The notes under the pieces: model-generated
What the model saw: the letters and a program-made list of their open reading frames with translations, nothing else
Database searches by the model: none
Told to the model about the DNA's origin: nothing
NCBI GenBank assembly: GCA_024654025.1
Contig: JANLIR010000002.1
Coordinates: forward strand, 168,959-232,958
DNA from: Candidatus Wolfebacteria bacterium
Lineage (GTDB): Bacteria; Patescibacteriota; Minisyncoccia; UBA6257; UBA9933
DNA length: 64,000 nt
Reading direction: 5' to 3'
Shown: positions 1 through 64,000 of the stretch, piece after piece
Layout: the number at the start of each line of letters is the position of its first letter
How positions within the stretch are numbered: position 1 is the stretch's first letter
Translations under genes and position numbers: made by a program

Positions 1-192
1 AAGCAGATTCAACCAAAGATAGTTATCCCTACTTTTTATAAGGTTCCCGGATTGAAAAGGAAAGCGGACGACATTAAAAAATTTTTGGAAGAAATAGACA
101 CCTCGAAAGTCGAAAAAACCGACAAGCTAGTCATAAAGAAAAAAGACATCGAGGAAATTAAGCCGACAAAAGTCGTTGTGCTGGCGATTTAA
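1..192 (+). CDS. 3' end of unidentified CDS entering from upstream (partial)
   Basis: Frame 1 is open from base 1 to TAA at 190-192 (...KPTKVVVLAI*). No recognisable motif. Confidence 0.35.
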   Translation, partial: KQIQPKIVIPTFYKVPGLKRKADDIKKFLEEIDTSKVEKTDKLVIKKKDIEEIKPTKVVVLAI

Positions 193-218
193 CTAGTTAG
201 TATTATTTACGTAAGTAT

Positions 219-527
219 ATGCGTTGGTTAAGTAAAATAAGGCATTCGAATGAAGAAAAAAAGAAAAAAGTGATTATTTTCTTGAGCGCGGTTTCAATGG
301 TGGTTGTCATTTTTTTCTGGATTTGGTATATGAGTTCCTATATTAAAGAGGTGGGAACTTCTAAAACGGATGAAGCTCGCGAAACGCCGTTTTGGCCGGT
401 TTTTAAAAACGGCGCAACGGTTATCATTCAATCGATCAAATATAAATTTAGCGAATTAACTTCCGATTTGTATTCAAAAATACCAAAAATCGGCGGCGAA
501 AGAGTCATTAATATACAGAATCAATAG
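219..527 (+). CDS. hypothetical small membrane protein
   Basis: ORF track. One hydrophobic helix ([20 protein letters not shown]). No family recognised. Confidence 0.4.
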
Positions 528-535
528 CGAAGCGT

Positions 536-3064
536 ATGAAAAAAAATAAATTACCGGAAAACAATCAAAGCAGCCCTCGCGTCGGCTCAGGAATCGAAAA
601 GCGAGAAATATCCGATGAACTTCAAGAGTCTTATCTTGATTACGCGATGTCGGTTATTGTTTCGCGCGCCTTGCCGGACGTCAGAGACGGCCTAAAGCCG
701 GTTCAGCGAAGAATTCTTTGGGCAATGTGGGAAAGCGGTCTTAGAGCGAGTGCCAAACATAGGAAATCCGCCTCAGTTATCGGAGACACATTAAAAAGCT
801 ATCATCCGCACGGCGATATTTCCGTGTACGACGCGTTGGTTAGGATGGCTCAGGATTTTTCTCTTCGCTACCCCTTAATTGACGGACAGGGTAATTTCGG
901 CAGCCAGGACGGAGATTCAGCAGCCGCTTATAGGTATACCGAGTGCCGTTTATCCAAAATAGCCGAAGAGCTTCTTGTTGATATAGAAAAGGATACGGTT
1001 AATTGGCTGGATAATTATGACGGCACAACCAAAGAGCCGGCGGTGCTTCCTTCCAAGCTCCCCCACCTTCTTTTGAACGGTTCTTCGGGTATCGCGGTGG
1101 GTATGGCGACCAGTATTCCTCCGCATAATCTTTCTGAAGTTATTGACGCCACTCTTCATTTAATTGATTCGCCCAAAGCCACAATCGAGGACTTGCTGAA
1201 ATTTATTCAAGGCCCTGATTTTCCGACTGGCGGTATTATTTACGATAAAAAATCCATAGCCGAAGCGTATTCTACGGGTCGAGGTTCTATACCGGTCAGG
1301 GCGGTGGCGGAAATCGAAGAAAGAAAAAAGGATAATTTCAATATAATAATCACCGAAATCCCCTATCAAGTTAACAAGTCCGAGCTTTTGATAAAAATGG
1401 CCGGCCTTGTTACCGATAAAAAAATTCAAGGCATAAAAGATCTGCGCGACGAAAGCGATCGCGACGGGTTAAGGATTGTCGTTGAGCTTAAAAACGACGT
1501 GCCCGCGCAAAAAATATTAAACCAGCTTTACAAGCACACCGACCTTCAAAAGAATTTTAATTTAAACACAATCGCGCTGGTCGGCGGGCTTCAGCCCCAG
1601 CTTCTTTCGCTGAAAGAATTTTTAGCCCAGTATATCGAACACAGAAAAGAAGTTGTTCGCCGAAGAGCTGAATTCGAGCTTCGCAAAGCCAAAGAGCGGG
1701 CGCATATTTTAGAGGGTCTTGCGAAAGCGCTTTCGGTTATCGATAAAGTCATCGAGACGATTAAAAAATCAAAAGACAAAGAAGAGGCGCGCAAAAATTT
1801 AGTTTCCCGTTTCAAGCTTACCGAAATTCAAGCCGAAGCGATTTTAGAAATGAAGCTCTCGACTTTGGCGGCGCTTGAAAGGCAGAAAATAGAAGACGAG
1901 CTCAAAGAAAAAAGAAAATTAATAAACGAACTGGAAATTCTTTTGAACAGCTCGCAGAAAATTTTAAAAGTCATAAAAGACGAACTTTCAGAAATCAAAA
2001 AAAATTACGGCGACGAAAGGCGCACTAAAATTGTCGCCGGCGGCCTCACGGAATTTAAAGAAGAAGATTTGATTACCGAAGAAGAAGTCGTTATCACTCT
2101 TTCTCAAAACGGATACATAAAAAGAGGAAGCCCCGATGTTTTTAGAAGCCAGCAAAGAGGAGGAAAGGGACTTATCGCTTCCGAAGTCGGCGAAGAAGAC
2201 GCATTGACGCATTTTATCGCGGCCAACAGCCACGACAATATTTTGTTTTTCACCGAACGCGGCCGGGTTTTCCAGACAAAAGTTTATGAAATCCCCTCAG
2301 CTTCCAGGCAAGCTAAAGGCAAAGTTATACAAAACTTTTTAGAAATTCCACCTGACGAAAAAGTCAGCGCCGTAGTCGCTTACGCGCCGACTAAAAATCA
2401 ACAACCGCCAACCCATAATTATTTAGTAATGGCCACTAAAAACGGAGTCATCAAAAAAACTCCGCTTCTGGAATTCGCCAATATCAGACGCACTGGAATT
2501 ATCGGCATCAATTTGCAAAAAGGAGATGTGCTTAATTGGGTTATGTCGTCTTCGGGTAAAGACGAAGTTTTAATAGTAACCGCCTTGGGACAGTCAATAA
2601 GATTTAAAGAAAGCCAATTGCGGTCTATGTCCCGAATTGCCACAGGCGTTAAGGCTATCAAGCTCAAAAAAGCCGCGCCCCGTAGCGAACAGGGTTCTGC
2701 TACTGGGGATGATTTTGTCGTTGGACTTGATATAATAAGCACAGAGTCGAAAGAAAAAATTTCTAAGCTAAAAGTTTTAATTGTTACGGAAAACGGTTTT
2801 TCTAAACAAACTTCGCTTGGCCAATACAAAGTTCAGAAGCGAAGCGGTAAGGGAATTAAAACCGCTAAGATTACTTCCAAAACCGGAAGAATTGTCAGCG
2901 CGCAAGTAATTTTCGAAGCGACAGAACTTTTGGCGATTTCTTCCAAAGGGCAGATTATTAAAACGCCTTTAAAAAAAATCAGAACCGCCGGTCGCGCCAC
3001 CTCCGGAGTAAAAATTATGACACTTAAAGGAGGCGACAAATTGGTAGGAGCGGTTACGCTGTAA
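536..3064 (+). CDS. gyrA: DNA gyrase subunit A
   Basis: N-terminal [30 protein letters not shown] and HPHGD motifs, active-site AAAYRYTE, C-terminal beta-pinwheel repeats. Confidence 0.97.
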
Positions 3065-3074
3065 AAATTAACTT

Positions 3075-4358
3075 ATGTATAATAATCGCCTAAAAATAGT
3101 TTTGTTCGGAGCCGGAGTTATTGCACTTATTTTAGTTGTTCTAAGTGTTTTTTGCGTAATTCCGATAACAAAAAATTGTTCAAAAACTTCCGTGTCCGGA
3201 AAATTAATTTTTTGGGGAGTTGACGATGTTTCCGCTTATCAAACCGTTATAGATAATTACAGCAAGTTTTATAATAGAAAAGTTCAAATTCAATACCAGC
3301 AAATCCCCGAAGCGGATTTTGAAAATACTTTTGTTCGGGCAGTGGCTAAAAATCAAGGGCCCGATATTTTAATGTTTCATAACTCCTGGCTTATAAAACA
3401 GGGCGATCTTTTAGCTCCGGCCACTGACGCGCAAATTTCTTTAGCAAATATTCGCCAGCTTTTCCCGCAGGTTGTTGAAAAAGATTTTACTTACCAAAGT
3501 AAGGTTTACGCGCTTCCTTTATATCTCGACACTCTCGCGCTTTTTTACAATAAAGATATTTTTAATGCTAACGCCGTTGTTTTTCCGCCGGCAAATTGGA
3601 GTGATTTTACGAATTTAGCAACGAGGCTTACGAAAAAACAAGCTAACGGCCAGATTTTACAATCCGGCGCGGCTATCGGCAGCTCTGATAAAAATATCGT
3701 AAACGCAACTGATGTTTTAAATACGTTAATGCTTCAATACGGTTCTTTAATAGTTGATCCATCTTTTATGCGAACTGATTTTAGCGGTAAAGCAACCAGC
3801 GCTTTTGATTTTTACACCGGCTTTGCCAAGCCAGCTAGCAGTAATTATGTTTGGAACCAAAATTTAGGAAACTCGTTTGATTTATTCAGCCAGGGGCAGG
3901 CGGCGATGATTTTCGGTTATGCTAACCAGATTTCATATCTCAAACAAAAAAATCCGCTTTTGAATTTCGAGGTGGCGTCTATGCCGCAGGCCGATCCTTC
4001 AAATCCTAAAAATTACGCCGCTTATTGGGGCTTGGCAGTTTCTTCTAAAAGCGCGAATTCCGAACTTGCCTGGAGTTTTATAAAATACCTGACAACTGAC
4101 CCGCAAAACTCTCTTACTTATCTTCAAGCGACAAAACGGCCGCCGGCTTTGAAAATTTTAATCAAACAATATCAGAATGATCCGGATTTAAATGTTTTTG
4201 CAAACCAAGCGCTTGCGGCAACTTCATGGTATCAGCCCGACTCTGACCAAACCAGCCAGATTTTTTCAAGCGCGGTCGAATCGGTTTTAAGCGGCCAGCT
4301 TACTTCTGGGCGCGCGCTGGAAAAAGCCGCTTCTCAAATAAATAATTTATTTAAATAA
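3075..4358 (+). CDS. extracellular solute-binding protein (ABC family 1-like), N-terminal membrane anchor
   Basis: N-terminal TM helix, then LIFWGV...GPDILMFHNSW...ALPLYLDTLALFYNKD, typical of sugar-type SBPs. No permease gene nearby. Confidence 0.6.
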   Translation: MYNNRLKIVLFGAGVIALILVVLSVFCVIPITKNCSKTSVSGKLIFWGVDDVSAYQTVIDNYSKFYNRKVQIQYQQIPEADFENTFVRAVAKNQGPDILMFHNSWLIKQGDLLAPATDAQISLANIRQLFPQVVEKDFTYQSKVYALPLYLDTLALFYNKDIFNANAVVFPPANWSDFTNLATRLTKKQANGQILQSGAAIGSSDKNIVNATDVLNTLMLQYGSLIVDPSFMRTDFSGKATSAFDFYTGFAKPASSNYVWNQNLGNSFDLFSQGQAAMIFGYANQISYLKQKNPLLNFEVASMPQADPSNPKNYAAYWGLAVSSKSANSELAWSFIKYLTTDPQNSLTYLQATKRPPALKILIKQYQNDPDLNVFANQALAATSWYQPDSDQTSQIFSSAVESVLSGQLTSGRALEKAASQINNLFK

Positions 4359-4363
4359 AATTT

Positions 4364-4702
4364 ATGAATATCGCATACGCTGCTCTAACTCCTTTAGTCC
4401 AATGCGGTCCCGGAACAGCCAAGCTCGAGTGCACTATTTGTGATCTATTTCAATTGGCTCAAAATATTTATAATTTTGTTATTGTTTTTGCGTTTGTTTT
4501 GGCTTTAGGAGCTTTGGTTTGGGCGGGGTTTAAAATAATGACTTCTGCCGGCGATCCGGGAAAATATAAAGACGCGGTTGGAAAAATCAGGACGATTTTA
4601 ATCGGCATAGCCATTCTGCTTTTAGCCGGGTTTGTGGTTGATTTAGTTTTGAAAGTCCTTGTCGGCGGCAGCTTGGGTCCGTGGAATAAATTGCCTTGCT
4701 AA
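4364..4702 (+). CDS. TrbC/VirB2-like (T4SS-pilin-like) small membrane protein, paralog 1
   Basis: Cys-rich N-terminus (QCGPG..LECTICD). Two TM helices flank the motif WAGFKIMTSAGDPGKYK. Confidence 0.55.
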   Translation: MNIAYAALTPLVQCGPGTAKLECTICDLFQLAQNIYNFVIVFAFVLALGALVWAGFKIMTSAGDPGKYKDAVGKIRTILIGIAILLLAGFVVDLVLKVLVGGSLGPWNKLPC

Positions 4703-4732
4703 AAAACCAAAAAAAATTTATTATAAATATTA

Positions 4733-5152
4733 ATGAAATCGCTTTTGTTTAAAATTTCTATAGTATCAGCGATAATTTTCGCGGTTTTTACCACGAGTAT
4801 TTTTGTAGAAAAAGTTTTGGCAGTGTCCGGTGGAGGGGTTAATACAGCGGCGCCGGGCGGCGGAGTTGATTCTGTTGGCGGCGGTAACGGACAGCTTTTT
4901 AATTATTTCGGATCCGGTTCGACTCTTGACAGTGTCCTTTCCAAAATAATCGATTATTTTATCGGTGTTTCGGTTTCAGTGGCTGTGATAATAGTTATCT
5001 ATGGAGCGTGGAAAATGATGACCGCGACAGGCGATCCTAAAAAATTCCAAGAAGGCCAAAAAACAGTTTTGTACGCCGCTATCGGGTTGTTGGTAATTTT
5101 ACTCGCAAGAGGGATTATCGGCGCGTTGTATGGGATAATACAAACGTTATAA
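4733..5152 (+). CDS. TrbC/VirB2-like (T4SS-pilin-like) small membrane protein, paralog 2
   Basis: Signal/TM helix, Gly-rich linker, motif YGAWKMMTATGDPKKFQ between two TM helices. Confidence 0.55.
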   Translation: MKSLLFKISIVSAIIFAVFTTSIFVEKVLAVSGGGVNTAAPGGGVDSVGGGNGQLFNYFGSGSTLDSVLSKIIDYFIGVSVSVAVIIVIYGAWKMMTATGDPKKFQEGQKTVLYAAIGLLVILLARGIIGALYGIIQTL

Positions 5153-5192
5153 TAAATATAAAGAAAAAGGTCGAGAATGAGAAATCAAAAAA

Positions 5193-5558
5193 ATGAAAAA
5201 AGTTTTACAAAAAATTATTTATTCAGGAGCGATTTTATCGCTCGTATTGCCGGTATTTTCGTTTGCCGCGATATTTACTCCGCCAGGCCAGGGGCAACCT
5301 GGAAATATTCCTATAACCGGCCTCTCTAATGTGTATGACACGCTAGATACGGTAGCTAATTATTTGTTGGGATTATTAATTGCTTTGGCGGTTGTTTTCA
5401 TTGTTTGGGGAGCGTTTCAGTTTTTAACTTCCGGTGGAGATGAAGCAAAAACAAAAGCGGCAAGAAATCATATTCTCTGGGCTCTTGTAGCTGTCGCGGT
5501 TGGGTTACTTGCTAAAGGGCTAGTTGCCGCGATAAGAGGAATCGCCGGAAACTTATAA
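5193..5558 (+). CDS. TrbC/VirB2-like (T4SS-pilin-like) small membrane protein, paralog 3
   Basis: Signal/TM helix, motif WGAFQFLTSGGDEAKTK between two TM helices. Confidence 0.55.
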   Translation: MKKVLQKIIYSGAILSLVLPVFSFAAIFTPPGQGQPGNIPITGLSNVYDTLDTVANYLLGLLIALAVVFIVWGAFQFLTSGGDEAKTKAARNHILWALVAVAVGLLAKGLVAAIRGIAGNL

Positions 5559-5580
5559 ATTTATTTTCAATGATTCAAAA

Positions 5581-5608
5581 AATATCCCGAGTGTCGGGAT
5601 ATTTTTTT
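5581..5608 (+). terminator. rho-independent terminator after the pilin-like genes
   Basis: AATATCCCGA gtg TCGGGATATT followed by a T-run. Confidence 0.7.
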
Positions 5609-5728
5609 ACTATTTTCATCCGTATTAATCCGTATGTATTTATAATTCGCACAAATCTGTTAGAAACAAAAAAATCCCCGCCTGCGGCCGAAGCCACAAG
5701 CGGGGTGTAAAAAACTAGTTAGTTCACG

Positions 5729-6679
5729 TCAATAAATCTTCAGGAGACCCGGTTGTCCCATGGCCACTTTTATTGGGCCGAGCGGGTTTCCGTTAGTTTT
5801 CCATTTCCAAAAGCCAACCGGTCCCGCTTTCCGTGTTTCGCCGGAGCCCTCGCCAATTATGATCTGGTAAGAGTTTTGGGCGTCAATCGTTATGATTGTC
5901 CCAATGGGCGGGGTCCATGAAGTCACCGCAACGCTCCCGGCCGGAATAAAAACACCATTTCGTCCTTCTTCCGGCGTGACCACGATTTCTTTGAGAACCG
6001 GCGCACTGGGCGCAACCCCCGCTTCCGCGTTAGATGGTTTCATGGTGAGAGTCGTCACGATGCCATTGTCGATTCCCTTTGCTGAGTTCCTTGCGAGCTC
6101 GGCTGTGCGGGGAAGAAACAATGAAATGACGATTGTTATGAAAATCATCGATGCGACAAACGTTATTGCCCTTCCGTTGAAGATGGAAGTGCCTCCGAAA
6201 AGCCGAGTTCCGATAAAGATGATAAAGGCCAAGAGCAGCAGCAACGGGATCAGCTCGGGTCGTTTATCTATCGGAATGATGATAAGCATCAGGGCGAATG
6301 ATAACTCGGCGAATAATACGTGCAGCGTCAGTCGAACATACCGCTCTCCAAACCCCACTGCTGTTCTTCGCCAGATCGCGTCGATTATTAACGCAATCGG
6401 CGCGGCCAGTAAAGAAAGCAAGATCGTGAAGAACGCCCAAACAAGTCCCGCAACCGAAATCCACATCGAGAATCCGAAAATTCCCAGAAGCAGGATTGGT
6501 ATGGGCAGAAGCATCATTACGATTGCGAGCCGCGAAAGCCCGACCCGATATACTTCAAAATCGGTTCTGTTATCGCCCCCAACAAGGGCAATGACCTCGG
6601 CGGCGTCCGCCGCGCCGGTGATGATTGTGTCGAGAATGAGCCGCAGCGTTAAGAGTATTTCACGAAGTGTTTCACGCAT
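5729..6679 (-). CDS. hypothetical polytopic membrane protein with soluble C-terminal domain (GC-rich cassette)
   Basis: Start moved to ATG at 6679, preceded by GGAGGctcctcATG. It overlaps the upstream stop by 8 nt. Several TM helices. Confidence 0.6.
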   Translation of the reverse strand: MRETLREILLTLRLILDTIITGAADAAEVIALVGGDNRTDFEVYRVGLSRLAIVMMLLPIPILLLGIFGFSMWISVAGLVWAFFTILLSLLAAPIALIIDAIWRRTAVGFGERYVRLTLHVLFAELSFALMLIIIPIDKRPELIPLLLLLAFIIFIGTRLFGGTSIFNGRAITFVASMIFITIVISLFLPRTAELARNSAKGIDNGIVTTLTMKPSNAEAGVAPSAPVLKEIVVTPEEGRNGVFIPAGSVAVTSWTPPIGTIITIDAQNSYQIIIGEGSGETRKAGPVGFWKWKTNGNPLGPIKVAMGQPGLLKIY

Positions 6680-7373
6680 GAGGAGCCTCCTTTCGATATT
6701 TGGCAGTCTTCCGGCCGCGTGCTGTGCGGCGGTTATTGAGCCATTCAGCCCAACGGTCGTTGAGGGGTTGAAGTTCTGAACCAATTACTCCAAATACTTC
6801 GTTGAGACGGATCCCAAACATTCTTAGCCACTGCATGACGATGTCGTGGTTGAGAAACTCGATTGCGCTGTCGAATTCTTGCGGAGGAAGTTCGCCGAGC
6901 CAGACGAAGAAGTTGATGGTATCTTCATCGGTCGTTTCCTTCCCTTCCTCGGATTCTTTAAGTATTAAAACCTTTCCGAGACAATCCACAAGAAGATTCT
7001 CTTCGCCAGGCCGGTAATTTCCTTCGTCAGAATAAAGCCGGGGCCGACAAAACTGCCGATCTTCCTGCCTCTTTCTGATGGTTTTTGCCGCGACTTTCTT
7101 CTTTTCATCTTCGGAAGATTCCATCTTCTGTAAAAAAACGAGAAGCTTGGCGCGGTAATGGTCACTCATCTTCGCCTGCACTTTTTTAGCCGTTTCTACG
7201 GCTGCCTTGCTCCCGACTTCGCGAATGACCTCGGCGGCAGCGGTTCTTGACCCCATCTTCATAAGCCCCCAGGCTTTTCTGAGGAGTTCAAAAACAGCAA
7301 TACCCCCTGCCGTTATCCCGAGTTCCTTTCCGACTTCGCCAGCGCTGAAATCAGCTTTCTTTTCCTCTGCCAT
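6672..7373 (-). CDS. hypothetical protein (GC-rich cassette, first gene)
   Basis: ORF preceded by aaAGGAGGacgccgaccATG. No family recognised. Confidence 0.55.
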   Translation of the reverse strand: MAEEKKADFSAGEVGKELGITAGGIAVFELLRKAWGLMKMGSRTAAAEVIREVGSKAAVETAKKVQAKMSDHYRAKLLVFLQKMESSEDEKKKVAAKTIRKRQEDRQFCRPRLYSDEGNYRPGEENLLVDCLGKVLILKESEEGKETTDEDTINFFVWLGELPPQEFDSAIEFLNHDIVMQWLRMFGIRLNEVFGVIGSELQPLNDRWAEWLNNRRTARGRKTAKYRKEAPHA

Positions 7374-7543
7374 GGTCGGCGTCCTCCTTTCAGGATTTAG
7401 ATAGTTTCACTACGGGGTTGACGTAAACTATTTATAAGAGCAAATTTTGGAATAGTTGCCTACCCCAAAATACTTTGATATAATACAATAAAATTATTTA
7501 AAAGTCAACTAATGATTTTGTTAAAAAATAACAGCTAATAATG

Positions 7544-7549
7544 TATAAT
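7544..7549 (+). promoter_or_regulatory. candidate -10 box (TATAAT) for tRNA-Leu
   Basis: TGTATAAT lies 15 nt upstream of the tRNA 5' end. The -35 is weak. Confidence 0.3.
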
Positions 7550-7564
7550 TTATTTGTTTAATAT

Positions 7565-7649
7565 GTCCTCGTGGCGGAAATGGAATACGCGCAGCGCTTA
7601 GGACGCTGTCCCGCAAGGGTTGTGGGTTCGACTCCCACCGAGGACACCA
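7565..7649 (+). tRNA. tRNA-Leu(UAG), CCA encoded
   Basis: Acceptor GTCCTCG/CGAGGAC. Anticodon arm CAGCG CTTAGGA CGCTG. Long variable arm (CCC gcaa GGG). T arm GTGGG TTCGACT CCCAC. Ends ACCA. Confidence 0.9.
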
Positions 7650-7650
7650 A

Positions 7651-7686
7651 ACTATAAATCCCTTCGAGACCGAAGGGATTTATAGT
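7651..7686 (+). terminator. perfect hairpin directly after tRNA-Leu
   Basis: ACTATAAATCCCTTCG aga CGAAGGGATTTATAGT. Confidence 0.6.
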
Positions 7687-7809
7687 TTATATATCACAAG
7701 GGAGGAGAAGGGTATTTAAAAAAGCAAACTGCTTTGCTTTTTTAAAACCCCGGCTCTGGAGGAGTAATTTTCCATGTTTATTTATGAACGAAAAATTACG
7801 GGGGAAGAG

Positions 7810-7831
7810 GACTCCCACCGAGGACACAAAA
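7810..7831 (+). repeat. direct repeat of the tRNA-Leu 3' end (att-like)
   Basis: GACTCCCACCGAGGACAC at 7810-7827 is identical to 7630-7647 of the tRNA. It abuts the 3' end of the recombinase gene. Confidence 0.8.
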
Positions 7832-8800
7832 TTATCCCCTTCTTCTTCCGTGAAATGTTTTGTGTATTTCTTTGAGTTCTTTATTTGTTAAATGCGTGTA
7901 AATTTGGGTTGTGGAAATATTGCTATGGCCTAAAAGTTCTTGCACAGACCTTAAATCCGCTCCTCCGATTAATAAATCAGTGGCAAAGCTATGCCGGAGC
8001 AAATGCGGGTGGATTTTTTGCGGTATCCCCGCTTTTCGGCCGTAAAAATCTATCAAGCGCTGAATTGCGCGAGGAATAATTCTCCCGATAACTTTCGGAT
8101 TTGCTTGCCCTGAGCTCATCGAGTCTGAGACTCTCAGAGTCGAATGACTTGTCGAACGGGTTGCTTTAGTTAAGCTTACAAACAGCGCTTCTTCGGCATC
8201 GGTTCGTTTTCCTAAATAATTTTTTATAGCTTTCTTGGCGGATTCGGATAAAAACACCACTCTTATTTTCCCGCCCTTGCCCCGCACGGAAATTTCTCCC
8301 CTATTCAAATCAAAATACCGGCTCAAAGAACATAATTCTGAAACGCGAAGCCCGGTTGAAAACAAAACTTCCAAAATCGCTTTGTCGCGAAGTCCTTTTA
8401 AATCGTTTGTTTTGGGCGCTGCCATAAGCCGTTCCAAATCCGAGTATTCCATTATATTGATTTGCCGGTTTGGAATTCTAGGAAGCTCGATTTTTTCCGA
8501 AGCTAAAACCCTGTAGTCGTTTTTCGCCAAAAATTTCAAAAAGTTTCTAAGCGCTATTATGTAGTAGCTTTGGGTTGTGCGTTTAAAGTTTTCTCCATCT
8601 CTGGGATTATGAAGCCGCGCCAGATAGATCCGAAAATCTCTTACGTTGTCAGCGGTGATATCGCCCTCGGATTTTATTTTGGCGAAATCAAAAAACTTCG
8701 TTAAATAGTGCTCATAATTTTCCCGCGTGTCTTTAGTCCTGCCTTTTTCAATCTCAAGATAATCAAGATAGTTTTTGAGGAGTTTGTTTATGTCAGCCAT
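7832..8800 (-). CDS. tyrosine recombinase (XerC/XerD-like integrase)
   Basis: Catalytic-domain motifs LFSTGLRVSEL, HPHLLRHSFATDLL, LLGHSNISTTQIYTH. Start placed at MADINK (8800). Carries a roughly 25-aa internal insertion. Confidence 0.85.
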   Translation of the reverse strand: MADINKLLKNYLDYLEIEKGRTKDTRENYEHYLTKFFDFAKIKSEGDITADNVRDFRIYLARLHNPRDGENFKRTTQSYYIIALRNFLKFLAKNDYRVLASEKIELPRIPNRQINIMEYSDLERLMAAPKTNDLKGLRDKAILEVLFSTGLRVSELCSLSRYFDLNRGEISVRGKGGKIRVVFLSESAKKAIKNYLGKRTDAEEALFVSLTKATRSTSHSTLRVSDSMSSGQANPKVIGRIIPRAIQRLIDFYGRKAGIPQKIHPHLLRHSFATDLLIGGADLRSVQELLGHSNISTTQIYTHLTNKELKEIHKTFHGRRRG

Positions 8801-8806
8801 AGCTTC

Positions 8807-8841
8807 GCAACCTGTAACTTGTAACAATTAACTTATAACAA
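8807..8841. repeat. 5 x 7-nt degenerate heptad array
   Basis: GCAACCT GTAACTT GTAACAA TTAACTT ATAACAA. Confidence 0.65.
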
Positions 8842-8865
8842 ATCAGTTTTAAATATTTCTCCCTC

Positions 8866-8900
8866 TAGTTACCAGTCACTGGTTACCAATCACTAGTTAG
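8866..8900. repeat. 5 x 7-nt degenerate heptad array
   Basis: TAGTTAC CAGTCAC TGGTTAC CAATCAC TAGTTAG. Confidence 0.65.
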
Positions 8901-9006
8901 ATAATACCATTGTTCTGTCGTAAAATAAATGGTTTTATAACATGTCTTATTAAAGCAGAGCATTTTTATTGACAAATAAACATTAAAATGATACCCTTTA
9001 AAAATC

Positions 9007-9273
9007 ATGTTAACCAAAACTCAAAAGAAAAGTTTGATTAAAGAACATGCTATTAACGAAAAAGACAGCGGTTCTATGGAAGTCCAAGTTGCTTTTTTAA
9101 CTAAGCAAATAAGCGAGCTTACCGGCCATCTTAAAAAAAATCCCAAGGACCATTCTTCCAGAAGGGGGTTGCTTCAAATGGTTGGCAAGAGAAAAAGATT
9201 TCTTGATTATCTTTCAACCAAAAGAAAATCTTCTTACGACAAGATTGTTAAAAAACTCGGACTTAAAAAATAA
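9007..9273 (+). CDS. rpsO: 30S ribosomal protein S15
   Basis: GSMEVQVAFLTKQISELTGHLKKNPKDHSSRRGLLQMVGKRKRFLDYL. Confidence 0.95.
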   Translation: MLTKTQKKSLIKEHAINEKDSGSMEVQVAFLTKQISELTGHLKKNPKDHSSRRGLLQMVGKRKRFLDYLSTKRKSSYDKIVKKLGLKK

Positions 9274-9281
9274 AATTCGGC

Positions 9282-9797
9282 ATGAGAAATAAAAATCAAA
9301 GAGTAGGCATTTTTATAGATGTCCAAAATCTCTATCATTCCGCTAAGCATCTTTACGGCGGCAAGGTAAATTACAGGGAGCTTATAAAAACTCTTGTTGA
9401 CGGCCGTCAGCTAATCAGGGCTTTGGGCTATGTAGTTAAAAGCGAAACCTCCGATAAATCAGCGCCTACCGGCGAGGCGTCGTTTTTTGAGGCTTTGGAA
9501 AAAGCAGGCGTGGAACTAAGAATGAAAGATATCCAGGTTTTTCCGGGAGGCGTTAAAAAAGCCAACTGGGACGTGGGTATGGCTGTTGACGCTCTGAGAA
9601 TGTCCAGTTTTTTGGATGTCATAATTTTAGTTACTGGCGACGGCGATTTTGAACCGCTTGTTGAATATATCCAGTGGGGCATGGGCAGGATTGTTGAAGT
9701 TGCCGCTTTCAGTTATAATACTTCATCGAAATTAAAAGAAGCGGCCGATCTTTTTATTAATTTAGAAAAAAATCCCAGAATAATGATAAAAAAATAA
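9282..9797 (+). CDS. NYN/LabA-like (PIN-like) domain protein
   Basis: RVGIFIDVQNLYHSA...ILVTGDGDFEPLV, the hallmark of NYN domain proteins. Confidence 0.8.
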   Translation: MRNKNQRVGIFIDVQNLYHSAKHLYGGKVNYRELIKTLVDGRQLIRALGYVVKSETSDKSAPTGEASFFEALEKAGVELRMKDIQVFPGGVKKANWDVGMAVDALRMSSFLDVIILVTGDGDFEPLVEYIQWGMGRIVEVAAFSYNTSSKLKEAADLFINLEKNPRIMIKK

Positions 9798-9798
9798 A

Positions 9799-11910
9799 AT
9801 GCTTGAATCCAAAGAATTTTCAATTGATTTTCAAGGGAAACCCTTGAGCTTAAAAGTTTCCAAAATTGCCGAGCAAGCCAACTCGGCTGTTTTAGGCCAG
9901 TACGGCGATACCGTGGTTCTAGTAACCGCCACGATGGGCGAAAAAGACCGCGATACGGATTATTTTCCTTTGGTAGTTGATTACGAAGAAAAATTTTATG
10001 CCGCCGGAAAAATTATCGGCAGCCGGTTTATTCGGCGCGAAGGCCGGCCTTCGGAAGAAGCTATTCTTTCCGGAAGAATGATTGACCGGGCGCTTCGGCC
10101 CTTTTTTAATTCACGGATGAGAAGAGATGTTCAAATTGTAATCACTATCCTTTCTTACGACGAAGAAAACGATCCGGATTTTATTTCGCTTCTCTCCGCT
10201 TCAACCGCCTTGGCAATTTCCGATATTCCGTGGAATGGCCCTGTTGCCGGAGTAAGATTGGCAAAAATGAAAGGCGGAAATTTAATGATTAATCCGACCA
10301 AGACGGAAATTAGCGGCAGTGAATTTTTATTCGAATCTTTTGTCGCCGGAAATGAAAGTAAAATAAATATGATAGAACTGGCGGCAAACGAAGTTTCCGA
10401 AAAAGAAGTTATTAGTTCATTTGAAACAGCCCAGGAAGAAATAAAAAAATTGATAAAATTCCAAAAAGAAATTATTCCCAAAATCAGCAAACCAAAAGCC
10501 GAAGTGCTTCTTGTTGAGCCGGATCCGAATTTAAAGCATAAAGTTCAGGAATTTTTAAAAAATAAATTAGAAAACGCAGTTTATGTTTCCGATAAAGCCC
10601 AGCAGCGCCATATTTTGCGAAAGTTAAAAGAAGATTTGAAAGAGCATTTGGTTTCTGAGGGGCTAATTCCGGAAGGAATTGATGCTATTGTAGAGGAAGA
10701 AATCGACGCGCTTATCCATAAAAATATTTTGGAAAAAGATATGAGGCCGGACTCTCGAAAACTCGATGAGGTCAGAGCGCTTTTCGGCCAAGTCGGTTTA
10801 TTTAAACGGCTTCACGGTTCCGCCTTGTTTTTTAGGGGTAGTACTCAATCGTTGGCAGTTACAACTTTAGCCGCTCCCGGACAGGAGCAAATGATAGAAA
10901 CAATGGAAGTTTCAGGGAAACGCAGATTTATGCTCCATTACAATTTTCCGCCTTATTCGGTTGGAGAAATAGGCAGACTGGGCGGACCGGGACGCCGAGA
11001 AGTCGGCCACGGCGCTTTGGCGGAAAAAGCCATAAGGTCAATAATCCCCTCAAAAGAGGAATTCCCTTATACTATCCGTGTTGTTTCAGAGATTTTGTCT
11101 TCAAACGGGTCATCTTCTATGGCAACTGTCTGCTCGTCGGTATTATCGCTAATGGATGCAGGTGTTCCTATTAAAAAGCCGGTGGCAGGCATTGCTATGG
11201 GAATTATTATGGGACAAGCGACAAGCGACAAGCGACAAGATTACAAAGTGCTGACCGATATTCAAGGCCCGGAAGATCACTACGGCGATATGGATTGTAA
11301 AGTTGCAGGCACAACCGACGGAATTACCGCCATACAAATGGACGTGAAAATTGACGGCGTTACCACCGAAATTTTAAATGACGTGTTAGTTCAAGCCAAA
11401 AAAGCCCGCCTTGAGATTTTGGAAGTTATGAAATCCGTTATTGATAAGCCTAGGGAAAAACTTTCAGAGTTCGCGCCAATTATTTTGACAATCAACATTA
11501 GTCCGGAAAGAATCGGCGAAGTTATCGGCCCGGGCGGAAAAATGATTAATATGATAATTAAAGACACCGGCGTTACGACAATAGATATCGAACAAACCGG
11601 AAAAGTTTTTGTTTCCGCCACTACTCCCGAACAAGCCCAAGCGGCGATTGGGTTCATCCAATCCTTAACAAAAGAATTCGAGGTCGGCGAAATTATTGAA
11701 GGCAAGATTATCAAACTTTTGGAATTTGGAGCCATTGTCGATTTGGGAGGCGGCAATGACGGAATGATTCACATTTCAGAAGTAAAAAGCGGATTTGTAA
11801 AAGATATTAATGAAGTTCTTAAATTGGGCGATGTTGTGAGGGCAAAAATTATAAAAGTTGAAAACGGAAAAATCGGACTTTCGATAAAAGCCTTGGCGGA
11901 ACAAAAATAG
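9799..11910 (+). CDS. pnp: polynucleotide phosphorylase
   Basis: Two RNase PH domains (GSALFFRGSTQ, SSNGSSSMATVC, DHYGDMDCKVAGT), then KH (GPGGKMINMI) and S1 (GAIVDLGGGNDGMIHISE). Confidence 0.97.
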   Translation: MLESKEFSIDFQGKPLSLKVSKIAEQANSAVLGQYGDTVVLVTATMGEKDRDTDYFPLVVDYEEKFYAAGKIIGSRFIRREGRPSEEAILSGRMIDRALRPFFNSRMRRDVQIVITILSYDEENDPDFISLLSASTALAISDIPWNGPVAGVRLAKMKGGNLMINPTKTEISGSEFLFESFVAGNESKINMIELAANEVSEKEVISSFETAQEEIKKLIKFQKEIIPKISKPKAEVLLVEPDPNLKHKVQEFLKNKLENAVYVSDKAQQRHILRKLKEDLKEHLVSEGLIPEGIDAIVEEEIDALIHKNILEKDMRPDSRKLDEVRALFGQVGLFKRLHGSALFFRGSTQSLAVTTLAAPGQEQMIETMEVSGKRRFMLHYNFPPYSVGEIGRLGGPGRREVGHGALAEKAIRSIIPSKEEFPYTIRVVSEILSSNGSSSMATVCSSVLSLMDAGVPIKKPVAGIAMGIIMGQATSDKRQDYKVLTDIQGPEDHYGDMDCKVAGTTDGITAIQMDVKIDGVTTEILNDVLVQAKKARLEILEVMKSVIDKPREKLSEFAPIILTINISPERIGEVIGPGGKMINMIIKDTGVTTIDIEQTGKVFVSATTPEQAQAAIGFIQSLTKEFEVGEIIEGKIIKLLEFGAIVDLGGGNDGMIHISEVKSGFVKDINEVLKLGDVVRAKIIKVENGKIGLSIKALAEQK
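11213..11240 (+). repeat. heptanucleotide tandem repeat inside pnp
   Basis: GACAAGC x3 (perfect) plus GACAAGA. Encodes QATSDKRQD. Confidence 0.85.
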
Positions 11911-11916
11911 AAAACA

Positions 11917-11945
11917 AAAAACTCGCCACTAGGCGAGTTTTTTAG
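11917..11945. terminator. bidirectional terminator hairpin between pnp and rpsT
   Basis: aaaaACTCGCC acta GGCGAGTttttt. Overlaps the last rpsT codons. Confidence 0.7.
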
Positions 11946-12183
11946 TTAAGCGAGACTTAAGCCGAGCCGCCTTATTTTTTGCTATTATCTTCACTTTCGC
12001 GGCCTTGTCTAATTTTTTATAAACGGTTTTTAGCTGCTCTCTTGCTTTTTCTTTGTCTTTGGCTTCAAGGAGATTTTTGTATTCCTTGAGAACTTTTCTT
12101 AAATCAATTTTTCTTTTCGCGTTTATTTTTCTTTTCCGCTCGCTTTGTCTTAAAGCTTTTTTTGCTGATTTTGTTCTTGGCAT
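11929..12183 (-). CDS. rpsT: 30S ribosomal protein S20
   Basis: MPRTKSAKKALRQSERKRKINAKRK... basic helical protein of typical S20 length. Confidence 0.9.
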   Translation of the reverse strand: MPRTKSAKKALRQSERKRKINAKRKIDLRKVLKEYKNLLEAKDKEKAREQLKTVYKKLDKAAKVKIIAKNKAARLKSRLTKKLA

Positions 12184-12338
12184 ATGAATTAAAATTTGTT
12201 TACGTTCGTTATCTTATTATATAAGAGATTAATTGTCAACGCGTCTTTTACCAAAACTTGTGCGGGGTAAAAGAAGGATAAAAAATGGCCAGAGCAAGGC
12301 TCCGGCCAACGGGCGTATTTCTTCTCGGCGTTTTAGGT

Positions 12339-12905
12339 TTATTGTCCGAATTCATCGGATATATAAACCGACATTTCTTGAAATGCTTTATCATACAAGT
12401 TACTGTTCGGGGCGGTGTCGTTTAGGATTTGTACGCACTGATTAAATGTCAGGTGAATATCGCGGCAAATTTTATTCTCCACTTCCTTCTTGACGCATCT
12501 GACCTTTTCACGGAATTCATAACATACATTCAATAATTTAAACAGCGTGTATAGTTTATCAAAGTCATCCCCCGCCTTTTCTTTCATTTTGGAAATTATT
12601 TTATCGCGGCTTTTGCAGGCGGAAATGGTTGATTCATCTCGCGGAGTAAGGTCAAAAAGCGTTTTCCAGTGCCAAAAATCCGAAGCGCGTTTTTCCATTA
12701 AGTCCCAAATAAGCAGTTTACGACCGAAATAAATATTTGCTCGGTAAATTTTGACCAATTGATCAAACTCAAGCGCGGCGATAAAATCTTGGGAGATAAT
12801 TTTTGTGTTGTGGAGCAGTGAAACCGCCAGTCCGAAGTCAAGTCCTTTAAAAGCCAATATTTCGATCGTGTCTTTCAGTTCTTGCGCCCTTTGGTTCTGG
12901 TCCAT
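12339..12905 (-). CDS. hypothetical protein (GC-richer cassette)
   Basis: ORF preceded by tGGGGGTGAatcATG. No family recognised. Confidence 0.5.
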   Translation of the reverse strand: MDQNQRAQELKDTIEILAFKGLDFGLAVSLLHNTKIISQDFIAALEFDQLVKIYRANIYFGRKLLIWDLMEKRASDFWHWKTLFDLTPRDESTISACKSRDKIISKMKEKAGDDFDKLYTLFKLLNVCYEFREKVRCVKKEVENKICRDIHLTFNQCVQILNDTAPNSNLYDKAFQEMSVYISDEFGQ

Positions 12906-13049
12906 GATTCACCCCCATAGGATTTCGCCATTTTTGGCGTGAAGAGTGTGCCGATTTAAATAAAAACTGATTACAAACTAAGTTAAAAACGCATTGCTGT
13001 CAATTTCCTTCCCTTTATACTTTTTGCTTTCTACTTTATACTATCCATA

Positions 13050-13628
13050 ATGATTTACTCTCTCTCTGGAAAGCTCACCGTAAAAACCAAACTTTTTATC
13101 ATTATTGAAACAAGTGGAATCGGCTTTAAAGTTTTTGTTTCGCGGCGGACAATTAATAAGCTTCCGAAAATAAATTCGAAAGCGAAAATTTTTTGCCATA
13201 CTTACGTCAAACAAGACGGAATCGAGCTTTACGGATTTTACGATAAAACCGAAATGGACGTTTTTGAAATGTTAACTTCAATTAGCGGCGTTGGTCCGAA
13301 AATGGCTTTAAAAATTTTATCGGTCATAAAACCGGAAGAATTAATGTCGGCCGTAAATAAAAACCGCGCCGATCTTCTTACAAAAATTTCCGGAGTCGGC
13401 AAAAAAACAGCCGAGCGGATAATTTTGGAATTAAAAGACAAAATAGCCGTTAAAGAAAGCGAAGAAATTATTTCTATGCTGGAAATCGATATTGACATTT
13501 CCGAAGCGCTCAAAAGAATGGGTTATAGGCAAAACGAAGTGAAGGAAGCCGTAAAAGCTATTTCTTCAAAAAGCGAAAAACCGGAAGAAAGAATAAGGGA
13601 AGCATTGAAATTTTTAAATAAAAGATAG
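13050..13628 (+). CDS. ruvA: Holliday junction DNA helicase RuvA
   Basis: N-terminal OB fold, HhH motifs (LTSISGVGPKMALKIL, LTKISGVGKKTAERIILELK), C-terminal domain III. Confidence 0.9.
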   Translation: MIYSLSGKLTVKTKLFIIIETSGIGFKVFVSRRTINKLPKINSKAKIFCHTYVKQDGIELYGFYDKTEMDVFEMLTSISGVGPKMALKILSVIKPEELMSAVNKNRADLLTKISGVGKKTAERIILELKDKIAVKESEEIISMLEIDIDISEALKRMGYRQNEVKEAVKAISSKSEKPEERIREALKFLNKR

Positions 13629-13635
13629 TTAAATT

Positions 13636-13780
13636 TATTCCCAATCAAATATATTCCCGCTACCGTTCAACCGCCCAGCGAGCGATTTCACTGGCGCCGC
13701 TTCTTCGCTCGGTCGCCACAGGCGACCACCGTGCCCGCTCAGTCGCGGAGCCGCGCTGTGAATATATTTGTTTGAGAATA
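13636..13780. mobile_element. MITE-like element or structured RNA: GC-rich core between 21-nt imperfect terminal inverted repeats
   Basis: TATTCCCAATCAAATATATTC (13636-13656) pairs with GAATATATTTGTTTGAGAATA (13760-13780), 19/21. The core contains GGTCGCC aca GGCGACC. Confidence 0.5.
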
Positions 13781-13790
13781 TCAAATAAAA

Positions 13791-15152
13791 ATGAATTTAG
13801 AAAAAATTTTAAATTTAGGAAGGAAAGTTATTCCAAAGCCTGTTTTTGAATTTTTTCAGCCAGCCTACCATTGGATGCTGGCTTTTTTAGGCGCTTTTCT
13901 TTACGGCTCTCCGTCAAAAAATATGATAATTATCGGAGTTACGGGCACAAAAGGCAAAACTACCACTTGCGATCTTATTGCTCAAATTTTAAATTCGTTC
14001 GGCTATAAAACCGCGCTTGTTACCACTGCCTTGGTGCGCATAGGAGACGAGGAGTGGAAAAACGAGCATAAACAAACAATGCTTGGCCGGTTTAAGCTCC
14101 AGAAATTTTTAAGCCAAGCCGACGAGTTAAAATGCCGGTACGCTGTTGTGGAGACATCTTCAGAAGGTATTTTGCAATACAGGCACCGGTTTATAGATTA
14201 TGATGTGGCGGTTTTTACCAATCTATTCCCTGAACACATAGAACGCCACGGCGGTTTTGAAAATTATAGAAACGCTAAAGTAAAATTATTCGAAAAACTG
14301 GCAAAAAAAGACAACGGAATAGGAATTTATAATTTAGATGATTCGGATGTTAATTATTTTTTGGAGCCCGGAATAAAAACAAAAATAGGATATACAATAA
14401 ATAACCAACGACCAACAACTATTAATCAAGAACTCATGGAATCTTTGCAGAAAATTATCGAAGTTAAAAATATTGAACAGGGACTAGACGGATCGAAATT
14501 TTCAATTAATGGCGAGAGATTCAAAACTCCCCTGATAGGAGAATTTAATGTGTACAATGCGGTAGCCGCTATTACTGTTGCGATATCCCAAGGTGTTCCG
14601 CTTAATAAAATAAAACCTATTATTAGCAGAGCAAAACAAACTCCCGGCAGATTGGAAAAAGTAGAAAACGAAAAAGGATTCACGGTCATTATTGATTACG
14701 CGCATGAACCGTTTAGTTTGGAATCGGTTTACAAAGCAGCCGCAAGTTACAAAGCGAAACCTAAAAGTTCTATGTTGTGCCTTTTGGGAGCCCAAGGCGG
14801 CGGACGAGACAGATGGAAGAGGCCGAAAATGGGAAGTATCGCCGCTCAATATTGCGATAAGATAATTTTAACAAATGAAGATCCTTACGACGAAAATCCA
14901 AATCAAATTTTAGACGATATCGAGGAAGGCGTTCGAGCTGGATTTCGCAACAATCCAAAAAAATTCGCAACCGTAAATAAAATTATAGATAGAAAAGAAG
15001 CAATCCAAAAAGCTGTTTCTCTTGCGAAAAAAGGCGATGTTGTGGTTTTAACCGGTAAAGGCGGAGAAACATTTATGTGTATTGAGAATAATAAAAAAAA
15101 TCTCTGGGATGAAAAAACGGTTGTTGAAGAGGTATTGAATAGTTTCTCATAA
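13791..15152 (+). CDS. Mur ligase family protein (MurE-like)
   Basis: GVTGTKGKTTT P-loop, DYAHEPFSLESV, TNEDPYDENP. Confidence 0.75.
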   Translation: MNLEKILNLGRKVIPKPVFEFFQPAYHWMLAFLGAFLYGSPSKNMIIIGVTGTKGKTTTCDLIAQILNSFGYKTALVTTALVRIGDEEWKNEHKQTMLGRFKLQKFLSQADELKCRYAVVETSSEGILQYRHRFIDYDVAVFTNLFPEHIERHGGFENYRNAKVKLFEKLAKKDNGIGIYNLDDSDVNYFLEPGIKTKIGYTINNQRPTTINQELMESLQKIIEVKNIEQGLDGSKFSINGERFKTPLIGEFNVYNAVAAITVAISQGVPLNKIKPIISRAKQTPGRLEKVENEKGFTVIIDYAHEPFSLESVYKAAASYKAKPKSSMLCLLGAQGGGRDRWKRPKMGSIAAQYCDKIILTNEDPYDENPNQILDDIEEGVRAGFRNNPKKFATVNKIIDRKEAIQKAVSLAKKGDVVVLTGKGGETFMCIENNKKNLWDEKTVVEEVLNSFS

Positions 15153-15217
15153 TGGTGTAGCTTTTTAAAAGTTTATTTGTCAGAAAAAAATCATATTACA
15201 TAGAGGAGGGGGTAGCG

Positions 15218-15718
15218 ATGGATAAGCAGATCTACTATGGGTTGCTGTCTCTTATTCCTATTTCGGGCATTGTTCTAGTTACTGTCACTGCAATTTTATT
15301 GATTGTAAAGTTGAGGGCGGTTAAGGGGCAAACGATAATAGTGCTTTTTATAATTGGAGTTGCTCTATGCGAGCTTCGGCCGCAAGAATTAAAAAACGTC
15401 ACGATTTTTTCTGAGTTGCCAGACAATCGTTATCAAATTGCCGGTCAAGTGCCAACAGTTAATTATGCGATAATTAGCTACAAGGGAAGAAATGGAATCG
15501 ATGTGGTAATGGTTAAGGATGTTCCGGGCGATTTAAAATTAGGCACGATTTTTGTCATTAAAAATGGGCAGGTGGAAATAGAGTGGCAACCGGAAGACCA
15601 ACAAGAGGAACAACAAAAAAAAGAACAAAAAGAAGAGACAGAGGAATATAGATTCGGTCCGTATGATTTTCGTATCAGGGCGGCCTCCAAAGATAAGGAG
15701 GCTGCTTTTTTTGCGTAA
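15218..15718 (+). CDS. hypothetical membrane-anchored protein (GC-richer cassette)
   Basis: GAGGAGGGGGtagcgATG RBS, two N-terminal TM helices, acidic/Gln-rich tail. Confidence 0.5.
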   Translation: MDKQIYYGLLSLIPISGIVLVTVTAILLIVKLRAVKGQTIIVLFIIGVALCELRPQELKNVTIFSELPDNRYQIAGQVPTVNYAIISYKGRNGIDVVMVKDVPGDLKLGTIFVIKNGQVEIEWQPEDQQEEQQKKEQKEETEEYRFGPYDFRIRAASKDKEAAFFA

Positions 15719-15723
15719 AAAAA

Positions 15724-15742
15724 GGTCCCTTATGCAGGGACC
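15724..15742. terminator. hairpin between convergent cassette genes
   Basis: GGTCCC ttatgca GGGACC. Confidence 0.55.
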
Positions 15743-16017
15743 ACCTCAACTCCTTTCTTTTCCGGGGGGTTTCTCCGAAAATATTCTTTGGCCTTGTCGC
15801 AGGCCGCGGCAAAAGCGGCCGGCGCGACAACGTAGTTGTGAGTGTCACGCGTGTGCGCGCCCGGCTTAAATCTCTCATTAAGACCGCCGGCTGTTACGAT
15901 ACGACGACCGAAGCGTGTCTTGTGACGGAAAGGTATAACAACCCCCTCTGTCCAGACCTGAACGATGTTTGGGTTGCCAAGCTTCTTTCCTGTTTCGAAA
16001 ACCCAGACATTCAGCAA
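15730..16017 (-). CDS. hypothetical protein (GC-rich cassette), TTG start
   Basis: gGAAGGAGGcgcaacTTG. 95 aa. No family recognised. Confidence 0.45.
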   Translation of the reverse strand: MLNVWVFETGKKLGNPNIVQVWTEGVVIPFRHKTRFGRRIVTAGGLNERFKPGAHTRDTHNYVVAPAAFAAACDKAKEYFRRNPPEKKGVEVVPA

Positions 16018-16031
16018 GTTGCGCCTCCTTC

Positions 16032-16214
16032 CTAATAGTGAAAGGTCAGGATCGACTTCATGAAAGCGGGATACCGAGAAGTCAGGATCACCATCATGAA
16101 GGCGAACACGGTCATGATCAGCATCCCTCTGAATATCGGCTGGAAAAACCTGCGAGTGAAGTGGTCATTCCGCTTCCTTTTGCTGTTGTGCTTCTGGTTC
16201 GTATAAATAAACAT
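16032..16214 (-). CDS. hypothetical small membrane protein (GC-rich cassette)
   Basis: GGGGGGTGAaaATG at 16214, one TM helix (GMLIMTVFAFMMVILT), 60 aa. Confidence 0.4.
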   Translation of the reverse strand: MFIYTNQKHNSKRKRNDHFTRRFFQPIFRGMLIMTVFAFMMVILTSRYPAFMKSILTFHY

Positions 16215-16303
16215 TTTCACCCCCCACAAAGATTTTTTACGATCTGGCTAAATAGTAGCATATTTTTTAAAGTTTGTAAAGAGGGGTAAAATAGCCCGTC
16301 TAT

Positions 16304-16687
16304 TCAGAGATTTATATTCTTGTAATGAGAAATGATGGGGTTATTAGTGTTGTTTAGGGTTATAGCAATTAAATCAATTCGCCACCCCATTTCCTTATTT
16401 ATTAAGCCTTGATTAGCGCCTGAATATAAAGAGGCGGTTCTGGCTACTTTTTTAAGCTTAGAAGCAGTTAATTGATCCTCGGGTTTTAGGTTGAAATTGG
16501 TAGATTGTTGGAGGGTTTTGACTTCTATAAAAACAAGAGTTTTGTCGTGGTCTTTAGCTATGATATCTATCTCTCCCCACGGCTTCCTATAATTCCGCTC
16601 AATAATCCGGTATCTATTGTTGATTAAGCACTCGCAAGCCAAATCTTCGCCTAATTGCCCAGTTTTTTGTTTATCTGTTGAATCCAT
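16304..16687 (-). CDS. YraN-family (UPF0102) endonuclease-like protein
   Basis: GQLGEDLACECL...YRKPWGEIDIIAKD...LVFIEVKT. Confidence 0.8.
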   Translation of the reverse strand: MDSTDKQKTGQLGEDLACECLINNRYRIIERNYRKPWGEIDIIAKDHDKTLVFIEVKTLQQSTNFNLKPEDQLTASKLKKVARTASLYSGANQGLINKEMGWRIDLIAITLNNTNNPIISHYKNINL

Positions 16688-16767
16688 CCAGTATTTTTGT
16701 TAGTATTTTATAAATGTTGCTCGGGTAAACATTATTTAAATTGTACCACGTGTAATACGATAAACAA

Positions 16768-17199
16768 ATGCAAACAAAAAAAATTACAGCAGAATATATT
16801 AGGGGCTTTATTGAGGGCGTGGGAACTTTTACTTTCACAACCTCGTCACGGGGTTTCAATAAAAAGGTTAAAATACCAACTTTTCAATTAAGAATGAATA
16901 TTCGAGATAAACGGTTAATTGAATTGATTAAAGGACATCTCGGACTTAAAAATAGGGTTTATATGTATCATTATCCGGGAACTGATGGCGCAAAACGAGG
17001 GCCACAAGCGATGTTAATAGTCCGAGAAATAGGTAATCTGAAAAATATAATCATCCCTTTCTTTTACGATAAGCTGGTTGGGTATAAAGCAGCCCAATTT
17101 AATAAGTGGCTTGAAAGAATAGGTAAAGACTCGGAAGTGCCAGAGGGATTTAAGATTCTATACCGTCTTCATAAATCCGGTTGGTTTTCAAAGAAATAG
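16768..17199 (+). CDS. free-standing LAGLIDADG homing endonuclease (single-motif type)
   Basis: AEYIRGFIEGVGTFTF is LAGLIDADG-like. 143 aa. Confidence 0.7.
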   Translation: MQTKKITAEYIRGFIEGVGTFTFTTSSRGFNKKVKIPTFQLRMNIRDKRLIELIKGHLGLKNRVYMYHYPGTDGAKRGPQAMLIVREIGNLKNIIIPFFYDKLVGYKAAQFNKWLERIGKDSEVPEGFKILYRLHKSGWFSKK

Positions 17200-17227
17200 C
17201 ATTAAAATGGTTTAGTAGGTAAAAATA

Positions 17228-17255
17228 CTAATTCGGCAATGGTCATTGCCGAATT
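17228..17255. repeat. 12-bp-stem palindrome
   Basis: AATTCGGCAATG gt CATTGCCGAATT. A related hairpin lies at 17450-17485 (AGTTCGGCAATCC ... GGATTGCCGAACT). Confidence 0.7.
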
Positions 17256-17483
17256 AAAATAGGGGTTTTGCCGAATTAAAATGTTGGGAATGTTTTACAA
17301 CCAACACTTTGAATCAAATTTTAAGGGTCTAAAGTGTCAAAAATGTTTATCAAGTTTTGATAAACAATCTTTTACGACAGATTAGCTTAAAATTGGGCTA
17401 AAAAGTGTTTATCAAGTTTTGGCAAACATTTTCGGAAAGTTTAGTAAATAGTTCGGCAATCCGTTATTTGATGGATTGCCGAA

Positions 17484-18137
17484 CTAATAGGACGCGAAAA
17501 TACCCTTTGCCCACCCCCGGATTTTTAAAGATAGCCCAACATTACAGATGTAGATTTCAAAAGTTCCATAAGGAAGGCCCTCTTTTTTGGATTTTGTGGC
17601 TCTTTTTACTGAGAGTTTGAAAAACTGCTTTAAAGGGATGCCGGAAATTTCCGACCAGTATTTTTCTGTTCCCCGATGATCAAGGTGGGGATAGATATAA
17701 ATATGCCCCCGGAATTTCTGTTCCGGAACCTCACAAACATCCCTAAAAAAGGCCATCATTAACCTAACTATATTCGGGTCGCTGTTTGAGAACCGGACAA
17801 GGCCTTTTTGGGTTTTCCCACACCCTGCCCAATACAAAACCGAGCCAATTAGCCAAAGCTCACTTCTAGTTATTTTCTTTACCTGCTTTTGCGCTTGGTC
17901 GATAAGGTTTTCTCGTGTAGCTGTTTCCCGAGCCAGTCTGGTTGCGCGTCTTTTTTCCACTACCGAAAGCTTTACGGCGCGCTTTGATAGCGTTTTCTCC
18001 TGGTCTTTAGTTAGCGCGATGTTGCGGACCCATAAGCTCGCGCTACTTTTTGAAACGTTTAAGTTTTTCGCGATCTCGTTCAGAGAGTAACCATAAGCTC
18101 GGAGTTCTCGCGCTTTTTGTTTTTCAGCCTGCTTCAT
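17484..18137 (-). CDS. HTH-domain protein with degenerate LAGLIDADG-like C-terminal domain
   Basis: N-terminal YSLNEIAKNLNVSKSSASLWVRNI (HTH). C-terminal LWLIGSVLYWAGCGKTQKGLVRFSNSDPNIVRLMMAFF resembles homing-endonuclease cores. Confidence 0.5.
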   Translation of the reverse strand: MKQAEKQKARELRAYGYSLNEIAKNLNVSKSSASLWVRNIALTKDQEKTLSKRAVKLSVVEKRRATRLARETATRENLIDQAQKQVKKITRSELWLIGSVLYWAGCGKTQKGLVRFSNSDPNIVRLMMAFFRDVCEVPEQKFRGHIYIYPHLDHRGTEKYWSEISGIPLKQFFKLSVKRATKSKKEGLPYGTFEIYICNVGLSLKIRGWAKGIFASY

Positions 18138-18218
18138 AATCGAACTGATGAAGATATTTACTATGCTGAATATAGCATACAGGTTCGATTATTACAATAA
18201 AAAGAAGTTTGATTTCTG

Positions 18219-18330
18219 TGCGCGTTGAGGGGATTGAACCCCCGACCTGTCGCCTAAGGCGACCGTTCTAACCAACTGCTCCGACGCTTCGGTCGGAGCC
18301 CCGACTTCGTATTAGCGAACGTCGGAGAGC
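18219..18330 (-). pseudogene. tRNA-like remnant or aberrant tRNA
   Basis: The minus strand has a normal D-loop/T arm/acceptor 3' strand (..AGTTGGTTAGAAC G GTCGC cttag GCGAC AGGTC GGGGG TTCAATC CCCTC AACGCGC A). The anticodon loop is only 5 nt and there is no matching 5' acceptor strand. It is preceded by interlocking hairpins GCTCTCCGAC/GTCGGGGC and GCTCCGAC/GTCGGAGC. Confidence 0.3.
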
Positions 18331-18339
18331 TAAAAATTG

Positions 18340-18568
18340 TGGACGCGCCCCGACTCGAACGGGGGACCTTCTCGGTGTCCCGCACAAAGTGGGTGCTATA
18401 GGATTCGAACCTATGACCTTCGCAGTGTAAATGCGACGCTCTAACCAACTGAGCTAAGCACCCACTTTAAGCGGGATTGCGATTTGTTTTTAAAAATTTT
18501 ATATCAAATTAAATTTTTAGACAAATCGGGAATAAACGAGACGCTCTAACCAACTGAGCTACGCGTCC
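18340..18568 (-). tRNA. interrupted tRNA-Val (outer gene); exons 18535-18568 and 18340-18379, 155-nt insert
   Basis: 5' half GGACGCG TA GCTC AGTTGGTTA GAGC G TCTCG TT. 3' half GACAC CGAGA AGGTC CCCCG TTCGAGT CGGGG CGCGTCC A. Joined, they form a perfect 74-nt cloverleaf. Confidence 0.6.
18390..18463 (-). tRNA. tRNA-Val(UAC), nested inside the interrupted tRNA-Val
   Basis: GGGTGCT TA GCTC AGTTGGTTA GAGC G TCGCA TTTACAC TGCGA AGGTC ATAGG TTCGAAT CCTAT AGCACCC A. No encoded CCA. Confidence 0.9.
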
Positions 18569-18569
18569 A

Positions 18570-19184
18570 CTATTTGATTTTATCGTCTCCATTGCTATTC
18601 TCTTTGCTTAACGCATTAAAGACTTTTTTCAGAGCGTATTCAAAAAATATAACTCCTATTATTAAAAGCGTCAAAAACAGGGCGGCTCGTTTTAAATCGT
18701 GTTTAAGAATATCGGTTTGGTGCGCAAAAAGGTATCCAAGAGAAATTAATAAAGTTGTCCAGACAGCTGCGGCGGTTGCGCTGTATTTCAAAAGTTTTTT
18801 AAGCGAAATTTTTGAATAGCCGGCGCAGACTAAAACTACTCTGTTTAAATTCCACGCGAACTTGGAAATAAAAATCCAAAAACCGCTTCTTTTTTCCAGT
18901 TTCCGCAAAATCGGCGCGGTGTTTTCGGTTGTAAAAAATAAAAATTTTTTCCGTCCGCTTTCAACCAATCTTTTACCCAAGCTCCAATAAAAAAGATCGC
19001 ACAAGATAACCCCGATAAAAGCCGTTATTAGCGAAGGGAAAAAACCGACAGCTCCGCTTCTTACCAATACTCCGGTCAGTACCAGAATAATTTCTCCCTC
19101 TATGAACATTCCTATAAATATGGCCAAGTACGCGAGTATTCGGTGAACTTCGGAGAGATTTAAAAACAAGGATTCAATATGCAT
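18570..19184 (-). CDS. DedA/SNARE-associated family membrane protein
   Basis: FIEGEIILVLTGVLV...ILCDLFYWSLGKRL and polytopic topology. Confidence 0.8.
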   Translation of the reverse strand: MHIESLFLNLSEVHRILAYLAIFIGMFIEGEIILVLTGVLVRSGAVGFFPSLITAFIGVILCDLFYWSLGKRLVESGRKKFLFFTTENTAPILRKLEKRSGFWIFISKFAWNLNRVVLVCAGYSKISLKKLLKYSATAAAVWTTLLISLGYLFAHQTDILKHDLKRAALFLTLLIIGVIFFEYALKKVFNALSKENSNGDDKIK

Positions 19185-19206
19185 CTCCTTATTATAGCAA
19201 AAAAAG

Positions 19207-19278
19207 TGCGAGTGGCAGGGATCGAACCTGCGACGGCCGTCTTATAAGGGCGGTGCTCTACCACTGAGCTACACTCGC
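19207..19278 (-). tRNA. tRNA-Ile(UAU)
   Basis: GCGAGTG TA GCTC AGTGGTA GAGC A CCGCC CTTATAA GACGG CCGTC GCAGG TTCGATC CCTGC CACTCGC A. One C-A mismatch in the anticodon stem. Confidence 0.75.
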
Positions 19279-19394
19279 AAATTATTTCATAACCAGCTGC
19301 CTGTCCGCCGCAGTCCGCCTATTGGCGGACGAAGGAGGAAGCTACACGCGCAAAGATAGCAATAAATATAGCAAAAACTTTTGTATAGTCAAAG

Positions 19395-20333
19395 CTACTT
19401 CAAAGTCGTAATCGGCCTGCTTTGGACAATATAAAATTTATTTTTTTCAAAAGCCCATTCAATGTCCTGCGGTTTTTTATAATGATTTTCTATATTTTGG
19501 CATATTTGTGCCAACTGTAAAATATATTTGTCGGCCAGTTTTTGTTTTTCTTGCTTGGCTTTCGGCACGATAGTTTCTTTAACTCCGCTTCCGTCTCGCA
19601 CAACCATCATTTCCTGCTTTGAAATGTTTGAGTCCAAAATATTTCTGTTTGTTTTGTGAATTACGTAAGTGTCAGGAGTGATTTTGCCCCCGACAATCGC
19701 TTCGCCCAATCCATACCCGGCCTCAATTACCATCTGGTCATAATCTTCGGTTACTGGGTGTACCGTAAAACAGATTCCGGAAATTTCCGATTGAATCATT
19801 TTCTGCACCACAACTGCCACTAAAACTTTTTGCTTATGAAGTTTTTTTTCAAACCGATAAAAAATCGCGCGTGGAGTAAATAGCGATGCCCAGCATTTTT
19901 TAACATTTTCCAAAAGATTTCCCTTTGAAGTATTTAAATAACTTTCCAATTCTCCGGCCCAGGAAGCGGTAGAAGAGTCCTCGGCTGTGGCTGAACTACG
20001 TACTGCCACATATTTTGTTTTCAGCTTGGCGAATTCAGTTAAAATTTCTTTGGCGATATCTTTGGGAAATTTAGCGTTTAAAATTAAGCTCCTGATTTCT
20101 TCAGAGACCTTTTCAATGGAGTTTATATCTTTGACTTTTACTTTGTGGAGCTGGGCTTCTATCTCAACGTCAATATCGGTTTCTTCCAAAAACCTATCAA
20201 AAGCCCCAGCCAAAACCACAAATCCGGGCGGCACCGGAATTCCGGATTTTATCATTTCGCCAAGCGAAGCTCCCTTGCCTCCGGCAATAGCAGCGTCTTT
20301 TTTTGAAAGTTTGTTAATTTTTTTAATAAACAT
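19395..20333 (-). CDS. PEP synthase/PPDK N-terminal ATP-grasp (nucleotide-binding) domain protein
   Basis: AGGKGASLGEM, VAVRSSATAEDS, QDIEWAFEKNKFYIVQSRPIT. Ends where full-length enzymes continue. Confidence 0.85.
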   Translation of the reverse strand: MFIKKINKLSKKDAAIAGGKGASLGEMIKSGIPVPPGFVVLAGAFDRFLEETDIDVEIEAQLHKVKVKDINSIEKVSEEIRSLILNAKFPKDIAKEILTEFAKLKTKYVAVRSSATAEDSSTASWAGELESYLNTSKGNLLENVKKCWASLFTPRAIFYRFEKKLHKQKVLVAVVVQKMIQSEISGICFTVHPVTEDYDQMVIEAGYGLGEAIVGGKITPDTYVIHKTNRNILDSNISKQEMMVVRDGSGVKETIVPKAKQEKQKLADKYILQLAQICQNIENHYKKPQDIEWAFEKNKFYIVQSRPITTLK

Positions 20334-20366
20334 AATCTACATTTTAACAGCCCAAACCGCTTATAT

Positions 20367-21965
20367 CTACCTTCCCAAATGCAAAACTTTTCTATGATGA
20401 GGATTTGATGTTTTTTGGGCTTGAACCGGAATTATCTTAAAATTATTTTTTGATTTTTTTATCACCGTCACCTTCCCGGAATTTGCGTCAACCTCAACCA
20501 GGTCGCCGTCTTTTAATGATTTTGTAGCTGTCTTTGCTCCGATAATGCATGGTGTTTTAAGTTCTCGAGCCACAATCGCCGCATGGCACAATAAACCTCC
20601 CTCATCGGTGACAACGGCGGAAGCTTTTTTTATTAAAGGCACAAAATCCGGCGTTGTCATAGAAGTAACTAAAACGTCTCCCTCTTCAAATTTTCCTTTT
20701 TCTGACCTTGGGTCAAAAATAATTTTAGCTTTTCCTTTGACCCTTCCTTTATATGCAGTAAACCCTTTTAGTATTTGATTTTTTGAGGTTTCTATCTTCT
20801 CGTGCCAGTCTTCTTTTTTGACGCCGGTCCATACTTTAATCGCGTTTCCGACTTGTTTTATGGTGGCTCCTTTTAATATTCTTTCTCTGACTATTTTTTT
20901 TGGATTATTTTTTCCCAAAAGACCCTCAATAATTTCTTTTTTGGAAAGAAGCCAAAAATCGTCCGCTTCTTCCAATTTCAATCTGTCTATAATTTCAAGG
21001 TAAAAATCCCAGCAGTGCACGAAGTAGTTATAATAATTTTCTTCATCGCAGTTGCGGTAGCCCATCATTTTTCTGAGCCAGAAAATATGTTTTGTTATTT
21101 TGGAATGTTTTTTTAGTTCGGATAAAATTTTCCCCACTATTTTTCGGCTCTTTTCTTCTTCATTATTTATTTTTCTTATTTCGGCTTCGGCATCGGTTTT
21201 TAAGTGTTTCAAAAACCGTTTGTCAATGTCCCCAAGCTTGTAATAATTGCCGTCGTGTTTAAAACTGCATCCGCCGAATTTATACCAATGGCCGAAAATA
21301 ATTTTTTTAATCTTTTTGTCCCGCCAGTTTTTTGAAGTCCTGTATATTTTTTGTATCTTAATTAATTTTTTCAAAAAATTCAGCCGCTCGGTCTTAACCA
21401 TTGAATTTATGCCCACAGATGAAAGAGTTTGCAGAATTTTTCCAACATCTTTTATTTTCAGCTCAGAAGAAAATTTGTCCAATTCTTTTTTGACTAGGCG
21501 GGGAAGAAGATTAACCAAGTCGTAGACGACGTAATAGCCGGCCAGCGCCCGGCGGTGATAATAACCGTGCTTTTCCAATATTTTTACCAGATCGCCGTTT
21601 GTCCTGCTTTTGTAAAAACCGGCACCTTTGGTAAATATTTGATCGGTTATTTTTTTAAAATCCGCGTAAGATTTGAAAAAATATTTTTCCAGCCTGCTGA
21701 AATAATTTTTATCTTTCAGTAAATCGCCGGCGACTCCTTCCAGAAATTCGTCTTCAATTTTACTGTCCCAATAAATAAAAAATTCCCTGGGATTGCCCGA
21801 TCTGGTAGAAACGTATTTAACCCAATTGCCGTAATTTCTTTTATAAGGATCTCCTTTCCAATTTAAAATAGTTACTTTTAAAGTTTCTTCTTCAGAAAGA
21901 ATATCCAGTACTCTGACCATTTTTTCAATGTTATCCGGATTGGAAAAGGGTTTATACCTGCTCAT
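20367..21965 (-). CDS. RPH/PEP-synthase-like protein: unknown helical N-terminal region plus C-terminal phosphohistidine swivel domain
   Basis: C-terminal VLVTSMTTPDFVPLIKKASAVVTDEGGLLCHAAIVARELKTPCIIG (PEP-utilizer mobile domain). DDFWLLSKKEI resembles the DIF(Y/F)L..EEL segment of RPH-like enzymes. Confidence 0.75.
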   Translation of the reverse strand: MSRYKPFSNPDNIEKMVRVLDILSEEETLKVTILNWKGDPYKRNYGNWVKYVSTRSGNPREFFIYWDSKIEDEFLEGVAGDLLKDKNYFSRLEKYFFKSYADFKKITDQIFTKGAGFYKSRTNGDLVKILEKHGYYHRRALAGYYVVYDLVNLLPRLVKKELDKFSSELKIKDVGKILQTLSSVGINSMVKTERLNFLKKLIKIQKIYRTSKNWRDKKIKKIIFGHWYKFGGCSFKHDGNYYKLGDIDKRFLKHLKTDAEAEIRKINNEEEKSRKIVGKILSELKKHSKITKHIFWLRKMMGYRNCDEENYYNYFVHCWDFYLEIIDRLKLEEADDFWLLSKKEIIEGLLGKNNPKKIVRERILKGATIKQVGNAIKVWTGVKKEDWHEKIETSKNQILKGFTAYKGRVKGKAKIIFDPRSEKGKFEEGDVLVTSMTTPDFVPLIKKASAVVTDEGGLLCHAAIVARELKTPCIIGAKTATKSLKDGDLVEVDANSGKVTVIKKSKNNFKIIPVQAQKTSNPHHRKVLHLGR

Positions 21966-22285
21966 TTCAAAATTTTTACGATTCCTTTGTTTAAGTCCAT
22001 TTCAACCCTGTCGCCGTCTTTTAAAATTTTCGTGGCGTTTTTCGTACCCACAATACAAGGAATGCCGAATTCCCGAGCTATAATTGCAGGATGAGAGGTG
22101 ATTCCTCCTCTATCTGTGATTATGGCAGCCGCTTTTATGATAATTGCCGCGAAAGAAGGATTGGTTAATTCCGCAACTAAAATTTCCCCTTCTTTAAAAT
22201 TTTTAAAATCCTTGGGATTTTTAATGATTTTTACTCTGCCCTTGGCTTTCCCTTTGTTTGCAACGATCCCTTTTATTTCTTTCAT
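21962..22285 (-). CDS. stand-alone PEP-utilizer mobile (phosphohistidine swivel) domain protein
   Basis: ILVAELTNPSFAAIIIKAAAIITDRGGITSHPAIIAREFGIPCIVG. 107 aa. ATGA overlaps at both ends. Confidence 0.8.
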   Translation of the reverse strand: MKEIKGIVANKGKAKGRVKIIKNPKDFKNFKEGEILVAELTNPSFAAIIIKAAAIITDRGGITSHPAIIAREFGIPCIVGTKNATKILKDGDRVEMDLNKGIVKILK

Positions 22286-23346
22286 AAATTGTAAATTTTT
22301 TTCAAGTATGCCACCCCTACGTATTTCTCATACTCCTTTTTATTTTTCGGATAGGACATTTTTATAAAACCTGTTTTTAAGCGCTTATCTTTTATTTTTT
22401 TAACCATTTCTTTATCCGGACGCCAATTTAAGCCAGCCAAATTAAATAATCCCCTTAATTCATAAGCTTGCTGTTCTAAAAATTTCAATTTTGTTTTTTC
22501 AAAATTATATCCCTTTGCCTCAAGATAAATTTCTCCGGTTTTCTCCGCTATTTGCCGGATTAATTTTTCAATTTTAAGGCCAGTCGCTGGTTTTCCGTTC
22601 AACAAAACCAAATATTTAAACAATTTTTTGGCATAGTCCTTATCCGCTAAAATATGAGTAGTTACAAAACGCATTTTGAGTCTTGTGTCTTTGTATAAAA
22701 CCAAAATCATTATTTTTTTAAATTTAAAATTTTTTAATTTAGGCCACAGCTCTTTAGGAAACAAATCAAGGTAATTCTTTATAAGCAGAGAATGATTTTT
22801 ATATTTGTAAGGACCTTCGTTAAAATAACCATATTCGGTTGAATAATCGTTGTAAAGCGCGTGGTTATACATCGCTAAAATACCGCTTAATTTAGATATA
22901 TTTGCCTTTTCTTTTTCGCCGGCAACTTTCAATTTTAGGATAATTCTGCTGATTTCTTCTTTTGTTCTTAAAACACAACTTTTTTCATTAAATAGATTTT
23001 TATCTTTGCTTATCCAAAGCATGTACTTTATGAAAAAGTCAAAAATAGTTTTTGCTTTTTCTTTGTCATAATTAAAATAAGCGCCCATATTCACAAGCGT
23101 ATAAAATATATATTTTATGGAGCCATAATTAGAAAGGTTCGCTAAAATTTTCTTTTGGGATATTTTTTTGCTTTCAATTATCTTAATGGCGGAATAAATT
23201 TTATCCATCCAAAGTTTGAAATATAAAGGATAAAATTTAAAGGCATTGAATGGCAGATGAGATGCCGGGTCGTGATCGCCGAAAGTAAAATCCTTTACGG
23301 CATCAGAATAATCCCGTATCCATTTATTTGGATTCCAATTATTCAT
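22282..23346 (-). CDS. hypothetical protein (operon member)
   Basis: 354-aa Lys/Tyr-rich ORF, translationally coupled on both sides. No family recognised. Confidence 0.55.
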   Translation of the reverse strand: MNNWNPNKWIRDYSDAVKDFTFGDHDPASHLPFNAFKFYPLYFKLWMDKIYSAIKIIESKKISQKKILANLSNYGSIKYIFYTLVNMGAYFNYDKEKAKTIFDFFIKYMLWISKDKNLFNEKSCVLRTKEEISRIILKLKVAGEKEKANISKLSGILAMYNHALYNDYSTEYGYFNEGPYKYKNHSLLIKNYLDLFPKELWPKLKNFKFKKIMILVLYKDTRLKMRFVTTHILADKDYAKKLFKYLVLLNGKPATGLKIEKLIRQIAEKTGEIYLEAKGYNFEKTKLKFLEQQAYELRGLFNLAGLNWRPDKEMVKKIKDKRLKTGFIKMSYPKNKKEYEKYVGVAYLKKIYNL

Positions 23347-24196
23347 TTTGTTCTTCTATTTTTACCTCAAATTCTTTTCCGCGCCATACAATTTTTATTT
23401 GATCTCCGCCGATTGTTATGGTCGCGCCTTCCGTGGTGTCTGTAAGCTTTTCATCAGAAATTTCCTTAAAACTTTTAGGAGAAACTTCTCCCGTGATCAG
23501 TTTCAAAATAGCCGCGTCTAAATCCCAGCGGTGGGAAACAGCGCCAATGACCACAGGCCTTTCAGGGAAATATTTTTTTGCAAATTCATGAAGCCTGTCT
23601 AATCCAAATAAGTACTCTTCCGCTACGGTTTCCGGATTTGGACCCTCTGATCCTTCTATGTTTTCTCCTTTGGTATGAGACCATTCTTCAAAAGCTCCTT
23701 CTTCGTTATCGCCATATTTTTTGTCCAAATAATCGTAATATTCAAAATTGTCTTTTTTAGCGTCCCAACGGCGGTCAAATGAAAGTTCTTTAACAAAAAG
23801 AGGAAAATCAACCACTATTTTTTTGTTTTTATTTTCGTCGCTCTCAACTATTTCAATGATTTTTTTAATTGCGGATGAAATTGATCCGGTTTTTCCTGCT
23901 TGGTTTAAAATTTCCTCTTTGATTAAAACCAACACGGTTTCATCGTTTTCATACAACGTTTTCAATCCTTCGCCTGCCGCAATGGCCGTTGATTTGGTTC
24001 TTGCGAGCTCTGTGGCCCCTCCAATATAAATTAAAGCTCTATCAGGAGCGTTATCTATAATTTCTTTTATTTCCCTAGCTTTTTGTTCCTTGGCTTTTTC
24101 AACGCCTTTTTCGCTAAGCCCGGGATGAGTTTGCGATTCCGGGTTTTTCTCATCCGGCTTATCCGAATGTCTTAAAATAAAAAACTTCTTTTCCAT
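23339..24196 (-). CDS. histidine phosphatase superfamily (PGAM-like) protein
   Basis: FILRHSDK (RHG-type motif), GLSEKG, ARTKSTAIA, GAVSHRWD (second His). Confidence 0.6.
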   Translation of the reverse strand: MEKKFFILRHSDKPDEKNPESQTHPGLSEKGVEKAKEQKAREIKEIIDNAPDRALIYIGGATELARTKSTAIAAGEGLKTLYENDETVLVLIKEEILNQAGKTGSISSAIKKIIEIVESDENKNKKIVVDFPLFVKELSFDRRWDAKKDNFEYYDYLDKKYGDNEEGAFEEWSHTKGENIEGSEGPNPETVAEEYLFGLDRLHEFAKKYFPERPVVIGAVSHRWDLDAAILKLITGEVSPKSFKEISDEKLTDTTEGATITIGGDQIKIVWRGKEFEVKIEEQNE

Positions 24197-24230
24197 TGAT
24201 AAAATTATACAGAAATCCGGCGGTTAATAA

Positions 24231-24255
24231 AACAGGTCGCCTGAGGCGACCTGTT
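24231..24255 (-). terminator. ftsH terminator
   Basis: AACAGGTCGCC tga GGCGACCTGTT with a T-rich tail on the minus strand. Confidence 0.75.
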
Positions 24256-24266
24256 TGGCTGGCAGA

Positions 24267-26102
24267 TTAAATCGTCAAAGGTTTTAATCTAAATCCTTTT
24301 ATTAGCTTATCAAATTCTTCTCTTTCTATGGTTTCTTCAGACATTAGTTTTTTGGCAATAGCTTCCAAAACGTTTTTTCGCGAAGTGATTATTTTTTTGG
24401 CAGCCGTATAAGCGTGTTCAATAAATTTTTTTACTTCTTCGTCTATTTGCGTGGCCACTTTTTCCGAATAATTTTTTTCAGTGGCAATTTCTCTGCCCAA
24501 GAAAATCAACTCCTGCGTTTTGCCAAAAGTAATAGGCCCCAATTTTTCGCTCATTCCGAATTTTGTGACCAAACGTCTGGCTAATTCTGAAGCCATCTGC
24601 AAATCATTAGAAGCTCCGGTGGAAACATCTTTAAACATTATTTCTTCAGCTGAAAATCCGCCCATCATCACTGCTAAGTCGCTGATAAATTGCGTTTTTG
24701 TTTTTAAATGGACGTCTTCAGTAGGAAGTTTTAAAGTATATCCGCCTGCGTGTCCCCGCGCGACAACGGAAACTTTGTGCACTGGATCAGTGTTTTTTAA
24801 ACTCGCGGCGATTAAAGCGTGGCCTGCTTCGTGATAAGCGGTTATCTCTTTTTCTTTTTGGCTTAATACCCGGCTCCGTCTTTCGGGACCGAGCAGAACT
24901 TTTTCAATTGATTCGTAAAGGGCGTTTTGGGTGATTTCCTTTTCGCCTTTTCGGGCTGTTAAAATTGCGGCTTCGTTCAACATATTTTCTAAATCAGCGC
25001 CGGAAAATCCGGGCGTTCTGACGGCTATTTGTCTTAACACAACGGTTGGCGAAAGCGGTTTGCTCCGGCTGTGAATTTTCAAAATCGCTTCTCTGTCGTT
25101 AATGTCGGGCAGATCAAGAATAACTCTTCTATCAAATCTGCCTGGCCTAAGAAGCGCGGAATCCAAAACATCGGGTCTATTTGTGGCTGCCAAAACAATA
25201 ACATTCGTTTCGTTGTCAAAGCCGTCCATTTCAACCAAAATTTGGTTTAGAGTCTGTTCTCTTTCATCGTGGCCGCCGCCTAGTCCAGCGCCTCTTTCGC
25301 GGCCCACCGCGTCTATCTCATCTATAAATAATATTGCCGGAGATGCTCTTTTGGCTGTGGCAAAGGCGTCCCGAGTTCTTGAGGCTCCCACGCCTACAAA
25401 CATTTCCACAAATTCCGAAGCGGAAATATGGAAAAATGGCACTTCGGCCTCGCCCGCAACCGCCCGCGCCAGCAAGGTTTTGCCTGTTCCGGGCGAGCCT
25501 AGAAGCAAAACGCCTTTTGGAATTTTTGCCCCTATTTCAAGGTATTTTTTTGGATTTTTAAGAAAATCAACAACTTCCATCAATTCTTGTTTGGCTTCTT
25601 TTAGGCCAGCTACGTCGGAAAAGGTAATTTTATTTTTAAAAGACGAAAAAAGTTTGATATTCGCGCGGCCGAAAGTAAAGGCTTGATTCATTCCAGTTTT
25701 GGCCTGCCGGAATGTCATCCAAAAAAATGCTCCTATTAATATAATAGGAAGAAGAATAGGAATTAAAATACCAAGCCAGTATTTCCAGCCTGATTGTTCT
25801 TGGATTTCTAAAGAAACTTTTTGAAGCGCTACTGGGTCAACTCCGTAATTTTTTAGGGTTTCGCTTAATCCGGATTCGGCTTCTTTTTTGGAAACCGCTT
25901 TTTGGTTGTTTTTGAGGTCAATATTCAGGTCATTCCCCAGCACGGCGATTTTGGAAACCTCGCCGCTGTTAATTTTGGTTGCCAATTGGTCCAGAGAAAG
26001 CGTCTGGGTTTTTTCCTGGCCGGTATAAAAAGCTGAAAATAAGAACGCCAGTGCCAAAAGCGAAAAAATTATTCCTAAGATGTTTTTTGTGAGAAGTTTC
26101 AT
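24267..26102 (-). CDS. ftsH: ATP-dependent zinc metalloprotease FtsH
   Basis: Walker A GSPGTGKT, DEIDA, second region of homology, HEAGHAL zinc site. Start placed at MKLLTKN. Confidence 0.95.
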   Translation of the reverse strand: MKLLTKNILGIIFSLLALAFLFSAFYTGQEKTQTLSLDQLATKINSGEVSKIAVLGNDLNIDLKNNQKAVSKKEAESGLSETLKNYGVDPVALQKVSLEIQEQSGWKYWLGILIPILLPIILIGAFFWMTFRQAKTGMNQAFTFGRANIKLFSSFKNKITFSDVAGLKEAKQELMEVVDFLKNPKKYLEIGAKIPKGVLLLGSPGTGKTLLARAVAGEAEVPFFHISASEFVEMFVGVGASRTRDAFATAKRASPAILFIDEIDAVGRERGAGLGGGHDEREQTLNQILVEMDGFDNETNVIVLAATNRPDVLDSALLRPGRFDRRVILDLPDINDREAILKIHSRSKPLSPTVVLRQIAVRTPGFSGADLENMLNEAAILTARKGEKEITQNALYESIEKVLLGPERRSRVLSQKEKEITAYHEAGHALIAASLKNTDPVHKVSVVARGHAGGYTLKLPTEDVHLKTKTQFISDLAVMMGGFSAEEIMFKDVSTGASNDLQMASELARRLVTKFGMSEKLGPITFGKTQELIFLGREIATEKNYSEKVATQIDEEVKKFIEHAYTAAKKIITSRKNVLEAIAKKLMSEETIEREEFDKLIKGFRLKPLTI

Positions 26103-26251
26103 AAGTGTAAAATTAAAACAAAAGTAAAGTATATTAAGAATATTATCATACACTCCCCAAGATTAAAATCAAATTAAAGATATTTTTTATAAAAACAGGG
26201 GAGTCGCTTACGCGGCTCCCCGTCTCCGTTCGGCCGAAAGGAGATTCAGGT

Positions 26252-26506
26252 TCAGGTTACAGAAGGCTTTTTAAGGGGAGGCCTTACTTCGTCCACGACC
26301 TGGGCAAAGGCGGACGAGATCTGATGTTCCTCGGCGCCCACGCGAAAAATGAAGAAATCCCCCAAAGCATTTCTTTTTATCGCGTGAGCACCCACCTCTT
26401 TACCAGCGAACGCTCCCATGTAAATATTTTTCTTGACCCTGGGATTGTTGCTGATACGAATTCTGATTGTGCTCCCTCCCGTGAGTAATGCAATCGCTCT
26501 CTCCAT
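26252..26506 (-). CDS. hypothetical small protein (GC-rich cassette)
   Basis: Start moved to MERAIA (26506), preceded by cAGGGAGGaatctgggcATG. Followed by two GC hairpins (26197-26250). Confidence 0.45.
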   Translation of the reverse strand: MERAIALLTGGSTIRIRISNNPRVKKNIYMGAFAGKEVGAHAIKRNALGDFFIFRVGAEEHQISSAFAQVVDEVRPPLKKPSVT

Positions 26507-26660
26507 GCCCAGATTCCTCCCTGATTTCCTGATTTGGGTTCGTTGCGAATTTCGCCGAAAATCTCTAGCTATTTTACCGCTGTCACCTCCTTTCGATAAG
26601 ATAAGTGCAGATTTCATTATGCCAGAAATTAAATAAAAAGCAACCCCCTAAGGAAAATGA

Positions 26661-27524
26661 TTACGGGATTTTAAAAATTTTTATATTTTCTCCGTTTGCC
26701 TCAATTTTTATCAACCCGTCTTTATCGGTTCTGAAAATTTTAGATTCAACAGAGGCAAGCCGGTTTAAAATTTCTTTTGTCGGATGGCCGTAAGAATTTT
26801 TCCCCACCTCTATTATTGAGATTTTTGGATCAACAGCTTTTAAAAATTCTTCACTGGTTGAAAATTTCGATCCGTGATGGCCGACTTTTAAAATATCAAC
26901 GCTAAGATCGTATTTTCCAAGTAAGTGATTTTCGGTTTTAAAACCGATATCGCCGGTAAAAAGAATTTTAACCATCCGGCTTTCTAAAATTGAAACCAGC
27001 GCCGTTTCGTTTAATGTTTTAGTTGTTTTGGGCAAATTATTTTTTTCCGGCCAGATGAAATTCATGCGGTTGTTCAAATATTTTATTTTGTCTCCGGCCG
27101 ACAAGACAATTATCGGAACATTATTATTTTTTAAAATTTTCAAAAGTTCTGGCCAAGTATTTCCTCTGCCGTTCAGGCCGTTGAAAATAAACGCGCCTAT
27201 CCGGTATCTTTTAGCGACGTCAATTAAGCCGGTGAAATGATCGGCTTCGGCATGGGACAAAATAATCAGATCAATATAGTGATCGGTTGATGGTAAAGAT
27301 TTTGAAAGTTCCGTTAATATTTTTGAGTTCGGTCCGCCGTCCATCAAAATTTTTACATTGCCCGGAAGCACAACCAATTCGCTGTCGCCCTGGCCGACAT
27401 TTAAAAAATACGCTTGAAGATTTTTATGTCCGCCGTCAAATATTATCGAGTTCCAGATAAAAAAGTCAAAAATTATTAAAGCAGAGATGAAAATTTTTAT
27501 CTTGAAGTTCATATTGAAGTTCAT
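26661..27524 (-). CDS. ComEC C-terminal metallo-beta-lactamase domain protein
   Basis: VGQGDSELVV, ILSHAEADHFTGL, VGHHGS. Confidence 0.8.
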   Translation of the reverse strand: MNFNMNFKIKIFISALIIFDFFIWNSIIFDGGHKNLQAYFLNVGQGDSELVVLPGNVKILMDGGPNSKILTELSKSLPSTDHYIDLIILSHAEADHFTGLIDVAKRYRIGAFIFNGLNGRGNTWPELLKILKNNNVPIIVLSAGDKIKYLNNRMNFIWPEKNNLPKTTKTLNETALVSILESRMVKILFTGDIGFKTENHLLGKYDLSVDILKVGHHGSKFSTSEEFLKAVDPKISIIEVGKNSYGHPTKEILNRLASVESKIFRTDKDGLIKIEANGENIKIFKIP

Positions 27525-28987
27525 ATTGCGAAATTATGCCGAGGTTGATTAAGCCGGCGCTGAACTTTTCTTTTAATATAGACGACGAATAAAATTAAAA
27601 GAGTGTAATAAATGATTATTCCTAGCGCGCCAAAAGAGATTTTTAAAGGCACTGCGATTTTCCCAAAAAAATTTATTATTGCCAGTTCGTAATACAAAAA
27701 TAAATGAAGGAACCAGCCTAAAATTTGCGACAGAGAATAAGAAAAAAACCCGATAAATCCGGTAAAAAATCCGACGCCCATCGTAAAAGGAATAAGCCAT
27801 AATATTAAAACATTCGCCAATATCGAAAGAAGAGAAAATTTTCCAAAAGAAGAAATAAGAATTGGCAAAACCGCCAGCTGGGCCGAAGCGGTTGATATTA
27901 AAATTTCTTTCCACTGGGCAATTTCTTTTCCCAGTTTCAAAAAATCTTTAATCGCCGGAGAAAGATAAGCAATTCCCATTAAAGCCAAAAAAGAAAGTTG
28001 GAACCCAATATCAAAAGCCAAAATTTTCGGGTTTTGTAAAATCATCAAAAAAGCGGAAACGCTCATCGCGTTTCGAAACGAATAAATCCGGCCGATTTGT
28101 TTTCCTAAAAGCGCAACCGAACCCATAATCGCGGCTCTCGCGACCGAAGCTTCGGCGCCGGTCATCAGCACAAACCCCAAAATAATTATCAGCGTCATTG
28201 CAAAAGCGATGTTTTTTCTAAAATAGAACGCGAATAAAAAAGCGGCCGTGGAAACTATAACGGTTATGTTGTATCCCGAAAGCGCCACAATGTGCGTTGT
28301 CCCGGAATTACTCATCGCATCTTTTAAATTTTTGGAAAATTCCGACCGTTCTCCTAATGTTAGTCCCGAAGCCAAAGCCGCTTCTTCTTGAGGTAAAATT
28401 TTTTGGAGCGCTAAAACAAATTTTTCTTTAAATGAAAACAAGACGGATTTTATTTTCGATCCTTGGTTCGTCTTTATTAAACTCGTTTTCGGATAAACGG
28501 AAACAGCCGATATTTCGTTTTTAGCCAAATAGTTCGCGTAAGAGCCCTCCGGTTTTTTAATTATTCCTTCGAAATTTAATTTATCGCCATAATTGAACTC
28601 AGGATAGGGTTTTAAAGTTATTAAAATTTTTCCTTTATAGGGCGCTTGCAGGGCAACCGCAATTTTTTGGCTCGCCCCTCTTTGCGGATAGTCGCTGACA
28701 ATGCCTAAAAAACTTATTTTCTTGTCAAAGGGAGCGAAAAAACCTTTTTGCATTTGGAAATTTACCCAAAAATAATACAAAGCTCCGGCAACGATAATCA
28801 AAGAAAGAAACGAAAGTTTTTTGAAATCAATTTTCGGTTTTAGATGAAAATAATGAAGCGTCAAAATTAAAGCCGCCAACAAAGCGGTTATAAGAATAAT
28901 TATTAAAAATTTTAAATTCAAACTGGCAAGTAAAACTCCAACGAGAAAAAAGAATATGGAATAAAAAGCGATGTCGTGGATTCTCAT
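27521..28987 (-). CDS. comEC: ComEC/Rec2 competence channel (membrane part)
   Basis: Polytopic. GTTHIVALSGYNITV and GAEASVARAAIMG motifs. 4-nt overlap with the MBL ORF. Confidence 0.8.
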   Translation of the reverse strand: MRIHDIAFYSIFFFLVGVLLASLNLKFLIIILITALLAALILTLHYFHLKPKIDFKKLSFLSLIIVAGALYYFWVNFQMQKGFFAPFDKKISFLGIVSDYPQRGASQKIAVALQAPYKGKILITLKPYPEFNYGDKLNFEGIIKKPEGSYANYLAKNEISAVSVYPKTSLIKTNQGSKIKSVLFSFKEKFVLALQKILPQEEAALASGLTLGERSEFSKNLKDAMSNSGTTHIVALSGYNITVIVSTAAFLFAFYFRKNIAFAMTLIIILGFVLMTGAEASVARAAIMGSVALLGKQIGRIYSFRNAMSVSAFLMILQNPKILAFDIGFQLSFLALMGIAYLSPAIKDFLKLGKEIAQWKEILISTASAQLAVLPILISSFGKFSLLSILANVLILWLIPFTMGVGFFTGFIGFFSYSLSQILGWFLHLFLYYELAIINFFGKIAVPLKISFGALGIIIYYTLLILFVVYIKRKVQRRLNQPRHNFAI

Positions 28988-29505
28988 TAAAATTCAATAC
29001 CGGCACGAGCTGATTTTTTGTTTTTTTGGAAAGGATGTTTTATTTCTTTCATTTCCGTTACAAGGTCCGCGATCCTGATTAAGGATTTAGGCGCGTTTCT
29101 GCCAGTCAGTATAAGATCTGTTTTTTCCGGAAGGAATTTAATAATTTTTAAAACAGCAGAAGCTTTAAGGAGTTTTAAATCAACCGCGTTATTTATCTCG
29201 TCCAAAATTATTAAATCGTATTTTTTTGAAGCGATTGATTTTTTCGCCAGTTGCAAGCCCTCCTGGGCCGATGCTCGGTGTTTTTTAAAAGGGAGCTTGT
29301 CGCCGAGGATTTTAACGAATCCTTTGCCGGTTTTAATTATCCGGAGATTTTTTATTTTTTTGGCGAATTTATCTTCGCCGGAAATCCAAGGCCCTTTTAT
29401 AAATTGTATTACTAAAACTTTTTTCCCCTGTCCCAATGCCCGAATTGCTTGGCCCAAAGCGGCGGTAGTTTTTCCTTTTCCGTTTCCCGTAAAGACAATA
29501 ATCAT
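28987..29505 (-). CDS. ATP:cob(I)alamin adenosyltransferase (CobO/BtuR family)
   Basis: MIIVFTGNGKGKTTAALGQAIRALGQGKKVLVIQFIKG...ILDEIN. Confidence 0.8.
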   Translation of the reverse strand: MIIVFTGNGKGKTTAALGQAIRALGQGKKVLVIQFIKGPWISGEDKFAKKIKNLRIIKTGKGFVKILGDKLPFKKHRASAQEGLQLAKKSIASKKYDLIILDEINNAVDLKLLKASAVLKIIKFLPEKTDLILTGRNAPKSLIRIADLVTEMKEIKHPFQKNKKSARAGIEF

Positions 29506-29552
29506 ATATATTGTATTTAATCATAAAATTAAGGCTCTATCTACGCCTATTG

Positions 29553-29690
29553 CCCCGCACTAAAACAGAAATATTAACTCTTGTTTTGAGAAAAGCTAAG
29601 TATTAAGGATGAAATTTTATATAGAAAATTGGGTCTATTTTTTAAAACGTAGTACGAGTTATTTCATTTAATTTCTGTTTAGTGACGGGA
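29553..29690. repeat. inverted-repeat element with CCCCGCAC-type arms
   Basis: CCCCGCACTAAAACAGAAAT (29553-29572) against ATTTCTGTTTAGTGACGGGA (29671-29690). Imperfect, with about 98 nt between arms. Confidence 0.5.
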
Positions 29691-29803
29691 CTGCGCCCAC
29701 CCCACTTTTAAAGCACCCAAAAAGTAGGGATGGGCTTGCATTCTTTTGTTTTTTCATTTAGACTATTTTTCGTGCCTAAGTGCACTTTTTTATTAATAAT
29801 AAA

Positions 29804-30562
29804 ATGGATACTGAAGTAAAAAATTCAAAAACAGAAGAAATTGCCGAAGAAATAGCCGAAACTTCGCCGGAGGGCGTTGATTTTGAGGTGCTTAAAGAAA
29901 TGGCTGAAGCCGGAATTATGTACGGCCATAAAAAAACCCGAACCGTGCCGAAGTTCAAGCAGTATATATTTATGACTCGAAACGGCATTGAAATTATTGA
30001 TTTGGCCAAGACAGCTAAAGCCATAGAAAAAGCCGCCGAGTTTCTAAACGAGCAAATTAAAAACAAAAAAACCGTTCTTTTGGTAGCTACTCAACCAGCC
30101 GCGTGGGAAGCTGTCCAGTCGATGGCTAAAAAATTCAGTTTGCCGATGATAAAAAATAAGTGGATTGGCGGGCTAATCACCAATTTCAAAGTTATTTACT
30201 CGCGATTGGAATATTATAGGAAAATCGGCCAGGGCATGGAAAAAGGCGAATACGAAAAATATACCAAAAAAGAAAGAACGGTAATAAATAAGAACGCTGA
30301 AAGAATGGGTAGAATGTTTGAAGGTTTAGAACGATTGGAAAATACGCCAGATGCTTTGTTTATTATAGACACTTCTCTTAAAAACCATATGACGGCCGTA
30401 AAAGAGGCAAGAATAAAAGAACTTCCGATTGTTGCCATTATCGACAGCGACGATAACCCCGAGCTTATTGATTATCCCATCCCGGCCAACGATCATTCAA
30501 AAAACAGTATTGAATGGATTATAAATCGGATTATAATGAAAGTCAGCGAAGAAAATTCGTAA
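29804..30562 (+). CDS. rpsB: 30S ribosomal protein S2
   Basis: GIMYGHKKTRTVPKFKQYIF..RNGIEIIDL, LLVATQ, IIDSDDNPELIDYPIPANDHS. Start placed at MDTEVK. Confidence 0.93.
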   Translation: MDTEVKNSKTEEIAEEIAETSPEGVDFEVLKEMAEAGIMYGHKKTRTVPKFKQYIFMTRNGIEIIDLAKTAKAIEKAAEFLNEQIKNKKTVLLVATQPAAWEAVQSMAKKFSLPMIKNKWIGGLITNFKVIYSRLEYYRKIGQGMEKGEYEKYTKKERTVINKNAERMGRMFEGLERLENTPDALFIIDTSLKNHMTAVKEARIKELPIVAIIDSDDNPELIDYPIPANDHSKNSIEWIINRIIMKVSEENS

Positions 30563-30563
30563 A

Positions 30564-31004
30564 ATGGTTAATTCAATCCAACAATTAAGAGACATCACCG
30601 GCGCGGGAGTGATGGAGTGCAAACGCGCTTTAGAAGAGGCCGACAACGATTTGGAAAAAGCCAAGGCCATAATTTTTGAAAAAGGATTGGTCAAGGCGGA
30701 CAAAAAAAGCGAGCGTTCAACCGGTTCCGGAATTTTGGAAACTTACGTTCACAACGGAAGAGTCGCGGTTCTTTTGAAGCTTTTGTGCGAAACCGACTTT
30801 GTTGCCAGAAATGATTTGTTTAAAGAATTAGCGCACCAAATTGCCATGCATATAGCCGCGATGAACCCTGAAAACATAGACGAGTTGCTTAAACAGAATT
30901 TTATAATGAACGAAGAAATTACCGTGGAAGATCTTATCAAACAAAGCATCGCCAAACTTGGCGAAAATATGAAACTTGAAAAATTCTGCCGCTACGAATT
31001 ATAG
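30564..31004 (+). CDS. tsf: elongation factor Ts (short form)
   Basis: IQQLRDITGAGVMECKRALEEADNDLEKA, ETDFVARND. Confidence 0.9.
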   Translation: MVNSIQQLRDITGAGVMECKRALEEADNDLEKAKAIIFEKGLVKADKKSERSTGSGILETYVHNGRVAVLLKLLCETDFVARNDLFKELAHQIAMHIAAMNPENIDELLKQNFIMNEEITVEDLIKQSIAKLGENMKLEKFCRYEL

Positions 31005-31034
31005 TTCTCATATTGTATAATTAAAATTGTGAAT

Positions 31035-31478
31035 ATGACTATTAGTTTTGTTTTCGAAATCATATTGATGGCGAGCTTGGGGGCCATGATTTATCTTGTG
31101 GCTCGGGCTGTGCCGCGCGTAAACGACACGGTTTTGGACGAAGGTTCGATAAATAAAGGACTTGGAGAAAGATTCGGTAAATTTATCGATTCTCTTCCTA
31201 TAGAAAAAGCGGACCTGACAATCAGCCGCATTTTGGAGAGGGCGTTAAGAAATTTGAAATTATTGGTAATGAGAGTTGATAACAAGTTAAGCCAGCATTT
31301 GACGAAATTTAAGGCCAAGATTATGAATGGCGAACAAAACGGCAAAAAGCCCACGCTGTTTTCAGTTTCAAACGAGGATAAAGAAAATGGAAATAATTCT
31401 GATATTTCTCCAGCCGAAGAATTATTGAAAGAAACTTCTGATCTTGAAAAAAATAAAAAAGAAGCGGAGGATATATAA
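31035..31478 (+). CDS. hypothetical membrane-anchored protein
   Basis: One N-terminal TM helix. No family recognised. Confidence 0.4.
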   Translation: MTISFVFEIILMASLGAMIYLVARAVPRVNDTVLDEGSINKGLGERFGKFIDSLPIEKADLTISRILERALRNLKLLVMRVDNKLSQHLTKFKAKIMNGEQNGKKPTLFSVSNEDKENGNNSDISPAEELLKETSDLEKNKKEAEDI

Positions 31479-31483
31479 AACTT

Positions 31484-31567
31484 GCGCAGGTGGCGGAGTG
31501 GTCAATCGCAACAGACTGTAAATCTGTCGCCCTTGTGGCTACGGGGGTTCGAATCCCTCCCTGCGCA
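31484..31567 (+). tRNA. tRNA-Tyr(GUA)
   Basis: GCGCAGG TG GCGG AGTGGTCAA TCGC A ACAGA CTGTAAA TCTGT, long V arm, GGGGG TTCGAAT CCCTC CCTGCGC A. Confidence 0.9.
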
Positions 31568-31579
31568 CACTTTTTTGTC

Positions 31580-31760
31580 GCCGAAGTAGCTCAGTGGCAG
31601 AGCAACTGTTTTGCGTCAGCCCCGTTAGATATGCCGGGATAGCTCAGTGGTAGAGCAACTGTTTTGTAAACAGTAGGTCGTCGGTTCGAATCCGACTCTC
31701 GGCTCTCTCGGTGTATCTAACGGGGTAAATAGGTCGCGAGTTCGAATCTCGCCTTCGGCT
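31580..31760 (+). tRNA. Thr-like tRNA shell interrupted by a complete tRNA-Thr (outer gene; possibly a pseudogene)
   Basis: 5' part GCCGAAG TA GCTC AGTGGCA GAGC A ACTGT TTTG... 3' part ...TAAAT AGGTC GCGAG TTCGAAT CTCGC CTTCGGC T. The acceptor pairs perfectly. The 3' anticodon-stem strand is missing. Confidence 0.45.
31633..31704 (+). tRNA. tRNA-Thr(UGU), nested
   Basis: GCCGGGA TA GCTC AGTGGTA GAGC A ACTGT TTTGTAA ACAGT AGGTC GTCGG TTCGAAT CCGAC TCTCGGC T. Confidence 0.9.
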
Positions 31761-31770
31761 CTAGACAAAA

Positions 31771-31842
31771 GCCAGAGTAGTTCAGTGGTAGAACGCTTTC
31801 TTGGTAAGAAAGAGGTCGGGAGTCCGATTCTCCCCTCTGGCT
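31771..31842 (+). tRNA. tRNA-Thr(GGU)
   Basis: GCCAGAG TA GTTC AGTGGTA GAAC G CTTTC TTGGTAA GAAAG AGGTC GGGAG TCCGATT CTCCC CTCTGGC T. The T loop reads TCCGATT rather than TTCGAxx. Confidence 0.85.
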
Positions 31843-31919
31843 CAAAATTAACTTTTAACAAGCAATTCGTAACCAGTAACGGATATTTTTATAAAAACTT
31901 GAAAAGTTACGGATTCTGC

Positions 31920-31954
31920 GTTATAAGTTAATAGTTACAAGTTACTAGTTAATA
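31920..31954. repeat. 5 x 7-nt heptad array just upstream of rpmG
   Basis: GTTATAA GTTAATA GTTACAA GTTACTA GTTAATA. Confidence 0.75.
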
Positions 31955-31960
31955 ATTATT

Positions 31961-32131
31961 ATGGCTAAAACAAAAGCAAAAACCCAGTTAATTCGGCTAC
32001 GCTGTCAAATCTGCAAGAGGATTAATTATTACAGCAAGAAAAACAAAGGGTCAGCTGAAAAAAAAATTGAGTTAAAAAAATATTGCAAGTGGTGCCAAAA
32101 ATCCATAGTTCATAAAGAAGCCAAAAAATAA
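31961..32131 (+). CDS. rpmG: 50S ribosomal protein L33
   Basis: Hand translation: MAKTKAKTQLIRLRCQICKRINYYSKKNKGSAEKKIELKKYCKWCQKSIVHKEAKK*. CxxC...CxxC zinc ribbon. Below the ORF-track size cutoff. Confidence 0.9.
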   Translation: MAKTKAKTQLIRLRCQICKRINYYSKKNKGSAEKKIELKKYCKWCQKSIVHKEAKK

Positions 32132-32141
32132 TTTTGGCTTT

Positions 32142-32212
32142 GGGAGCTTAGTTAAGTGGCATAATAGTTGTCTCCAAAACAACGGTCGGGGGTTCGATTC
32201 CCTCAGCTCCCG
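32142..32212 (+). tRNA. tRNA-Trp(CCA)
   Basis: GGGAGCT TA GTTA AGTGGCA TAAT A GTTGT CTCCAAA ACAAC GGTC GGGGG TTCGATT CCCTC AGCTCCC G. Confidence 0.9.
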
Positions 32213-32281
32213 CGAAATATTCGATAAAAATCTCGTATTTTGTCAATTGATAGCCCACCCTTTTTTTGCTATACTTCCGAC

Positions 32282-32406
32282 GGAGCTCTGGTAGTGATTC
32301 TCGGATCAAATTATTTGCGAGGGGAGGATAAAAGTGCTTTAACTTCATTGTTAGGGTTGAATCCGCCCACCTGGCACTAGCCGGGATAATCCAACACCAG
32401 GGCTCC
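32282..32406 (+). ncRNA. candidate structured RNA, possibly SRP (4.5S-like) RNA
   Basis: An 11-bp closing helix GGAGCTCTGGT / ACCAGGGCTCC, plus GATT/AATC and CTCGG/CCGGG helices. The 5' (GCUCUGGU..UUCUC) and 3' (GCCGGGAU...CAGGGCUCC) strands resemble E. coli 4.5S. I could not recognise the apical GGAA/AGCA motif. Confidence 0.3.
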
Positions 32407-32570
32407 TTTTGCGCTTACGCTAACACGATACTAATATACTAATTTTACTAATGATACGAATTGGATACGAATTCGTATTTATTAGTATCATTCGAATGCA
32501 TTCGTCCTTCGACTTACTCAGGACGACCCTGAGTCGGTCGAATGGGTCGTATATTGGTATCACAATCACA

Positions 32571-33815
32571 ATGAGGCGTTTCTATTTTGATTACGCTGCT
32601 ACTACTCCGATTGACCCAGAGGTTTTAAAAGAAATAAATTCTAATTTAAGGAATAATTTTGGCAATCCCGGATCGCTCAATTTTTTCGGGCAAGCCGCAA
32701 TGGCAATGGTTGATAAATCGCGCGAAAAAATCGCCAACGCAATCAACGCTGATTTTCGGGAAATAATTTTTACCGGATCCGCGACGGAGGCAAACAATCT
32801 CGCACTCAGAGGAATACTAAAAAACGCCCGCCTGCGCCAAGGCTTCGGCGGGCAGGTAAAAACTAAAAGCAAAAAACCGAGAATAATTGTTTCAGCTATT
32901 GAACACGAATCTATTTTAGAAACTGCTAGAGATTTATCCGCCAGAGGCGGATCCGCCTTTGGCGGAGAAAAAGAAGGCGTGGAAATTATTTATTTGCCGG
33001 TTGATAAAAACGGCGTTGTGGATTTAAAGAAGTTAGAGAACGCATTGAACGAAAGAACGATTTTGGTTTCAATAATGTACGCGAACAACGAAACCGGAGT
33101 CATACAACCAATAGCAGAAATCGCCGAAATTATAAAAAAATTCAAAGAAAAAAAATACCCTAAACCCTACACCCTAAACCCTACACCCTATTTTCACACC
33201 GACGCTGTCCAGGCGTTCCAATTTCTGGATTGCAATATTAAAAACTTAGGGGTAGATTTAATGACTTTATCGGCTCATAAAATTTACGGACCAAAAGGAA
33301 TTGGCGCGTTATACGTACGCAACTCACAACTCACAACCTACAACTTACAACCAATAATTACTGGAGGAAAACAAGAATTTGGATTAAGATCCGGCACTGA
33401 AAACGTTGCCATGATAGCTGGTTTCGCCAAAGCAATTGAATTGGCAAATGAGAAACGGGAAAAAGAGAAAAAAAGAATTTTTTTGCTGGCGCAATATTTT
33501 TTTAAAGAAATAAAAAAGATTGTTCCGAGCGCCCAACTAAACGCAGGGAAGGCCAAGCGGCTGCCTAATATTTTAAATATCGCTTTCTCGGGTTATGACG
33601 CGGAGAGTTTGCTGATAAAATTTGACCTTAACGGCACTGCTGTTTCCCGAGGCTCGGCGTGTATGGCGCGTTCGTCTCAGTCGTCTTATGTATTAAAAGA
33701 AATGGGACTAAGTGAAAGCGAGCAGCGCTCCAGTTTGCGGTTTAGCTTCGGCAGATTTACAACAAAAGAAGAAATGTCTAAAGCCTTGAAAATTATAAAA
33801 AAAACATTAAAATAG
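32571..33815 (+). CDS. cysteine desulfurase (IscS/NifS family)
   Basis: YFDYAATTP, FTGSATEANN, SAHKIYGPKGIGALYVR (PLP Lys), RSGTENV, SRGSACM (active Cys). Start placed at MRRFYF. Confidence 0.9.
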   Translation: MRRFYFDYAATTPIDPEVLKEINSNLRNNFGNPGSLNFFGQAAMAMVDKSREKIANAINADFREIIFTGSATEANNLALRGILKNARLRQGFGGQVKTKSKKPRIIVSAIEHESILETARDLSARGGSAFGGEKEGVEIIYLPVDKNGVVDLKKLENALNERTILVSIMYANNETGVIQPIAEIAEIIKKFKEKKYPKPYTLNPTPYFHTDAVQAFQFLDCNIKNLGVDLMTLSAHKIYGPKGIGALYVRNSQLTTYNLQPIITGGKQEFGLRSGTENVAMIAGFAKAIELANEKREKEKKRIFLLAQYFFKEIKKIVPSAQLNAGKAKRLPNILNIAFSGYDAESLLIKFDLNGTAVSRGSACMARSSQSSYVLKEMGLSESEQRSSLRFSFGRFTTKEEMSKALKIIKKTLK

Positions 33816-33978
33816 ACCAAAATAATTCACTATAAGTTTGAAGGTTTTACCAAATGGAAAAGAACTCTCTTTTGAGATAACATTAGAAGAGAGGCCAAAC
33901 AATTAATAAGTAAATTAAAAAACTGGAGAATTGAAAGCTTCAAGTATTTCAGTCTTTTAGTATTTTAGTTTTTATAAT

Positions 33979-36651
33979 ATGGATCAATTTCATAGATTTA
34001 CAATTAAAGCTCAGGAAGCGCTTCAGAGAGCGCAGGACTTGGCTGTCCGGGAAAACCACGGCGAACTTAAAGCAATCCACCTGCTCGCTTCGTTAATCGA
34101 AGACGAGCAATCTTTGGTAAAACCCGTAATTTTGAAATCAGGAATAAATCTCGAAGCTTTGACTAACGAAGTTAGCGAAGAAATAAAAAAACAGCCTAAA
34201 ATTTTATCGCGCGGCGGAGTGGGCCAGCTTTATTTATCCCAAGAATTAATGATTATTTTGGACAAGGCCGCTAAAATCGCCCAGCAGCAAAGAGACGAAT
34301 TTGTTTCTTGCGAGCACATGCTTTTGGGAATTTTAGATTTTGAAGGATCAAGCGCGGGAAAAATTTTATCCAAATTTGGCCTCCAGCGCGACACTGCTTT
34401 AAGAATTTTAGCGCAGCTTAGGGGGTCAATGAGAATAACCGACGAAACCCCAGAAACAAAATTCCAGGTTTTAGAAAAATATGCCATTAATCTTACCGAA
34501 TCTGCGCGCCAGGGAAAACTTGATCCGGTTATCGGCCGCGAGGAAGAACTAAAGAGGCTCATCCAGGTTCTTAGCCGGAGAACAAAAAATAATCCTGTTT
34601 TAATAGGAGAATCGGGCGTCGGAAAAACTGCCATTGTCGAAGGATTGGCGCAAAGAATCATTGCCGGAGACGTTCCCGAGCCTCTAAAAGGCAAGGAAAT
34701 TATAATGCTTGATCTCGGATCTCTTATAGCCGGCACGAAATTCAGAGGCGAGTTTGAAGACCGATTAAAAGCCTTTATTAAAGAAGTTCAAAACTCAGCA
34801 GGAAAAATTATTCTTTTTATTGATGAAATTCACATGATTGTGGGAGCCGGTTCAGCGGAAGGCGCGGTTGATGCTTCTAATTTATTAAAACCGGCTCTGT
34901 CTCGGGGAGAGCTTCACGCAATCGGCGCGACAACCACTACCGAATACCGACGCTATATTGAAAAAGACGCGGCGCTCGAAAGAAGATTCCAGCCCATCAT
35001 TGTTGAAGAGCCTTCAATTGACGACAGCATTTCCATATTAAGAGGGCTCAAAGAAAAATACGAAGTTCATCACGGCATTAGAATCAGCGACGAAGCAATT
35101 ATTGCCGCCGTTAATTTGTCGGCGCGTTATATTACCGACAGATTTTTACCCGATAAAGCGGTTGATTTAATAGACGAGGCTGGTTCGGCAAGGAGGCTCG
35201 AAACCGAAAGCTTGCCGGGAGAAATCGATAAAATCAGGCACGAAATTTTACGCTTGGAAATAGAAAAATCCGCCCTTCAAACAGAGAGCGCGAGCAAATC
35301 AAAAGACCGTTTGAAAGAAATAGAAAAAGAACTCAGCGCCTTAAAAGAAAAAAACGACGAATTGTCGGCAAAGTGGCACGCTGAAAAAATAACTTTCGAA
35401 GAATTCCATAATCTTAGAAAGCGCATAGAAACTTTAAAGCGCGAAGCGGAAATGGCCGAGCGGGAAGGCAATTTGGAAAAAGTCGCTAAAATTCTTTACG
35501 GCGAATTGCCTCAAGCGGAAAAAGAAGAGAAAATTTTTGAAAAGAAATTTATGGTCGCTGAAAGAAAAACAGACATTAAAAACAAAAAGGGCAAGGATAA
35601 ATTTATAAAAGAAGCGGTTGACGAAGAAGATATTGCCCGCGTTGTTTCCAACTGGACAGGAATTCCTGTTTCAAAAATGCTTGAAAGCGAAGCGCAAAAA
35701 TTAAGCCGCATTGAAGAAGTTTTATCCAAAAGAGTTGTCGGTCAGGAGCAGGCTATAAAAGCTGTGGCCAATGCTTTGAGGCGCGCCAGAACCGGATTAA
35801 CCGAAGAACAGCGGCCTTTGGGGAGCTTTATGTTTTTGGGTCCGACAGGAGTCGGAAAAACAGAATTAGTAAGGGCGCTTTCGGAATTTATGTTTAACGA
35901 CGAAAAATCGCTTGTAAGAGTGGACATGTCCGAATATATGGAAAGGCATTCTGTTTCTCGGTTGATTGGTTCTCCTCCGGGCTATGTCGGTTATGAAGAG
36001 GGTGGCCGTTTAACCGATTCTATCCGGCACAAGCCGTACAGCTTGATTTTATTTGATGAAATCGAGAAGGCTCATCCCGATGTTTTTAATATCCTTTTGC
36101 AAATTTTTGATGACGGCCGATTGACCGACGGCAAGGGGAAAACCGTTAATTTCAAAAATAGCATAATAATTTTGACTTCAAATGTCGGCAGCGAATATTT
36201 CCAGGAAATTTCCCGCCTCGGTTTTGAGGTTCCGGGCAAAAAAGTGCAATCGGAGGCTAGTGAAAAAGCCGAACTTTTCAAGGAAAAGGTATTGGAAAAA
36301 CTTAAAGAAAATTTCCGACCGGAATTTTTGAACCGCTTAGACGAAATCGTCGTTTTTAATTCTCTGGGCTCGCAAGAGATTGAAAAAATAGTGGAAATTC
36401 AGCTTGAACAGGTCAGAAAAAGGCTGGCGAAAAGAAATCTTAATATCGTAATAGATGAGTCGGTTAAAAAATACATAACCCAAGAAGGATTTGATCCGGA
36501 TTTCGGCGCAAGGCCGATAAAAAGAATGATTCAAAAAGCAATTTTGGATCAATTGGCGGACCAGCTTATAAAAGGAAAATTCGAGAATGTTAAAAAAATT
36601 AAAATCAGCTTCAAAAACTCTCATCTTTCCATTGTTCCCGCCCGCGGTTAA
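33979..36651 (+). CDS. clpB: chaperone ClpB (AAA+ disaggregase)
   Basis: Clp-N repeats, two Walker A sites ([16 protein letters not shown]), long coiled-coil M domain, C-terminal GARPIKR. Confidence 0.95.
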
Positions 36652-37342
36652 AGCCGCGGTATTCGGAGCGCTGCTTTTTTGGATAAGCGCTCAAAGGAGT
36701 TTTTTAATCCTCCTTCTTTTTTTAGCAGCTGCTTTTTATTTTTATTTCCGCAAACTTTTGGAGTGGCGGAAGTTTTTTTATGCGTTTCTGGTTTTGATTT
36801 TCTATTCTTTAATCGTAATTAATTTTTTTAACAATCAGTTTTTTTCTGTCGTTTCTTCGATTTTTTTCGCCGCGCTTTTTTTTATGATTTTGGGAATAAA
36901 AAATTTCGTTTTTATAGACAGAGAAACAATTTTTAATTTTTTGTACTGGATTCTTTATTTTGTCGCTTCAATTGTTTTTTTTGCCAGCGACAAAACGGGC
37001 ACTCTCAATCTTTTGGGTTATTCTATTTTAACTTTTTTTGTTTTTTATATTTTATCCAAGGAGTCTCTTGATTTTCTTTATTCCGAAATATCTGTCAAAA
37101 AAAGGCGGCTGTTGGCCTTTGGCGTTTCTTTTATAACCATTCAAGCGGCCCACATAATCCGCTGGTTGCCTCTCGGATTTTTAAATTCCGCCGTAATGGC
37201 GGCTCTTCTTATTATTGTATTGGAGGATTTAATATCTTATCATTTAAAAGGAGCCCTCAACCGCCAGATAATCATAAAAAATGCTGTTGTTTTACTGGTT
37301 ATGGTGTTTTTAATTTTTTTGGCGGTTAGATTTCAAATCTAA
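36587..37342 (+). CDS. hypothetical polytopic membrane protein
   Basis: Phe/Leu-rich multi-TM ORF. The start is uncertain and overlaps the clpB end. Confidence 0.45.
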
Positions 37343-37350
37343 CTTATTGC

Positions 37351-38127
37351 ATGGCTAAAGTTTTTGCCGTTTGTAATCAAAAAGGCGGGGTAGCTAAGAC
37401 AACTACTAGCGTCAATTTATCAGCTTATTTGTCGCTCATGGGGAAAAAGGTTTTGCTTATTGATTTTGATCCTCAAGCGAACGCCACCGCCAGCTTAGGC
37501 CACTTGGCCAAAGAAGACCAAGCCGGAATTTATCACGGCATTTTAGGTTACTCTTCGCCGGAAGAAATAATTCTTCCGACCGCGCTTTTTAACCATCATC
37601 TAATCCCTGCTAGCCAAGGATTAGCAGGCGCCCTTATTGAGCTGGTTGACCAGCCGGAAAGGGAATCATTTTTAAGAAAATTTATAAACAGAATCCGCCA
37701 TTTGTATGATTATATATTTGTCGATCTTCCACCGTCCTTGAGTTTGCTTACCTTAAACGGCCTGGTTGCTTCTGATGAGGTTTTAATCCCCATTCAGTGC
37801 GAGTACTTGAGTTTGGAAGGGCTTGGCCAGCTTTTGGAAACAGTCAATATGATAAACAGGAATTTAGGCAAAAATATAAAAATTGCCGGCGCTGTTTTAA
37901 CAATGTACGACAAAAATAGGGAATTGAATCGTGAGGTTGCGCAAAATATCAGAACTTATTTTCCCCACACTGTTTTCAAAAGCGAGATACCTCGCTGTGA
38001 TGCTTTGGCTGAGGCGCCGAGTTTCGGCAGGCCTGTTGTTTTATATGACCCTAAAGCCGCCGGCGCTCAAGCTTACGAAAAATTAGCAAGGGAAATTATT
38101 GAATTGGAGAAAGGAATAATCGAATAA
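37351..38127 (+). CDS. parA: chromosome partitioning ATPase ParA/Soj
   Basis: Deviant Walker A NQKGGVAKTTT, IDFDPQANAT, FVDLPPS. Confidence 0.92.
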   Translation: MAKVFAVCNQKGGVAKTTTSVNLSAYLSLMGKKVLLIDFDPQANATASLGHLAKEDQAGIYHGILGYSSPEEIILPTALFNHHLIPASQGLAGALIELVDQPERESFLRKFINRIRHLYDYIFVDLPPSLSLLTLNGLVASDEVLIPIQCEYLSLEGLGQLLETVNMINRNLGKNIKIAGAVLTMYDKNRELNREVAQNIRTYFPHTVFKSEIPRCDALAEAPSFGRPVVLYDPKAAGAQAYEKLAREIIELEKGIIE

Positions 38128-38131
38128 ATAT

Positions 38132-39208
38132 ATGTTAGGCAAAGGTTTAGAATCTTTAATACCAAAAAAATCTCAAAACGACGATTCGTCGAGTGGTTCT
38201 TTTGATGATCAGAAAACAGATTCTCCGGTTGGCGGAGGTGTTGGGTTTAAAATAGAAAACAAAATAAAAGATATTTCCTTTAGCGAAAAAGAAGAAGAAA
38301 GAAAAGAACTTTTTCAAAAATCGCAAGAAAAAGATCAAGAACAAATTGTAAAACCAGGCAAACACCACCAGGAAGCGATTTTTCATATAGAAACCGAAAA
38401 AATAAAATCTAATCCGCACCAACCGCGAAAACATTTTGACGAGGAATCGTTAAAAGAATTAGCGGATTCAATCCGTGAATTCGGAATTATCCAGCCGCTT
38501 ATAGTTTCTAAAATTGAAAAAGAAACCGATTTTGGCACAGAGGTTGAGTATCAGCTCATTGCCGGAGAACGTCGTTTGATGGCTGCTAAACTTGTGGGCC
38601 TTGAAAGAGTGCCAGTTGTTATAAGAAGATTTTCTCAAAAAGCCGAAGGGCTTGAAGTGGCAATTGTGGAAAATCTTCAGCGAGCTGACCTTAATTCTAT
38701 TGAGGTGGCGCGCGCTTACGCTAAACTTCAAGACGAATTCGGTTTGACTCAAAGAGAAGTCGCCGCTCGAATGGGAAAGAGCCGTGAAACAATCGCCAAC
38801 ACATTACGACTTTTAAATTTGCCAAGCGAAATTCAAGACGCTTTGGCGGATAATAAAATAAACGAAAGCCAGGCGAGGATGCTTTTGGTGGTTGATGATC
38901 ATATAGCGCAGAAAAAACTTTTTGAGGAACTTTTGAACAAGGGTTTAACAGTTCGAGAACTTCGCTCTCGCATTAGGCGTGCCAAGCCGAATTCAGAAAG
39001 CCAAAAAGAAGAAGCCGGCGGTTTTCAAGACGAAGAAACTCACCAGCTTGAAGAAAGATTGGAACAAACGCTCGGCACGCGGGTGAAAATAGACAAGAAA
39101 AATACGTCAGCTGGCGGAGGCGGAAAAATTGTTATATCTTTTTATTCTCCGGAAGAGCTTTATGGTATCGTAAAAAAACTTAATCCGACAGATGAAAATT
39201 TCCAATGA
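38132..39208 (+). CDS. parB: chromosome partitioning protein ParB/Spo0J with long low-complexity N-terminus
   Basis: IKSNPHQPRK, GIIQPLIV, LIAGERRLMAAK, HTH TQREVAARMGKSRETIANTLRLL. Confidence 0.9.
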   Translation: MLGKGLESLIPKKSQNDDSSSGSFDDQKTDSPVGGGVGFKIENKIKDISFSEKEEERKELFQKSQEKDQEQIVKPGKHHQEAIFHIETEKIKSNPHQPRKHFDEESLKELADSIREFGIIQPLIVSKIEKETDFGTEVEYQLIAGERRLMAAKLVGLERVPVVIRRFSQKAEGLEVAIVENLQRADLNSIEVARAYAKLQDEFGLTQREVAARMGKSRETIANTLRLLNLPSEIQDALADNKINESQARMLLVVDDHIAQKKLFEELLNKGLTVRELRSRIRRAKPNSESQKEEAGGFQDEETHQLEERLEQTLGTRVKIDKKNTSAGGGGKIVISFYSPEELYGIVKKLNPTDENFQ

Positions 39209-40925
39209 ACATATTTCTAAAATTCTTCGAGAGATAGCGGTGTATTTGGAAATGCAAAATGTTCCATTTAAGCCGCGCGCGTACGAAAAAACCGCCATCG
39301 CGGTTGCCGACCTTTCCGAAGATTTGCACGCCCTTTATGAGAAGGGCGGCATTAAAGCTATCGAAGAAATCGAGGGTGTAGGCGTTTCCATTGCCGAGAA
39401 AATTGAAGAAATAATAAAAACCGGATATTTAAAATATTACGACCAGCTGAAGAAAAAAACTCCGGTTGACGTGAGTTCTTTAATGTCAGTTGAGGGTCTT
39501 GGGCCCAAAAAAATCAAAAAACTTTACCAAGAGTTGAAAATTACAAATGTTGAGGAATTGGAAAGATCGGCAAGAGCCGGAAAAATCAGAAGTTTGGAGG
39601 GATTTGGCGAAAAAACCGAGGAAAATATTTTAAAAAGTTTGGAATTTTTACGGCAAGCAGGCGGCAGATTTATTCTGGGCTATATAATGCCCGATATCAG
39701 GAAAATCGAAAGCGATTTAAAAAAATTAAAAGAAGTTAAAAAAATCATTGTTGCCGGTTCAGTCCGCCGCAGAAAAGAAACAATAGGTGATGTTGATATT
39801 TTGATTGTTTCTAGCAAGCCCGCTCCGGTTATGGATTTCTTTGTGAATATGCCAAATGTCGCCAGAGTCGTGACTCACGGAAGCACTAAGTCGGCCGTAA
39901 AACTGAAAAACGGGCTTGATGTTGATGTCTGTGTTGTAGCGGAGAAATCCTACGGCGCGGCTTTAAATTATTTTACCGGCTCTAAATACCACAACATCGC
40001 TTTACGGGAAATCGCGATCAAGTATGGGTTTAATCTAAATGAATACGGGTTGTTTAAAGGTAAGAAAACAATTACTGGGAAAACCGAAGAAGAGATTTAT
40101 AAAAAATTAGGGCTTGATTATATTGAGCCGGAAATGCGTGAAAACGAAGGGGAAATTGAGCTCTCTAGCGAACATAAACTTCCTAAATTGATTGGCTATA
40201 ATGATTTGCAAGGGGATTTGCAGATTCAAACTAATTGGACTGACGGTTCAAACACAATAGAAGAATACGCAGAAGTTGCGATTAAAAAAGGATTGAAATA
40301 TATCGTTATAACTGATCATACAAAAAGGTTGGCAATGACTGGCGGACTTGACGAGAAAAAACTTTTAAAGCAAATCGCTGAAATAGGAAAAATTAATGAA
40401 AAGTTATCAGCTAAGGGCTACAAGTTTAAAATTCTTGCCGGCAGCGAGGTGGATATTTTGAAAGACGGAACTTTAGATTTAAAAGATGAGGCTTTAAAAA
40501 AACTTGATGTTTGCGGGACCGCAATCCATTCTTATTTTAATTTACCAAAAGAAGAACAGACAAAAAGAATAATTCGCGCCATGGAAAATCCGCACGTTGA
40601 TATAATTTTTCATCCCACCGGAAGAATTATTAATCGTCGACCAGCTTATGAGGTCGATATTGACGAGATAATTAAAGCCGCCAAAAGAACCAACACGGTT
40701 TTAGAAATTGACGCATTTCCGGACAGATTGGATTTGAAAGACGACTATATTAGAAAATGTGTGTTTGCCGGAGTGAAATTAGCCATTGATAGCGACGCGC
40801 ACTTGGTCAGCCATATGGATTTTCTGGAATTCGGCATAGCCCAAGCTCGCCGCGGCTGGGCCACTAAAGACGATATTATAAACACAAGGCCGGTAGAAGC
40901 AATGCTTAAATTATTAAAGAAATAA
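39192..40925 (+). CDS. polX: family X DNA polymerase with C-terminal PHP domain
   Basis: HhH motifs (IEGVGVSIAEKI, VEGLGPKKIKKL), GSVRRRKETIGDVDIL nucleotidyltransferase motif, PHP domain (ITDHT..., DSDAH). Confidence 0.9.
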   Translation: MKISNEHISKILREIAVYLEMQNVPFKPRAYEKTAIAVADLSEDLHALYEKGGIKAIEEIEGVGVSIAEKIEEIIKTGYLKYYDQLKKKTPVDVSSLMSVEGLGPKKIKKLYQELKITNVEELERSARAGKIRSLEGFGEKTEENILKSLEFLRQAGGRFILGYIMPDIRKIESDLKKLKEVKKIIVAGSVRRRKETIGDVDILIVSSKPAPVMDFFVNMPNVARVVTHGSTKSAVKLKNGLDVDVCVVAEKSYGAALNYFTGSKYHNIALREIAIKYGFNLNEYGLFKGKKTITGKTEEEIYKKLGLDYIEPEMRENEGEIELSSEHKLPKLIGYNDLQGDLQIQTNWTDGSNTIEEYAEVAIKKGLKYIVITDHTKRLAMTGGLDEKKLLKQIAEIGKINEKLSAKGYKFKILAGSEVDILKDGTLDLKDEALKKLDVCGTAIHSYFNLPKEEQTKRIIRAMENPHVDIIFHPTGRIINRRPAYEVDIDEIIKAAKRTNTVLEIDAFPDRLDLKDDYIRKCVFAGVKLAIDSDAHLVSHMDFLEFGIAQARRGWATKDDIINTRPVEAMLKLLKK

Positions 40926-40935
40926 ACGCGTGCTT

Positions 40936-40968
40936 GCCCCGCACCAAAACAAGTGTTGGTGCGGGGGC
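40936..40968 (+). terminator. polX terminator hairpin (CCCCGCAC family)
   Basis: CCCCGCACCAA aacaagtg TTGGTGCGGGG. Confidence 0.6.
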
Positions 40969-41005
40969 CATTGGAGAAAATGCTAAAAATGTTAAAATAA
41001 AAAAC

Positions 41006-41509
41006 ATGAGAGAAATTTCAGCCGGGATTATTATTTATAGAATAACGGCCCAAGGGCCGAAATTTTTGCTTCTTTACCACGGCAATAATTATTGGAATTT
41101 TCCCAAGGGGAAATTAGAAGTGGCGGAAAGAAGTTTCCAAGCGGCTTTAAGAGAAATAAAAGAAGAAACCGGATTAGTAAGGGGCGATCTCAATTTTAGT
41201 GATTATTTTAAAACCAAAGAGAACTTTTATTTTTACAGAAAAATTGGAGAAAAGAAAATGAAGGTTTTTAAAAATATCACTTTTTATCTTGCCGAGACCC
41301 AAAAAAAACAAATAAAAATTTCCGAAAAAAAAGAGGGCGAACCGCACGAAGGATTTGCGTGGGTTACCTTTCCGGAAGCGATGAAAGTTTTAACAAAAAA
41401 CAAAGACAGCCGGAGAATTTTAACGCAAGCGTATAATTTTTTAAGAAAAAGTAAATCTTCACACGCGCCATCTGATAGAATTGACACCGGTAAGCCCAAA
41501 ATGGTATAA
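41006..41509 (+). CDS. NUDIX hydrolase
   Basis: Nudix box GKLEVAERSFQAALREIKEETGL. Start placed at MREISAG. Confidence 0.8.
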   Translation: MREISAGIIIYRITAQGPKFLLLYHGNNYWNFPKGKLEVAERSFQAALREIKEETGLVRGDLNFSDYFKTKENFYFYRKIGEKKMKVFKNITFYLAETQKKQIKISEKKEGEPHEGFAWVTFPEAMKVLTKNKDSRRILTQAYNFLRKSKSSHAPSDRIDTGKPKMV

Positions 41510-41601
41510 AAGTTTTAGAACTTAAACTTTTTTATATATACGAATAAGATAAAGGCAGTATGCCGCGAACCTTTAATTAACCGATCTTAAGGAGGTGACC
41601 G

Positions 41602-41784
41602 ATGAAAGCAGAACAGATTTCTCGTGTAAACGGAATGCTTCGCCGGCATCGAAAAGTCGTGTGCGTGCTTTGCGGGCAAACTCCGAGAGGCGAAGTCGTA
41701 AAGCGTAAGAAGAAGGACGAGGGAACGTGTTTCCCGGCGCAATGCGGGAAGGTTTTATACTCTCCGGTGCTTCCGCTCCAGTAA
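41602..41784 (+). CDS. hypothetical small zinc-ribbon-like protein (GC-rich cassette)
   Basis: tAAGGAGGTGAccgATG. CVLCG...CFPAQCG (4 Cys). 60 aa. Confidence 0.45.
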   Translation: MKAEQISRVNGMLRRHRKVVCVLCGQTPRGEVVKRKKKDEGTCFPAQCGKVLYSPVLPLQ

Positions 41785-41818
41785 CTTTAGAACGGACAAG
41801 CGAAACGCTATTTAAAAA

Positions 41819-41842
41819 GGCCACCCCCGAAAGAGGGTGGCC
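41819..41842. terminator. bidirectional terminator hairpin
   Basis: GGCCACCC ccgaaaga GGGTGGCC between the small ORF and rplT. Confidence 0.7.
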
Positions 41843-41847
41843 ACAGT

Positions 41848-42192
41848 TTATTTTATTTTTTTCACAATCTTTTCAAAAACTTTTGGTTCGTTTTGCGCTA
41901 AGTCAGCCAAGATTTTTCTGTCTATCAATATATTAGCTTTTTTGAGTCCGGCAATAAGCTTGCTGTAAGTTAAGCCGTGGGTTCTTGAGGCGGCGTTTAT
42001 CTGGGTTAGCCACAGGGACCGGTAGTCTCTTTTCTTTTCTTTTCTTCCTCGAAAAGCGTGCGTCCAAGCATGAAGCAAGGCTTCTTTGGCTGCCCGCTCT
42101 TTTGATTTTCTGCCCCATTTAAAACCCTTGGTGTATTTGAGCAGTTTTTCTCTTTTCTTATGCGCTGTTTTCCCTCGTTTTACTCGGGTCAT
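41848..42192 (-). CDS. rplT: 50S ribosomal protein L20
   Basis: MTRVKRGKTAHKKREKLLKYTKGFKWGRK... Confidence 0.95.
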   Translation of the reverse strand: MTRVKRGKTAHKKREKLLKYTKGFKWGRKSKERAAKEALLHAWTHAFRGRKEKKRDYRSLWLTQINAASRTHGLTYSKLIAGLKKANILIDRKILADLAQNEPKVFEKIVKKIK

Positions 42193-42206
42193 ATTTTATT
42201 TGGTTT

Positions 42207-42371
42207 TTATCTGGCTTGCATTATTTTTTCACCGTAAACCGACCGCATGCCCTTTCTTCTTTTTCTCTGGGTAGTGCTCTTCTTAGCTCGAAAATGCCCT
42301 TGGCCCATGGCTCTGCGCAGTATTTTTCCCGTTCCGGTTATTTTTATTCTGCTTGTAAAACTTTTTTTCAT
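42207..42371 (-). CDS. rpmI: 50S ribosomal protein L35
   Basis: Hand translation: MKKSFTSRIKITGTGKILRRAMGQGHFRAKKSTTQRKRRKGMRSVYGEKIMQAR*. ATGA overlap with the infC stop. Below the ORF-track cutoff. Confidence 0.9.
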   Translation of the reverse strand: MKKSFTSRIKITGTGKILRRAMGQGHFRAKKSTTQRKRRKGMRSVYGEKIMQAR

Positions 42372-42874
42372 TTTTTTGTGATTTGTACGGATAATCCTCG
42401 TCCTCCGATTTTCGGGTCAGAAGTTTTTTTGTGTTCAATCGTTATTAATTTCAAAAAAACATCTAATTTTTTATACGCCAAATCTTTAAACATTTTTTCC
42501 CTGCCCCTCATAACAACCGTCACGTCAACCTTATTGTCTTTTTCTAAAAAGTCGTTTGCTCGTCTCGCCTTGACGTTCATATCGTTTATCGCTTCTTTCA
42601 TGCTGATTTTAACTTGTTTTAATTCTCCGATTTTCTGGGCAGCGTATTGTTTTTTCAACTCTTTTTCTTTCTGGTAGCGGAATTTGTCATAGCTCATTAT
42701 TCTGGCAACCGGCGGCTTGGCGGTTGGCGCGATTTCTATCAAATCAAAACCTCTTTCTAGAGACAATTTTAATGCCACGCTTGTCGGCATTAGTCCCAAG
42801 TTTTCGCCTTTTTCATCAATGACTCTTAATTCAGGCGCTGTTATTTGATTGTTTATTCTTGTCTGTATATTAAT
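42368..42874 (-). CDS. infC: translation initiation factor IF-3 (probable ATT start)
   Basis: INNQITAPELRVIDEKGENLGLM, DLIEIAPTAKPPVARIMSYDKFRYQ. The ORF-track N-terminus runs into the tmRNA, so an in-frame ATT at 42874 is proposed (inference). Confidence 0.85.
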   Translation of the reverse strand: MNIQTRINNQITAPELRVIDEKGENLGLMPTSVALKLSLERGFDLIEIAPTAKPPVARIMSYDKFRYQKEKELKKQYAAQKIGELKQVKISMKEAINDMNVKARRANDFLEKDNKVDVTVVMRGREKMFKDLAYKKLDVFLKLITIEHKKTSDPKIGGRGLSVQITKK

Positions 42875-42890
42875 TTTTTGTTTTTTATAG

Positions 42891-43206
42891 TGGAAGCGGA
42901 GGGATTGAACCCTCGTCCGCAAATTTTTTTAAAAAAAATCTACAAGCTTAGTTCGTGAGAACAATTTTGCTCCTTATTCTCGTTTCGGATATCGGAGCGT
43001 TTCTCCGAAACAATCCCAATTTATTACACCAGCTAATCCCTTATTGGGAGTCAGAGGCTGATGGCTTAAGCTTTAACCGATTGGTTTAGGCGAAAGCGAA
43101 TGCCGGTTTATTGGCAATTATTTGTTGGTTCGTTGATTAGCGAGGTGACGCGCCATCCTCGGCCTGCATTTTTTTAAGAACAATCTGCGTCGAAACTTAC
43201 ACTCCC
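42891..43206 (-). ncRNA. ssrA: tmRNA (ssrA), predicted tag ANKPAFAFA
   Basis: 5' GGGAGTGTAAGTTTCGACGCAG pairs with 3' ...GGACGAGGGTTCAATCCCTCCGCTTCCA, giving acceptor GGGAGTG/CGCTTCC with G3-U70. PK1-like GCAGGCCGAGG..CCTCGC. Tag ORF GCC AAT AAA CCG GCA TTC GCT TTC GCC TAA. Confidence 0.8.
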
Positions 43207-43649
43207 TTGAATTTAGCCGTTCTCATTTCTTTTTCTACGTCTCTTTTCTTGATCACTTCTCTTTTGTCAGATTTCTTCCGGATTCGCCCAAGACCGAATT
43301 CTATTTTAATCCGGCCCGAAGCGTTTTTAGTATAAACTTTTAAAGGCACCAAAGTCAAGCCTTTTTCATGAGTTTTGCCTATCAGAGTATTGATTTCCGC
43401 GCGTTTCAAAAGCAGCCGTCGAGTTCGTTTAGAATCATAATTTTCCGGCATGTTTTTGGGCTGGTAAGGAGGAACATCGGCGTTAATCAGCCAAGCTTGG
43501 TTTTCTTTTGTTACGACGTATGACCCGGACAAATTAATTCTGCCGCTTTTTATTGATTTTACTTCAAATCCGAGCAGTTCAATGCCGGCCTCGTATTTAT
43601 CGAGGATATCATAATCGAAATATGCGCGTTTATTTTCGGCTAAAGCCAT
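43197..43649 (-). CDS. smpB: SsrA-binding protein SmpB
   Basis: NKRAYFDYDILDKYEAGIELLGFEVKS..., KGLTLVPLKVY. Confidence 0.93.
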   Translation of the reverse strand: MALAENKRAYFDYDILDKYEAGIELLGFEVKSIKSGRINLSGSYVVTKENQAWLINADVPPYQPKNMPENYDSKRTRRLLLKRAEINTLIGKTHEKGLTLVPLKVYTKNASGRIKIEFGLGRIRKKSDKREVIKKRDVEKEMRTAKFKGV

Positions 43650-43689
43650 GAGTTTAGTATAAAGTATTAGGCGGTAAGTATAAAGAAAA

Positions 43690-43717
43690 TAAAAAAACAG
43701 GGAGCATTTCTGCTCCC
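43690..43717 (-). terminator. terminator of the 79-aa cassette gene
   Basis: GGGAGCA gaaa TGCTCCC followed by a T7 run on the minus strand. Confidence 0.7.
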
Positions 43718-43738
43718 CTTTGGAGAAACCGGCTTACT

Positions 43739-43978
43739 TTAATAAGGTGGTTTGGCTGAAGCTTTCCTTCCGTTTGTAACCACGTCTTCCCATTTGGCAT
43801 CAGTTTCCATGATCGCTTCGACCAGTTTGTTGCGACTCATCTCGGTCGGGAACGGCCACGGTTTGCGGTAGTGTTTGCGCCACCTTTTTTTGGCCTTGTC
43901 CTTTTCCGGCCCTTCCGACATAAGAAGTTCAATCGTCATTGCCTCGTCATATTGCTTGGGAGTCAGTTTCGGTCGCAT
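43739..43978 (-). CDS. hypothetical small protein (GC-richer cassette)
   Basis: gAAAGGAGGcgctcaaATG. 79 aa, basic and Trp-rich. No family recognised. Confidence 0.5.
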   Translation of the reverse strand: MRPKLTPKQYDEAMTIELLMSEGPEKDKAKKRWRKHYRKPWPFPTEMSRNKLVEAIMETDAKWEDVVTNGRKASAKPPY

Positions 43979-44099
43979 TTGAGCGCCTCCTTTCGGAAAC
44001 TTTTGGAAATTGTAATATGTAGCTGTTATAACTATTTAAGACAATGCGGGTTGTGTCAAGGCTTTAAATTCGTCTCATTTTGCTTTAAACTGATTTTTA

Positions 44100-45722
44100 A
44101 TGATAAAAGAAAGAATCAAGAAAATTATCAAAGACGCTGTTGGAGAGGAAGCCGAGATTTTTGTACCGGAAAATGAAAAATTCGGACATTACTCGACTAA
44201 TGTTGCTTTGAGATTGGCAAAAGAAAAAAGCAAAAAACCGATGGCGATTGCGGAGGACATAAAAGATAAAATATTATCCTTCGATAAACTCAGGACCTTC
44301 GGTAAAATCGAAATTGCTTCGCCAGGATTTATCAATTTTTGGATTTCAGAAAAAACTTTACAAAACGAATTAAAAGAAATTTTAAAAAAGAAAAATTCTT
44401 ATGGTAAAGCGTCAAGTGTCAAGCGTAAAATGGGAAGCATTCAAGTAGAGTTTATTTCCGCCAATCCGACCGGACCTTTAACAATCGGAAACGGAAGAGG
44501 CGGGTTTTTTGGAGATGTTTTGGCGAATATTTTGAAATTTTCCGGAAATAAAATTATCAAAGAGTATTATGTTAACGACGCTAAAAACAGCACGCAAATA
44601 AGGGAATTGGGTAAAACCGGGCTTGGTCTGGGGGAAACTTATTTAACTCCCGGATTAAAAAAAATAATCAAAAAATTAAAGTCGAAGATTAGTAATGTAA
44701 TCCTTCGTTGCGCTCAGGATGCTCCGCAAAGCGTCGCAGGCGAAGTCGGCTATTTGTTGGCAGGCGAAATAAATAAACAAAACAAGAAATTTGTTGAGAA
44801 AGTTTTAAAAATCAAATTCGACAAATGGTTTTCCGAAGAATCTTTGTATAAAAGCGGAGCGGTAAAAAAACTTTTAAGCGATTTGAAGAAGAAAAATTTA
44901 GTTTATGAAAAAGAAGGCGCCTCGTGGTTTAAAGCAAAACAATTTGGCGACACCGAGGACCGCGTGCTTATAAGAAGTTCGGGCGAGCCGACTTATATTG
45001 TGCCTGACCTTGCTTATCACGCGGATAAATTTAAAAAAAGAAAATTTTCTAAAGCCATTGATGTTTGGGGAGCGGATCATCATGGCTATATTCCTCGGCT
45101 CAAAGCCGGATTAAAATCGCTTGGAATTTCCGAAGACCGGTTGAAGATTGTTATTGCTCAGATGGTTCGGCTTGTTAAAAATGGCCAGGAATACAAAATG
45201 TCCAAAAGAAAAGGAGATTACGTGACAATGGAGGATTTAATAAAAGAAGTTGGGCTCGACGCGGCAAGATTTTTCTTTTTAATGAGCGCGCCGGACACTC
45301 ATATGAATTTTGACCTTGATCTGGCAAAAGAGCGTTCAATGAAAAATCCAGTTTATTACGCGCAGTACGCGGCAGTTAGGGCGAACAGTATTCTGCAAAA
45401 AAATAAAAAACTTAAAAACTTAAAAACTAAAAGCAACCCAAATTTAAATTTATTAAGTACGAAAGAGGATGTAAATTTAATGAAAATACTGGCGAGATTT
45501 CCGGAAATTGTCGAAGAAGCGGCCCAAAATTACAACCCGCAAATTTTAGTCAGATATTCAATTGACCTGGCAAGGCAATTTCACAATTTTTACGAGAAAG
45601 AACATGTCATAGGCGAGCGGGCGGATTTGATGTCGGCGCGATTAGAACTTATAAAAGCCACCAAAATAATTTTTGAAATTTTGTTCAAGCTTTTGGGGAT
45701 TAGCTATTCAAGAAAGATGTAA
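44100..45722 (+). CDS. argS: arginine--tRNA ligase
   Basis: Class I signatures ISANPTGPLTIGNGRGG (HIGH-like) and KMSKRKG. C-terminal anticodon-binding domain. Confidence 0.93.
   Translation: MIKERIKKIIKDAVGEEAEIFVPENEKFGHYSTNVALRLAKEKSKKPMAIAEDIKDKILSFDKLRTFGKIEIASPGFINFWISEKTLQNELKEILKKKNSYGKASSVKRKMGSIQVEFISANPTGPLTIGNGRGGFFGDVLANILKFSGNKIIKEYYVNDAKNSTQIRELGKTGLGLGETYLTPGLKKIIKKLKSKISNVILRCAQDAPQSVAGEVGYLLAGEINKQNKKFVEKVLKIKFDKWFSEESLYKSGAVKKLLSDLKKKNLVYEKEGASWFKAKQFGDTEDRVLIRSSGEPTYIVPDLAYHADKFKKRKFSKAIDVWGADHHGYIPRLKAGLKSLGISEDRLKIVIAQMVRLVKNGQEYKMSKRKGDYVTMEDLIKEVGLDAARFFFLMSAPDTHMNFDLDLAKERSMKNPVYYAQYAAVRANSILQKNKKLKNLKTKSNPNLNLLSTKEDVNLMKILARFPEIVEEAAQNYNPQILVRYSIDLARQFHNFYEKEHVIGERADLMSARLELIKATKIIFEILFKLLGISYSRKM
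44404..44438 (+). repeat. 5 x 7-nt heptad array inside argS
   Basis: GTAAAGC GTCAAGT GTCAAGC GTAAAAT GGGAAGC. Encodes GKASSVKRKMGS. Confidence 0.65.
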
Positions 45723-45814
45723 TATTAACATTTTAAGTTTCTCCCTAGTCTTCGGACACTATGTCTTGTTTTTATTGTTTGAGATTTTTTAAGTTTTAGT
45801 TTATATAATTATGT

Positions 45815-46654
45815 ATGCAAGCTATCAACGGGAAAGAAATTGCCCAAAAAATAATAGAAAATTTAAAAAATAAGCCAAAACCGGAAAAAATTTTGGCGGT
45901 AATTAAAGTTGGCGAAAACCCGGCATCAGAAAGTTTTATAAAGCAAAAAGAAAAAGTCGCCAAAGAATTGAAGGTGGATTTTCGGCTTTACGATCTTAAT
46001 GAGAATATCTCGCAAGATGATTTGAGAAAAGAAGTTGTTAAACTCGCTAATTTAAAAAAAGTAGGCGGAATAATTATTCAACTTCCTTTGCCAAAGCACA
46101 TAAATAATCAATACGTTTTAAACGTGATTCCGCGCGAAAAAGACATTGATGTTTTGGGCGAGCGATCTTTGGGCGCATTTTACGCCGGCCGTAATCCGGT
46201 TTTGCCGCCTTCAGTTGCCACAGTTGAAGAATTGTTGCGAGCTACAAGCTACAAGTTGCAAGTTGTAAAAGTTGCCGTTGTCGGTCTTGGCCAATTAGTG
46301 GGCAAACCAATTGCGGTGTGGCTGATAAAAAAATGTAAAGAACTTTATTTATTGGACCAAGGAAGCGACTTGGGAATATTAAAACAGGCGGATTTAGTGA
46401 TTTTAGGGGTTGGTAAAGCGGAAATTATAAGGCCGGATATGTTAAAGGAAAGCGCTTCAGTTATAGATTTCGGTTATGAAAGAAGCGAAGGACAAACAGG
46501 CGCTATTTCGGGAGATTTTGACGCCTCAGCGTTATTGGCTAGTGGCTATTCATTAATGACTGGGTTTTATACCCGTACTCCCGGCGGTACCGGTCCTGTG
46601 CTGGTGGCGAAAATTTTCGAAAACTTTTATACTTTGAACAATGAAAATGAATAG
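45815..46654 (+). CDS. folD: bifunctional methylenetetrahydrofolate dehydrogenase/cyclohydrolase
   Basis: VGENPASESFIKQKEK, GIIIQLPLP, DIDVLG, VVGLGQLVGKP, TPGGTGPV. Confidence 0.9.
   Translation: MQAINGKEIAQKIIENLKNKPKPEKILAVIKVGENPASESFIKQKEKVAKELKVDFRLYDLNENISQDDLRKEVVKLANLKKVGGIIIQLPLPKHINNQYVLNVIPREKDIDVLGERSLGAFYAGRNPVLPPSVATVEELLRATSYKLQVVKVAVVGLGQLVGKPIAVWLIKKCKELYLLDQGSDLGILKQADLVILGVGKAEIIRPDMLKESASVIDFGYERSEGQTGAISGDFDASALLASGYSLMTGFYTRTPGGTGPVLVAKIFENFYTLNNENE
46234..46268 (+). repeat. 5 x 7-nt heptad array inside folD
   Basis: GTTGCGA GCTACAA GCTACAA GTTGCAA GTTGTAA. Confidence 0.65.
46532..46561 (+). repeat. 30-nt repeat, copy 1 (in frame in folD)
   Basis: TTATTGGCTAGTGGCTATTCAttAATGACT. 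28/30 identical to 51390-51419. Confidence 0.85.
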
Positions 46655-47558
46655 GAAGGTGGTGGTTATTTTTATATTGCTAGTGGTAGTAATAGTCGCG
46701 GTTTTTTCGTTGAGGTTCCAGCGAACATTTTTTGTTTTCTCCAGCGGCAACGGAAATAAGGACGCTAGCGAGGGCATTAATTTTTTAGTTCTCGGAAAAA
46801 CCGGCAAAGTAATCGGCTGGAACTTCGCGCCCGATTTGGCTGATTCGATTTTTTTGGTCAATTATGTCCCAAAAATCGGGGTGGTCAATTTGATATCATT
46901 GCCGCGAGATCTTTACGTCAATATTGGCAATGAGCAATTCAAATTGAATGAAATTATCAAGAGAAACAAGATAAATGAATTCTTAAAAGGCAATTTAGTT
47001 GAAATGACAGGAATAAAAACTGACCGCTATGTCGTAATCGACGTTGATTTTGTAAAACAGGTTGTCGATGATTTGGGCGGTATTGAAGTGAATTTGCCGT
47101 CGCCCGCGATTGATTGGGCGAGCGGATATACAATGCCGACCGGCAACCGCCATTTGACCGGAGAAGACGTTGTTTGGCTGGTCAGAAACCGGTATTCTTC
47201 CGAGGGTGATTTTTTCAGGGAGAAAAACCAGCACGCTGTCATAAAATCAATTTTCGAAAAATATAAAAATTTAGGATATTTTGAAAAAGCCAAATTCGTT
47301 TTTAAAGCATTGCCCTTGCTCGCTCAGCTTGAGGGCAATATAAACGTGCAGGAATTTTTAACACCGGCATTTAATGTGAGCAATTTAAGATTCAACGATA
47401 TTGTTTTTGATTTTTCCACGGAGATTCTTCAAAGTTCCGGAGTGGTCGTGCCTGTCGGGACATCAAGCACTTCAACCGCGTATATATTGGTTCCTCGAGC
47501 CGGGCAAAACAATTACAGCGAATTAAAAGATTTCATCCAAAGCAAAATAGAGCGCTAA
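46641..47558 (+). CDS. LytR-CpsA-Psr (LCP) family protein
   Basis: N-terminal TM anchor. NFLVLG...DSIFLVNY...ISLPRDLYV...VVIDVDFVKQVVDDLGGIEV. Confidence 0.85.
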   Translation: MKMNRKVVVIFILLVVVIVAVFSLRFQRTFFVFSSGNGNKDASEGINFLVLGKTGKVIGWNFAPDLADSIFLVNYVPKIGVVNLISLPRDLYVNIGNEQFKLNEIIKRNKINEFLKGNLVEMTGIKTDRYVVIDVDFVKQVVDDLGGIEVNLPSPAIDWASGYTMPTGNRHLTGEDVVWLVRNRYSSEGDFFREKNQHAVIKSIFEKYKNLGYFEKAKFVFKALPLLAQLEGNINVQEFLTPAFNVSNLRFNDIVFDFSTEILQSSGVVVPVGTSSTSTAYILVPRAGQNNYSELKDFIQSKIER

Positions 47559-47560
47559 AA

Positions 47561-47595
47561 CAGGGTTTAGGGTATAGCCACTAGGGTTTAGTGGA
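47561..47595. repeat. 5 x 7-nt heptad array between the LCP gene and pth
   Basis: CAGGGTT TAGGGTA TAGCCAC TAGGGTT TAGTGGA. Overlaps the last pth codons. Confidence 0.6.
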
Positions 47596-48130
47596 AAATT
47601 TCTCGGGAAGCTTTTTCAAAAACAGAACTTATTTTTTTCAGGTCTTCGTTGGAAATTTTTCTAAGTACGAGGTCTCCGGCTTTTTTCCTGCCTCTTAATT
47701 TAACAAGTAATCCTGTTTTTGTACCGTTTATTCCTATTCTTAACCGCCAGAATTTTTGAGTCTTTAACGCATGAATAATAGATTCTACTCCTTTGTGTCC
47801 CGCGCTTGACCGATTAAATTGTAATTTGTATTTTCCCAGTTCAATATCTGCGTCATCGTGGATTATTAAAATTTGTTCCGGTCTAATAGCGCTTTTTTGG
47901 GAAAAATATTTAATCGCCTCCGAAACCGCTTTGCCGGACTCGTTCATAAAAACCGATGATTTAATAATAACAACTTCGCCTTCTTTGAAGTATTCGAAAT
48001 TTTTACTTCTTTTCCATTGGACTCCCGTTTTATTGTTTAGAAAATCGGCAAATAAAAAACCAACATTGTGAAAAGTTTTTTCGTATTCTTTGTCGGGATT
48101 TCCCAATCCGATTGTTAATTTGACATTCAT
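47588..48130 (-). CDS. pth: peptidyl-tRNA hydrolase
   Basis: LTIGLGNPDKEYEKTFHNVGF, IIHDDADIELGK, SSAGHKG. Confidence 0.92.
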   Translation of the reverse strand: MNVKLTIGLGNPDKEYEKTFHNVGFLFADFLNNKTGVQWKRSKNFEYFKEGEVVIIKSSVFMNESGKAVSEAIKYFSQKSAIRPEQILIIHDDADIELGKYKLQFNRSSAGHKGVESIIHALKTQKFWRLRIGINGTKTGLLVKLRGRKKAGDLVLRKISNEDLKKISSVFEKASREIFH

Positions 48131-48189
48131 ATCTCCTAATATTAGAATGTAAGCGACATTTTTTCAATTTACCCCTATTTTTAAAAAAC

Positions 48190-48738
48190 ATGAAATCATT
48201 CCTCCTCGCCTTAAAAGAAATATTGGAAATTGTTTTAATCGCTGTTTTGGCGGTCGGTGGAGTTCGGTATTTCCTTATCCAGCCATTTTTAGTCAATGGC
48301 TCCAGCATGGAACCTAATTTTGAAAGCGGAGATTATATTCTCATAAATGAAATATCATACCGTTTTCGCGAGCCTCAAAGAGGCGAAGTTATTGTTTTTC
48401 ATTATCCTAATAACGAAAAGACATATTTCATAAAAAGAGTAATAGGTCTTCCCCAGGAGCGCGTAGTTATTAAAAACGGTGAAGTAAAGATATTTAACAG
48501 CTCTAACGCCAAAGGGTTTGTTATTAAAGAAAGTTACCTGCCATCGATAGAAAAAACTAGCGGTGATATAGACAAGACTCTAGGAAGTGATGAGTATTTT
48601 GTTATGGGAGATAACAGAGGCTTTAGTTTTGATTCCCGACAATGGGGCACTCTTAAAAAAGGCGAAATAGTCGGTATTGCGTGGTTAAGATTATGGCCGC
48701 TTGATAAGGCCAAAGCTTTTGAAAGTCCGGCTTATTAA
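48190..48738 (+). CDS. lepB: signal peptidase I
   Basis: NGSSMEPNF (catalytic Ser), FIKRVIGLPQE (Lys box), YFVMGDNRGFSFDSR. Confidence 0.9.
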   Translation: MKSFLLALKEILEIVLIAVLAVGGVRYFLIQPFLVNGSSMEPNFESGDYILINEISYRFREPQRGEVIVFHYPNNEKTYFIKRVIGLPQERVVIKNGEVKIFNSSNAKGFVIKESYLPSIEKTSGDIDKTLGSDEYFVMGDNRGFSFDSRQWGTLKKGEIVGIAWLRLWPLDKAKAFESPAY

Positions 48739-48742
48739 ATAA

Positions 48743-50074
48743 ATGTCAAAAACTTCCAAAAAAGAAAACAAAAAAGAAAAAAGGGTGAAAAAGGTCAGAC
48801 AACTTCCCCAATCTCCAAAAGGAATGCACGATATATTGCCTGAGGACCAGCCTCTTTGGGAAAGAATCAGAAACAAAGCAAGAAGCATTGCCGGTCTTTA
48901 TAGTTTTTCTCGAATCGACACCCACATCGTGGAGAAAGCCGAAATTTTTGAGCGCGGCGTTGGCCAAGAATCGGAGATTGTCCAAAAGCAAATGTTTTAT
49001 ATAAAAACCCCTGCCCGCTCGGCAGGCGGGAAAGACGACGATAAGCTGGCTTTGCAGCCCGAAGGCACCGCTTCGGTAATGAGATCATATTTTGAAAACG
49101 GTTTAAGTCGCATGGGTCAGCCTGTCAAGCTTTATTACGAAGCGCCAATGTTCCGTTACGAACAGCCGCAGCAAGCGAGGTTTAGGCAGTTTTACCAATT
49201 TGGGATAGAAATTTTAGGCGGCGAGAGCGAACCGGCTTATGACGCTCAAGCCATGCTTATTCCTTATAAAATATTGGAAAGTTTAAAAGTAAAAAATATC
49301 ACCATTAAAATAAATAGCATCGGTTGCCATAATTGCCGCGGCAATTTTTTGAAAAAACTCCAGCAGTATTATAAAAGACATCAAAAAGATACTTGCAAAG
49401 ATTGCGAAAAAAGAATCAGCTCTAATCCGATGCGCCTCTTGGATTGTAAAAACGAAAAATGCCAGCCCATTAAAGCCGGAGCGCCGGTAATTTTGGATTT
49501 TTTATGCAGCCAGTGCAAAGCGCATTTTAAAAAAGTTATGGAATTCGCCGATGAATTAAAATTGCCTTATGTAATCGACCATCTTTTGGTTCGAGGCCTT
49601 GATTATTACAACCGCACGGTGTTCGAAATTTTCAGTGAAAAAGCTCCGTTCGCTTTGGTAGCCGGAGGAAGATACGATTATTTGTCGGAAATGCTCGGGC
49701 AAGGGAGAATCGCCGCTGTGGGAAGCAGTATTGGTTTAAACAGGGTTGCGGGAGTTTTAAAAGAGGAGGTGAAAGGGGTTTTAAGGAGCCAGCCGAAAGT
49801 TTTTTTGATTCATCTTGGCGATGCGGCAAAAAAGAAAGGCCTTAGTTTAATCCAAAAACTAGTAGAAGAAGGGATAAGTATCGGAGAGTCTTTCGGCAGG
49901 GAATCATTAAAGTCCCAGCTTCGGATGGCTGACAAGGAAAAAGCGCTTTTAGCGTTAATTATCGGGCAAAAAGAAGTTTTTGAAGAAAGCGTGATTGTCC
50001 GCGATATGACTAGCGGCGTTCAGGAAACGATTCCTTTAACCAAAATTATCGAGGACATTAAAAAGAGAACATAA
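48743..50074 (+). CDS. hisS: histidine--tRNA ligase
   Basis: PKGMHDILPED, LQPEGTAS, FRYEQPQQARFRQFYQFG (motif 2), GGRYD (motif 3), C-terminal anticodon-binding domain. Confidence 0.93.
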   Translation: MSKTSKKENKKEKRVKKVRQLPQSPKGMHDILPEDQPLWERIRNKARSIAGLYSFSRIDTHIVEKAEIFERGVGQESEIVQKQMFYIKTPARSAGGKDDDKLALQPEGTASVMRSYFENGLSRMGQPVKLYYEAPMFRYEQPQQARFRQFYQFGIEILGGESEPAYDAQAMLIPYKILESLKVKNITIKINSIGCHNCRGNFLKKLQQYYKRHQKDTCKDCEKRISSNPMRLLDCKNEKCQPIKAGAPVILDFLCSQCKAHFKKVMEFADELKLPYVIDHLLVRGLDYYNRTVFEIFSEKAPFALVAGGRYDYLSEMLGQGRIAAVGSSIGLNRVAGVLKEEVKGVLRSQPKVFLIHLGDAAKKKGLSLIQKLVEEGISIGESFGRESLKSQLRMADKEKALLALIIGQKEVFEESVIVRDMTSGVQETIPLTKIIEDIKKRT

Positions 50075-50078
50075 GTTT

Positions 50079-50489
50079 ATGGAGTGCGTTTTTTGCAAAA
50101 TAATCAATAAGGAGATAGGGTCGGAGATTGTTTATGAGGATGAAAATGCAGTTGGTGTTTTGGATATTCATCCTCGTTCGCCCGGCCACGTTATGGCGCT
50201 TCCAAAATTTCACTCCGAAAATATTTTGGATTTGCCCGATGGGGAAATAGCGGGAGTTTTTTTGGCTGTTAAAAAAATAACGGGTATTTTGAAAAAAACT
50301 TTTAACCCTGACGGATTTACCATAGGCATTAATCACGGCAAAGCCAGCGGACAGGCAGTTGATCATCTTCATATTCATATAATGCCTAGATGGCATGGCG
50401 ACGGAGGTGGTTCTATTCATAACGTAGTTAATAATCCTACGGAAAATTCTTTAGGAGAAATCGCCAGTAAAATACGAAAAAATAGTTGA
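50079..50489 (+). CDS. HIT family (histidine triad) protein
   Basis: CVFCKII...GQAVDHLHIHIMPR. Confidence 0.88.
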   Translation: MECVFCKIINKEIGSEIVYEDENAVGVLDIHPRSPGHVMALPKFHSENILDLPDGEIAGVFLAVKKITGILKKTFNPDGFTIGINHGKASGQAVDHLHIHIMPRWHGDGGGSIHNVVNNPTENSLGEIASKIRKNS

Positions 50490-50550
50490 TTGATTTTTTG
50501 TTTGACATAATTTTTTTTATCTGCTAATTTTATCATCATTAACTAATTAA

Positions 50551-50585
50551 TTATAAGCTATCGGCTATCCACTATGGCTATTTCA
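50551..50585. repeat. heptad array overlapping the rpsU start codon
   Basis: TTATAAG CTATCGG CTATCCA CTATGGC TATTTCA. The ATG is at 50574. Confidence 0.55.
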
Positions 50586-50789
50586 GTAAAAAGAAGAGAA
50601 GGGGAATCGGCAAGCTCGTTTTTGTACCGGTTCACCAAAAAAATGCAGCAAAGCGGAGTTTTGCGCGAAGCCAAAAAAAGAAGGTTTACGCATAGAAATA
50701 TAAATAAAAACAAAAGGAAGGCCTCGGCTTTGTATAAGTCCCAAAAAATGAAGGAAGTTTTGGCCGCGAAAAAACTGGGGAAGTTTTAG
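50574..50789 (+). CDS. rpsU: 30S ribosomal protein S21
   Basis: VKRREGESASSFLYRFTKKMQQSGVLREAKKRRF. Confidence 0.85.
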   Translation: MAISVKRREGESASSFLYRFTKKMQQSGVLREAKKRRFTHRNINKNKRKASALYKSQKMKEVLAAKKLGKF

Positions 50790-50919
50790 TAGTATCGCGA
50801 AGCCCTTGGGCGAAGCTTATATCGCGCCGAAGGCGCATTTATCAATAAATATCGACAAGGATACTTATAGATATATGTGGATATTTGCTCGCTAACACTC
50901 GCGATATTAATTTTGAATT

Positions 50920-51378
50920 ATGCTTCTCAACAAATTAAACGAGGATTTAAAAATAGCGCTCAAAGGAAGGGATAGTTTCAAAACCGGTGTAATTCGGATG
51001 GTTTTGGCTTCGGTTAAAAACAAGGAAATAGAAAAAAGAGGTAAGGGTCAGGAGCCAGTCTTGGCCGAAGAAGAACTGGTCGATTTGTTGATGAAAGAAG
51101 CGAAAAAAAGAAAAGAATCCGCCGATATTTATAAACAAGGAAATAGAAATGATCTGGCGCAAAAAGAAGAAGAAGAATTTGAATTTATTAAAAATTATTT
51201 GCCCGAGCAGCTAGGCGAGGAAGAAATAGAAAAAATTGTTAAAGTTGCTATAGAAAAAACCAACGCCAAAGAAATTAAAGACATAGGGCGCGTTATGGCC
51301 GAAGCCATGAAAGAATTAAAAGGCAAAGCCCAGCCGGGCGCAGTTAGCGAAATAATTAAAAAACTGCTAACCAATTAA
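50920..51378 (+). CDS. GatB/YqeY domain protein
   Basis: LNEDLKIALKGRD...VLASVKNKEIE...IKNYLPEQL... Confidence 0.8.
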   Translation: MLLNKLNEDLKIALKGRDSFKTGVIRMVLASVKNKEIEKRGKGQEPVLAEEELVDLLMKEAKKRKESADIYKQGNRNDLAQKEEEEFEFIKNYLPEQLGEEEIEKIVKVAIEKTNAKEIKDIGRVMAEAMKELKGKAQPGAVSEIIKKLLTN

Positions 51379-51389
51379 TTTTTAAAACC

Positions 51390-51419
51390 TTATTGGCTAG
51401 TGGCTATTCACAAATGACT
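51390..51419 (+). repeat. 30-nt repeat, copy 2 (at the rpiB 5' end)
   Basis: TTATTGGCTAGTGGCTATTCAcaAATGACT. Confidence 0.85.
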
Positions 51420-51851
51420 ATTTTTATAGGCGCGGATCATCGGGGGTTTAAAATAAAGGAGGCGTTGAAGCCGTATTTGAAAGAATTGGGGCTTGAAGTT
51501 GTTGATTTAGGAAACGACCATTTTGATGAAAATGATGATTATCCGGATTTTGCTAACGCGGTGGCGGGAAAAGTTTCTAAAAATCCCGAAACCGACAAAG
51601 GAATTTTAATTTGCGGTTCGGGAATCGGAATGAGCATCGCGGCAAATAAATTCGAAAACGTTCGCGCCGCCCAAGCAGATAAAATTGAAGAAGCGATATT
51701 GTCAAGAAAAGATAATGACGCTAATGTTTTGTCTCTTTCGGGGAACTCTCTTTCGGAGCAAGAGATAAAAGAAATAGTGAGGGCTTGGCTTGAAACCCCG
51801 TTTTCTAAAGAAGAAAGGCATGAAAGAAGAATAAAAAAAATAATCCCTTAA
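51414..51851 (+). CDS. rpiB: ribose-5-phosphate isomerase B
   Basis: MTIFIGADHRGF, ILICGSGIGMSIAANK. The ORF track offers an alternative TTG start at 51393. Confidence 0.88.
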   Translation: MTIFIGADHRGFKIKEALKPYLKELGLEVVDLGNDHFDENDDYPDFANAVAGKVSKNPETDKGILICGSGIGMSIAANKFENVRAAQADKIEEAILSRKDNDANVLSLSGNSLSEQEIKEIVRAWLETPFSKEERHERRIKKIIP

Positions 51852-51858
51852 ACTGGGA

Positions 51859-52869
51859 TTATTTTTTTAGTCCGGTTGCTTTTTTTACCTCCTCTAGTTT
51901 TTTGTTCGCAATCGCCTCCGCTTTTTTATTTCCAACTGCCATTAATTTTTCTATTTTCCTGATATTTTTGGAAAGCAGATTTTTCTTTTTCTGAAATACC
52001 ATAAAATAATCGATTATCACGTTTGATAAATCTTTTTTAAATTGGCCGTAAGATTTATTTTCGTATTTTTTTTCAATTTTCTTCATCGGCAAACCGCTCA
52101 AGTTTTTGTAAATTCTGAGCAGATTGGAAATCGCCGGTTTTGATTCGGGCAGGTATTTTATTTCTTTTCCGGAATCGGTCACAGCCCGTTTTATTTTCTC
52201 CGTCATAATCTGCGGCGAGTCGTCTAAAAATAAACATCCTTCGGGCATTGATTTGGACATTTTTTTATTTGGGTTGTCCAAGCTCATTATTTTCGGTGTC
52301 TCGGTTAAAAGCGGTTTTGGTTCAATAAAGACCTTGCCGCCTGCCCGCCCGTCTGGCGGGAATTTTTTATTGAATTTTCGCGCCAATGTTCTCGTTAATT
52401 CCAAGTGCTGGAGTTGGTCTTCGCCAACAGGAACAAATTCGGCGTCGTAAAGCAAAATATCAGAGGCCATTAAAACCGGATAATCAAATAACCCGACATT
52501 TATATTTTCTCGCTGGTGTTCGGATTTATCTTTGAACTGCGTCATTCTTTTTAATTCTCCAAACGGCGTAACGGTGTTTAAAATCCAGGCGGTTTCGCTG
52601 TGAGCCGGTATTTTCGACTGGATAAAGATTGTCGATTTTTCGGCGTTTAGTCCCGCTGAAAGATAATCAAGAACCAAATTCAAAACTTGCCCCGGTTTTT
52701 CTTTCGGGTCGTAACTTTCGGTTATAGAATGAAGGTCGGCAACAAAAAAGTAGCATTTGTATCGGCCTGAATTTTGCAGGTCAACAAAATTTTTTAAAGC
52801 CCCTAAATAATTTCCTATGTGAAGTTTCCCTGTCGGCTGGATTCCTGAAATTAAAATCGGTTTGGACAT
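51859..52869 (-). CDS. trpS: tryptophan--tRNA ligase
   Basis: SGIQPTGKLHIGNYLG (HIGH), KMSKS. Confidence 0.93.
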   Translation of the reverse strand: MSKPILISGIQPTGKLHIGNYLGALKNFVDLQNSGRYKCYFFVADLHSITESYDPKEKPGQVLNLVLDYLSAGLNAEKSTIFIQSKIPAHSETAWILNTVTPFGELKRMTQFKDKSEHQRENINVGLFDYPVLMASDILLYDAEFVPVGEDQLQHLELTRTLARKFNKKFPPDGRAGGKVFIEPKPLLTETPKIMSLDNPNKKMSKSMPEGCLFLDDSPQIMTEKIKRAVTDSGKEIKYLPESKPAISNLLRIYKNLSGLPMKKIEKKYENKSYGQFKKDLSNVIIDYFMVFQKKKNLLSKNIRKIEKLMAVGNKKAEAIANKKLEEVKKATGLKK

Positions 52870-52873
52870 AAGT

Positions 52874-54706
52874 TTAAACCTCTATTACTACAGGCAGCAC
52901 CATCGGCCGCCTTTTTGTTTTATTATACAAAAATTGGCCGATTTGATCACGTATCAATGATTTTAAATAATCCGACTCAATTGCTTGGCGTTTTGGCATT
53001 CTGGTAACGATGCCTTTTATTTTATTTCTAAGTTCTTCTATCAGTTCTTTATTTTCATTGAGATAAATAAATCCTCGCGATATAATGTCCGGATTTTTCA
53101 AAAACCTCCCGCTTTTTCGGTCCAATGTGGCGATAATCACAACCATGCCTTCTTGGGCCAGAAGCCGCCGGTCGCGCATAACTATTTCTCCGACATCGCC
53201 GACACCTAATCCGTCAACCATTATGTAAAATGCCGGCACGGCTTCCTCTGTTGCTTTTGCGTGGTTTTTTGTAAATTTCACGATTTGGCCGTTGTCCACG
53301 AGCAGAGTGTTTTCTTTTGGCAAGCCGACTTCCTGCGCCAACTCAGCATTGATGGATCGCATAAAATAATTGCCATGGATCGGCAAATAATAATTCGGTT
53401 TTACCAGTTTGATGATTTGTTTTAATTCATCGCCGGTTGCGTGTCCCGAAGCATGGAGGTCTACAATTTTCGAATGGTAAACTTTGGCGCCTTGCCTGGT
53501 TAAATTATCTTTAAGCGATTGGACTTGTCGCTCGTTTCCCGGAATAACCGAAGAAGAAAAAATAACCGTGTCTCCAGGCTTAATTTGCAATTGACGGTGC
53601 TCTCCCGTAACAACTTTCATTAAGCTGGCGCTTGGTTCTCCTTGGGCGCCGGTGGATAATACCAAAATTTTATCGTCTTTATATTTATGCAATTCATCCA
53701 AGGAGAGAAGAGTCCCTTTTTTAATTTTTATATATCCAAGATTTTGGGATATCTGAATATTTGTTTTCATTGATAGGCCGGAAATAAAAACTTTACGGTC
53801 GTATTTCTCGGCTATTTTTATTATTTCAGCTAAGCGGGTGAGCATTGACGCGAATGTCCCGATAATTAACCGTCCTTTTGTTTTTTTAAAAATATCTTCT
53901 ATATTTTTTTCCACCAATTTTTCAGACGCTGATAATCCCGGCACTTCGGCGTTGGTGCTTTCTAAAAATAAAGTGTGGATTCCTTTTTGGGAAACCCATT
54001 TAAACTCATCAAGTCCAAGGGTATTTCCTTTTTCGTCGTAATCAAATTTAACGTCCGTGCAGTAAACAAAATTTCCAACAGGGGTTTTTATTAAGGCGCT
54101 TACGATGTCGGGAATGCTATGGATAATCCCGAAAAATTCTATTTCAATATTGTCGGATATTTTAATTATGTCGTGGTTTTTAATTACTTCAAAATAAAGC
54201 TTCGGCGAATTAGAAAAATCTTCCTGGCGTTTTAAAATTATCGCTTTTGTCAGAGCGGTCGTGTAAATAACGGGGTTGCCTAATTTTTCCATTATGTAAG
54301 GGATAGCGCCGATATGGTCATAGTGGGCATGAGTGATTATGAGAGCTTTAATTTTACGTTTATTGATTTCCAGATATTCCACGTTTGGGATTATATAATC
54401 AATGCCAGGCGTGTCTTCTTCCGGAAACTGCAGTCCCGCGTCAATAATAACAATCTCATTTTTATATTCAAAAAAGCTCATATTGCGGCCGATTTCTTCA
54501 AGACCGCCGAGCGCGGCAAATCGCACCGTATTTTCCTTTTCCGCCTCATCCTCTTTTTTATTGGGCATCTCGATAAAGTCTTCCGGGTCGTCAACAATTT
54601 TACGTTTCATGGGTTGAAACCTTTGTTTTATTGTTCCGCGGCTGTTTTCCTGCCTGTTTAGCGGAGTTCTTATATCGGATGGTTTGTTTGTTCTTTTTCT
54701 GATCAT
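52874..54706 (-). CDS. rnj: ribonuclease J
   Basis: MBL motif ITHAHYDHIG, beta-CASP, LHASGHA. The N-terminal basic extension makes the exact start uncertain. Confidence 0.92.
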   Translation of the reverse strand: MIRKRTNKPSDIRTPLNRQENSRGTIKQRFQPMKRKIVDDPEDFIEMPNKKEDEAEKENTVRFAALGGLEEIGRNMSFFEYKNEIVIIDAGLQFPEEDTPGIDYIIPNVEYLEINKRKIKALIITHAHYDHIGAIPYIMEKLGNPVIYTTALTKAIILKRQEDFSNSPKLYFEVIKNHDIIKISDNIEIEFFGIIHSIPDIVSALIKTPVGNFVYCTDVKFDYDEKGNTLGLDEFKWVSQKGIHTLFLESTNAEVPGLSASEKLVEKNIEDIFKKTKGRLIIGTFASMLTRLAEIIKIAEKYDRKVFISGLSMKTNIQISQNLGYIKIKKGTLLSLDELHKYKDDKILVLSTGAQGEPSASLMKVVTGEHRQLQIKPGDTVIFSSSVIPGNERQVQSLKDNLTRQGAKVYHSKIVDLHASGHATGDELKQIIKLVKPNYYLPIHGNYFMRSINAELAQEVGLPKENTLLVDNGQIVKFTKNHAKATEEAVPAFYIMVDGLGVGDVGEIVMRDRRLLAQEGMVVIIATLDRKSGRFLKNPDIISRGFIYLNENKELIEELRNKIKGIVTRMPKRQAIESDYLKSLIRDQIGQFLYNKTKRRPMVLPVVIEV

Positions 54707-54787
54707 TTTGTTATTACAACTTCGATTATTTTTTGGGTTAATTCTCGAAATTGATGATTAATTAATATTTTTTTACTTTCATTTATG

Positions 54788-54871
54788 TGGGCGAGAGAGG
54801 ATTTGAACCTCCACAACCTTACGGTTACATGGCCCTGAACCATGCGCGTCTGCCGATTCCGCCACTCGCCC
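54788..54871 (-). tRNA. tRNA-Leu(CAG)
   Basis: GGGCGAG TG GCGG..., anticodon arm CATGG TTCAGGG CCATG, long V arm, GGAGG TTCAAAT CCTCT CTCGCCC A. Confidence 0.9.
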
Positions 54872-54949
54872 AAATTTACAAAAGGTGCGGGGTGAACCGT
54901 ATGCGGTTGCCAGTTTCACTACCTGCCTTTTTGTTGTTTGCTGGTGGCG

Positions 54950-55876
54950 CTATCTAAATAAGTTTTTTGGGTTAAAAAACTGAATATGTTTCTCCGGATA
55001 TCTTAAAAATTCAAATTTTTTTGGGTTTTTTATAAAAGCTTGATACAACGGCGTTTTGAAAATCTTTTTTGGCTTAACGATTTTAAAGTTAATCTGGTTT
55101 TTATAATTAGGATTTTTTTCTAATAGGAACGATGCTGATTTATGCGGATTTAACTGATTTATACGGATATTTTTCTTAATTTTTTTGTTATTGGTTATAA
55201 GTTGTCGGTTATTAGTTATATAGTAGGCGGCTCCGCGGTGTTTTTTAAAAAAACTATAATCCGATTTAAAATTTGTCGCCTGGATATTGGATAATACCAG
55301 CGGCTCGCTCCCAATATTTATGCTGACATGGCCGAATCCCGGAGGCACAATAACCTTTTCTCCTGTCCCGGCTTTTATTAAATAAATTCTAGCGTTTTTT
55401 CCAAAATGACCTACAGAATGATTTATTTGAGGACTTATTTCTTGAAAAAGAAAAAGCGCTTTTCCTTTTATAACTTCGTATATTTCCGGGTAGGTTGTTT
55501 TTGTTTGCGGTTTATTCGGGTGAGCGTGGCCGATTGTTTTTACGAATTCTTCGCCTAAAAATCCAGGATTGATAACGGTTATGTCGTAGGTCGCGTTGTT
55601 CTTTTTAAAAACCAAACCATCCTTTTTTAATTTGACGCTTCGATACATCAAATAAAGGTTTTTTATTTTGGTTTTGCTAGCGGGATCTTTTAAAAACCTT
55701 TTTGCTTCGCCCAAAGTCCTTTTTTGGACGGGCAATGAGGAGGCGTCTTTTGACAATAACAACTTACCATCTTTTATTGATATTGGCAAGCCCCGTAACT
55801 TAAAAACACCGGTCTTTTTATGACGCGCATTTGAGAGCTTAATATTATTTTTGAAATTGAGTTTACTTTTTGCCAT
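54950..55876 (-). CDS. cupin-type glucose-6-phosphate isomerase-like protein
   Basis: TIGHAHPNKPQTKTTYPEIYEV (TxGHxH...ExY) and VPPGFGHVSIN (PPxxxHxxxN), as in archaeal cupin PGIs. Confidence 0.65.
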   Translation of the reverse strand: MAKSKLNFKNNIKLSNARHKKTGVFKLRGLPISIKDGKLLLSKDASSLPVQKRTLGEAKRFLKDPASKTKIKNLYLMYRSVKLKKDGLVFKKNNATYDITVINPGFLGEEFVKTIGHAHPNKPQTKTTYPEIYEVIKGKALFLFQEISPQINHSVGHFGKNARIYLIKAGTGEKVIVPPGFGHVSINIGSEPLVLSNIQATNFKSDYSFFKKHRGAAYYITNNRQLITNNKKIKKNIRINQLNPHKSASFLLEKNPNYKNQINFKIVKPKKIFKTPLYQAFIKNPKKFEFLRYPEKHIQFFNPKNLFR

Positions 55877-56002
55877 ATATAGTAATATTTAAAAAGCAGC
55901 TATGCGCGTTTTGTGTTTTTAAGTTACGGGGCAAGCCGCTCGCCGCGGATAAATTTTCAATTTTTAATTTTACAACTTTCATTGAATTTTTAATTGGGAA
56001 AT

Positions 56003-57661
56003 TTATTTAAACACTCTTTCTGTTTTGACATACCAGTCTTTGATATTTTCTAATCGGCTGCTTGGTAAGGGGAGTATTTTTTCTTCAAATCCGTTTAAGG
56101 ATTTGCTTTGGATATAAATGTAAGGAGGTGAGAAAAGGAAAATAACCGGCTGGTCATTTTTTATCAGCGACTGCGCTTGCAGCATTTTTTCTCTCCGAGC
56201 GTCGGCGTTAAAGTCGGCTCTTATGGAATTAATCAGAAAATCGACGTCTTTATTTTCATAAAGCGACAAATTAAGGCCGGGATGGAATTTTTGGCTTGAA
56301 TGCCAAAAAGAAAATAAATCAGGATTTTTGCCGTAGATGTTTCCGAATAAAATCATTTCGTAGTCTCTTGGCTTTATAATATCGGGGAAAATTTCGTCAC
56401 TCGGCTTTATATCAAGATTTATTTTCACCCCAATTTTTTGCCAATCCTCCTGAATTATTTTCGCGGAGTCGGTTAAAAAGGGGATTTCTGGGGTAGTCAG
56501 CGAAAATTCAAGACGGGCGTTTTTCTCGCTGTTTTGCCTTATGCCGTCGGATGAAACTTGCCATCCACTTGCCTCCAATAAGTTTTTTGCTCTATCGGGC
56601 GAAAACTCGTTTTGTTGTTTGAAAAAATTTTCGCTGTAACCGCTAATTCCCGGCACGAGCGGTCCGATTAAAGGAATAGCCATTCCTTTAAAAACATCTT
56701 TTATGATTCTCTCCCGGTCAGTCGCTAAATCGAGGGCTTTGCGCACGTTTATGTCGCTCAAAATAGGATTAACGCTTTGGTTGAAAAAAATTCCGTAATA
56801 ACGGGGCATGTTTATAGCCTCAATTTTATGGGGAATAGTTATCTTGTCCAAATTGTTGTAGGAAACGGCTCCGAGGCCGCTGATTAAACCGCCGTTAAAA
56901 GCGTTAAGCGCGTCTTTTTCGCTGGTATAAAATTTAAAAGTGAATTTATTTAAATACGGTTTTTGGTTGAAATAAGTTTCATTTCTCACGAGTTCATAAT
57001 CAGTGATAAATCCATCCCGCCGTTTTTTTAAATCGGAAAATTTAAAAGGGCCGCTGCCCACAGGAGCGATTAAATTGTAATCGGAGAGGCGGATATTGGA
57101 AAACGGGATGTCGCCAAAAATGTGTTTGGGTATTGGCCGGAGATTTATTAATGTGTTTTCAAAAAAGACATAAGGCGCGCTTAAAATTAATTTTATTTCT
57201 CTGGAACTGACCCTTTCTGTTTTTACTCCCTGCCAGTCGGGAAATAATGAGGAATTGGCGTCCTGGTCCTGAATGGCTTTGATTGTAAAAATAATGTCGT
57301 CGGAGGTTATGGGACTGCCATCTTGCCAATTAATATCGCCTTTTATTCTTAATTTCCAAACCTTGCCGTTGTTCTCAATGCCTATATCGCCATCTTTTAA
57401 ATCGTTGATACTCGCGAAGGTTAGCTCAATAATATCCGAATCAACCTCGTTTGCGGCAATAACCGGATTTATAAAAACCGGCTGGCCGACCTTGCCTTCG
57501 GTGTATCCGCCGCCCGCCACCGGTCGAAGAACCGTGGCGGCTCTTACGAAATTAGCGCTTAAATAAATTCCCGCGATTACAAAAAGCGCCAATGAGCTAA
57601 AAAAGGCCATGCGTTCTTTTTTTGAAAAAGCGTTTAAGATTTGGCGGATTTTAAAATTCAA
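56003..57661 (-). CDS. ABC transporter substrate-binding protein, family 5 (peptide/nickel type)
   Basis: N-terminal anchor. Overall SBP_bac_5 pattern (WQDGSPITSDDIIFT, GSGPFKF..., PVIFLFSP). Confidence 0.8.
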   Translation of the reverse strand: MNFKIRQILNAFSKKERMAFFSSLALFVIAGIYLSANFVRAATVLRPVAGGGYTEGKVGQPVFINPVIAANEVDSDIIELTFASINDLKDGDIGIENNGKVWKLRIKGDINWQDGSPITSDDIIFTIKAIQDQDANSSLFPDWQGVKTERVSSREIKLILSAPYVFFENTLINLRPIPKHIFGDIPFSNIRLSDYNLIAPVGSGPFKFSDLKKRRDGFITDYELVRNETYFNQKPYLNKFTFKFYTSEKDALNAFNGGLISGLGAVSYNNLDKITIPHKIEAINMPRYYGIFFNQSVNPILSDINVRKALDLATDRERIIKDVFKGMAIPLIGPLVPGISGYSENFFKQQNEFSPDRAKNLLEASGWQVSSDGIRQNSEKNARLEFSLTTPEIPFLTDSAKIIQEDWQKIGVKINLDIKPSDEIFPDIIKPRDYEMILFGNIYGKNPDLFSFWHSSQKFHPGLNLSLYENKDVDFLINSIRADFNADARREKMLQAQSLIKNDQPVIFLFSPPYIYIQSKSLNGFEEKILPLPSSRLENIKDWYVKTERVFK

Positions 57662-57664
57662 GGT

Positions 57665-57874
57665 TTAAAATAAGTTGATTAAAGACAAGGCGGCGAAAAT
57701 AACCGTTAAAACTACGGTGGCTATAAAAATTATTTTTTCGAATCCCCGTCGGGTTTGGTAATAAGAGCTTTCGCTTCCCCCAAAAACTCCCGAAAGGCCA
57801 GAAGATCTTTCCTGAAGTAAAATCAAAATAATCAATATTATCGAAATTATTATTTGAGCAATGGAAAACAACAT
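57665..57874 (-). CDS. secG: preprotein translocase subunit SecG
   Basis: IILIILILLQERSSGLSGVFGG. Two TM helices, 69 aa. Confidence 0.85.
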   Translation of the reverse strand: MLFSIAQIIISIILIILILLQERSSGLSGVFGGSESSYYQTRRGFEKIIFIATVVLTVIFAALSLINLF

Positions 57875-57883
57875 GATTTAATT

Positions 57884-58014
57884 ACAAATCCTAAATTCTA
57901 AGCACTAAACTCTAAACAAATTCAAATCACCAAAATCCAAAATTCAAAACGTTTAGAATTTAAAACATTTGAATTTTGATATTGTTTAGGATTTAGATAT
58001 TAGGATTTAGAGTT
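57884..58014. repeat. AT-rich imperfect long palindrome built from heptads
   Basis: Left arm AATCCTA AATTCTA AGCACTA AACTCTA... Centre AAAACGTTT near 57950. Right arm ...TTTAGGATTTAGATATTAGGATTTAGAG. Confidence 0.5.
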
Positions 58015-58380
58015 TTATTCCTTGTAAAGCCGTTTTGCGGAAAAATGAACTAAAAGATTGATAACGCTTATTAGTATCGTAGCATAAAGAAGCGGCGTTA
58101 GTCCAGATATTGTAATGTCAGTTGAAAAATAGTCAAGGATGTAGAGAGTAAGCGTGTTAACAATAATAATCCCCAATCCAAGAGTTATAAAGATTATCGG
58201 CGTAAAAATCAATTTTAAAATCGGTCTGATAAACATATTTATCAAAGTGAATATCAGTGTCGCGCTGGCAAGTCCATAAAGGCTGGCGCTGATACTGAAT
58301 CCGGAAATAAAATATTTAGCCGCCAAAAGCGCCAACACATTGGAAAAAAAGGAAAATATAAATTTTGAGATAATCCGCAT
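58015..58380 (-). CDS. 4-TM membrane protein (phage holin 4 / DUF360-like)
   Basis: FIRPILKLIFTPIIFITLGL. Four TM helices, 121 aa. Confidence 0.55.
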   Translation of the reverse strand: MRIISKFIFSFFSNVLALLAAKYFISGFSISASLYGLASATLIFTLINMFIRPILKLIFTPIIFITLGLGIIIVNTLTLYILDYFSTDITISGLTPLLYATILISVINLLVHFSAKRLYKE

Positions 58381-58508
58381 TTTATTATTTTATCACATTA
58401 TCCCGGGTGTGGAAAAACCATATTTTGAATGGCGGGGGTTTATGCTATAATTATTTAAAGTGAAAAAGGTCGAAATTCTTAGTTAAAATGAATAACGATT
58501 AAATTTTT

Positions 58509-59192
58509 ATGTGGATTCAGAGTTTGACCGAAGCGACTGTGAGCTCGCTCAGAACTTCTTGGGGTCAGGTTTATAATTTTGTGCCGGCTTTAATAGGCGC
58601 GCTTGTGATATTGGTAATTGGCTTAATCGTCGCGGCTGTTTTGGGTTCTCTAGTCGAAAGGCTTTTCAGGTCCATTAAACTCGACGAATTGCTTAGAAAG
58701 CTTGGCCTAGCAACTTATGTAGAAAGAGCCGGCCTTCGAATGGATTCCGGAAAGTTCTTCGGCGAGATTGTTTATTGGTTCTTTGTAATTGTTGTTGTTT
58801 TGGCGATTTCCAATATTTTGGGGCTCCAAGTATTTTCAGCTTTCTTAACTCAGGTCCTTTTGTATTTGCCTAACATCGTTGTCGCTGCTTTGATTATGTT
58901 GGCCACTTTAGCTGTAGCCAAGTTTTTAAAGGCAGCTGTAAAGGCGTCGGCTCTTAGCGCCAGATTTCATGCGGCGAAATTCTTGGGAACCTTTGTTTGG
59001 TGGGTTGTCGCGATTTTCGGTTTTGTCACCGCTTTGTCCCAATTGGGAATAAACATCTTTATTTTCCAGGTTTTGATTTATGGTTTTGTCGCCATGTTTG
59101 CAATTGCCGGCGGCGTTGCTTTTGGCTTGGGAGGCAAAGATTACGCTTCGCACCTTGTCGATAGATTTAAGCAAGAAACAGAAGGAAGATAA
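58509..59192 (+). CDS. membrane protein with repeated TM-helix motif (mechanosensitive-channel-like N-terminal repeats)
   Basis: Repeated pattern LIGALVILVIGLIVA...LG... This is a weak family call. Confidence 0.4.
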   Translation: MWIQSLTEATVSSLRTSWGQVYNFVPALIGALVILVIGLIVAAVLGSLVERLFRSIKLDELLRKLGLATYVERAGLRMDSGKFFGEIVYWFFVIVVVLAISNILGLQVFSAFLTQVLLYLPNIVVAALIMLATLAVAKFLKAAVKASALSARFHAAKFLGTFVWWVVAIFGFVTALSQLGINIFIFQVLIYGFVAMFAIAGGVAFGLGGKDYASHLVDRFKQETEGR

Positions 59193-59193
59193 A

Positions 59194-59228
59194 TATTGGC
59201 GATTAGTGATTAGCCACTAGTAGGGATA
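59194..59228. repeat. 5 x 7-nt heptad array
   Basis: TATTGGC GATTAGT GATTAGC CACTAGT AGGGATA. Confidence 0.6.
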
Positions 59229-59235
59229 AAATAAC

Positions 59236-59261
59236 AAAAGGCGCCTGTTCGGCGCCTTTTT
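59236..59261 (+). terminator. rho-independent terminator
   Basis: aaaaGGCGCC tgttc GGCGCCttttt. Confidence 0.8.
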
Positions 59262-59312
59262 AGTTTGAGGTGAATAATTGAATTTAGTTTCAGTAGTGTT
59301 AAAATAACGAGG

Positions 59313-61427
59313 ATGGCTAATAAAAAAAATAAGAAGAATAAAAAAAACGCAAAATCTTTATCAAACGAGGAGTCGGAAAACGGAGAAAAACAATTTAGGC
59401 TTCACCCGGATACTAAAAAAAGCGTGTTTGCCATAGGTTTTTTGGCATTAGCGCTTATTTTAATTTTAGCGAGATTCGGAAACGCCGGCCCGGTCGGCGA
59501 TTACGCGTATAATTTTTTTAACTGGCTTTTTGGCGTGGGTTATTTTCTTCTGCCGCTCATTTTTATAATAATGGCAGTTGTTTTTTTGACTTCAGAAAGG
59601 AGAAGAATTTTCGGAGTTACTTTTGTTGGCGCTATTGTTTTTGTTTTGTCGAGTTTGGGGCTGATAGATATTTTTTATTCCGATAAAGCCGGAATTTTTG
59701 GCTGGGTAGTCGGCTCTATTGAGTCGTTGTTTGGCCGGGTTGCTTCGATAATTGTTGTTATCGCGATGATAGTCGCGTCATTTTTAATAACTTTGAATTT
59801 GCCTATAAAGATAAGAAGAAAGCCCAAAGAGTCTATTTTAGAATCAGAAGTTAGCTGGCAAGAGGAAAACGGGGAAACTAAACGGCCAGATGAAAAAAGA
59901 GAAGAAGATATTCAAGGGGAAGAAACAGAAGAAATAGAACCGAAAGTGGAAGTAAAAGAAAGGTTTACTTTGCCTTTTTCTAGGCCTGCCAAAATCCAAA
60001 CCAGCCGGGCGCCCGCTAATTACGTTTTCCCGCCCCTGGATTTATTAAAGTCTTCTGTTGAAAAACCAACCCCCGGCGATCTTCGCGCTAACGCAAATAT
60101 TATTAAAAGAACTTTGGACAGCTTTGGCATTCCGGTGGAAATGGGGGAAATAAATGTCGGCCCCAAGGTAACGCGTTACACGTTAAAGCCTGCCGAAGGC
60201 GTGAAGCTTGCCCGGATAACCGCTTTGTCTTCCGATTTGTCTATGGCTTTAGCCGCGCATCCTATAAGAATAGAAGCGCCGATCCCTGGAAAATCATTGG
60301 TTGGCATTGAGGTTCCCAATAAAGCCGCTTCAATTGTCCGATTGGGGAGTTTGATGGCGTATCCGGAGTTTTCCGCAGCCGGGTCTCTGGGTTTCGCGCT
60401 CGGCCGAGACGTCACTGGCGAGCCGATTTTTGCCAGCCTAGAAAAAATGCCTCATATGCTTGTTGCCGGTTCAACCGGAAGCGGCAAAAGCGTTTCCATT
60501 CACTCGCTTTTAATATCCCTTTTATACAAAAATTCTCCTGATAATCTAAAAATGATTTTAATCGACCCCAAACGTGTTGAACTCACGGCTTATTCGGGAA
60601 TTCCGCATTTGATAGCTCCCGTGGTGACCGAATCTAAAAAATCTTTAGGTGTTTTCAAATGGGCGCTCAGAGAAATGGATGGCCGCTATGAAATACTGGA
60701 AAGCGCCGGTTCGCGCGATATTAAAAGTTATAATAAAAAAAATCCAGATAGCCCTCTGCCTTTCATTATTATAGTAATTGACGAGTTAGCCGATTTAATG
60801 AGCACATACGGACGGGAAGTTGAAGGCTCTGTTGTCCGGTTGGCGCAAATGGCGAGAGCCACGGGTATTCATTTAATTCTAGCTACCCAGAGGCCGTCAG
60901 TAGAAGTTATTACCGGACTCATAAAAGCTAATATTACGACTCGAGTCGCTTTGCAAGTTGCCAGCCAAATAGATTCCAGGACGATTTTGGACAGTTCCGG
61001 CGCTGAAAAGCTTTTAGGCGGCGGCGACATGCTTTATATTACCAGCGATCTTTCCAAGCCAAGAAGAATTCAAGGCGCCTATGTTTCCGAGGAAGAAATA
61101 AATAAAGTTACTCAGTTTATAAGAGAAAACAACGGCGATTATGTTTATGAAAACGCGCCTACTTTTGAGAATGGTTTGCCGTCAGGCGCGATGACGGCTG
61201 ATAGTTTATTTGATGGATTTGAAAACGACAACGACGATGAATTGCTTGAGGAAGCGATAGCCGTTGTAACGGAGGCTCAAAAAGCGTCAGCGTCCTTACT
61301 TCAAAGACGTTTGAAAGTAGGTTATGCTAGAGCTGCCCGGCTTTTGGATATAATGGAAGCTAAAGGCATTATCGGCCCGGGCGATGGAGCAAAACCTCGG
61401 GAAGTTTATGTAAAAAGAGAAATTTAA
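59313..61427 (+). CDS. ftsK: DNA translocase FtsK
   Basis: N-terminal TM helices, Walker A GSTGSGKS, IVIDELADLM, C-terminal gamma domain (LLQRRLKVGYARAARLLD). Confidence 0.93.
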   Translation: MANKKNKKNKKNAKSLSNEESENGEKQFRLHPDTKKSVFAIGFLALALILILARFGNAGPVGDYAYNFFNWLFGVGYFLLPLIFIIMAVVFLTSERRRIFGVTFVGAIVFVLSSLGLIDIFYSDKAGIFGWVVGSIESLFGRVASIIVVIAMIVASFLITLNLPIKIRRKPKESILESEVSWQEENGETKRPDEKREEDIQGEETEEIEPKVEVKERFTLPFSRPAKIQTSRAPANYVFPPLDLLKSSVEKPTPGDLRANANIIKRTLDSFGIPVEMGEINVGPKVTRYTLKPAEGVKLARITALSSDLSMALAAHPIRIEAPIPGKSLVGIEVPNKAASIVRLGSLMAYPEFSAAGSLGFALGRDVTGEPIFASLEKMPHMLVAGSTGSGKSVSIHSLLISLLYKNSPDNLKMILIDPKRVELTAYSGIPHLIAPVVTESKKSLGVFKWALREMDGRYEILESAGSRDIKSYNKKNPDSPLPFIIIVIDELADLMSTYGREVEGSVVRLAQMARATGIHLILATQRPSVEVITGLIKANITTRVALQVASQIDSRTILDSSGAEKLLGGGDMLYITSDLSKPRRIQGAYVSEEEINKVTQFIRENNGDYVYENAPTFENGLPSGAMTADSLFDGFENDNDDELLEEAIAVVTEAQKASASLLQRRLKVGYARAARLLDIMEAKGIIGPGDGAKPREVYVKREI

Positions 61428-61438
61428 TTACGTTTGAA

Positions 61439-62092
61439 ATGGAACAAAGCGTTTTTCCTAAAAGTTTTAAAGAGGAAGTTGAGGAAGCCATGGCGTTGAA
61501 AGGTATGAATGTGCTGAAATTGTCAGAAGCCACAAATATTCCAGAACACTATCTTACGGCGCTTGTCAGCCACCAGTCAAAGAATCTTCCGCCGCCGCCT
61601 TATACAAGAGGATATATTTTAAAGATGGCGGAGGTTTTGAATTTGGACGGCGGTTCTTTGTGGCAGTCATATAGCAAAACTTTAATTTCTAAAACCTCCG
61701 GCAGCGAAGATATTTTACCGTTTAATAGATTTGCCTTAAAGCCGGTAAGCAAAGCGAAAATAGCAGTTGGAATAGTGGTGCTATTTGCTATAATTTATTT
61801 TGGGTGGCGAGCGGGCGGATTTTTTGGAACGCCGGCGATAGAAATAACTAATCCGGCAACTGATAATTTTATTATAAAAGATCCGATTATAAATTTAACC
61901 GGGAAAATAAATCCGCAGGACAAGCTGACAATAAACGGCGAAGAAGTAACTACTGACGGAAAGGGATATTTTGAAAAATATTGGGATTTTCATTTTGGTC
62001 CGGATAACATAACCGCGAAATTGGAATTTAAAGTTAAAAGATTATTAGGCAAAGAAGTCGTAGTTGATAGGCAAATAATTTTTCGGCCGTAA
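61439..62092 (+). CDS. HTH-domain, single-TM protein (RodZ-like)
   Basis: N-terminal HTH-like LKLSEATNIPEHYLTALV, central TM helix, C-terminal beta-rich domain. Confidence 0.5.
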   Translation: MEQSVFPKSFKEEVEEAMALKGMNVLKLSEATNIPEHYLTALVSHQSKNLPPPPYTRGYILKMAEVLNLDGGSLWQSYSKTLISKTSGSEDILPFNRFALKPVSKAKIAVGIVVLFAIIYFGWRAGGFFGTPAIEITNPATDNFIIKDPIINLTGKINPQDKLTINGEEVTTDGKGYFEKYWDFHFGPDNITAKLEFKVKRLLGKEVVVDRQIIFRP

Positions 62093-62227
62093 ACCCCGCA
62101 CCTTTTATGGATATATTTTTTTCGAAGCGGCAAAATGGGGTAAAATTTAATCACTTAAAAATAAATATTTGGAAATTTGAATGCTATAATGCTAAGTAAG
62201 CTTCGCAATCCATAAAAGGTGCGGGGT
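62093..62227. repeat. 20-bp perfect inverted repeat pair bracketing the recA upstream region
   Basis: ACCCCGCACCTTTTATGGAT (62093-62112) against ATCCATAAAAGGTGCGGGGT (62208-62227). Confidence 0.85.
62182..62190 (+). promoter_or_regulatory. candidate extended -10 (TGCTATAAT) for recA
   Basis: TGcTATAAT lies 45 nt upstream of the recA ATG, inside the inverted-repeat element. Confidence 0.35.
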
Positions 62228-62234
62228 AAATAAT

Positions 62235-63257
62235 ATGACAAAAAAAGAAGACAAAAAAACTGCCGTCAGTTCGAAAGACATAGACGAACTTTTGGAATCT
62301 CTTCAGGGTAAATTTGGCGAAGGGGCGATAATGAAACTCGGAGACGCCAAAAAAGTAAATGTTTCGGTTGTGCCGACAGGCTCGTTTTCGCTGGACTTGG
62401 CTTTGGGCGTAGGCGGTTTTCCCAGAGGAAGAATCGTGGAGATTTTCGGGCCGGAATCATCGGGCAAAACCACGTTGGCTTTGCATGCCGTAGCTGAAGC
62501 GCAGAAAAAAGGAGGCAGAGCGGCTTTTATTGACGCCGAACACGCAATGGATCCTGACTACGCCAAACGTTTGGGAGTAAAAATAAACGACCTTTTAATA
62601 TCACAGCCAGACAGCGGAGAAGAAGCGCTTAATATTTTGGAAAATTTGGTGCGTTCGGGGATTATAGATATTGTCGTTATTGATTCGGTTGCGGCGCTTA
62701 CGCCTAAAGCGGAGATAGAAGGGGAAATGGAACAGCAGTCAATCGGCCTTCAAGCGCGGCTGATGTCCAAAGCGCTTCGAAAAGTCACGGCTTTGGCGCA
62801 CAATACCAACACTTTGATAATTTTTATAAACCAGCTTCGGGAAAAAATCGGAATTATGTTTGGCAATCCCGAAACAACCCCCGGCGGACGGGCTCTAAAA
62901 TTTTACGCTTCGGTTAGAATTGATATCAGGCGTATCGCCCAGATAAAAAAAGGCGATGAAGCTGTGGGAAACCGCGTTACCGCTAAAGTGGTAAAAAATA
63001 AAGTTGCCGCGCCGTTTAAAAAGGCGGAATTTGATATTTTATTCGGCCAAGGGATTTCTTACGAGGGCGATGTTTTGACCGCCGCAATCAAATACAGTGC
63101 GATTACAAAATCCGGAAATACTTATATATTTGACGGAGAAAAATTAGGTGTTGGGTTTGACGCCTCCCGTGAAAAACTCAAAGAAGACAAAAAACTTGTG
63201 GAAGAAATTAAAAAGAAAATTTTAGCATTAATTTCTTCTCAAAACGCCGCCAAATAA
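62235..63257 (+). CDS. recA: recombinase RecA
   Basis: [44 protein letters not shown]. Confidence 0.97.
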
Positions 63258-63291
63258 TTTTTAACAACTGTAATTGCGGTTTTGAAATTTA

Positions 63292-64000
63292 TGCGTTTCA
63301 TCGCGGATTTTCATATTCACTCCAAATACTCCCGAGCGACCAGTAAGGATATGATTTTGGAAGAGCTTGACCGCTGGGCTGATGACAAAGGGATTTTGGT
63401 TATGGGAACCGGAGATTTTACGCACCCGGTGTGGATTAATGAAATTAAAACCAAGCTTGAATCTGCGGAGCACGGGCTTTATAAACTTAAAAAAGAACTA
63501 AAACTTCCCACTATAAAAGGAACCTTCAGCGACACGCGTTTTATTTTAACCGCGGAAATTTCCGGAATTTACAGCCGCGGAGGGAAAACAAGAAGGATTC
63601 ATAACATACTTTTTTCTCCAAGCATTGAAGTCGTAGAGAACATCAACAGCGCTCTCTCGGCAATCGGAAATTTAAAATCCGATGGCAGGCCAATTTTGGG
63701 CTTAGACAGTGAAAAGCTGGCGGAAATTGTTTTTGGCATAGATGAAAACGTTGTTATTATTCCGGCGCATGCCTGGACCCCGTGGTTTTCAATATTTGGG
63801 TCAATGTCCGGGTTTGATTCTATAGAAGAATGTTTTGGCAAATACGCGGATAAAATTTTCGCAATTGAAACCGGGCTCTCAAGCGACCCGGCAATGAATT
63901 GGCGGTTGTCCAAGCTCGATAAAATTGCTTTGATTTCCAATTCAGACTCGCATTCTTTGCAAAAAATTGGCAGGGAAGCGAATGTATTAGATACGGAATT
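63292..64000 (+). CDS. PHP-domain protein, EndoQ/TIGR00375-like (partial, runs off the window)
   Basis: Hand translation: MRFIADFHIHSKYSRATSKDM...IIPAHAWTPWFSIFG...NSDSHS. Open to the end of the window, so it is absent from the ORF track. Confidence 0.65.

What the first reader, a model, noticed from the sequence alone, without database searches (positions are those of the whole stretch)
18340..18568. A complete tRNA-Val(UAC) nested inside the anticodon loop of a second, otherwise perfect tRNA-Val gene
Minus strand 18568->18535 reads GGACGCG TA GCTC AGTTGGTTA GAGC G TCTCG TT. That is the acceptor 5' strand, D arm, 5' anticodon stem and U32-U33. Minus strand 18379->18340 reads GACAC CGAGA AGGTC CCCCG TTCGAGT CGGGG CGCGTCC A.

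Joined, the two pieces give a flawless 74-nt cloverleaf with loop UUGACAC (Val-GAC). If the junction is slid 1-2 nt the loop becomes UUUACAC (Val-UAC), because the insert begins TA. Neither half has a partner of its own nearby.

The intervening 155 nt (18380-18534) hold an independent, complete tRNA-Val(UAC) at 18390-18463. The flanks of that inner tRNA pair with each other (TCCCGC..AAAGT with ACTTT..GCGGGA). There is also an AT-rich hairpin (CGATTTGT...ACAAATCG).

The insert is far too short and unstructured to be a group I intron, which is the only established bacterial tRNA intron type. RNase P/Z excision of the inner tRNA would leave two outer halves. That outcome would resemble archaeal split tRNAs. 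Two homing-endonuclease-like genes lie immediately upstream (16768-18137).
Basis: seen in the sequence. Interest (0 to 1): 0.85.

Follow-up and report, generated by a model that had tools for sequence, protein, structure and literature searches.

The report
tRNA gene nested inside its predecessor
A valine tRNA gene in a tiny uncultured bacterium (Candidatus Wolfebacteria) has been cut in two by a 155-base mobile insert that carries its own replacement valine tRNA; it is one of several in-place tRNA gene replacements in this lineage, and most likely not a new kind of spliced or split tRNA.

Summary
On the minus strand, 18568-18533 and 18377-18340 are the two halves of a flawless tRNA, separated by 155 nt that hold a complete tRNA-Val(UAC) at 18390-18463.

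The outer gene is Val(UAC), not Val(GAC). A related strain (L011) carries it uninterrupted, 73/74 identical, with loop TTTACAC. The insert sits at position 35/36, give or take one base.

The same insert (98% identical) sits at the same position in a different host tRNA-Val in another strain (L007). It has no group I core and no bulge-helix-bulge motif.

Same-anticodon nesting recurs: Thr(UGU) in this window (31580-31760) and in L020, Thr(GGU) in L016, Val in L002. The inner tRNA is each time clamped by 12-15 bp inverted repeats. Outer copies elsewhere are visibly broken, and every strain keeps one intact copy.

The tRNA pieces are 93-99% identical between strains whose backbone is 70-76% identical, so they move horizontally.

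Best reading: a just-superseded relic gene around a working replacement cassette. How the cassette inserts is unknown. I found no published description.

The parts
18533..18568 (-). 5' part (positions 1-35) of outer tRNA-Val(UAC), called allele B here: GGACGCG TA GCTC AGTTGGTTA GAGC G TCTCG TTTA
   Evidence: Sequence. Identical to the 5' part of the uninterrupted gene at L011:898-933.
18378..18532 (-). 155-nt insert (INS), TTCCCG...GCGGGA, at anticodon position 35/36; the boundary can be slid by one A
   Evidence: Alignment A1 against the uninterrupted B gene. The same insert, 98% identical, sits in a different host tRNA in L007. No Rfam family matches it other than the inner tRNA.
18480..18528 (-). 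AT-rich hairpin inside INS, containing a weak sigma-70-like site (TTGTCT-17-TAAAAT, 18524..18496)
   Evidence: the repeat finder I2/I3. Fold z = -4.8. Promoter scan scores 9/12; this is a consensus match only, not evidence of function.
18464..18476 (-). Left arm of the inverted-repeat clamp, TCCCGCTTAAAGT; it pairs with 18378-18389 plus the discriminator base
   Evidence: the repeat finder I1. Paired in the minimum-free-energy fold.
18390..18463 (-). Inner, intact tRNA-Val(UAC), called allele I here; presumably the working gene
   Evidence: ARAGORN. Rfam tRNA, 77.5 bits. The same allele is the only intact Val(UAC) gene at this locus in L007 and L013.
18378..18389 (-). Right arm of the clamp, CTTTGTGCGGGA
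   Evidence: Conserved together with the junction in L007, L011/L027 and L013/L031.
18340..18377 (-). 3' part (positions 36-73) of outer tRNA-Val(UAC) allele B: CAC CGAGA AGGTC CCCCG TTCGAGT CGGGG CGCGTCC A
18219..18332 (-). Relic of a third tRNA-Val, called allele A here, the positional orthologue of the plain gene in L001. Its 5' acceptor strand is missing. It carries a 49-nt double-hairpin insert in the D loop (18279-18327). A GTCGCC-TTA-GGCGAC hairpin stands where the anticodon arm should be. The T arm and 3' acceptor strand are intact.
   Evidence: Rfam partial tRNA hit at 22.2 bits. Sequence. The complete allele A is seen in L007. Synteny with L001. Fold of the insert has z = -4.2.
19290..19351 (-). 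Relic 5' fragment of an older tRNA-Ile(UAU) (GCGCGTG TA GCT..C AGCTGGTTA), with a 40-nt hairpin insert in the D loop (19300-19339). It lies just upstream of the intact, different tRNA-Ile(UAU) at 19206-19278.
   Evidence: The older allele is intact and uninterrupted in L008 and L013. The newer allele stands alone in L001 and L032.
31580..31760 (+). A second nested pair in the window.
- Outer tRNA-Thr(UGU): 5' part 31580-31613 and 3' part 31726-31760; its anticodon-stem 3' strand lacks CAG.
- It encloses a 112-nt insert (31614-31725) at position 35/36.
- The insert holds the intact tRNA-Thr(UGU) at 31633-31705.
- That inner tRNA is clamped by the inverted repeats CCCCGTTAGATA (31620-31631) and TATCTAACGGGG (31714-31725).
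   Evidence: L020 has the same outer shell and the same junctions, but a different inner allele and a different clamp.
16768..17199 (+). Free-standing LAGLIDADG endonuclease gene. It keeps its position beside the YraN-family gene, near the tRNA-Val locus, in all relatives examined.
   Evidence: Pfam LAGLIDADG_1, E = 8.3e-9. Synteny.
17484..18137 (-). 217-aa protein directly downstream of the tRNA-Val cluster: an N-terminal helix-turn-helix domain plus a C-terminal domain with the LAGLIDADG fold

Best explanation
**What it is.** The 229-nt feature is a tRNA-Val(UAC) gene (allele B) that was recently cut at anticodon position 35/36 by a 155-bp insertion cassette.

- **The cassette.** It carries an AT-rich hairpin and a complete, divergent tRNA-Val(UAC) gene (allele I, 74% identical to B). 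Inverted repeats around allele I extend its acceptor stem by about 13 bp.
- **Roles of the two genes.** The inner gene is the working Val(UAC) gene. The outer halves are a just-superseded relic with no expected product of their own.
- **The wider process.** This is one instance of a recurrent process in this Wolfebacteria lineage.
  - A new allele with the same anticodon lands inside the resident single-copy tRNA gene, or replaces part of it.
  - Only insertions that bring a cognate replacement survive.
  - The superseded copy then picks up hairpin inserts in its D and T loops, suffers deletions, and is eventually lost.
- **Mobility.** The pieces are exchanged horizontally between strains.

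**What is shown.**
- The exact insertion.
- The same cassette in two different host genes.
- Recurrence at other tRNA loci.
- Decay of outer copies.
- Horizontal exchange.

**What is inferred.**
- That B makes no mature tRNA.
- That the cassette spread from allele A to allele B by homing-like gene conversion through the shared D arm and anticodon arm, possibly stimulated by the neighbouring LAGLIDADG enzymes.
- That in the transcript the clamp insulates the inner tRNA fold from its homologous surroundings and gives the RNA-processing enzymes a handle.

**What is unknown.** How such a cassette first forms and inserts.
For: 1. **Exact insertion.** Uninterrupted B exists in L011/L027. The window differs from it only by one base and by the 155 nt between TTTA and CAC.
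2. **Same cassette, two hosts.** The insert is 98% identical and at the same position in host allele A in L007. Allele A differs from B in its acceptor stem and T stem.
3. **Outer copies are not maintained.**
   - Allele A carrying the insert has lost its 5' half in L013.
   - It is fused and truncated in L011.
   - It lacks its acceptor strand and anticodon loop in the window.
   - The outer Thr lacks 3 nt of its anticodon stem in both the window and L020, and has lost its 3' half in L016.
   - The outer Thr(GGU) in L016 has no anticodon arm.
4. **One intact copy each.** Every locus examined keeps exactly one intact gene of that anticodon.
5. **Recurrence.** Same-anticodon nesting occurs at Val, Thr(UGU) and Thr(GGU), and an old Ile gene is overwritten by a new Ile gene. 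Perfect 12-15 bp inverted repeats flank four nested tRNAs, and an interrupted 11-bp clamp flanks the Val insert. The other tRNAs lack such perfect repeats close to their ends.
6. **Horizontal exchange.** Between the window and L011, the backbone is 70-76% identical and the fourfold-degenerate sites of the adjacent DedA-family membrane-protein gene (18570-19184) are 38% identical. B, the spacer plus hairpin insert, and the dead 3' part of allele I with its junction are 93-99% identical.
7. **No sign of splicing.** There is no group I core, and the junction lies in a multiloop rather than a bulge-helix-bulge. Bona fide tRNA introns rarely coexist with an intron-less copy of the same anticodon (PMC13011429).
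8. **Means for DNA exchange in the window.** ComEC, RecA, PolX, a tyrosine recombinase and two LAGLIDADG-type genes are present.
Against: - **B shows no decay.** It is 73/74 identical to the intact allele and all its stems are perfect, so its non-function is argued by analogy and not shown.
- **Outer shells look conserved.** They are better conserved than neighbouring synonymous sites. For example the outer Thr shell is 97% identical between the window and L020, against 74-86% at fourfold sites. This could mean constraint rather than recent transfer.
- **No insertion enzyme or mechanism identified.**
  - The junctions have no target-site duplication and no att-type repeat.
  - The LAGLIDADG genes are also present in strains with a plain, uninterrupted tRNA-Val that has the same anticodon arm.
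- **No RNA data.**
- **Small sample.** Only a handful of related strains could be retrieved.
Confidence: 0.68

Rival explanations
1. **Functional nested intron.** The whole unit is transcribed. The inner tRNA, or the whole clamped insert, is cut out by tRNA- or dsRNA-processing enzymes (RNase P/Z or RNase III). The outer halves are held together by their own stems and ligated. One locus would then yield two Val(UAC) tRNAs. This would be a new protein-dependent bacterial tRNA intron.
For: - The outer halves are flawless and fold as a cloverleaf around the insert.
- The insert's ends pair with each other, which brings the exon ends together.
- Inserts of related form sit only in the D, anticodon and T loops, as archaeal introns do.
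- Outer shells are unexpectedly well conserved.
- Patescibacteria are known to carry many tRNA introns, often at position 35/36 (PMC13011429).
Against: - The junction has neither a bulge-helix-bulge motif nor a group I core.
- No RtcB, EndA or RNA ligase is found among the 57 window ORFs, although this is only 64 kb of the genome.
- An intact copy of the same anticodon is always present, which a true intron would not require.
- Sister outer copies are truncated or lack stems.
- RNase P/Z cuts around the inner tRNA would leave 71-nt and 12-nt tails on the halves, not ligatable loop ends.
Confidence: 0.07
2. **Classical site-specific integration.** A tyrosine integrase inserted a small element into the anticodon loop, a known integrase target. 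What is seen now is the deleted-down remnant that kept only its tRNA.
For: - From established knowledge, not tested here: the anticodon and T loops flanked by symmetric stems are the classical integrase crossover sites in tRNA genes.
- The window encodes a tyrosine recombinase (7832-8827).
- That gene lies beside tRNA-Leu(UAG), whose 3' end from T-loop position 57 onward is repeated 180 nt downstream (26 nt, 92%). This is the usual att signature.
Against: - At the Val and Thr inserts, at most 1 nt is repeated at the two junctions. There is no overlap-region duplication and no partial tRNA duplication.
- The cassette carries a whole tRNA only 74% identical to the host gene.
- No integrase lies next to the Val locus.
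- The identical 155-nt unit in two hosts argues against independent erosion of a larger element.
Confidence: 0.1
3. **Unligated split tRNA or intervening-sequence-like processing.** The insert is excised without ligation, as RNase III does with the intervening sequences in 23S rRNA. The two B halves would then stay paired and act either as a nicked tRNA or as stable tRNA halves with another role.
For: - Hairpin-closed inserts in loops of a structural RNA gene, with sporadic distribution among strains, resemble rRNA intervening sequences. This is from established knowledge and was not tested here.
- The long clamp plus acceptor stem would form about 20 bp of dsRNA.
Against: - A break inside the anticodon (35/36) cannot decode.
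- The same evidence of decay in sister outer copies applies here.
- Nothing points to a function for the halves.
Confidence: 0.04
4. **Assembly chimera.** Two strain variants of the tRNA-Val locus were joined through shared tRNA sequence during assembly.
For: - The source is a metagenome-assembled genome, and several alleles coexist in related samples.
- B and allele I share a 22-nt identical D-arm stretch.
Against: - The junctions do not fall in the shared stretch.
- The same 5' and 3' junctions recur in separately assembled samples and in different arrangements.
- The structure is exactly nested, with the exon restored on removal of the insert.
Confidence: 0.02

Closest known systems
Group I introns in the anticodon loop of Patescibacteria tRNA genes (Nakagawa et al. 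2026, PMC13011429)
   Same: Same phylum. The insert lies in the anticodon loop at or next to position 35/36, the site that paper reports as enriched in Patescibacteria. Standard tRNA finders miss the interrupted gene. With the boundary set at 34/35, the insert follows a U and ends in a G.
   Different: The insert is only 155 nt, 74 of which are a tRNA. It gives no RF00028 match even at E = 10. It coexists with an intact gene of the same anticodon, which that paper calls rare for true introns. Sister cases have defective exons.
Archaeal bulge-helix-bulge introns at non-canonical positions, and split or permuted tRNA genes (Thermoproteales, Nanoarchaeum; from my own knowledge, and the review PMC4090602 turned up but not read)
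   Same: There are multiple inserts per tRNA gene, in the D, anticodon and T loops. The insert ends base-pair. The inserts appear to move between tRNA genes.
   Different: The organism is a bacterium: the window has tmRNA, SmpB and Mur ligases. There is no bulge-helix-bulge, because the splice points face each other at the end of a continuous helix or multiloop. No EndA or RtcB was seen in the window. The halves are contiguous rather than at separate loci.
Integrative elements that insert into tRNA genes and carry a replacement tRNA segment (integrase sublocation classes; from my own knowledge)
   Same: The insertion is in a tRNA gene loop, and the incoming DNA restores the lost function. The tRNA-Leu(UAG) locus of this window shows the classical repeat signature next to a tyrosine recombinase.
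   Different: Here the incoming DNA brings a whole, divergent tRNA rather than a duplicate of the displaced segment. There is no att repeat, no adjacent integrase, and the total size is 155 bp.
Homing-endonuclease-driven exchange of neighbouring DNA, for example the free-standing endonucleases in phage T4 tRNA gene clusters (from my own knowledge)
   Same: Free-standing LAGLIDADG-type genes sit beside the variable tRNA cluster. The tRNA alleles are mosaic and horizontally exchanged.
   Different: No cleavage site is known. The same endonuclease genes accompany plain, uninterrupted tRNA-Val genes in other strains.
Intervening sequences of bacterial 23S rRNA genes, and small palindromic insertion elements such as REP elements or IS200/IS605-derived hairpin elements (from my own knowledge)
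   Same: The cargo-less inserts are one or two stable hairpins. They are inserted exactly, without target-site duplication, into loops of a structural RNA gene, and they vary between strains.
   Different: They are found only in tRNA genes, with none elsewhere in the 64 kb. No Y1 transposase was seen. Some carry a whole tRNA.

Membership tests
Group I intron in a bacterial tRNA | Conserved catalytic core recognisable by the covariance model (Rfam RF00028) | tested here: not met
   No Intron_gpI match in 17900-19400 at E up to 10, nor in the whole window at E up to 5.
Group I intron in a bacterial tRNA | Intron follows a U and ends with a G | tested here: inconclusive
   True only if the boundary is set at 34/35 (TTT|A...GCGGG|ACAC). 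The one-base ambiguity makes this uninformative.
Group I intron in a bacterial tRNA | Enough sequence for the P1-P9 helices (about 200 nt or more) | tested here: not met
   The insert is 155 nt, of which 74 are the inner tRNA and 49 a simple AT-rich hairpin.
Archaeal-type protein-spliced intron | Bulge-helix-bulge motif (or a relaxed form) at the two splice sites | tested here: not met
   In the minimum-free-energy and centroid folds the junction is a multiloop. The insert ends pair with each other, and there are no 3-nt bulges 4 bp apart (sequence inspection).
Archaeal-type protein-spliced intron | Splicing endonuclease (EndA) and RtcB-type ligase encoded in the genome | tested here: inconclusive
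   None among the 57 ORFs of the window. The window is only 64 kb of a 249-kb contig, and the genome is larger still.
Split tRNA (Nanoarchaeum type) | Halves encoded at separate loci, each with its own promoter and a complementary leader or trailer | tested here: not met
   The halves are 155 nt apart on one strand, with no dedicated complementary extensions beyond the insert itself.
Integrase-mediated insertion in a tRNA gene | Direct repeat of the tRNA segment (att core) at both ends of the insert | tested here: not met
   At most 1 nt is shared at the two junctions of the Val and Thr inserts. The feature is met at the tRNA-Leu(UAG) locus: 26 nt, 92%.
Integrase-mediated insertion in a tRNA gene | Integrase gene in or beside the element | tested here: not met
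   The neighbours of the Val locus are a VTT-domain (DedA-family) membrane protein, a helix-turn-helix/LAGLIDADG protein, a LAGLIDADG_1 protein and a YraN-family protein. The only tyrosine recombinase in the window is about 10 kb away.
Terminal-inverted-repeat transposon or miniature derivative | Terminal inverted repeats | tested here: met
   The termini are TCCCG...CGGGA, and the related inserts share YYCCG...CGGRR ends.
Terminal-inverted-repeat transposon or miniature derivative | Target-site duplication, and dispersed copies in the genome | tested here: not met
   There is no duplication. The pieces occur only at tRNA loci in the window and in the fetched loci.
Superseded tRNA gene (pseudogene by insertion) | Gene interrupted, with an intact gene of the same anticodon present | tested here: met
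   The inner tRNA-Val(UAC) is intact. The same holds in every related locus.
Superseded tRNA gene (pseudogene by insertion) | Sequence decay of the interrupted copy | tested here: inconclusive
   B itself shows none: it is 73/74 identical to the intact allele. Outer copies at sister loci are deleted or truncated.
Superseded tRNA gene (pseudogene by insertion) | No mature RNA made from the interrupted copy | not testable with these tools
   This needs tRNA sequencing, a northern blot or RT-PCR.
LAGLIDADG homing endonuclease (the two neighbouring genes) | LAGLIDADG domain by profile or by fold | tested here: met
LAGLIDADG homing endonuclease (the two neighbouring genes) | Cleaves the insert-free tRNA allele | not testable with these tools
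   This needs an in vitro cleavage assay.

The most novel reading that the evidence does not exclude
The hairpin-closed inserts in the D, anticodon and T loops are one previously unrecognised family of elements that target bacterial tRNA genes. Some are bare hairpins, and some carry a clamped tRNA.

On this reading they are removed at the RNA level by ordinary tRNA- or dsRNA-processing enzymes plus a ligase. Interrupted genes such as B would then still yield a working tRNA. That would be a protein-dependent bacterial tRNA intron that can encode another tRNA.

A less radical version is more likely, at roughly 0.3. In it, these are a new class of DNA elements that can invade essential single-copy tRNA genes because they bring a cognate replacement.
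Probability: 0.07. Interest if true: 0.95.

Novelty: new variant of a known kind. Interest (0 to 1): 0.62.

Why it matters
- **tRNA gene turnover in minimal genomes.** These genomes carry one gene per tRNA. The loci examined suggest that tRNA genes are nonetheless replaced quickly, in place, by foreign alleles of the same anticodon. Alleles differ by 20-30% between strains whose proteins are 74-96% identical. That points to a strong, unidentified pressure on tRNA gene sequences, such as endonucleases, tRNA-targeting toxins or mobile DNA.
- **Annotation.** Relic halves around an intact tRNA can be mistaken for introns or split tRNAs, and they are invisible to standard tRNA finders.
- **A possible new element type.** If the clamped cassettes and the loop-specific hairpin inserts prove to be one mobile family, they would be a new way for selfish DNA to occupy essential genes. 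The RNA-level reading, if true, would add a new kind of intron to bacteria.

Tried and rejected
- **Val(GAC) reading.** Rejected, because the uninterrupted allele has a UAC anticodon.
- **Group I intron.** No covariance-model hit at permissive thresholds.
- **Bulge-helix-bulge intron.** Absent from the folds.
- **ARAGORN in intron mode.** It does not report the outer gene.
- **Phage origin of the alleles or inserts.** Four exact-pattern scans of viral contigs found nothing: inner Val, the D-loop hairpin, B, and inner Thr.
- **Metagenome scan with the inner-tRNA/clamp junction.**
  - It returned only two relevant contigs, both arrangements already seen, plus six chance hits in unrelated GC-rich genes.
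  - My one look-up of exact copies of the window's own proteins (the DedA-family protein) found none on record.
- **Integron attC-like core sites in the Thr clamp (GTTAGAT/ATCTAAC).** Judged coincidental, because the other clamps lack them.
- **Att-type repeats at the Val and Thr inserts.** None found.
- **Genome-wide repeat family.** The hairpin motifs occur only at tRNA loci.
- **Literature searches.** I searched for nested, intron-encoded or replaced tRNA genes in candidate-phyla bacteria and found no description.
- **Non-coding stretch 15719-16303.** No Rfam match.
Full report
**Source.** The window is a stretch of bacterial chromosome from an uncultured Candidatus Wolfebacteria (Patescibacteria, the candidate phyla radiation or CPR). 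Two of its proteins are identical to NCBI entries of a Wolfebacteria metagenome-assembled genome on a contig of 248,723 bp. The window also carries tmRNA and SmpB, Mur ligases, GyrA, RecA and ComEC.

**The observation.**
- On the minus strand, 18568-18533 reads GGACGCG TA GCTC AGTTGGTTA GAGC G TCTCG TTTA.
- 18377-18340 reads CAC CGAGA AGGTC CCCCG TTCGAGT CGGGG CGCGTCC A.
- Joined, the two pieces are called a tRNA by ARAGORN.
- Between them lie 155 nt that contain a complete tRNA-Val(UAC) at 18390-18463 (ARAGORN; Rfam 77.5 bits).
- The whole 229 nt folds as one cloverleaf inside another: -88.8 kcal/mol, z = -6.9.
- The flanks of the inner tRNA pair with each other, and there is an AT-rich hairpin.

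**Which tRNA is the outer one?**
- I fetched homologous loci through the adjacent membrane-protein gene (DedA family, 18570-19184).
- In L011, and in the independently assembled L027, the same gene is present without interruption.
- It is 73/74 identical to the joined window sequence and has the loop TTTACAC.
- The outer gene, which I call allele B, is therefore a second tRNA-Val(UAC), not Val(GAC).
- The insert lies between A35 and C36. Because an A is repeated at the boundary, 34/35 is equally possible.

**The insert is a discrete, portable unit.**
- In L007 the DedA protein is 94.5% identical to the window's.
- There the same 155 nt, about 98% identical, sit at the same position in a different tRNA-Val(UAC), allele A.
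- Allele A has acceptor stem GCGCGTT/AACGCGC and also carries a 40-nt hairpin in its D loop.
- With both inserts removed, A is again a perfect tRNA.

Other strains show further states of the same locus:
- **L013/L031:** the inner allele I followed by the right clamp arm and the 3' half of A. The 5' half of A is gone.
- **L011/L027:** intact B, followed by a dead fusion of A and I that carries two hairpin inserts.
- **L001, L008, L010 and 24 further contigs:** one plain tRNA-Val(UAC), of yet other alleles.

In the window itself, the stretch just downstream of B (18332-18219) is the relic of A.
- Its 5' acceptor strand is missing.
- It has a 49-nt double hairpin in the D loop.
- A 6-bp hairpin stands in place of the anticodon arm.
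- Its T arm and 3' acceptor strand are intact.
- By synteny with L001 it is the original resident gene of the locus.

**The phenomenon recurs.**
- **Thr(UGU) in the window (31580-31760).** An outer tRNA-Thr(UGU) encloses, again at 35/36, an insert holding the intact tRNA-Thr(UGU) at 31633-31705. The inner tRNA is flanked by perfect 12-bp inverted repeats.
  - The outer copy lacks three bases (CAG) of its anticodon stem, so it cannot form that stem.
- **L020.** It has the same outer shell and the same junctions, but a different inner Thr(UGU) allele, a different 14-bp clamp, and a double hairpin in the outer T loop.
- **L016.**
  - The outer Thr(UGU) has a D-loop insert and has lost its 3' half.
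  - The neighbouring tRNA-Thr(GGU) is intact in the window, L020 and L023. In L016 its whole anticodon arm is replaced by a 13-bp-clamped new tRNA-Thr(GGU).
- **L002.** The 5' fragment of an old tRNA is followed by a tRNA-Val(UAC) whose acceptor stem is extended to 22 bp by its flanks.
- **Ile in the window.** Upstream of the DedA gene, the 5' fragment of an older tRNA-Ile(UAU), with a 40-nt hairpin in its D loop, precedes a different, intact tRNA-Ile(UAU).
  - The older allele is intact in L008 and L013.
  - The newer one stands alone in L001 and L032.
- **Leu(UAG).** It has a 26-nt copy of its 3' end 180 nt downstream, next to a tyrosine recombinase gene.
- **Tally.** Four of the eight tRNA genes in the window carry traces of a predecessor. 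A scan for orphan T arms found only these relics and chance AT-rich matches.

**Two regularities stand out.**
1. The inner tRNA always has the anticodon of the gene it interrupts, and each locus keeps exactly one intact copy.
2. Nested tRNAs are clamped by inverted repeats that differ in sequence from case to case.
   - Four of the clamps are perfect over 12-15 bp. The Val clamp in the window is 11 bp with an internal mismatch.
   - The other tRNAs of these loci have no such perfect repeat close to their ends.

The cargo-less inserts fold into one or two stable hairpins, with z from -2.7 to -5.7.
- They sit only in loops: D loop around position 13, D loop 19/20, and T loop 56/57.
- They were seen only in superseded copies.
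- Their ends share the motif YYCCG...CGGRR.
- They do not occur elsewhere in the 64 kb.
- Two types occupy the same D-loop site. They are swapped between the Ile and Val relics in the window compared with L007.

**Is the outer gene used?** Nothing I could test supports splicing.
- No group I core was found, even at E = 10.
- The junction is a multiloop, not a bulge-helix-bulge.
- No RtcB, EndA or RNA ligase is present among the 57 ORFs of the window, which is only part of the genome.
- True tRNA introns in bacteria rarely coexist with an intron-less gene of the same anticodon (PMC13011429). Here they always do.
- Outer copies in the sister cases are deleted, truncated or stem-less, which shows they are not kept by selection.
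- B itself is undamaged, so its status rests on analogy and on the insertion being recent.

**The pieces move between strains.**
- Between the window and L011, the surrounding genes are 70-76% identical in DNA.
- The fourfold-degenerate sites of the DedA gene are 38% identical, which is effectively saturated.
- By contrast, three pieces are 93-99% identical:
  - B;
  - the spacer with the D-loop hairpin;
  - the 3' part of allele I, dead in L011, with the clamp arm and the junction.
- The tRNA-Val(UAC) alleles of these strains differ from each other by 14-30%, almost entirely through paired changes in stems.
- This is allele replacement, not slow divergence.

**Likely mechanism.**

*Shown:*
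- An exact 155-bp insertion at 35/36.
- The same unit in two host genes that share the D arm and a near-identical anticodon arm.
- Horizontal exchange.

*Inferred:*
- The unit passed from A to B by homing-like gene conversion through those short shared exon sequences.
- Uptake and recombination functions are present (ComEC, RecA, PolX).
- Two LAGLIDADG-type genes sit beside the cluster. One is Pfam LAGLIDADG_1. The other is a helix-turn-helix plus LAGLIDADG-fold protein belonging to a family of more than 100 clusters, the named members from uncultured CPR bacteria. A weak homologue lies beside the Thr/Trp cluster of L016.
- These enzymes could supply the double-strand breaks. However, the same genes also accompany plain tRNA-Val genes, so this remains a candidate and not a finding.
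- Only insertions that bring a cognate tRNA can survive in a single-copy essential gene. That would explain the matching anticodons by selection alone.
- In the transcript, the clamp would isolate the inner tRNA from homologous outer sequence and could be a cleavage site for a dsRNA-specific RNase.
- A weak promoter-like site lies in the AT-rich hairpin.

*Unexplained:*
- How a clamped cassette first forms and inserts without any duplication or att repeat.
- Why bare hairpins land only in tRNA loops.
- Why the outer Thr shell is 97% conserved between two strains whose inner cassettes differ.

**Comparison with known systems.**
- The feature fails the tests for a group I intron, an archaeal-type intron, a Nanoarchaeum-type split tRNA, a classical integrase insertion, and a transposon with target-site duplication.
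- It works most like mobile DNA that enters tRNA genes while restoring their function. Here, though, it brings a whole divergent tRNA in a clamp, and it is only 155 bp long.
- Six full-text searches found no description of nested same-anticodon tRNA genes or of such cassettes.
- I therefore rate it a new variant of a known kind.

**Limits.**
- Only about ten related strains could be retrieved.
- The public scans were capped.
- There are no RNA data.
- The rest of the genome was not available to me.

Noticed in passing
window 31580-31760 (+): A second nested pair. An outer tRNA-Thr(UGU), with 3 nt missing from its anticodon stem, encloses at position 35/36 an intact tRNA-Thr(UGU) (31633-31705). 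The inner tRNA is clamped by 12-bp perfect inverted repeats. L020 has the same shell with a different inner allele.
   Followed up: yes
window 19290-19351 (-), next to tRNA-Ile(UAU) 19206-19278: The 5' fragment of an older tRNA-Ile(UAU), with a 40-nt hairpin in its D loop, sits upstream of the current tRNA-Ile(UAU). It looks like a leader. The same hairpin type sits in the D loop of tRNA-Val allele A in L007.
   Followed up: yes
window 7565-8827: The 3' end of tRNA-Leu(UAG), from T-loop position 57 onward, is repeated 180 nt downstream (7630-7655 and 7810-7835; 26 nt, 92%). Two strong hairpins lie between the copies. A tyrosine recombinase gene (7832-8827, Pfam Phage_integrase, E = 2e-40) abuts the repeat. 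This is a classical att-like signature.
   Followed up: partly
L016:3770-3950 and L016:3180-3345: In a relative, tRNA-Thr(GGU) has its whole anticodon arm replaced by a 13-bp-clamped new tRNA-Thr(GGU). The outer Thr(UGU) there has a D-loop insert and no 3' half.
   Followed up: yes
L011:2150-2225: An orphan T arm plus 3' acceptor strand (ATAGG TTCAAAT CCTAT ACTGCCT A) shares 19 nt with the T arm of the dead allele I about 1 kb upstream. A 162-aa ORF lies between them. This could be an att-type repeat of a small integrated element.
   Followed up: no
window 18246-18262 (-): A perfect hairpin, GTCGCC-TTA-GGCGAC, stands where the anticodon arm of relic allele A should be. It may be a scar left by an earlier insert.
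   Followed up: no
window 15719-16303: A stretch of about 585 nt between a DUF3006-like gene and the YraN-family gene has only short overlapping ORFs and no Rfam match. Its nature is unknown.
   Followed up: partly
window 19206-19278 and relatives: The lineage uses a tRNA-Ile with anticodon UAU, which is uncommon in bacteria. tRNA alleles of one anticodon differ by 14-30% between strains whose neighbouring proteins are 74-96% identical.
   Followed up: partly
window 19395-22285 (-): The PEP-utilising enzyme appears to be split into separate ORFs: a PPDK_N domain (19395-20333) and two ORFs each carrying a PEP-utilizers mobile domain (20367-21965 and 21962-22285).
   Followed up: no
L007:1150-1175: In L007 the stop codon of the DedA gene lies inside the 5' acceptor and D-arm region of tRNA-Val allele A (GCGCGTTTAG). 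In the window and L011, B and a new DedA C-terminus replace that stretch.
   Followed up: no

What the first reader, a model, noticed from the sequence alone, without database searches (positions are those of the whole stretch)
19395..24196. Five-gene coupled operon: split RPH/PEP-synthase-like phosphotransferase, an extra stand-alone phosphohistidine swivel domain, an unknown protein and a histidine phosphatase
The minus-strand gene order is as follows.
- PGAM-like histidine phosphatase (23339-24196; RHS, RT..T and SH motifs).
- 354-aa unknown protein (22282-23346).
- 107-aa protein that is only a PEP-utilizer mobile domain (GGITSHPAII).
- 532-aa protein with an unknown helical N-terminal region plus a second swivel domain (GGLLCHAAIV).
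- 312-aa protein that is only the PPDK/PEP-synthase ATP-grasp domain.

Start/stop overlaps of 8, 4 and 4 nt indicate translational coupling. In rifampicin phosphotransferases and PEP synthase-like kinases, one polypeptide carries the ATP-grasp, substrate-binding and swivel-His domains. Here the parts are split and permuted, a second free swivel domain is added, and a histidine phosphatase and an orphan protein are co-encoded.

This looks like a multi-component His-phosphorelay or small-molecule (or protein) kinase system of unknown substrate. I do not know of a described system with this composition.
Basis: partly seen in the sequence, partly recalled or inferred. Interest (0 to 1): 0.75.

Follow-up and report, generated by a model that had tools for sequence, protein, structure and literature searches.

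The report
Split dikinase operon with phosphatase partner
A tiny-genome (CPR, Wolfebacteria) bacterium carries a PEP-synthase-type phosphate-transfer enzyme encoded as separate genes: one ATP-binding subunit, two phosphate-carrying modules, a substrate domain unlike any catalogued family or solved structure, and a probable phosphatase that accompanies such systems in nearly every relative examined; what it phosphorylates is unknown.

Summary
The five minus-strand genes, their motifs and the 8/4/4-nt overlaps are exactly as described. The interpretation needs re-arranging.

- **Core operon.** It has four genes: His-phosphatase-like (285 aa), unknown "X" protein (354 aa), free swivel domain (107 aa) and ATP-grasp (312 aa). 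It recurs in all 11 distinct X loci with upstream sequence, in at least three named CPR lineages.
- **X belongs to the dikinase.** X is fused to the swivel or the ATP-grasp in 19 of 160 family members. The free swivel is therefore X's cognate phosphate carrier, not an extra part.
- **The 532-aa gene is the add-on.** Three relatives, including the closest strain, lack it. Together with the ATP-grasp it reproduces the published two-component dikinase layout (HpeHI/CreHI/PpsAB), and it keeps the RPH "GYR" phosphotransfer motif.
- **X is uncatalogued.** It matches no Pfam family, no solved structure and no RPH domain.
- **The phosphatase assignment is probable, not proven.** The R-H-R-H residues are invariant, fold matches are weak, and proteins at the same position elsewhere pass Pfam's His_Phos_1 threshold.
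- **Excluded.** A frameshifted ppsA is ruled out. No sign of a mobile or catalogued defence element was found.

Substrates, direction and the phosphatase's target are unknown. Verdict: a new variant of a known kind, of moderate to high interest.

The parts
24232..24254 (-). Terminator-like hairpin plus U-run after ftsH. It marks the upstream boundary of the operon.
   Evidence: dG -19.9 kcal/mol, z -5.9, and 0 of 200 shuffles fold as well. Sequence read.
24204..24209 (-). TATAAT -10-like hexamer 7 nt upstream of the first start codon. Inferred promoter; the transcript would be nearly leaderless.
   Evidence: Sequence. Inference only.
23339..24196 (-). 285-aa divergent histidine-phosphatase-like protein (PH). 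Invariant R9, H10 (24167-24169), R66, E137 and H222 (23531-23533).
22282..23346 (-). 354-aa 'X' protein: an uncatalogued second-substrate domain of the dikinase. D167 (22846-22848) is invariant across 60 diverse members.
21962..22285 (-). 107-aa stand-alone phosphohistidine swivel domain. Catalytic H65 (22091-22093) lies in GGITSH, with a PpsA-type Thr at position -2.
   Evidence: PF00391 at 1.2e-27. It clusters with X-associated swivels: 92-93% identity to L013, L014 and L007, and 63% to the fused X-swivel proteins.
20367..21965 (-). 532-aa protein: an RPH-type substrate-binding domain plus a C-terminal swivel. H461 is at 20583-20585, and the GYRN motif has R304 at 21054-21056. It is a strain-specific insertion together with the 33-nt spacer (about 20334-21963).
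   Evidence: PF00391 at residues 426-497. It aligns with Listeria RPH 5fbs residues 631-866, including R666. It is absent from L013, L014 and L007. Family context.
19395..20333 (-). 312-aa stand-alone ATP-grasp (PPDK_N) subunit. It is the only one in the 64-kb window.
   Evidence: PF01326 at 1.8e-105. The best NCBIfam matches are the N-terminal third of PEP synthase. It is the only grasp hit among the window's ORFs.

Best explanation
The operon encodes a dikinase of the PEP-synthase/RPH type, built from separate polypeptides. Two substrate modules share one ATP-grasp subunit.

**Steps inferred from PpsA, RPH and HpeHI chemistry**
1. The 312-aa ATP-grasp binds ATP.
2. A swivel histidine attacks the beta-phosphate, and the gamma-phosphate is lost as Pi.
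3. The phospho-swivel then docks on a second-substrate domain.

**Module A (core, conserved)**
- The free 107-aa swivel (H65) shuttles between the ATP-grasp and the 354-aa X protein.
- X is a previously uncatalogued second-substrate domain.

**Module B (strain-specific add-on)**
- The swivel (H461) is tethered to an RPH-like binding domain that carries the GYR(N) phosphotransfer motif.
- With the same ATP-grasp it forms an HpeHI-like two-component dikinase.

**The 285-aa protein**
- It is a divergent histidine-phosphatase-fold enzyme (R9, H10, R66, H222), translationally coupled to X.
- It removes the phosphoryl group through its own phospho-His intermediate.
- I favour removal from the module's phosphorylated product, after whatever conversion X performs (about 40%).
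- The alternative is a SixA-like reset of the phospho-swivel (about 35%).

**Shown versus inferred**
- Shown here: the domain identities, the fusions, the conserved gene neighbourhood and purifying selection.
- Inferred: the phosphotransfer route.
- Unknown: the substrates, the direction of transfer and the phosphatase's target. There is a weak lean towards sugars or cell-wall sugars.
For: - **Domain identities.** The RPH residue R666, in the motif 'GYRE', aligns with the invariant R304 in 'GYRN'. Its role in RPH is described in PMC4844700.
- **X belongs to the dikinase.** Of 160 family proteins, 13 are swivel-X, 3 are X-swivel, 2 are Z-swivel-X and 1 is X-ATP-grasp.
- **Conserved neighbourhood.** PH-X-swivel-grasp, or grasp-PH-X-swivel, occurs in L013, L014, L007, L001/L018, L015, L016 and L008/L019. 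All 11 distinct X loci with upstream sequence have a His_Phos-type gene directly upstream of X.
- **Carrier specificity.** Swivel sequences cluster according to the partner domain.
- **Module B elsewhere.** The 532-type protein occurs with an ATP-grasp and a His_Phos-type gene in L010 and L011, and with an ATP-grasp in L023.
- **Published precedents.** Two-component dikinases are described in PMC12167813. A His_Phos_1 enzyme (SixA) that removes phosphate from a phospho-His carrier is described in PMC7948535.
- **Module-matched phosphatases.** L004 has three His_Phos-like paralogues, each preceding a different swivel protein. L022 has a Metallophos phosphoesterase in that position instead.
- **Functional genes.** dN/dS is 0.05-0.17.
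Against: - There are no biochemical data, and no substrate can be named.
- A co-translated kinase and product phosphatase would form a futile cycle unless a conversion step lies between them.
- Some X-plus-swivel loci show no ATP-grasp within the sequence held: L017, L003 and L022. Z-swivel-X fusions also exist. X could therefore be a phosphoryl-donor site, or one of two small-molecule sites, rather than the acceptor.
- Sharing of one ATP-grasp by both modules is inferred only from gene content.
Confidence: 0.6

Rival explanations
1. Hub-and-spoke phosphorelay. The phosphate passes from ATP to the swivel His and then to His10 of the phosphatase-fold protein. That protein is the true terminal transferase, or a mutase-like enzyme. 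X and the 532-aa N-terminal domain would mainly act as docking or specificity scaffolds.
For: - Histidine-phosphatase-fold enzymes work through a phospho-His intermediate (established knowledge of the family).
- The PH gene is the partner most tightly linked to X. It overlaps the X gene by 8 nt and sits directly upstream of X in 11 of 11 distinct loci.
- His_Phos-like genes also accompany GHKL-ATPase-swivel fusions in L003. They therefore follow the swivel domain whichever ATPase feeds it.
Against: - No PH fusion to X, the swivel or the ATP-grasp was found among 160 X-family proteins.
- L022 has a Metallophos enzyme in the same position. That suggests plain hydrolysis rather than a relay.
- RPH and HpeHI need no such partner (PMC4844700, PMC12167813).
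Confidence: 0.12
2. Xenobiotic or antibiotic inactivation island. X and the 532-aa protein would be RPH-like resistance kinases for host- or community-derived toxic small molecules, and they diversify quickly for that reason.
For: - The 532-aa protein is homologous to the RPH drug-binding apex region.
- The RPH family is widespread, and some members act on antibiotics (PMC4844700, PMC12167813).
- The locus shows cassette-like turnover. The 532-aa gene is inserted in this strain, and dS jumps from 0.01-0.02 to 0.5-0.6 at the X/swivel junction.
- Related loci carry 3-4 paralogous swivel proteins.
- AbiE and HicB genes lie nearby in L003 and L021.
Against: - A co-encoded phosphatase would undo the inactivation.
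- There are no PADLOC hits.
- X is absent from phage, plasmid and IMG/VR collections.
- X is under strong purifying selection and has a highly conserved pocket-like set of residues, which is more typical of a housekeeping substrate.
Confidence: 0.15
3. Central-metabolism enzyme in disguise. X, the swivel and the ATP-grasp would be this lineage's PEP synthase or PPDK-like enzyme. X would replace the PEP/pyruvate barrel without being homologous to it. The His_Phos-like partner would act as a phosphoglycerate-mutase-like enzyme.
For: - The ATP-grasp and both swivels score best against genuine PEP synthase models.
- The free swivel has the PpsA-type GGxTSH motif (consensus given in PMC12167813).
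- In one clade the swivel gene overlaps the start of murB, which acts downstream of PEP-dependent MurA.
- dPGM belongs to the His_Phos_1 family.
Against: - X shares no detectable similarity with PEP-utilizers_C.
- Several divergent His_Phos paralogues and 3-4 acceptor modules per locus do not fit a single central reaction.
- A close relative of the 532-type locus encodes an ordinary cofactor-independent PGM next door.
- The PH family is far from dPGM.
Confidence: 0.08
4. Artefact: a frameshifted or decayed ordinary ppsA or rph, or a chance juxtaposition of genes.
For: - The ATP-grasp and the swivel-containing proteins are each partial matches to the full-length PpsA and RPH models.
- In one relative (L007) the X gene is broken at a poly-A run.
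Against: - The gene order is permuted relative to ppsA, and no PEP-utilizers_C domain is present.
- Every gene has intact full-length homologues in many contigs.
- dN/dS is 0.05-0.17.
- The neighbourhood is conserved in at least three named CPR lineages.
Confidence: 0.01

Closest known systems
Two-component small-molecule dikinases HpeHI, CreHI and phenylphosphate synthase PpsAB (PMC12167813)
   Same: - They have a separate ATP-grasp subunit of about 310-340 aa.
- The second subunit combines an RPH-like substrate-binding domain with a C-terminal swivel His.
- The two genes are adjacent, with the binding-plus-swivel gene first, as for the 532-aa and 312-aa genes here.
   Different: - The 532-aa family matches the PRK08296-type models only in the swivel region.
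- Its substrate is unknown, and there is no aromatic-catabolism context.
- Module A splits the enzyme one step further: the swivel is a free 107-aa protein and the substrate domain (X) is unrelated.
- A His_Phos-like gene accompanies the system in nearly every related locus.
Rifampin phosphotransferase RPH (PDB 5fbs, 5hv1; PMC4844700)
   Same: - It uses the same three functional parts: ATP-grasp, substrate-binding domain and C-terminal swivel His.
- The 532-aa protein aligns with RPH residues 631-866, including catalytic R666.
   Different: - RPH is a single chain.
- E667 is replaced by an invariant Asn here.
- The first ~260 residues of the 532-aa protein have no detectable match.
- NCBIfam scores are far below the RPH cut-offs.
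PEP synthase PpsA / pyruvate phosphate dikinase
   Same: - The ATP-grasp and both swivels score best against PpsA models.
- The free swivel has the PpsA-type GGxTSH motif.
   Different: - There is no PEP/pyruvate-binding barrel.
- The parts lie on separate polypeptides in a different order.
- All scores are below the family cut-offs.
SixA acting on NPr of the nitrogen PTS (PMC7948535)
   Same: A histidine-phosphatase-superfamily enzyme acts on the phospho-His of a phosphocarrier. In the PTS that carrier is charged by Enzyme I, which contains a swivel domain (own knowledge). This is a precedent for the 'reset' role.
   Different: - SixA is about 160 aa and is a recognisable His_Phos_1 member.
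- The 285-aa family is much larger, carries a helical insertion and is not recognised by Pfam.
- The target here would be a swivel domain, not an HPr-fold protein.
- None of this has been tested.
Glucan water dikinase with the SEX4/LSF2 phosphatases of plant starch metabolism (GWD: PMC13553574; the phosphatases from own knowledge)
   Same: A dikinase with a swivel His phosphorylates a substrate, and a dedicated phosphatase later removes the phosphate. The domain order is also permuted relative to PpsA.
   Different: This is an analogy only. No carbohydrate-binding modules were detected, the phosphatases belong to a different fold, and no glucan context was shown.

Membership tests
PEP synthase (TIGR01418 / NF005057) | N-terminal PPDK_N ATP-grasp domain | tested here: met
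   The 312-aa protein matches PF01326 at 1.8e-105 and aligns with positions 6-338 of NF005057.
PEP synthase (TIGR01418 / NF005057) | C-terminal PEP/pyruvate-binding barrel (PEP-utilizers_C), with all three domains on one chain and a score above the family cut-off | tested here: not met
   None of the five proteins hits PEP-utilizers_C. The best score is 356 bits against a cut-off of 598. The gene order is permuted.
Rifampin phosphotransferase (NF041857) | Single chain with ATP-grasp, RIF-binding domain and swivel, scoring above the cut-off | tested here: not met
   Scores are 295 and 74 bits against a cut-off of 999, and the parts are on separate polypeptides.
Rifampin phosphotransferase (NF041857) | RIF-binding-domain apex with catalytic Arg666/Glu667 | tested here: inconclusive
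   The 532-aa family aligns over RPH residues 631-866. R304 corresponds to R666, but E667 is an invariant Asn. The N-terminal ~260 aa have no match.
Two-component dikinases (HpeHI/CreHI/PpsAB type) | Separate ATP-grasp subunit, plus a subunit carrying an RPH-like binding domain and a C-terminal swivel His, encoded by adjacent genes | tested here: met
   The 532-aa and 312-aa genes are adjacent with a 33-nt spacer. The same pair is adjacent in L023 and L011, and is separated only by a His_Phos_1 gene in L010.
Two-component dikinases (HpeHI/CreHI/PpsAB type) | ATP-dependent phosphorylation of a phenolic substrate that requires both components | not testable with these tools
   This needs enzyme assays. 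There is no aromatic-catabolism gene context around the operon.
Histidine phosphatase superfamily, branch 1 (PF00300) | Catalytic core: RHG-type Arg-His, a second Arg and a second His | tested here: met
   R9, H10, R66 and H222 are invariant in 9 family members that are 37-90% identical to the window protein.
Histidine phosphatase superfamily, branch 1 (PF00300) | Significant match to the family profile | tested here: not met
   There is no Pfam, NCBIfam or PDB hit for the window protein or its family profile. One member, P0021, reaches only E 0.006. hhalign against partner proteins that do pass the threshold gives a probability of 1.5%.
Histidine phosphatase superfamily, branch 1 (PF00300) | The alpha/beta fold of the superfamily | tested here: inconclusive
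PTS Enzyme I | Swivel His domain together with a PEP-binding barrel and an HPr-binding subdomain | tested here: not met
   Only the swivel region matches, at E 1e-8 to 1e-12.
Known anti-phage defence systems (PADLOC 2.0) | A match of any component to a defence-system model | tested here: not met
   There are no hits apart from one JukA match at E 0.007, 13.8 bits.

The most novel reading that the evidence does not exclude
Parcubacteria and other CPR bacteria may possess a modular 'hub-and-spoke' phosphotransfer system that has not been described. One ATPase, either an ATP-grasp or in some loci a GHKL ATPase, would charge interchangeable free or tethered swivel-His carriers. These carriers would serve a varied set of substrate modules (X, RPH-like, Z and others). 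Each module would be paired with its own histidine-phosphatase-fold subunit, acting as an obligatory catalytic partner, for example as a His-to-His relay terminus or a proofreading hydrolase. That would amount to an ATP-driven counterpart of the PTS logic, used for scavenging or converting host-derived metabolites.
Probability: 0.18. Interest if true: 0.85.

Novelty: new variant of a known kind. Interest (0 to 1): 0.6.

Why it matters
Swivel-histidine dikinases (PpsA, PPDK, RPH, GWD, HpeHI) are textbook examples of long-range domain motion, and I found no description of one with a free-standing carrier domain. A natural system in which the ATP-grasp, the carrier and the substrate domain are three separate proteins would allow each phosphotransfer step to be studied on its own, and would allow components to be mixed.

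The X family has 411 cluster representatives, no Pfam entry and no structural relative. It is an uncharacterised substrate domain in organisms whose metabolism is largely inferred from missing pathways. Finding its substrate could reveal what these episymbionts take up or modify.

A histidine-phosphatase-fold partner accompanies nearly every such system examined. This points to a rule of how these systems work (reset, proofreading or relay) that is not known for any characterised dikinase.

Tried and rejected
- **Frameshifted ppsA or rph.** Rejected. The order is permuted, there is no PEP-utilizers_C domain, homologues are intact and dN/dS is low.
- **Defence system or mobile element.** No support. 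PADLOC finds nothing. There are no tblastn hits in phages or plasmids, and no IMG/VR relatives of X or the 532-aa family.
- **Direct sequence proof that the 285-aa protein is a His_Phos member.** Not obtained. phmmer and the family profile against the PDB and hhalign against His_Phos_1 neighbours that pass Pfam's threshold were not significant. Only sub-threshold enrichment was seen.
- **The Z domain of the Z-swivel-X fusions as an RPH-like or 532-like domain.** hhalign probability is 1%.
- **Technical dead ends.**
  - The afdb50 fold library was unavailable.
  - The 60-sequence X alignment was too diverse for a locus scan.
  - The consensus promoter/terminator scan was uninformative and did not list the ftsH hairpin, which I found by reading the sequence.
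  - Cluster look-ups returned no names or taxonomy.
  - An exact look-up of the NCBI copy of the 285-aa protein found no contig.
- **Literature.** Five full-text searches found no description of this system.
Full report
**1. The observation**

All five ORFs lie on the minus strand at the stated coordinates:
- 24196-23339 (285 aa)
- 23346-22282 (354 aa)
- 22285-21962 (107 aa)
- 21965-20367 (532 aa)
- 20333-19395 (312 aa)

The overlaps are 8, 4 and 4 nt. A 33-nt spacer precedes the last gene.

Pfam gives these matches:

| Protein | Pfam match | E-value |
|---|---|---|
| 312 aa | PPDK_N | 1.8e-105 |
| 107 aa | PF00391, the swivel domain | 1.2e-27 |
| 532 aa, residues 426-497 | PF00391 | 5.9e-26 |
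| 354 aa and 285 aa | none | - |

NCBIfam also finds nothing for the 354-aa and 285-aa proteins.

The quoted motifs are present. H65 lies in GGITSH and H461 in GGLLCH. The 285-aa protein has R9-H10-S, R66-T and S221-H222.

The operon has clear boundaries.
- Upstream, ftsH ends with a strong hairpin plus U-run (dG -19.9 kcal/mol, z -5.9).
- A TATAAT hexamer lies 7 nt before the first ATG.
- Downstream lies a tRNA-Ile(UAU) gene.

The window comes from a Candidatus Wolfebacteria MAG. The 285-aa protein is identical to NCBI locus NUV83_01010.

**2. What the 354-aa protein is**

Its close family is tiny: 11 hits among 5.8 billion sequences. Two of those hits are fusions of this domain to a C-terminal swivel.

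An exhaustive profile search finds 411 cluster representatives. I classified 160 family proteins by architecture:

| Architecture | Count |
|---|---|
| X alone | 134 |
| swivel-X | 13 |
| X-swivel | 3 |
| X-ATP-grasp | 1 |
| scored as X-X, of which two are long enough to be tandem copies | 4 |

Being fused in either order to the swivel, and once to the ATP-grasp, is the behaviour expected of the third (second-substrate) domain of a dikinase. I call it X.

X appears to be an uncatalogued domain.
- The AF2 model is confident (pLDDT 88, pTM 0.88).
- The family profile hits nothing in the PDB.
- None of 60 members has a recurrent Pfam family.
- hhalign against the 532-aa family gives a probability of 0.1%.

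**3. The conserved unit**

I collected related loci by exact-protein look-ups and by genome and metagenome scans. I annotated them with HMMs built here. They show a four-gene core:
- PH-X-swivel-grasp in L013, L014 and L007.
- His_Phos_1-X-swivel-grasp in a Saccharibacteria MAG (L008/L019).
- grasp-PH-X-swivel, followed by murB, in L001/L018, L015 and L016.
- His_Phos_1 followed by a fused X-swivel protein in L003 and L009.

All 11 distinct X loci with upstream sequence carry a histidine-phosphatase-type gene directly upstream of X. The ATP-grasp is adjacent in 8 of those 11.

Swivel sequences sort by partner type.
- The window's free swivel is 92-93% identical to the free swivels of L013, L014 and L007.
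- It is 63% identical to the swivel of the fused X-swivel proteins.
- It is only 51-52% identical to the 532-aa protein's own swivel.

The free swivel is therefore X's cognate carrier, not a spare part.

**4. The 532-aa gene is the add-on**

L013, whose PH and X genes differ from the window by dS 0.011 and 0.020, lacks the 532-aa gene. So do L014 and L007.

blastn places the insertion precisely between the swivel stop codon and the ATP-grasp start (window about 21963-20334).

dS jumps to 0.6 in the swivel gene and 0.5 in the ATP-grasp gene. The tract from the swivel to the ATP-grasp was therefore exchanged by recombination.

The 532-aa family has its own conserved contexts:
- L010: 532-type, His_Phos_1 (28.7 bits, above Pfam's cut-off), ATP-grasp.
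- L011: PH, 532-type, a fused ATP-grasp-swivel, another swivel protein. Its flanks are syntenic with the window (ftsH upstream; DedA, a 217-aa ORF and a LAGLIDADG ORF downstream).
- L012: four swivel proteins, a His_Phos_1 gene and an ATP-grasp.
- L023: 532-type, ATP-grasp, another swivel protein.

The family profile aligns with Listeria RPH (5fbs) over residues 631-866. The alignment includes 'GYRE', where R666 and E667 are the residues shown to be critical for the second phosphotransfer (PMC4844700). The window family has an invariant 'GYRN' (R304, N305).

An ATP-grasp subunit plus a binding-domain-plus-swivel subunit, in this gene order, is the published two-component dikinase architecture of HpeHI, CreHI and PpsAB (PMC12167813). 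That half of the finding is a new member of a known kind.

**5. The 285-aa protein**

No significant sequence match exists, either for the single protein or for the family profile.

The evidence that it belongs to the histidine-phosphatase superfamily is as follows:
- R9, H10, R66 and H222 are invariant, and so is E137.
- The N-terminal pattern, 'FFILRHS...LSEKG..KA...IGGATELARTKSTA', mirrors the His_Phos_1 signature seen in neighbours that Pfam does recognise.
- Foldseek ranks dPGMs first, although E is 0.05 or worse.
- One family member reaches PF00300 at E 0.006.
- Proteins occupying the same operon position pass Pfam's threshold in L003 (36 bits), L008 (31), L009 (31), L010 (29), L012 (24) and L004 (23).

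I put the assignment at about 0.8. The AF2 model is only moderate (pLDDT 74) and is poor across the RH motif.

**6. Wider pattern**

Related CPR loci carry one ATP-grasp, one to three His_Phos-like genes and up to four swivel-bearing proteins with unrelated N-terminal domains (L004/L005, L012, L021).

In L004, three His_Phos-like paralogues each precede a different swivel protein.

In L003 and L009 a GHKL ATPase (HATPase_c_3 plus a MORC S5 domain) is fused to a swivel. In L003 that operon also contains an RHG...TH His_Phos-like protein.

In L022 a Metallophos phosphoesterase (30.8 bits) sits beside a free swivel and a Z-swivel-X protein.

The phosphatase-type partner therefore follows the swivel modules, whichever ATPase or substrate domain they are paired with.

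**7. Mechanism**

*Inferred from homology:*
1. The ATP-grasp pyrophosphorylates a swivel histidine.
2. The gamma-phosphate is released as Pi.
3. The phospho-swivel delivers the beta-phosphate to a substrate. The substrate is held either by X (through the free carrier) or by the RPH-like domain of the 532-aa protein (through its tethered carrier).

Both modules would use the only ATP-grasp found in the 64-kb window.

*The phosphatase-fold protein* is translationally coupled to X and most likely removes the phosphoryl group. It could act on the module's product, which the module-matched paralogues and the Metallophos replacement favour. It could instead act on the phospho-swivel, which the SixA/NPr precedent (PMC7948535) and the futile-cycle argument favour.

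*Unresolved points:*
- The substrate is unknown. Hints towards sugars or cell-wall sugars are weak. X has aromatic-rich invariant residues. TrmB regulators are present in L003 and L022. The swivel gene is coupled to murB in one clade. Glycoside hydrolases lie next to L010.
- The direction of transfer is unknown.
- X could be a donor site rather than an acceptor site. L017, L003 and L022 show no ATP-grasp within the sequence held, and Z-swivel-X fusions exist.

**8. Rivals and exclusions**

- A frameshifted ppsA is excluded. There is no barrel domain, the order is permuted, homologues are intact and dN/dS is 0.05-0.17.
- A defence system or mobile element has no support.
- An antibiotic-kinase island, a disguised PEP synthase and a His-to-His relay remain possible, each at low probability.

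**9. Novelty**

Five full-text literature searches found no description of a three-piece dikinase with a free swivel, of the X domain, or of a His_Phos partner for dikinases.

I rate this a new variant of a known kind. The phosphotransfer logic is familiar. The new elements are the free-carrier arrangement, the X domain, the apparent sharing of one ATP-grasp by two modules, and the conserved phosphatase-fold partner.

Noticed in passing
window 19206-19278 (-): A tRNA-Ile gene with anticodon TAT (UAU) lies directly downstream of the operon. Most bacteria decode AUA with a lysidine-modified CAU tRNA (own knowledge), so a UAU tRNA-Ile is uncommon and may say something about this lineage's decoding.
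   Followed up: no
window 21963-20334, and window 22285-19395 compared with L013: Recombination mosaic. Against the closest strain (L013), PH and X have dS 0.011 and 0.020, whereas the swivel and ATP-grasp have dS 0.6 and 0.5. The 532-aa gene is inserted exactly between the swivel stop and the ATP-grasp start. The locus behaves like a cassette site.
   Followed up: yes
L003 5047-6315 (-); L009 13310-14590 (-): Proteins of 422-426 aa fuse a GHKL ATPase (HATPase_c_3 plus a MORC S5 domain) to a C-terminal swivel-His domain. Each is followed by an unknown protein of 369-387 aa. In L003 a 237-aa RHG...TH His_Phos-like protein follows as well. I do not know of a described ATPase of this type feeding a PEP-utilizer swivel.
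   Followed up: partly
L004 6018-16873; L012 4976-13780; L021 5885-15493: Expanded loci carry three or four swivel-bearing proteins with unrelated N-terminal domains and a single ATP-grasp. L004 and L012 also carry His_Phos-like genes (three and one). In L004 each His_Phos-like gene precedes a swivel protein.
   Followed up: partly
L022 6618-10370: A Metallophos (calcineurin-like) phosphoesterase, rather than a His_Phos protein, sits next to a free swivel and a Z-swivel-X fusion. A TrmB-family regulator lies upstream, and one is also present in L003. This may be a non-homologous replacement of the phosphatase partner.
   Followed up: partly
window 16768-17199 (+); L011 14791-15222 (-): A free-standing LAGLIDADG homing-endonuclease ORF is kept at the same relative position in the window and in the syntenic locus L011, next to a conserved 217-aa ORF (window 17484-18137).
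   Followed up: no
L007 1346-2411: The X gene of this relative is split into two ORFs at a poly-A run. This is either a frameshift pseudogene or a homopolymer sequencing error.
   Followed up: partly
L001 9399-10337; L015 4281-5219; L016 9369-10307: In one clade the free-swivel gene overlaps the start of murB by 4 nt. In L001 a Mur ligase and an ABC transporter lie upstream. This may be a functional link to peptidoglycan-precursor metabolism, or it may be coincidence.
   Followed up: partly
L023 3-1549: A cofactor-independent phosphoglycerate mutase fragment (assigned by eye from its ADHGNAD-type motif, not by an HMM) and a 93-aa GIY-YIG ORF lie directly upstream of a 532-type / ATP-grasp / swivel cassette.
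   Followed up: no
window 42888-43206 (-): A tmRNA gene with the tag peptide ANKPAFAFA.
   Followed up: no

What the first reader, a model, noticed from the sequence alone, without database searches (positions are those of the whole stretch)
31580..31760. Second tRNA-in-tRNA: complete tRNA-Thr(UGU) embedded in a Thr-like tRNA shell and bracketed by a 12-bp helix
The outer 5' part is GCCGAAG TA GCTC AGTGGCA GAGC A ACTGT TTTG.... The outer 3' part is ...TAAAT AGGTC GCGAG TTCGAAT CTCGC CTTCGGC T. Their acceptor strands pair perfectly (GCCGAAG/CTTCGGC), and the D and T arms are normal. The 5' part is near-identical to the inner tRNA through ACTGTTTTG.

Between them lies a complete tRNA-Thr(UGU) at 31633-31704. 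It is flanked by CCCCGTTAGATA (31620-31631) and its exact reverse complement TATCTAACGGGG (31714-31725).

Unlike the Val case, the outer gene has no 3' anticodon-stem strand (ACAGT is missing). It is therefore either a decayed copy or an RNA in which the 12-bp helix plus the inner tRNA replaces the anticodon arm.

The same architecture occurs at two unlinked loci, each with an inner and outer gene of the same amino-acid family. That argues for a recurrent mechanism rather than a random accident.
Basis: seen in the sequence. Interest (0 to 1): 0.8.

Follow-up and report, generated by a model that had tools for sequence, protein, structure and literature searches.

The report
Russian-doll tRNA genes from mobile cassettes
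A threonine tRNA gene in this Wolfebacteria genome was split in its anticodon loop by a small mobile inverted-repeat cassette carrying a working copy of the same tRNA; related bacteria show the same invasion repeated up to four levels deep, a kind of element I found no report of.

Summary
Window 31580-31613 and 31726-31760 are the two halves of a tRNA-Thr(UGU) gene. They enclose a 112-nt insert: a 12-bp perfect inverted repeat around an intact, different tRNA-Thr(UGU).

A close relative (L024) carries the uninterrupted outer gene, identical over 34/34 and 30/30 bases. So the shell is the former resident gene, cut between anticodon positions 35 and 36. It is not a Thr-CGU isoacceptor.

Thirteen metagenomic contigs carry the same junction with different shells, arms and inner tRNAs, nested up to four deep. 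Alleles that are intact genes in one contig are shells in another. Older shells decay: hairpin inserts, lost halves, unpaired acceptor stems.

The arms covary with almost only Watson-Crick pairs. They belong to a family of CCCCG...CGGGG inverted-repeat elements. Copies without a tRNA also exist, with 4-bp target duplications and a demonstrable empty site.

Best reading: a mobile cassette that compensates for destroying its target by bringing a replacement gene. The shell is a relic. The enzyme that moves the cassette is unknown. No precedent was found in the literature searched.

The parts
31580..31613 (+). Shell 5' half: positions 1-35 of the former resident tRNA-Thr(UGU) gene (acceptor, D arm, 5' anticodon-stem strand, loop TTTG)
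   Evidence: 34/34 identical to the intact gene L024 3933-4004
31614..31619 (+). Junction spacer CGTCAG. It reads CGCCAG, CTCCAG or CGGCAG in other nests. Its CAG can pair with the CTG of the shell anticodon-stem strand.
   Evidence: the pairing is inferred
31620..31631 (+). Left arm of the cassette inverted repeat, CCCCGTTAGATA
   Evidence: covariation of arms across loci
31633..31704 (+). Inner, intact tRNA-Thr(UGU): the presumed working gene, a different allele (GCCGGGA...TCTCGGC) from the shell
   Evidence: ARAGORN; Rfam 75.8 bits; identical copy with the same left arm in L001
31705..31713 (+). Trailer CTCTCGGTG, a degenerate second copy of the inner 3' acceptor strand. It extends the inverted repeat to 24 nt at 83%.
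31714..31725 (+). Right arm of the cassette inverted repeat, TATCTAACGGGG
31726..31760 (+). Shell 3' half: TAAAT plus variable region, T arm, 3' acceptor strand and discriminator. It lacks the CAG of the anticodon-stem 3' strand.
   Evidence: 30/30 identical to L024 from AGGTC onward; orphan T arm
31771..31843 (+). Intact tRNA-Thr(GGU): the uninvaded state of a gene that in relative L001 (6083-6245) is a shell around another Thr(GGU) cassette
18340..18568 (-). Sister nest. tRNA-Val(UAC) shell: 5' half 18568-18533 ends in TTTA; 3' half 18377-18340 starts with CAC. It encloses an AT-rich hairpin, arms CCCGCTTAAAGT / ACTTTGTGCGGG, and the inner tRNA-Val(UAC) at 18463-18389.
   Evidence: relatives L041/L043/L044 have a single uninterrupted Val(UAC) with the same anticodon arm
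54879..54930 (-). Third nest remnant: 5' half of a tRNA-Leu(CAG) ending in TTCA (35/36), then arm CCCCGCACCTTTTG, just upstream of the working tRNA-Leu(CAG) at 54871-54787. The 3' arm and 3' half are absent.
   Evidence: by reading
62094..62226 (.). Cargo-less member of the same inverted-repeat family: 19-bp arms CCCCGCACCTTTTATGGAT, 95-nt AT-rich loop, flanked by TAAA/TAAA, immediately upstream of recA
55791..55931 (.). Cargo-less member: 19-bp arms CCCCGTAACTTAAAAACAC, 103-nt loop, flanked by CAAG/CAAG
40937..40966 (.). Minimal hairpin with the same arm sequence (CCCCGCACCAA, loop 8), just after a stop codon

Best explanation
The outer 'tRNA' is the former resident tRNA-Thr(UGU) gene of this Candidatus Wolfebacteria genome. 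A 112-nt mobile cassette landed between anticodon nucleotides 35 and 36. The cassette is a different, intact tRNA-Thr(UGU) gene bracketed by a terminal inverted repeat of the CCCCG...CGGGG family.

The insertion destroys the resident gene, which also lacks three bases of its anticodon stem. The cassette supplies a working copy of the same isoacceptor, so the cell loses nothing. The inner gene is now the functional one. It is presumably co-transcribed with tRNA-Tyr and cut out by the normal tRNA-processing enzymes. The two shell halves are relics.

Because the new inner gene has an intact anticodon loop, it is the next target. Repeated invasions therefore build Russian-doll nests whose outer layers decay.

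Shown: insertion into a pre-existing gene; family-wide recurrence; serial nesting; shell decay; the inverted-repeat nature of the arms; and the mobility of cargo-less relatives.

Inferred: how the tRNA-bearing copies enter. I favour insertion by the still unidentified enzyme that moves the inverted-repeat family, followed by allele-to-allele spread through homologous recombination within the tRNA sequence. Selection would then keep only insertions whose cargo matches the destroyed gene.
For: 1. Empty versus filled site. L024 has the uninterrupted gene, and the window shell is 34/34 and 30/30 identical to it. The window Thr(GGU) gene is intact where L001 has a nest. Relatives have an intact Val(UAC) where the window has a nest.

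2. Recurrence. A metagenome scan with the 5' junction gave 13 loci. All have an arm-bracketed tRNA-Thr(UGU) and the same 3' junction, CGGGG TAAA (followed by TAGGTC in most). They have at least six different shell acceptor/T-arm sequences, several arm sequences and several inner alleles. Nesting reaches 3-4 levels in L033, L032 and L028.

3. The same alleles occur both as intact genes and as shells. The L033 middle shell matches the L028 innermost gene at 33/34 and 30/30. L028 shell C matches the L019 inner gene at 18/18 and 27/30.

4. Shells are not conserved.
- T-loop inserts in L019, L021 and L037.
- D-loop inserts in L001, L028 and L032.
- Missing 3' halves in L001, L028 and L032.
- A missing 5' acceptor strand in L021.
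- An acceptor stem that no longer pairs in L036 (GCCGAGG versus GGGTGGC).
- A chimeric T stem in L030.
- Outer layers are more damaged than inner ones (L028).

5. Arms. 13 pairs, 99% of cells paired, 9 pairs with changes on both sides, and only one G-U in 104 cells. This pattern fits a DNA inverted repeat.

6. The same arm family occurs without a tRNA, flanked by 4-bp direct repeats: CAAG twice, TAAA, TTGA, and TTTA twice. There is also a direct empty-site comparison. The window and L041 read CTCTTTACAAAC where L044 reads CTCTTTA[113 nt]TTTACAAAC.

7. The same arm family carries Thr(UGU), Thr(GGU), Val(GAC) and Leu(CAG). In every bacterial case the cassette sits in a gene of the same anticodon and in the same orientation.

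8. Nothing intron-like was found. There is no ribozyme or intron family hit.

9. A phage analogue exists. L014 has a helix-bracketed tRNA-Asn plus a PF11645 homing endonuclease inside a tRNA-Asn gene whose intact form is in L039/L040.
Against: - The tRNA nests show no target-site duplication, unlike the cargo-less elements.
- All F1-type Thr nests share an odd junction: CGYCAG on the left and loss of CAG on the right. A simple cut-and-paste insertion does not predict this.
- No transposase, integrase or endonuclease was found in or next to the Thr nest. None was found among about 30 window proteins scanned.
- No autonomous element with these termini was found in the fetched loci.
- The window shell itself is still perfect in acceptor, D and T arms, so its lack of function rests on relatives and on the broken anticodon stem.
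- Only 64 kb of this genome is visible. I cannot show that the inner gene is the sole Thr(UGU) gene or that it is expressed.
- All data are metagenome assemblies.
Confidence: 0.72

Rival explanations
1. Endonuclease-driven homing. A site-specific DNA endonuclease, acting in trans, cuts the anticodon-loop region of uninvaded tRNA genes. The break is repaired from an invaded allele, copying in the cassette together with nearby exon sequence, as in intron or intronless homing. The replacement tRNA plays the role a self-splicing ribozyme plays in a group I intron.
For: - Same isoacceptor and same orientation in every bacterial case.
- An identical junction-proximal shell sequence, including the CAG loss, next to different distal shell sequences. 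This pattern looks like co-conversion.
- A chimeric T stem and homogenised 5' halves in L030, L036 and L027.
- No target duplication at the nests.
- Phage locus L014 has exactly this design with a PF11645 PD-(D/E)XK endonuclease gene and no room for a ribozyme.
- Free-standing endonucleases that target tRNA gene clusters are known, for example T4 SegB (PMC2330249).
- Group I introns sit at 35/36 in Patescibacteria tRNAs (PMC13011429).
- recA and a ComEC-type competence gene are present in these genomes.
Against: - There is no endonuclease gene inside or beside the window Thr nest.
- That protein, and the true LAGLIDADG ORF at 16768-17199, sit at the same place in relatives whose Val gene is uninterrupted. 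They do not correlate with invasion.
- The arms are terminal inverted repeats of a family that demonstrably inserts elsewhere with 4-bp duplications. Homing does not need or explain this.
Confidence: 0.3
2. The shell is a working RNA. The acceptor stem and T arm, a long helix and the inner tRNA form a composite transcript, analogous to the tRNA-like domain and long helix of tmRNA. The shell serves as a processing, stability or regulatory scaffold.
For: - The window shell has flawless acceptor, D and T arms.
- The predicted fold keeps the shell acceptor stem, the T arm and the long helix (z = -6.6).
- The arms covary.
- A small hairpin, CTG...CAG (CGG...CCG in L021), could sequester the shell strand that would otherwise compete with folding of the inner tRNA.
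Against: - Shells in relatives are interrupted, truncated or unpaired, and outer layers decay progressively.
- L024 does without any shell.
- The arm pairing is almost purely Watson-Crick, as in DNA repeats.
- The same arms occur around non-tRNA sequence.
- The shell's perfection in the window is explained by its identity to a gene still intact in a close relative, which points to a recent event.
Confidence: 0.06
3. The cassette is an RNA-level intron. The inner tRNA is excised by RNase P and a 3' endonuclease, which leave a 3'-OH and a 5'-phosphate. The shell halves are then ligated, so one locus yields two tRNAs.
For: - For the Val nest in the window and the outermost shell of L033, exact removal of the insert would restore a perfect anticodon arm: TCTCG TT TAC AC CGAGA, and GCGGT TT TGT AA ACCGT.
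- The phage nest L002 has no extra sequence around the inner tRNA.
- The end chemistry of RNase P and RNase Z products suits an ATP-dependent RNA ligase (established enzymology).
Against: - For the Thr nest in question, removal leaves ACTGT TT TGT AA AT, which has no 3' stem strand. All F1-type nests share this defect.
- 19 to 21 nt of arm and spacer would remain on each exon after tRNA excision.
- No bulge-helix-bulge motif appears in the predicted folds.
- No ribozyme hit.
- No splicing endonuclease or ligase was identified.
Confidence: 0.05
4. A local accident or artefact: tandem duplication of the Thr gene followed by rearrangement, or a mis-assembly joining strain variants.
For: - tRNA genes share long identical stretches that can confuse assemblers and promote recombination.
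- The data are metagenome-assembled.
Against: - The inner and shell genes are different alleles.
- Unique inverted-repeat arms flank the inner gene.
- The same junction is found in 13 further contigs from different samples and assemblers (JGI, ENA, NCBI) with consistent structure.
- The arm family has independent cargo-less insertions with target duplications.
Confidence: 0.02

Closest known systems
Group I introns in bacterial tRNA anticodon loops, including the 35/36 site reported as enriched in Patescibacteria (PMC13011429)
   Same: - An intervening element in the anticodon loop of a tRNA gene in Patescibacteria.
- The same unusual 35/36 position (Thr TTTG|T, Val TTTA|C, Leu TTCA|G).
- The host keeps a working tRNA despite the insertion.
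- Most copies carry no endonuclease gene.
   Different: - No ribozyme. The insert is only 112 nt and gives no Rfam hit.
- The base before the insertion is G or A, not U.
- The interrupted gene is not restored. Function is rescued by a complete spare gene inside the insert.
- The ends are long inverted repeats.
[quoted passage not shown]
   Same: - Short and non-coding.
- Terminal inverted repeats with a conserved tip (CCCCGCACC or CCCCGTTAGA).
- Several copies per genome.
- Cargo-less copies have 4-bp target duplications and a demonstrable empty site.
   Different: - It carries a functional tRNA gene.
- It lands inside the gene of the same isoacceptor.
- No target duplication is seen at the tRNA sites.
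- Internal sequences and the inner part of the arms are unrelated between copies, while complementarity is kept.
- No parent transposase is known.
Free-standing homing endonucleases in tRNA gene clusters (phage T4 SegB, PMC2330249) and endonuclease-bearing tRNA introns (PF11645 family)
   Same: - tRNA genes are targets of selfish DNA.
- Resident tRNA alleles are replaced by incoming ones.
- There are signs of co-conversion.
- The phage analogue L014 combines a PF11645 endonuclease with a replacement tRNA inside a tRNA gene.
   Different: - No endonuclease is linked to the window nest.
- Known cases replace or flank genes, and do not leave a gene nested inside its predecessor.
Genomic islands and prophages that integrate into tRNA genes and bring a replacement 3' portion
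   Same: The element compensates for disrupting a tRNA gene by supplying tRNA sequence, and the anticodon loop is a classic crossover site.
   Different: - Those elements are kilobases long and encode an integrase.
- They supply only the part downstream of the crossover.
- They leave a displaced fragment at the far end, not a complete gene nested between the two halves.
Archaeal split and multi-intron tRNA genes (bulge-helix-bulge introns; Nanoarchaeum split tRNAs)
   Same: tRNA genes are interrupted at various positions, and complementary flanks form a helix.
   Different: - This is a bacterium: it has tmRNA, RNase J and bacterial ribosomal proteins.
- No bulge-helix-bulge motif.
- The interrupted gene is not reconstituted.
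- The insert is itself a complete tRNA gene.

Membership tests
Group I intron in a tRNA gene | Conserved ribozyme core detectable by covariance model; length of about 180 nt or more | tested here: not met
   No Intron_gpI hit at the gathering threshold in the window, nor at E<=1 in five related loci. The insert is 112 nt, of which 72 are the tRNA.
Group I intron in a tRNA gene | Excision restores a functional tRNA; U precedes the 5' splice site | tested here: not met
   Removing 31614-31725 leaves ACTGT TT TGT AA AT AGGTC, with no 3' stem strand. The preceding base is G.
Group I intron in a tRNA gene | Insertion in the anticodon loop (35/36 described for Patescibacteria) | tested here: met
   TTTG|...|TAA aligned to the intact L024 gene; PMC13011429 for the 35/36 site.
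Bulge-helix-bulge (archaeal/eukaryal type) tRNA intron | Two 3-nt bulges separated by a 4-bp helix at the exon-intron junctions | tested here: not met
   The predicted folds of the Thr and Val nests show a long uninterrupted helix or a multiloop, with no such motif. This rests on inspection only.
Bulge-helix-bulge (archaeal/eukaryal type) tRNA intron | Splicing endonuclease and ligase encoded by the organism | not tested
   Only 64 kb of the genome was available, and none was seen among the proteins scanned.
MITE / inverted-repeat transposable element | Terminal inverted repeats | tested here: met
   12 perfect base pairs in the window, 12-19 bp elsewhere. Arms stay complementary across 8 variants.
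MITE / inverted-repeat transposable element | Target-site duplication and an empty site in a relative | tested here: inconclusive
   Met for cargo-less family members: TTTA, TAAA, CAAG and TTGA duplications, with the empty site in the window and L041 against the filled site in L044. Not met at the Thr, Val and Leu nests, where no duplication is visible.
MITE / inverted-repeat transposable element | Multiple copies per genome with related termini | tested here: met
   In the window: 31620, 40937, 54879, 55791 and 62094.
MITE / inverted-repeat transposable element | A cognate transposase with matching termini somewhere in the genome or community | tested here: not met
   No transposase among about 30 scanned proteins, and no long element with these termini in the fetched loci. 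The search space was small.
Homing-endonuclease-driven element | Endonuclease gene inside or adjacent to the element | tested here: not met
   There is no ORF in the 112-nt insert. The adjacent genes are a 147-aa membrane-like protein and tRNAs. The HTH family near other nests has no recognisable nuclease fold. This feature is met only in the phage analogue L014.
Homing-endonuclease-driven element | Invaded and uninvaded alleles of the same site; co-conversion of flanking sequence | tested here: met
   Empty and filled alleles. A shared proximal junction with different distal shells, and a chimeric T stem. Recombination after insertion would give the same pattern.
Integrase-mediated island in a tRNA gene | Tyrosine integrase gene and a direct repeat of the tRNA 3' part at the far end | tested here: not met
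   The insert is 112 nt with no ORF. The arrangement is 5' half, whole gene, 3' half.
Functional tRNA (the shell) | Complete cloverleaf including a 5-bp anticodon stem and 7-nt loop | tested here: not met
   Not called by ARAGORN or Rfam. The 3' stem strand is absent.
Functional tRNA (the inner gene) | Complete cloverleaf with a high covariance-model score | tested here: met
   ARAGORN calls Thr(tgt), and Rfam scores it at 75.8 bits, the second-highest tRNA score in the window. Expression was not tested.

The most novel reading that the evidence does not exclude
The cassettes would be a self-propagating 'gene-replacement drive' for tRNA genes. An inverted-repeat element recognises the anticodon-loop DNA of the very tRNA species it carries; a TTTA^C motif is shared by several insertion sites. 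It kills the resident copy and makes itself indispensable by being the only remaining gene for that isoacceptor. Under this reading, tRNA repertoires of Patescibacteria turn over horizontally, cassette by cassette. The nests would be a fossil record of successive invasions. In the subset of nests whose shell anticodon arm is intact (Val here, the outermost shell in L033), the inner tRNA might additionally act as a protein-processed intron.
Probability: 0.3. Interest if true: 0.92.

Novelty: new variant of a known kind. Interest (0 to 1): 0.82.

Why it matters
Mobile elements that insert into essential genes are normally tolerated because they splice themselves out (group I and II introns, inteins) or rebuild the cut end (tRNA-targeting islands). 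Here the rescue is different: the element carries a whole spare copy of the gene it destroys. That makes the element instantly essential and turns each new copy into the next target, which produces nested genes up to four deep.

Three consequences follow if this holds.
- It would explain why closely related Patescibacteria carry unrelated alleles of the same tRNA.
- It gives a readable record of horizontal tRNA gene turnover in very small genomes.
- It shows that standard tRNA finders silently skip the shells.

It also defines an uncharacterised inverted-repeat element family whose enzyme is unknown, and a simple sequence signature to look for it.

Tried and rejected
1. Thr-CGU isoacceptor idea: rejected, because L024 shows the uninterrupted gene is Thr(UGU).

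2. Ribozyme or intron families: none found in the window or in five related loci.

3. The HTH protein family next to many of these tRNA clusters as a LAGLIDADG-like homing endonuclease.
- A motif such as LYWAEG suggested it.
- Pfam finds only HTH domains.
- PDB profile searches find only HTH matches.
- The gene is present in relatives with an uninterrupted Val gene.
- No support, so it was dropped as evidence.

4. Phage vector. Two IMG/VR scans with the F1 junctions gave only chance hits with no tRNA context.

5. An autonomous long element with the same termini: none in the fetched loci.

6. Transposase in the window: none among the proteins scanned. About half of the window's ORFs were not scanned.

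7. Literature. Six full-text searches found no report of a tRNA gene nested in a tRNA gene, or of MITE-like tRNA cassettes. The library lacks most subscription journals.

8. The genome-contig scan with the neighbouring 147-aa protein returned only one locus. Most comparative power came from exact-protein look-ups and the single metagenome scan.
Full report
**1. The observation**

Reading window 31400-31950 confirms every element at the stated coordinates.
- 5' tRNA half, 31580-31613: GCCGAAG TA GCTC AGTGGCA GAGC A ACTGT TTTG.
- Spacer: CGTCAG.
- Arm, 31620-31631: CCCCGTTAGATA.
- A complete tRNA-Thr(UGU), 31633-31704: ARAGORN and Rfam at 75.8 bits.
- Trailer: CTCTCGGTG.
- The exact reverse-complement arm, 31714-31725.
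- 3' tRNA half, 31726-31760: TAAAT AGGTC GCGAG TTCGAAT CTCGC CTTCGGC T.

The repeat finder reports the inverted repeat as 24 nt at 83%, with 12 perfect terminal pairs. It also reports the 34-nt shell/inner direct repeat at 88%. A scan for T arms outside called tRNAs finds three orphans in the window: 31736-31752, 18364-18348 and 18243-18227. The first two pair 7/7 with upstream 5' acceptor strands. The Val nest on the minus strand (18568-18340) is real.

**2. The organism**

The window encodes GyrA, PNPase, FtsH, S2, a short EF-Ts, ClpB, FtsK, RecA, RNase J and tmRNA. The protein next to the nest is 100% identical to NUV83_01050 of a Candidatus Wolfebacteria MAG. It is a small-genome Patescibacterium.

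**3. The shell is the former resident gene**

I fetched orthologous loci through the neighbouring 147-aa protein. All share the order S2, EF-Ts, 147-aa protein, tRNA cluster, L33, aminotransferase.

L024 carries an uninterrupted tRNA-Thr(UGU): GCCGAAGTAGCTCAGTGGCAGAGCAACTGT TT TGT AA ACAGT AGGTCGCGAGTTCGAATCTCGCCTTCGGCT. The window shell halves are 34/34 and 30/30 identical to it.

The window therefore differs from L024 by an insertion after TTTG, between anticodon positions 35 and 36, and by loss of the CAG of the 3' stem strand.

**4. The same thing has happened many times**

- L019 has the same shell and junctions but different arms (CCCCGCACCTTTCC / GGAAAGGTGCGGGG) and a different inner Thr(UGU) allele. 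It also has an 85-nt structured insert in the shell T loop.
- L021 has a third inner allele and a shell that has lost its 5' acceptor strand and carries a T-loop insert.
- L001 keeps the window's inner gene and left arm. Its shell 5' half has a D-arm hairpin insertion, and the right arm and 3' half are gone.
- In L001 the orthologue of the window's intact tRNA-Thr(GGU) (31771-31843) is itself a shell around a cassette with arms CCCAGCACCTTTT / AAAAGGTGCTGGG and another Thr(GGU) gene.

One metagenome scan with the 5' junction (GCAACTGTTTTGCNNCAGCCCCG) returned 13 loci from JGI and ENA assemblies.
- Every one has an arm-bracketed Thr(UGU).
- Every one has a 3' junction that my pattern did not require: CGGGG TAAA, followed by TAGGTC in most.
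- The distal shell parts differ. Acceptor strands read GCCGAAG, GCCTGAG, GCCATCC, GCCACCT, GCCTGGG and GCCGACT. Most still pair perfectly, so they descend from different functional genes.
- L033/L038 and L032 are nested three deep, and L028 four deep.
- A second cassette type, with ends CCTRCCCGCCATCGCCTAA ... GGCAGGCGGG, occupies exactly the 35/36 site of a shell whose anticodon stem is intact (L033).

Alleles change roles between contigs.
- The L033 middle shell equals the L028 innermost gene: 33/34 and 30/30.
- L028 shell C equals the L019 inner gene: 18/18 and 27/30.

**5. Shells decay**

- Hairpin insertions in D and T loops.
- Lost halves.
- An acceptor stem that no longer pairs in L036 (GCCGAGG against GGGTGGC), because the shell 5' half has become identical to the inner one.
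- A chimeric T stem in L030 (GTGGG/CCGAC).
- In L028, damage increases from the innermost to the outermost layer.

This argues against a conserved function for the shell. It also shows ongoing recombination between shell and inner sequences.

**6. What the arms are**

Across eight arm variants, 13 pairs are 99% paired, and nine pairs change on both sides. Only one of 104 cells is a G-U (I trimmed the arms by hand to a fixed register). Near-exclusive Watson-Crick pairing is what a DNA inverted repeat shows.

Searching for such repeats in all fetched bacterial loci found the same termini around sequences with no tRNA.
- Window 40937-40966, 55791-55931 and 62094-62226.
- L030 1846-1925, L033 7002-7060, L043 4382-4483 and L044 4356-4468.

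Six of these are flanked by 4-bp direct repeats: CAAG, TAAA, CAAG, TTGA, TTTA and TTTA.

The orthologous site is empty in the window and in L041, where it reads CTCTTTACAAAC. It is filled in L044, which reads CTCTTTA[113 nt]TTTACAAAC. L043 has a different element at the same TTTA.

So the arms are the termini of a mobile inverted-repeat family. The motif TTTA^C recurs at several insertion points:
- the solo sites;
- the Val anticodon loop (TTTA^CAC);
- the minus strand of the Thr(UGU) loop (ACTG TTTA^CAAAA CAGT).

I noticed this motif after the fact, so it is a lead and not a test.

The same termini also precede the window's tRNA-Leu(CAG). There they follow a 5' half of another Leu(CAG) that ends at TTCA, again 35/36. 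In L030 they follow a Val(GAC).

**7. Mechanism**

Shown:
- insertion into a pre-existing gene;
- the cargo is an intact gene of the same anticodon, in the same orientation;
- serial invasion;
- decay of the shells;
- mobility of cargo-less relatives.

Inferred:
- the inner gene is the working one;
- it is co-transcribed with the cluster (a weak promoter-like site lies at 31425-31454);
- it is released by normal processing. All cassettes leave at least 5 unpaired bases between the tRNA 3' end and the right arm.

The entry route is uncertain.
- For transposition: the termini and the solo insertions.
- Against transposition: the nests show no target duplication, and all F1 Thr nests share CGYCAG on the left and a missing CAG on the right.
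- For recombinational spread or homing: that shared junction beside different distal shells, together with the chimeric stems.
- Natural competence and RecA are encoded.
- Selection alone can explain the same-anticodon rule. In a genome with single-copy tRNA genes, only an insertion that brings the right spare gene is viable.

A generic scan of phage contigs gave supporting cases.
- L002: a tRNA-Asn inside a tRNA-Lys, with no arms. In phages tRNAs are dispensable.
- L014: a helix-bracketed tRNA-Asn plus a PF11645 endonuclease (E = 2.6e-35) inside a tRNA-Asn gene. The intact form of that gene is in L039/L040, and there is no room for a ribozyme.

**8. Rivals**

- *A functional shell RNA* is contradicted by shell decay and by the shell-less L024.
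- *RNA-level splicing* cannot restore the Thr shell. No bulge-helix-bulge motif or ribozyme is present. It remains conceivable for the Val nest and the L033 outermost shell, whose anticodon arms would be restored exactly.
- *Artefact* is excluded by recurrence across assemblies.
- *The HTH protein family near many clusters* is not demonstrably a nuclease and does not correlate with invasion.

**9. Comparison with known systems**

- Group I tRNA introns share the 35/36 site (PMC13011429), but no ribozyme or restoration is seen here.
- MITEs share the termini and, for cargo-less copies, the duplications. They have no known tRNA cargo and no self-matching target.
- Homing endonucleases in tRNA clusters (T4 SegB, PMC2330249) share the targeting and replacement of tRNA genes, but no endonuclease is linked to this nest.
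- tRNA-targeting islands share the compensation idea only.

Six literature searches found no description of nested tRNA genes.

**10. Verdict**

I classify the finding as a new variant of mobile element: an inverted-repeat cassette that rescues its target by replacement. The enzyme is unknown and one junction feature is unexplained. Interest 0.82.

Noticed in passing
window 18219-18332 (- strand): A dead tRNA-Val lies in tandem just downstream of the Val nest. It has two hairpin insertions in the D arm, a 5-nt anticodon loop (GTCGC CTTAG GCGAC) and a T arm GGGGG TTCAATC CCCTC, resembling the intact Val(UAC) of relatives L041/L043/L044. It is probably the original resident Val gene, now decayed.
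   Followed up: partly
window 19290-19351 (- strand): A 5' fragment of a tRNA-Ile(UAU) of the L041/L044 type (GCGCGTG TA GCT, a 43-nt GC-rich hairpin insert, then CTGGTTA) sits directly upstream of the working tRNA-Ile(UAU) at 19278-19206, which is the L043 allele. This is another tRNA gene replacement that left a remnant.
   Followed up: partly
window 54879-54930 (- strand): The 5' half of a tRNA-Leu(CAG), cut at 35/36 (TTCA|), plus arm CCCCGCACCTTTTG, lies upstream of the working tRNA-Leu(CAG) at 54871-54787. No right arm or 3' half is present. This is a third nest remnant in the window.
   Followed up: partly
window 62094-62226, 55791-55931, 40937-40966: Cargo-less inverted-repeat elements with the same CCCCG termini. 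The first sits immediately upstream of recA and contains a promoter-like TTGAAT...TATAAT. The first two have 4-bp flanking direct repeats (TAAA, CAAG). The third is a short hairpin after a stop codon and may act as a terminator.
   Followed up: partly
window 17484-18137 (-) and 16768-17199 (+); L001 4784-5401 and 6506-7177; L019 3519-4136; L027 3363-3977: A widespread Patescibacteria protein family (N-terminal HTH plus an unidentified alpha/beta domain, about 220 aa, 94 homologues) sits next to tRNA clusters. A true LAGLIDADG_1 ORF (Pfam 8e-9) lies beside it in the window. L001 also has a GIY-YIG ORF (7430-8164) among its tRNAs. The function of the HTH family is unknown, and no nuclease fold was found.
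   Followed up: yes
window 31484-31568 versus L001 5396-5480, L019 4131-4215, L024 3843-3927: Close relatives (neighbouring protein 86-89% identical) carry two unrelated tRNA-Tyr(GUA) alleles at the same position. The second allele always comes with the HTH ORF immediately upstream. In L027/L036 a tRNA-Tyr is nested inside a Tyr shell that carries CTGCCTACCGGCAGGCAGG hairpins.
   Followed up: partly
L021 4330-4617: A tRNA-Thr(GGU) carries an insert of about 230 nt after GGTA (36/37 region) that no Rfam family recognises. It may be one of the 'divergent group I introns' of Patescibacteria tRNA-Thr mentioned in PMC13011429.
   Followed up: no
L019 4388-4475 and L021 3580-3660: A shared structured module, CTCCGAT-[hairpin]-ATCGAGAGTCCTCGAT, occurs once inside a shell T loop (L019) and once inside an anticodon-loop insert (L021). 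It may be another small repeat family that inserts into tRNA loops. GC-rich palindromes of the type CCTGCCTGCCGGCAGGCAGG also sit in shell D and T loops (L032, L037).
   Followed up: no
L014 4046-4661; L002 6110-6257 (IMG/VR phage contigs): Phage examples of tRNA-in-tRNA. L014 has a tRNA-Asn plus a PF11645 endonuclease inside a tRNA-Asn. L002 has a tRNA-Asn directly inside the anticodon loop of a tRNA-Lys(UUU)-like gene, with no extra flanks.
   Followed up: partly
window 31614-31619 and 31726-31730; all F1 nests: An unexplained junction. The left side reads CGYCAG where TAAA would be expected, and the right side keeps TAAA but lacks the following CAG. It looks as if TAAA and CAG had swapped sides of the insert. 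The CAG (CCG in L021) is complementary to the shell's CTG (CGG).
   Followed up: partly
window 19206-19278 and 30564-31004: The genome uses a tRNA-Ile with anticodon UAU, which is uncommon in bacteria, and has a very short EF-Ts (146 aa).
   Followed up: no
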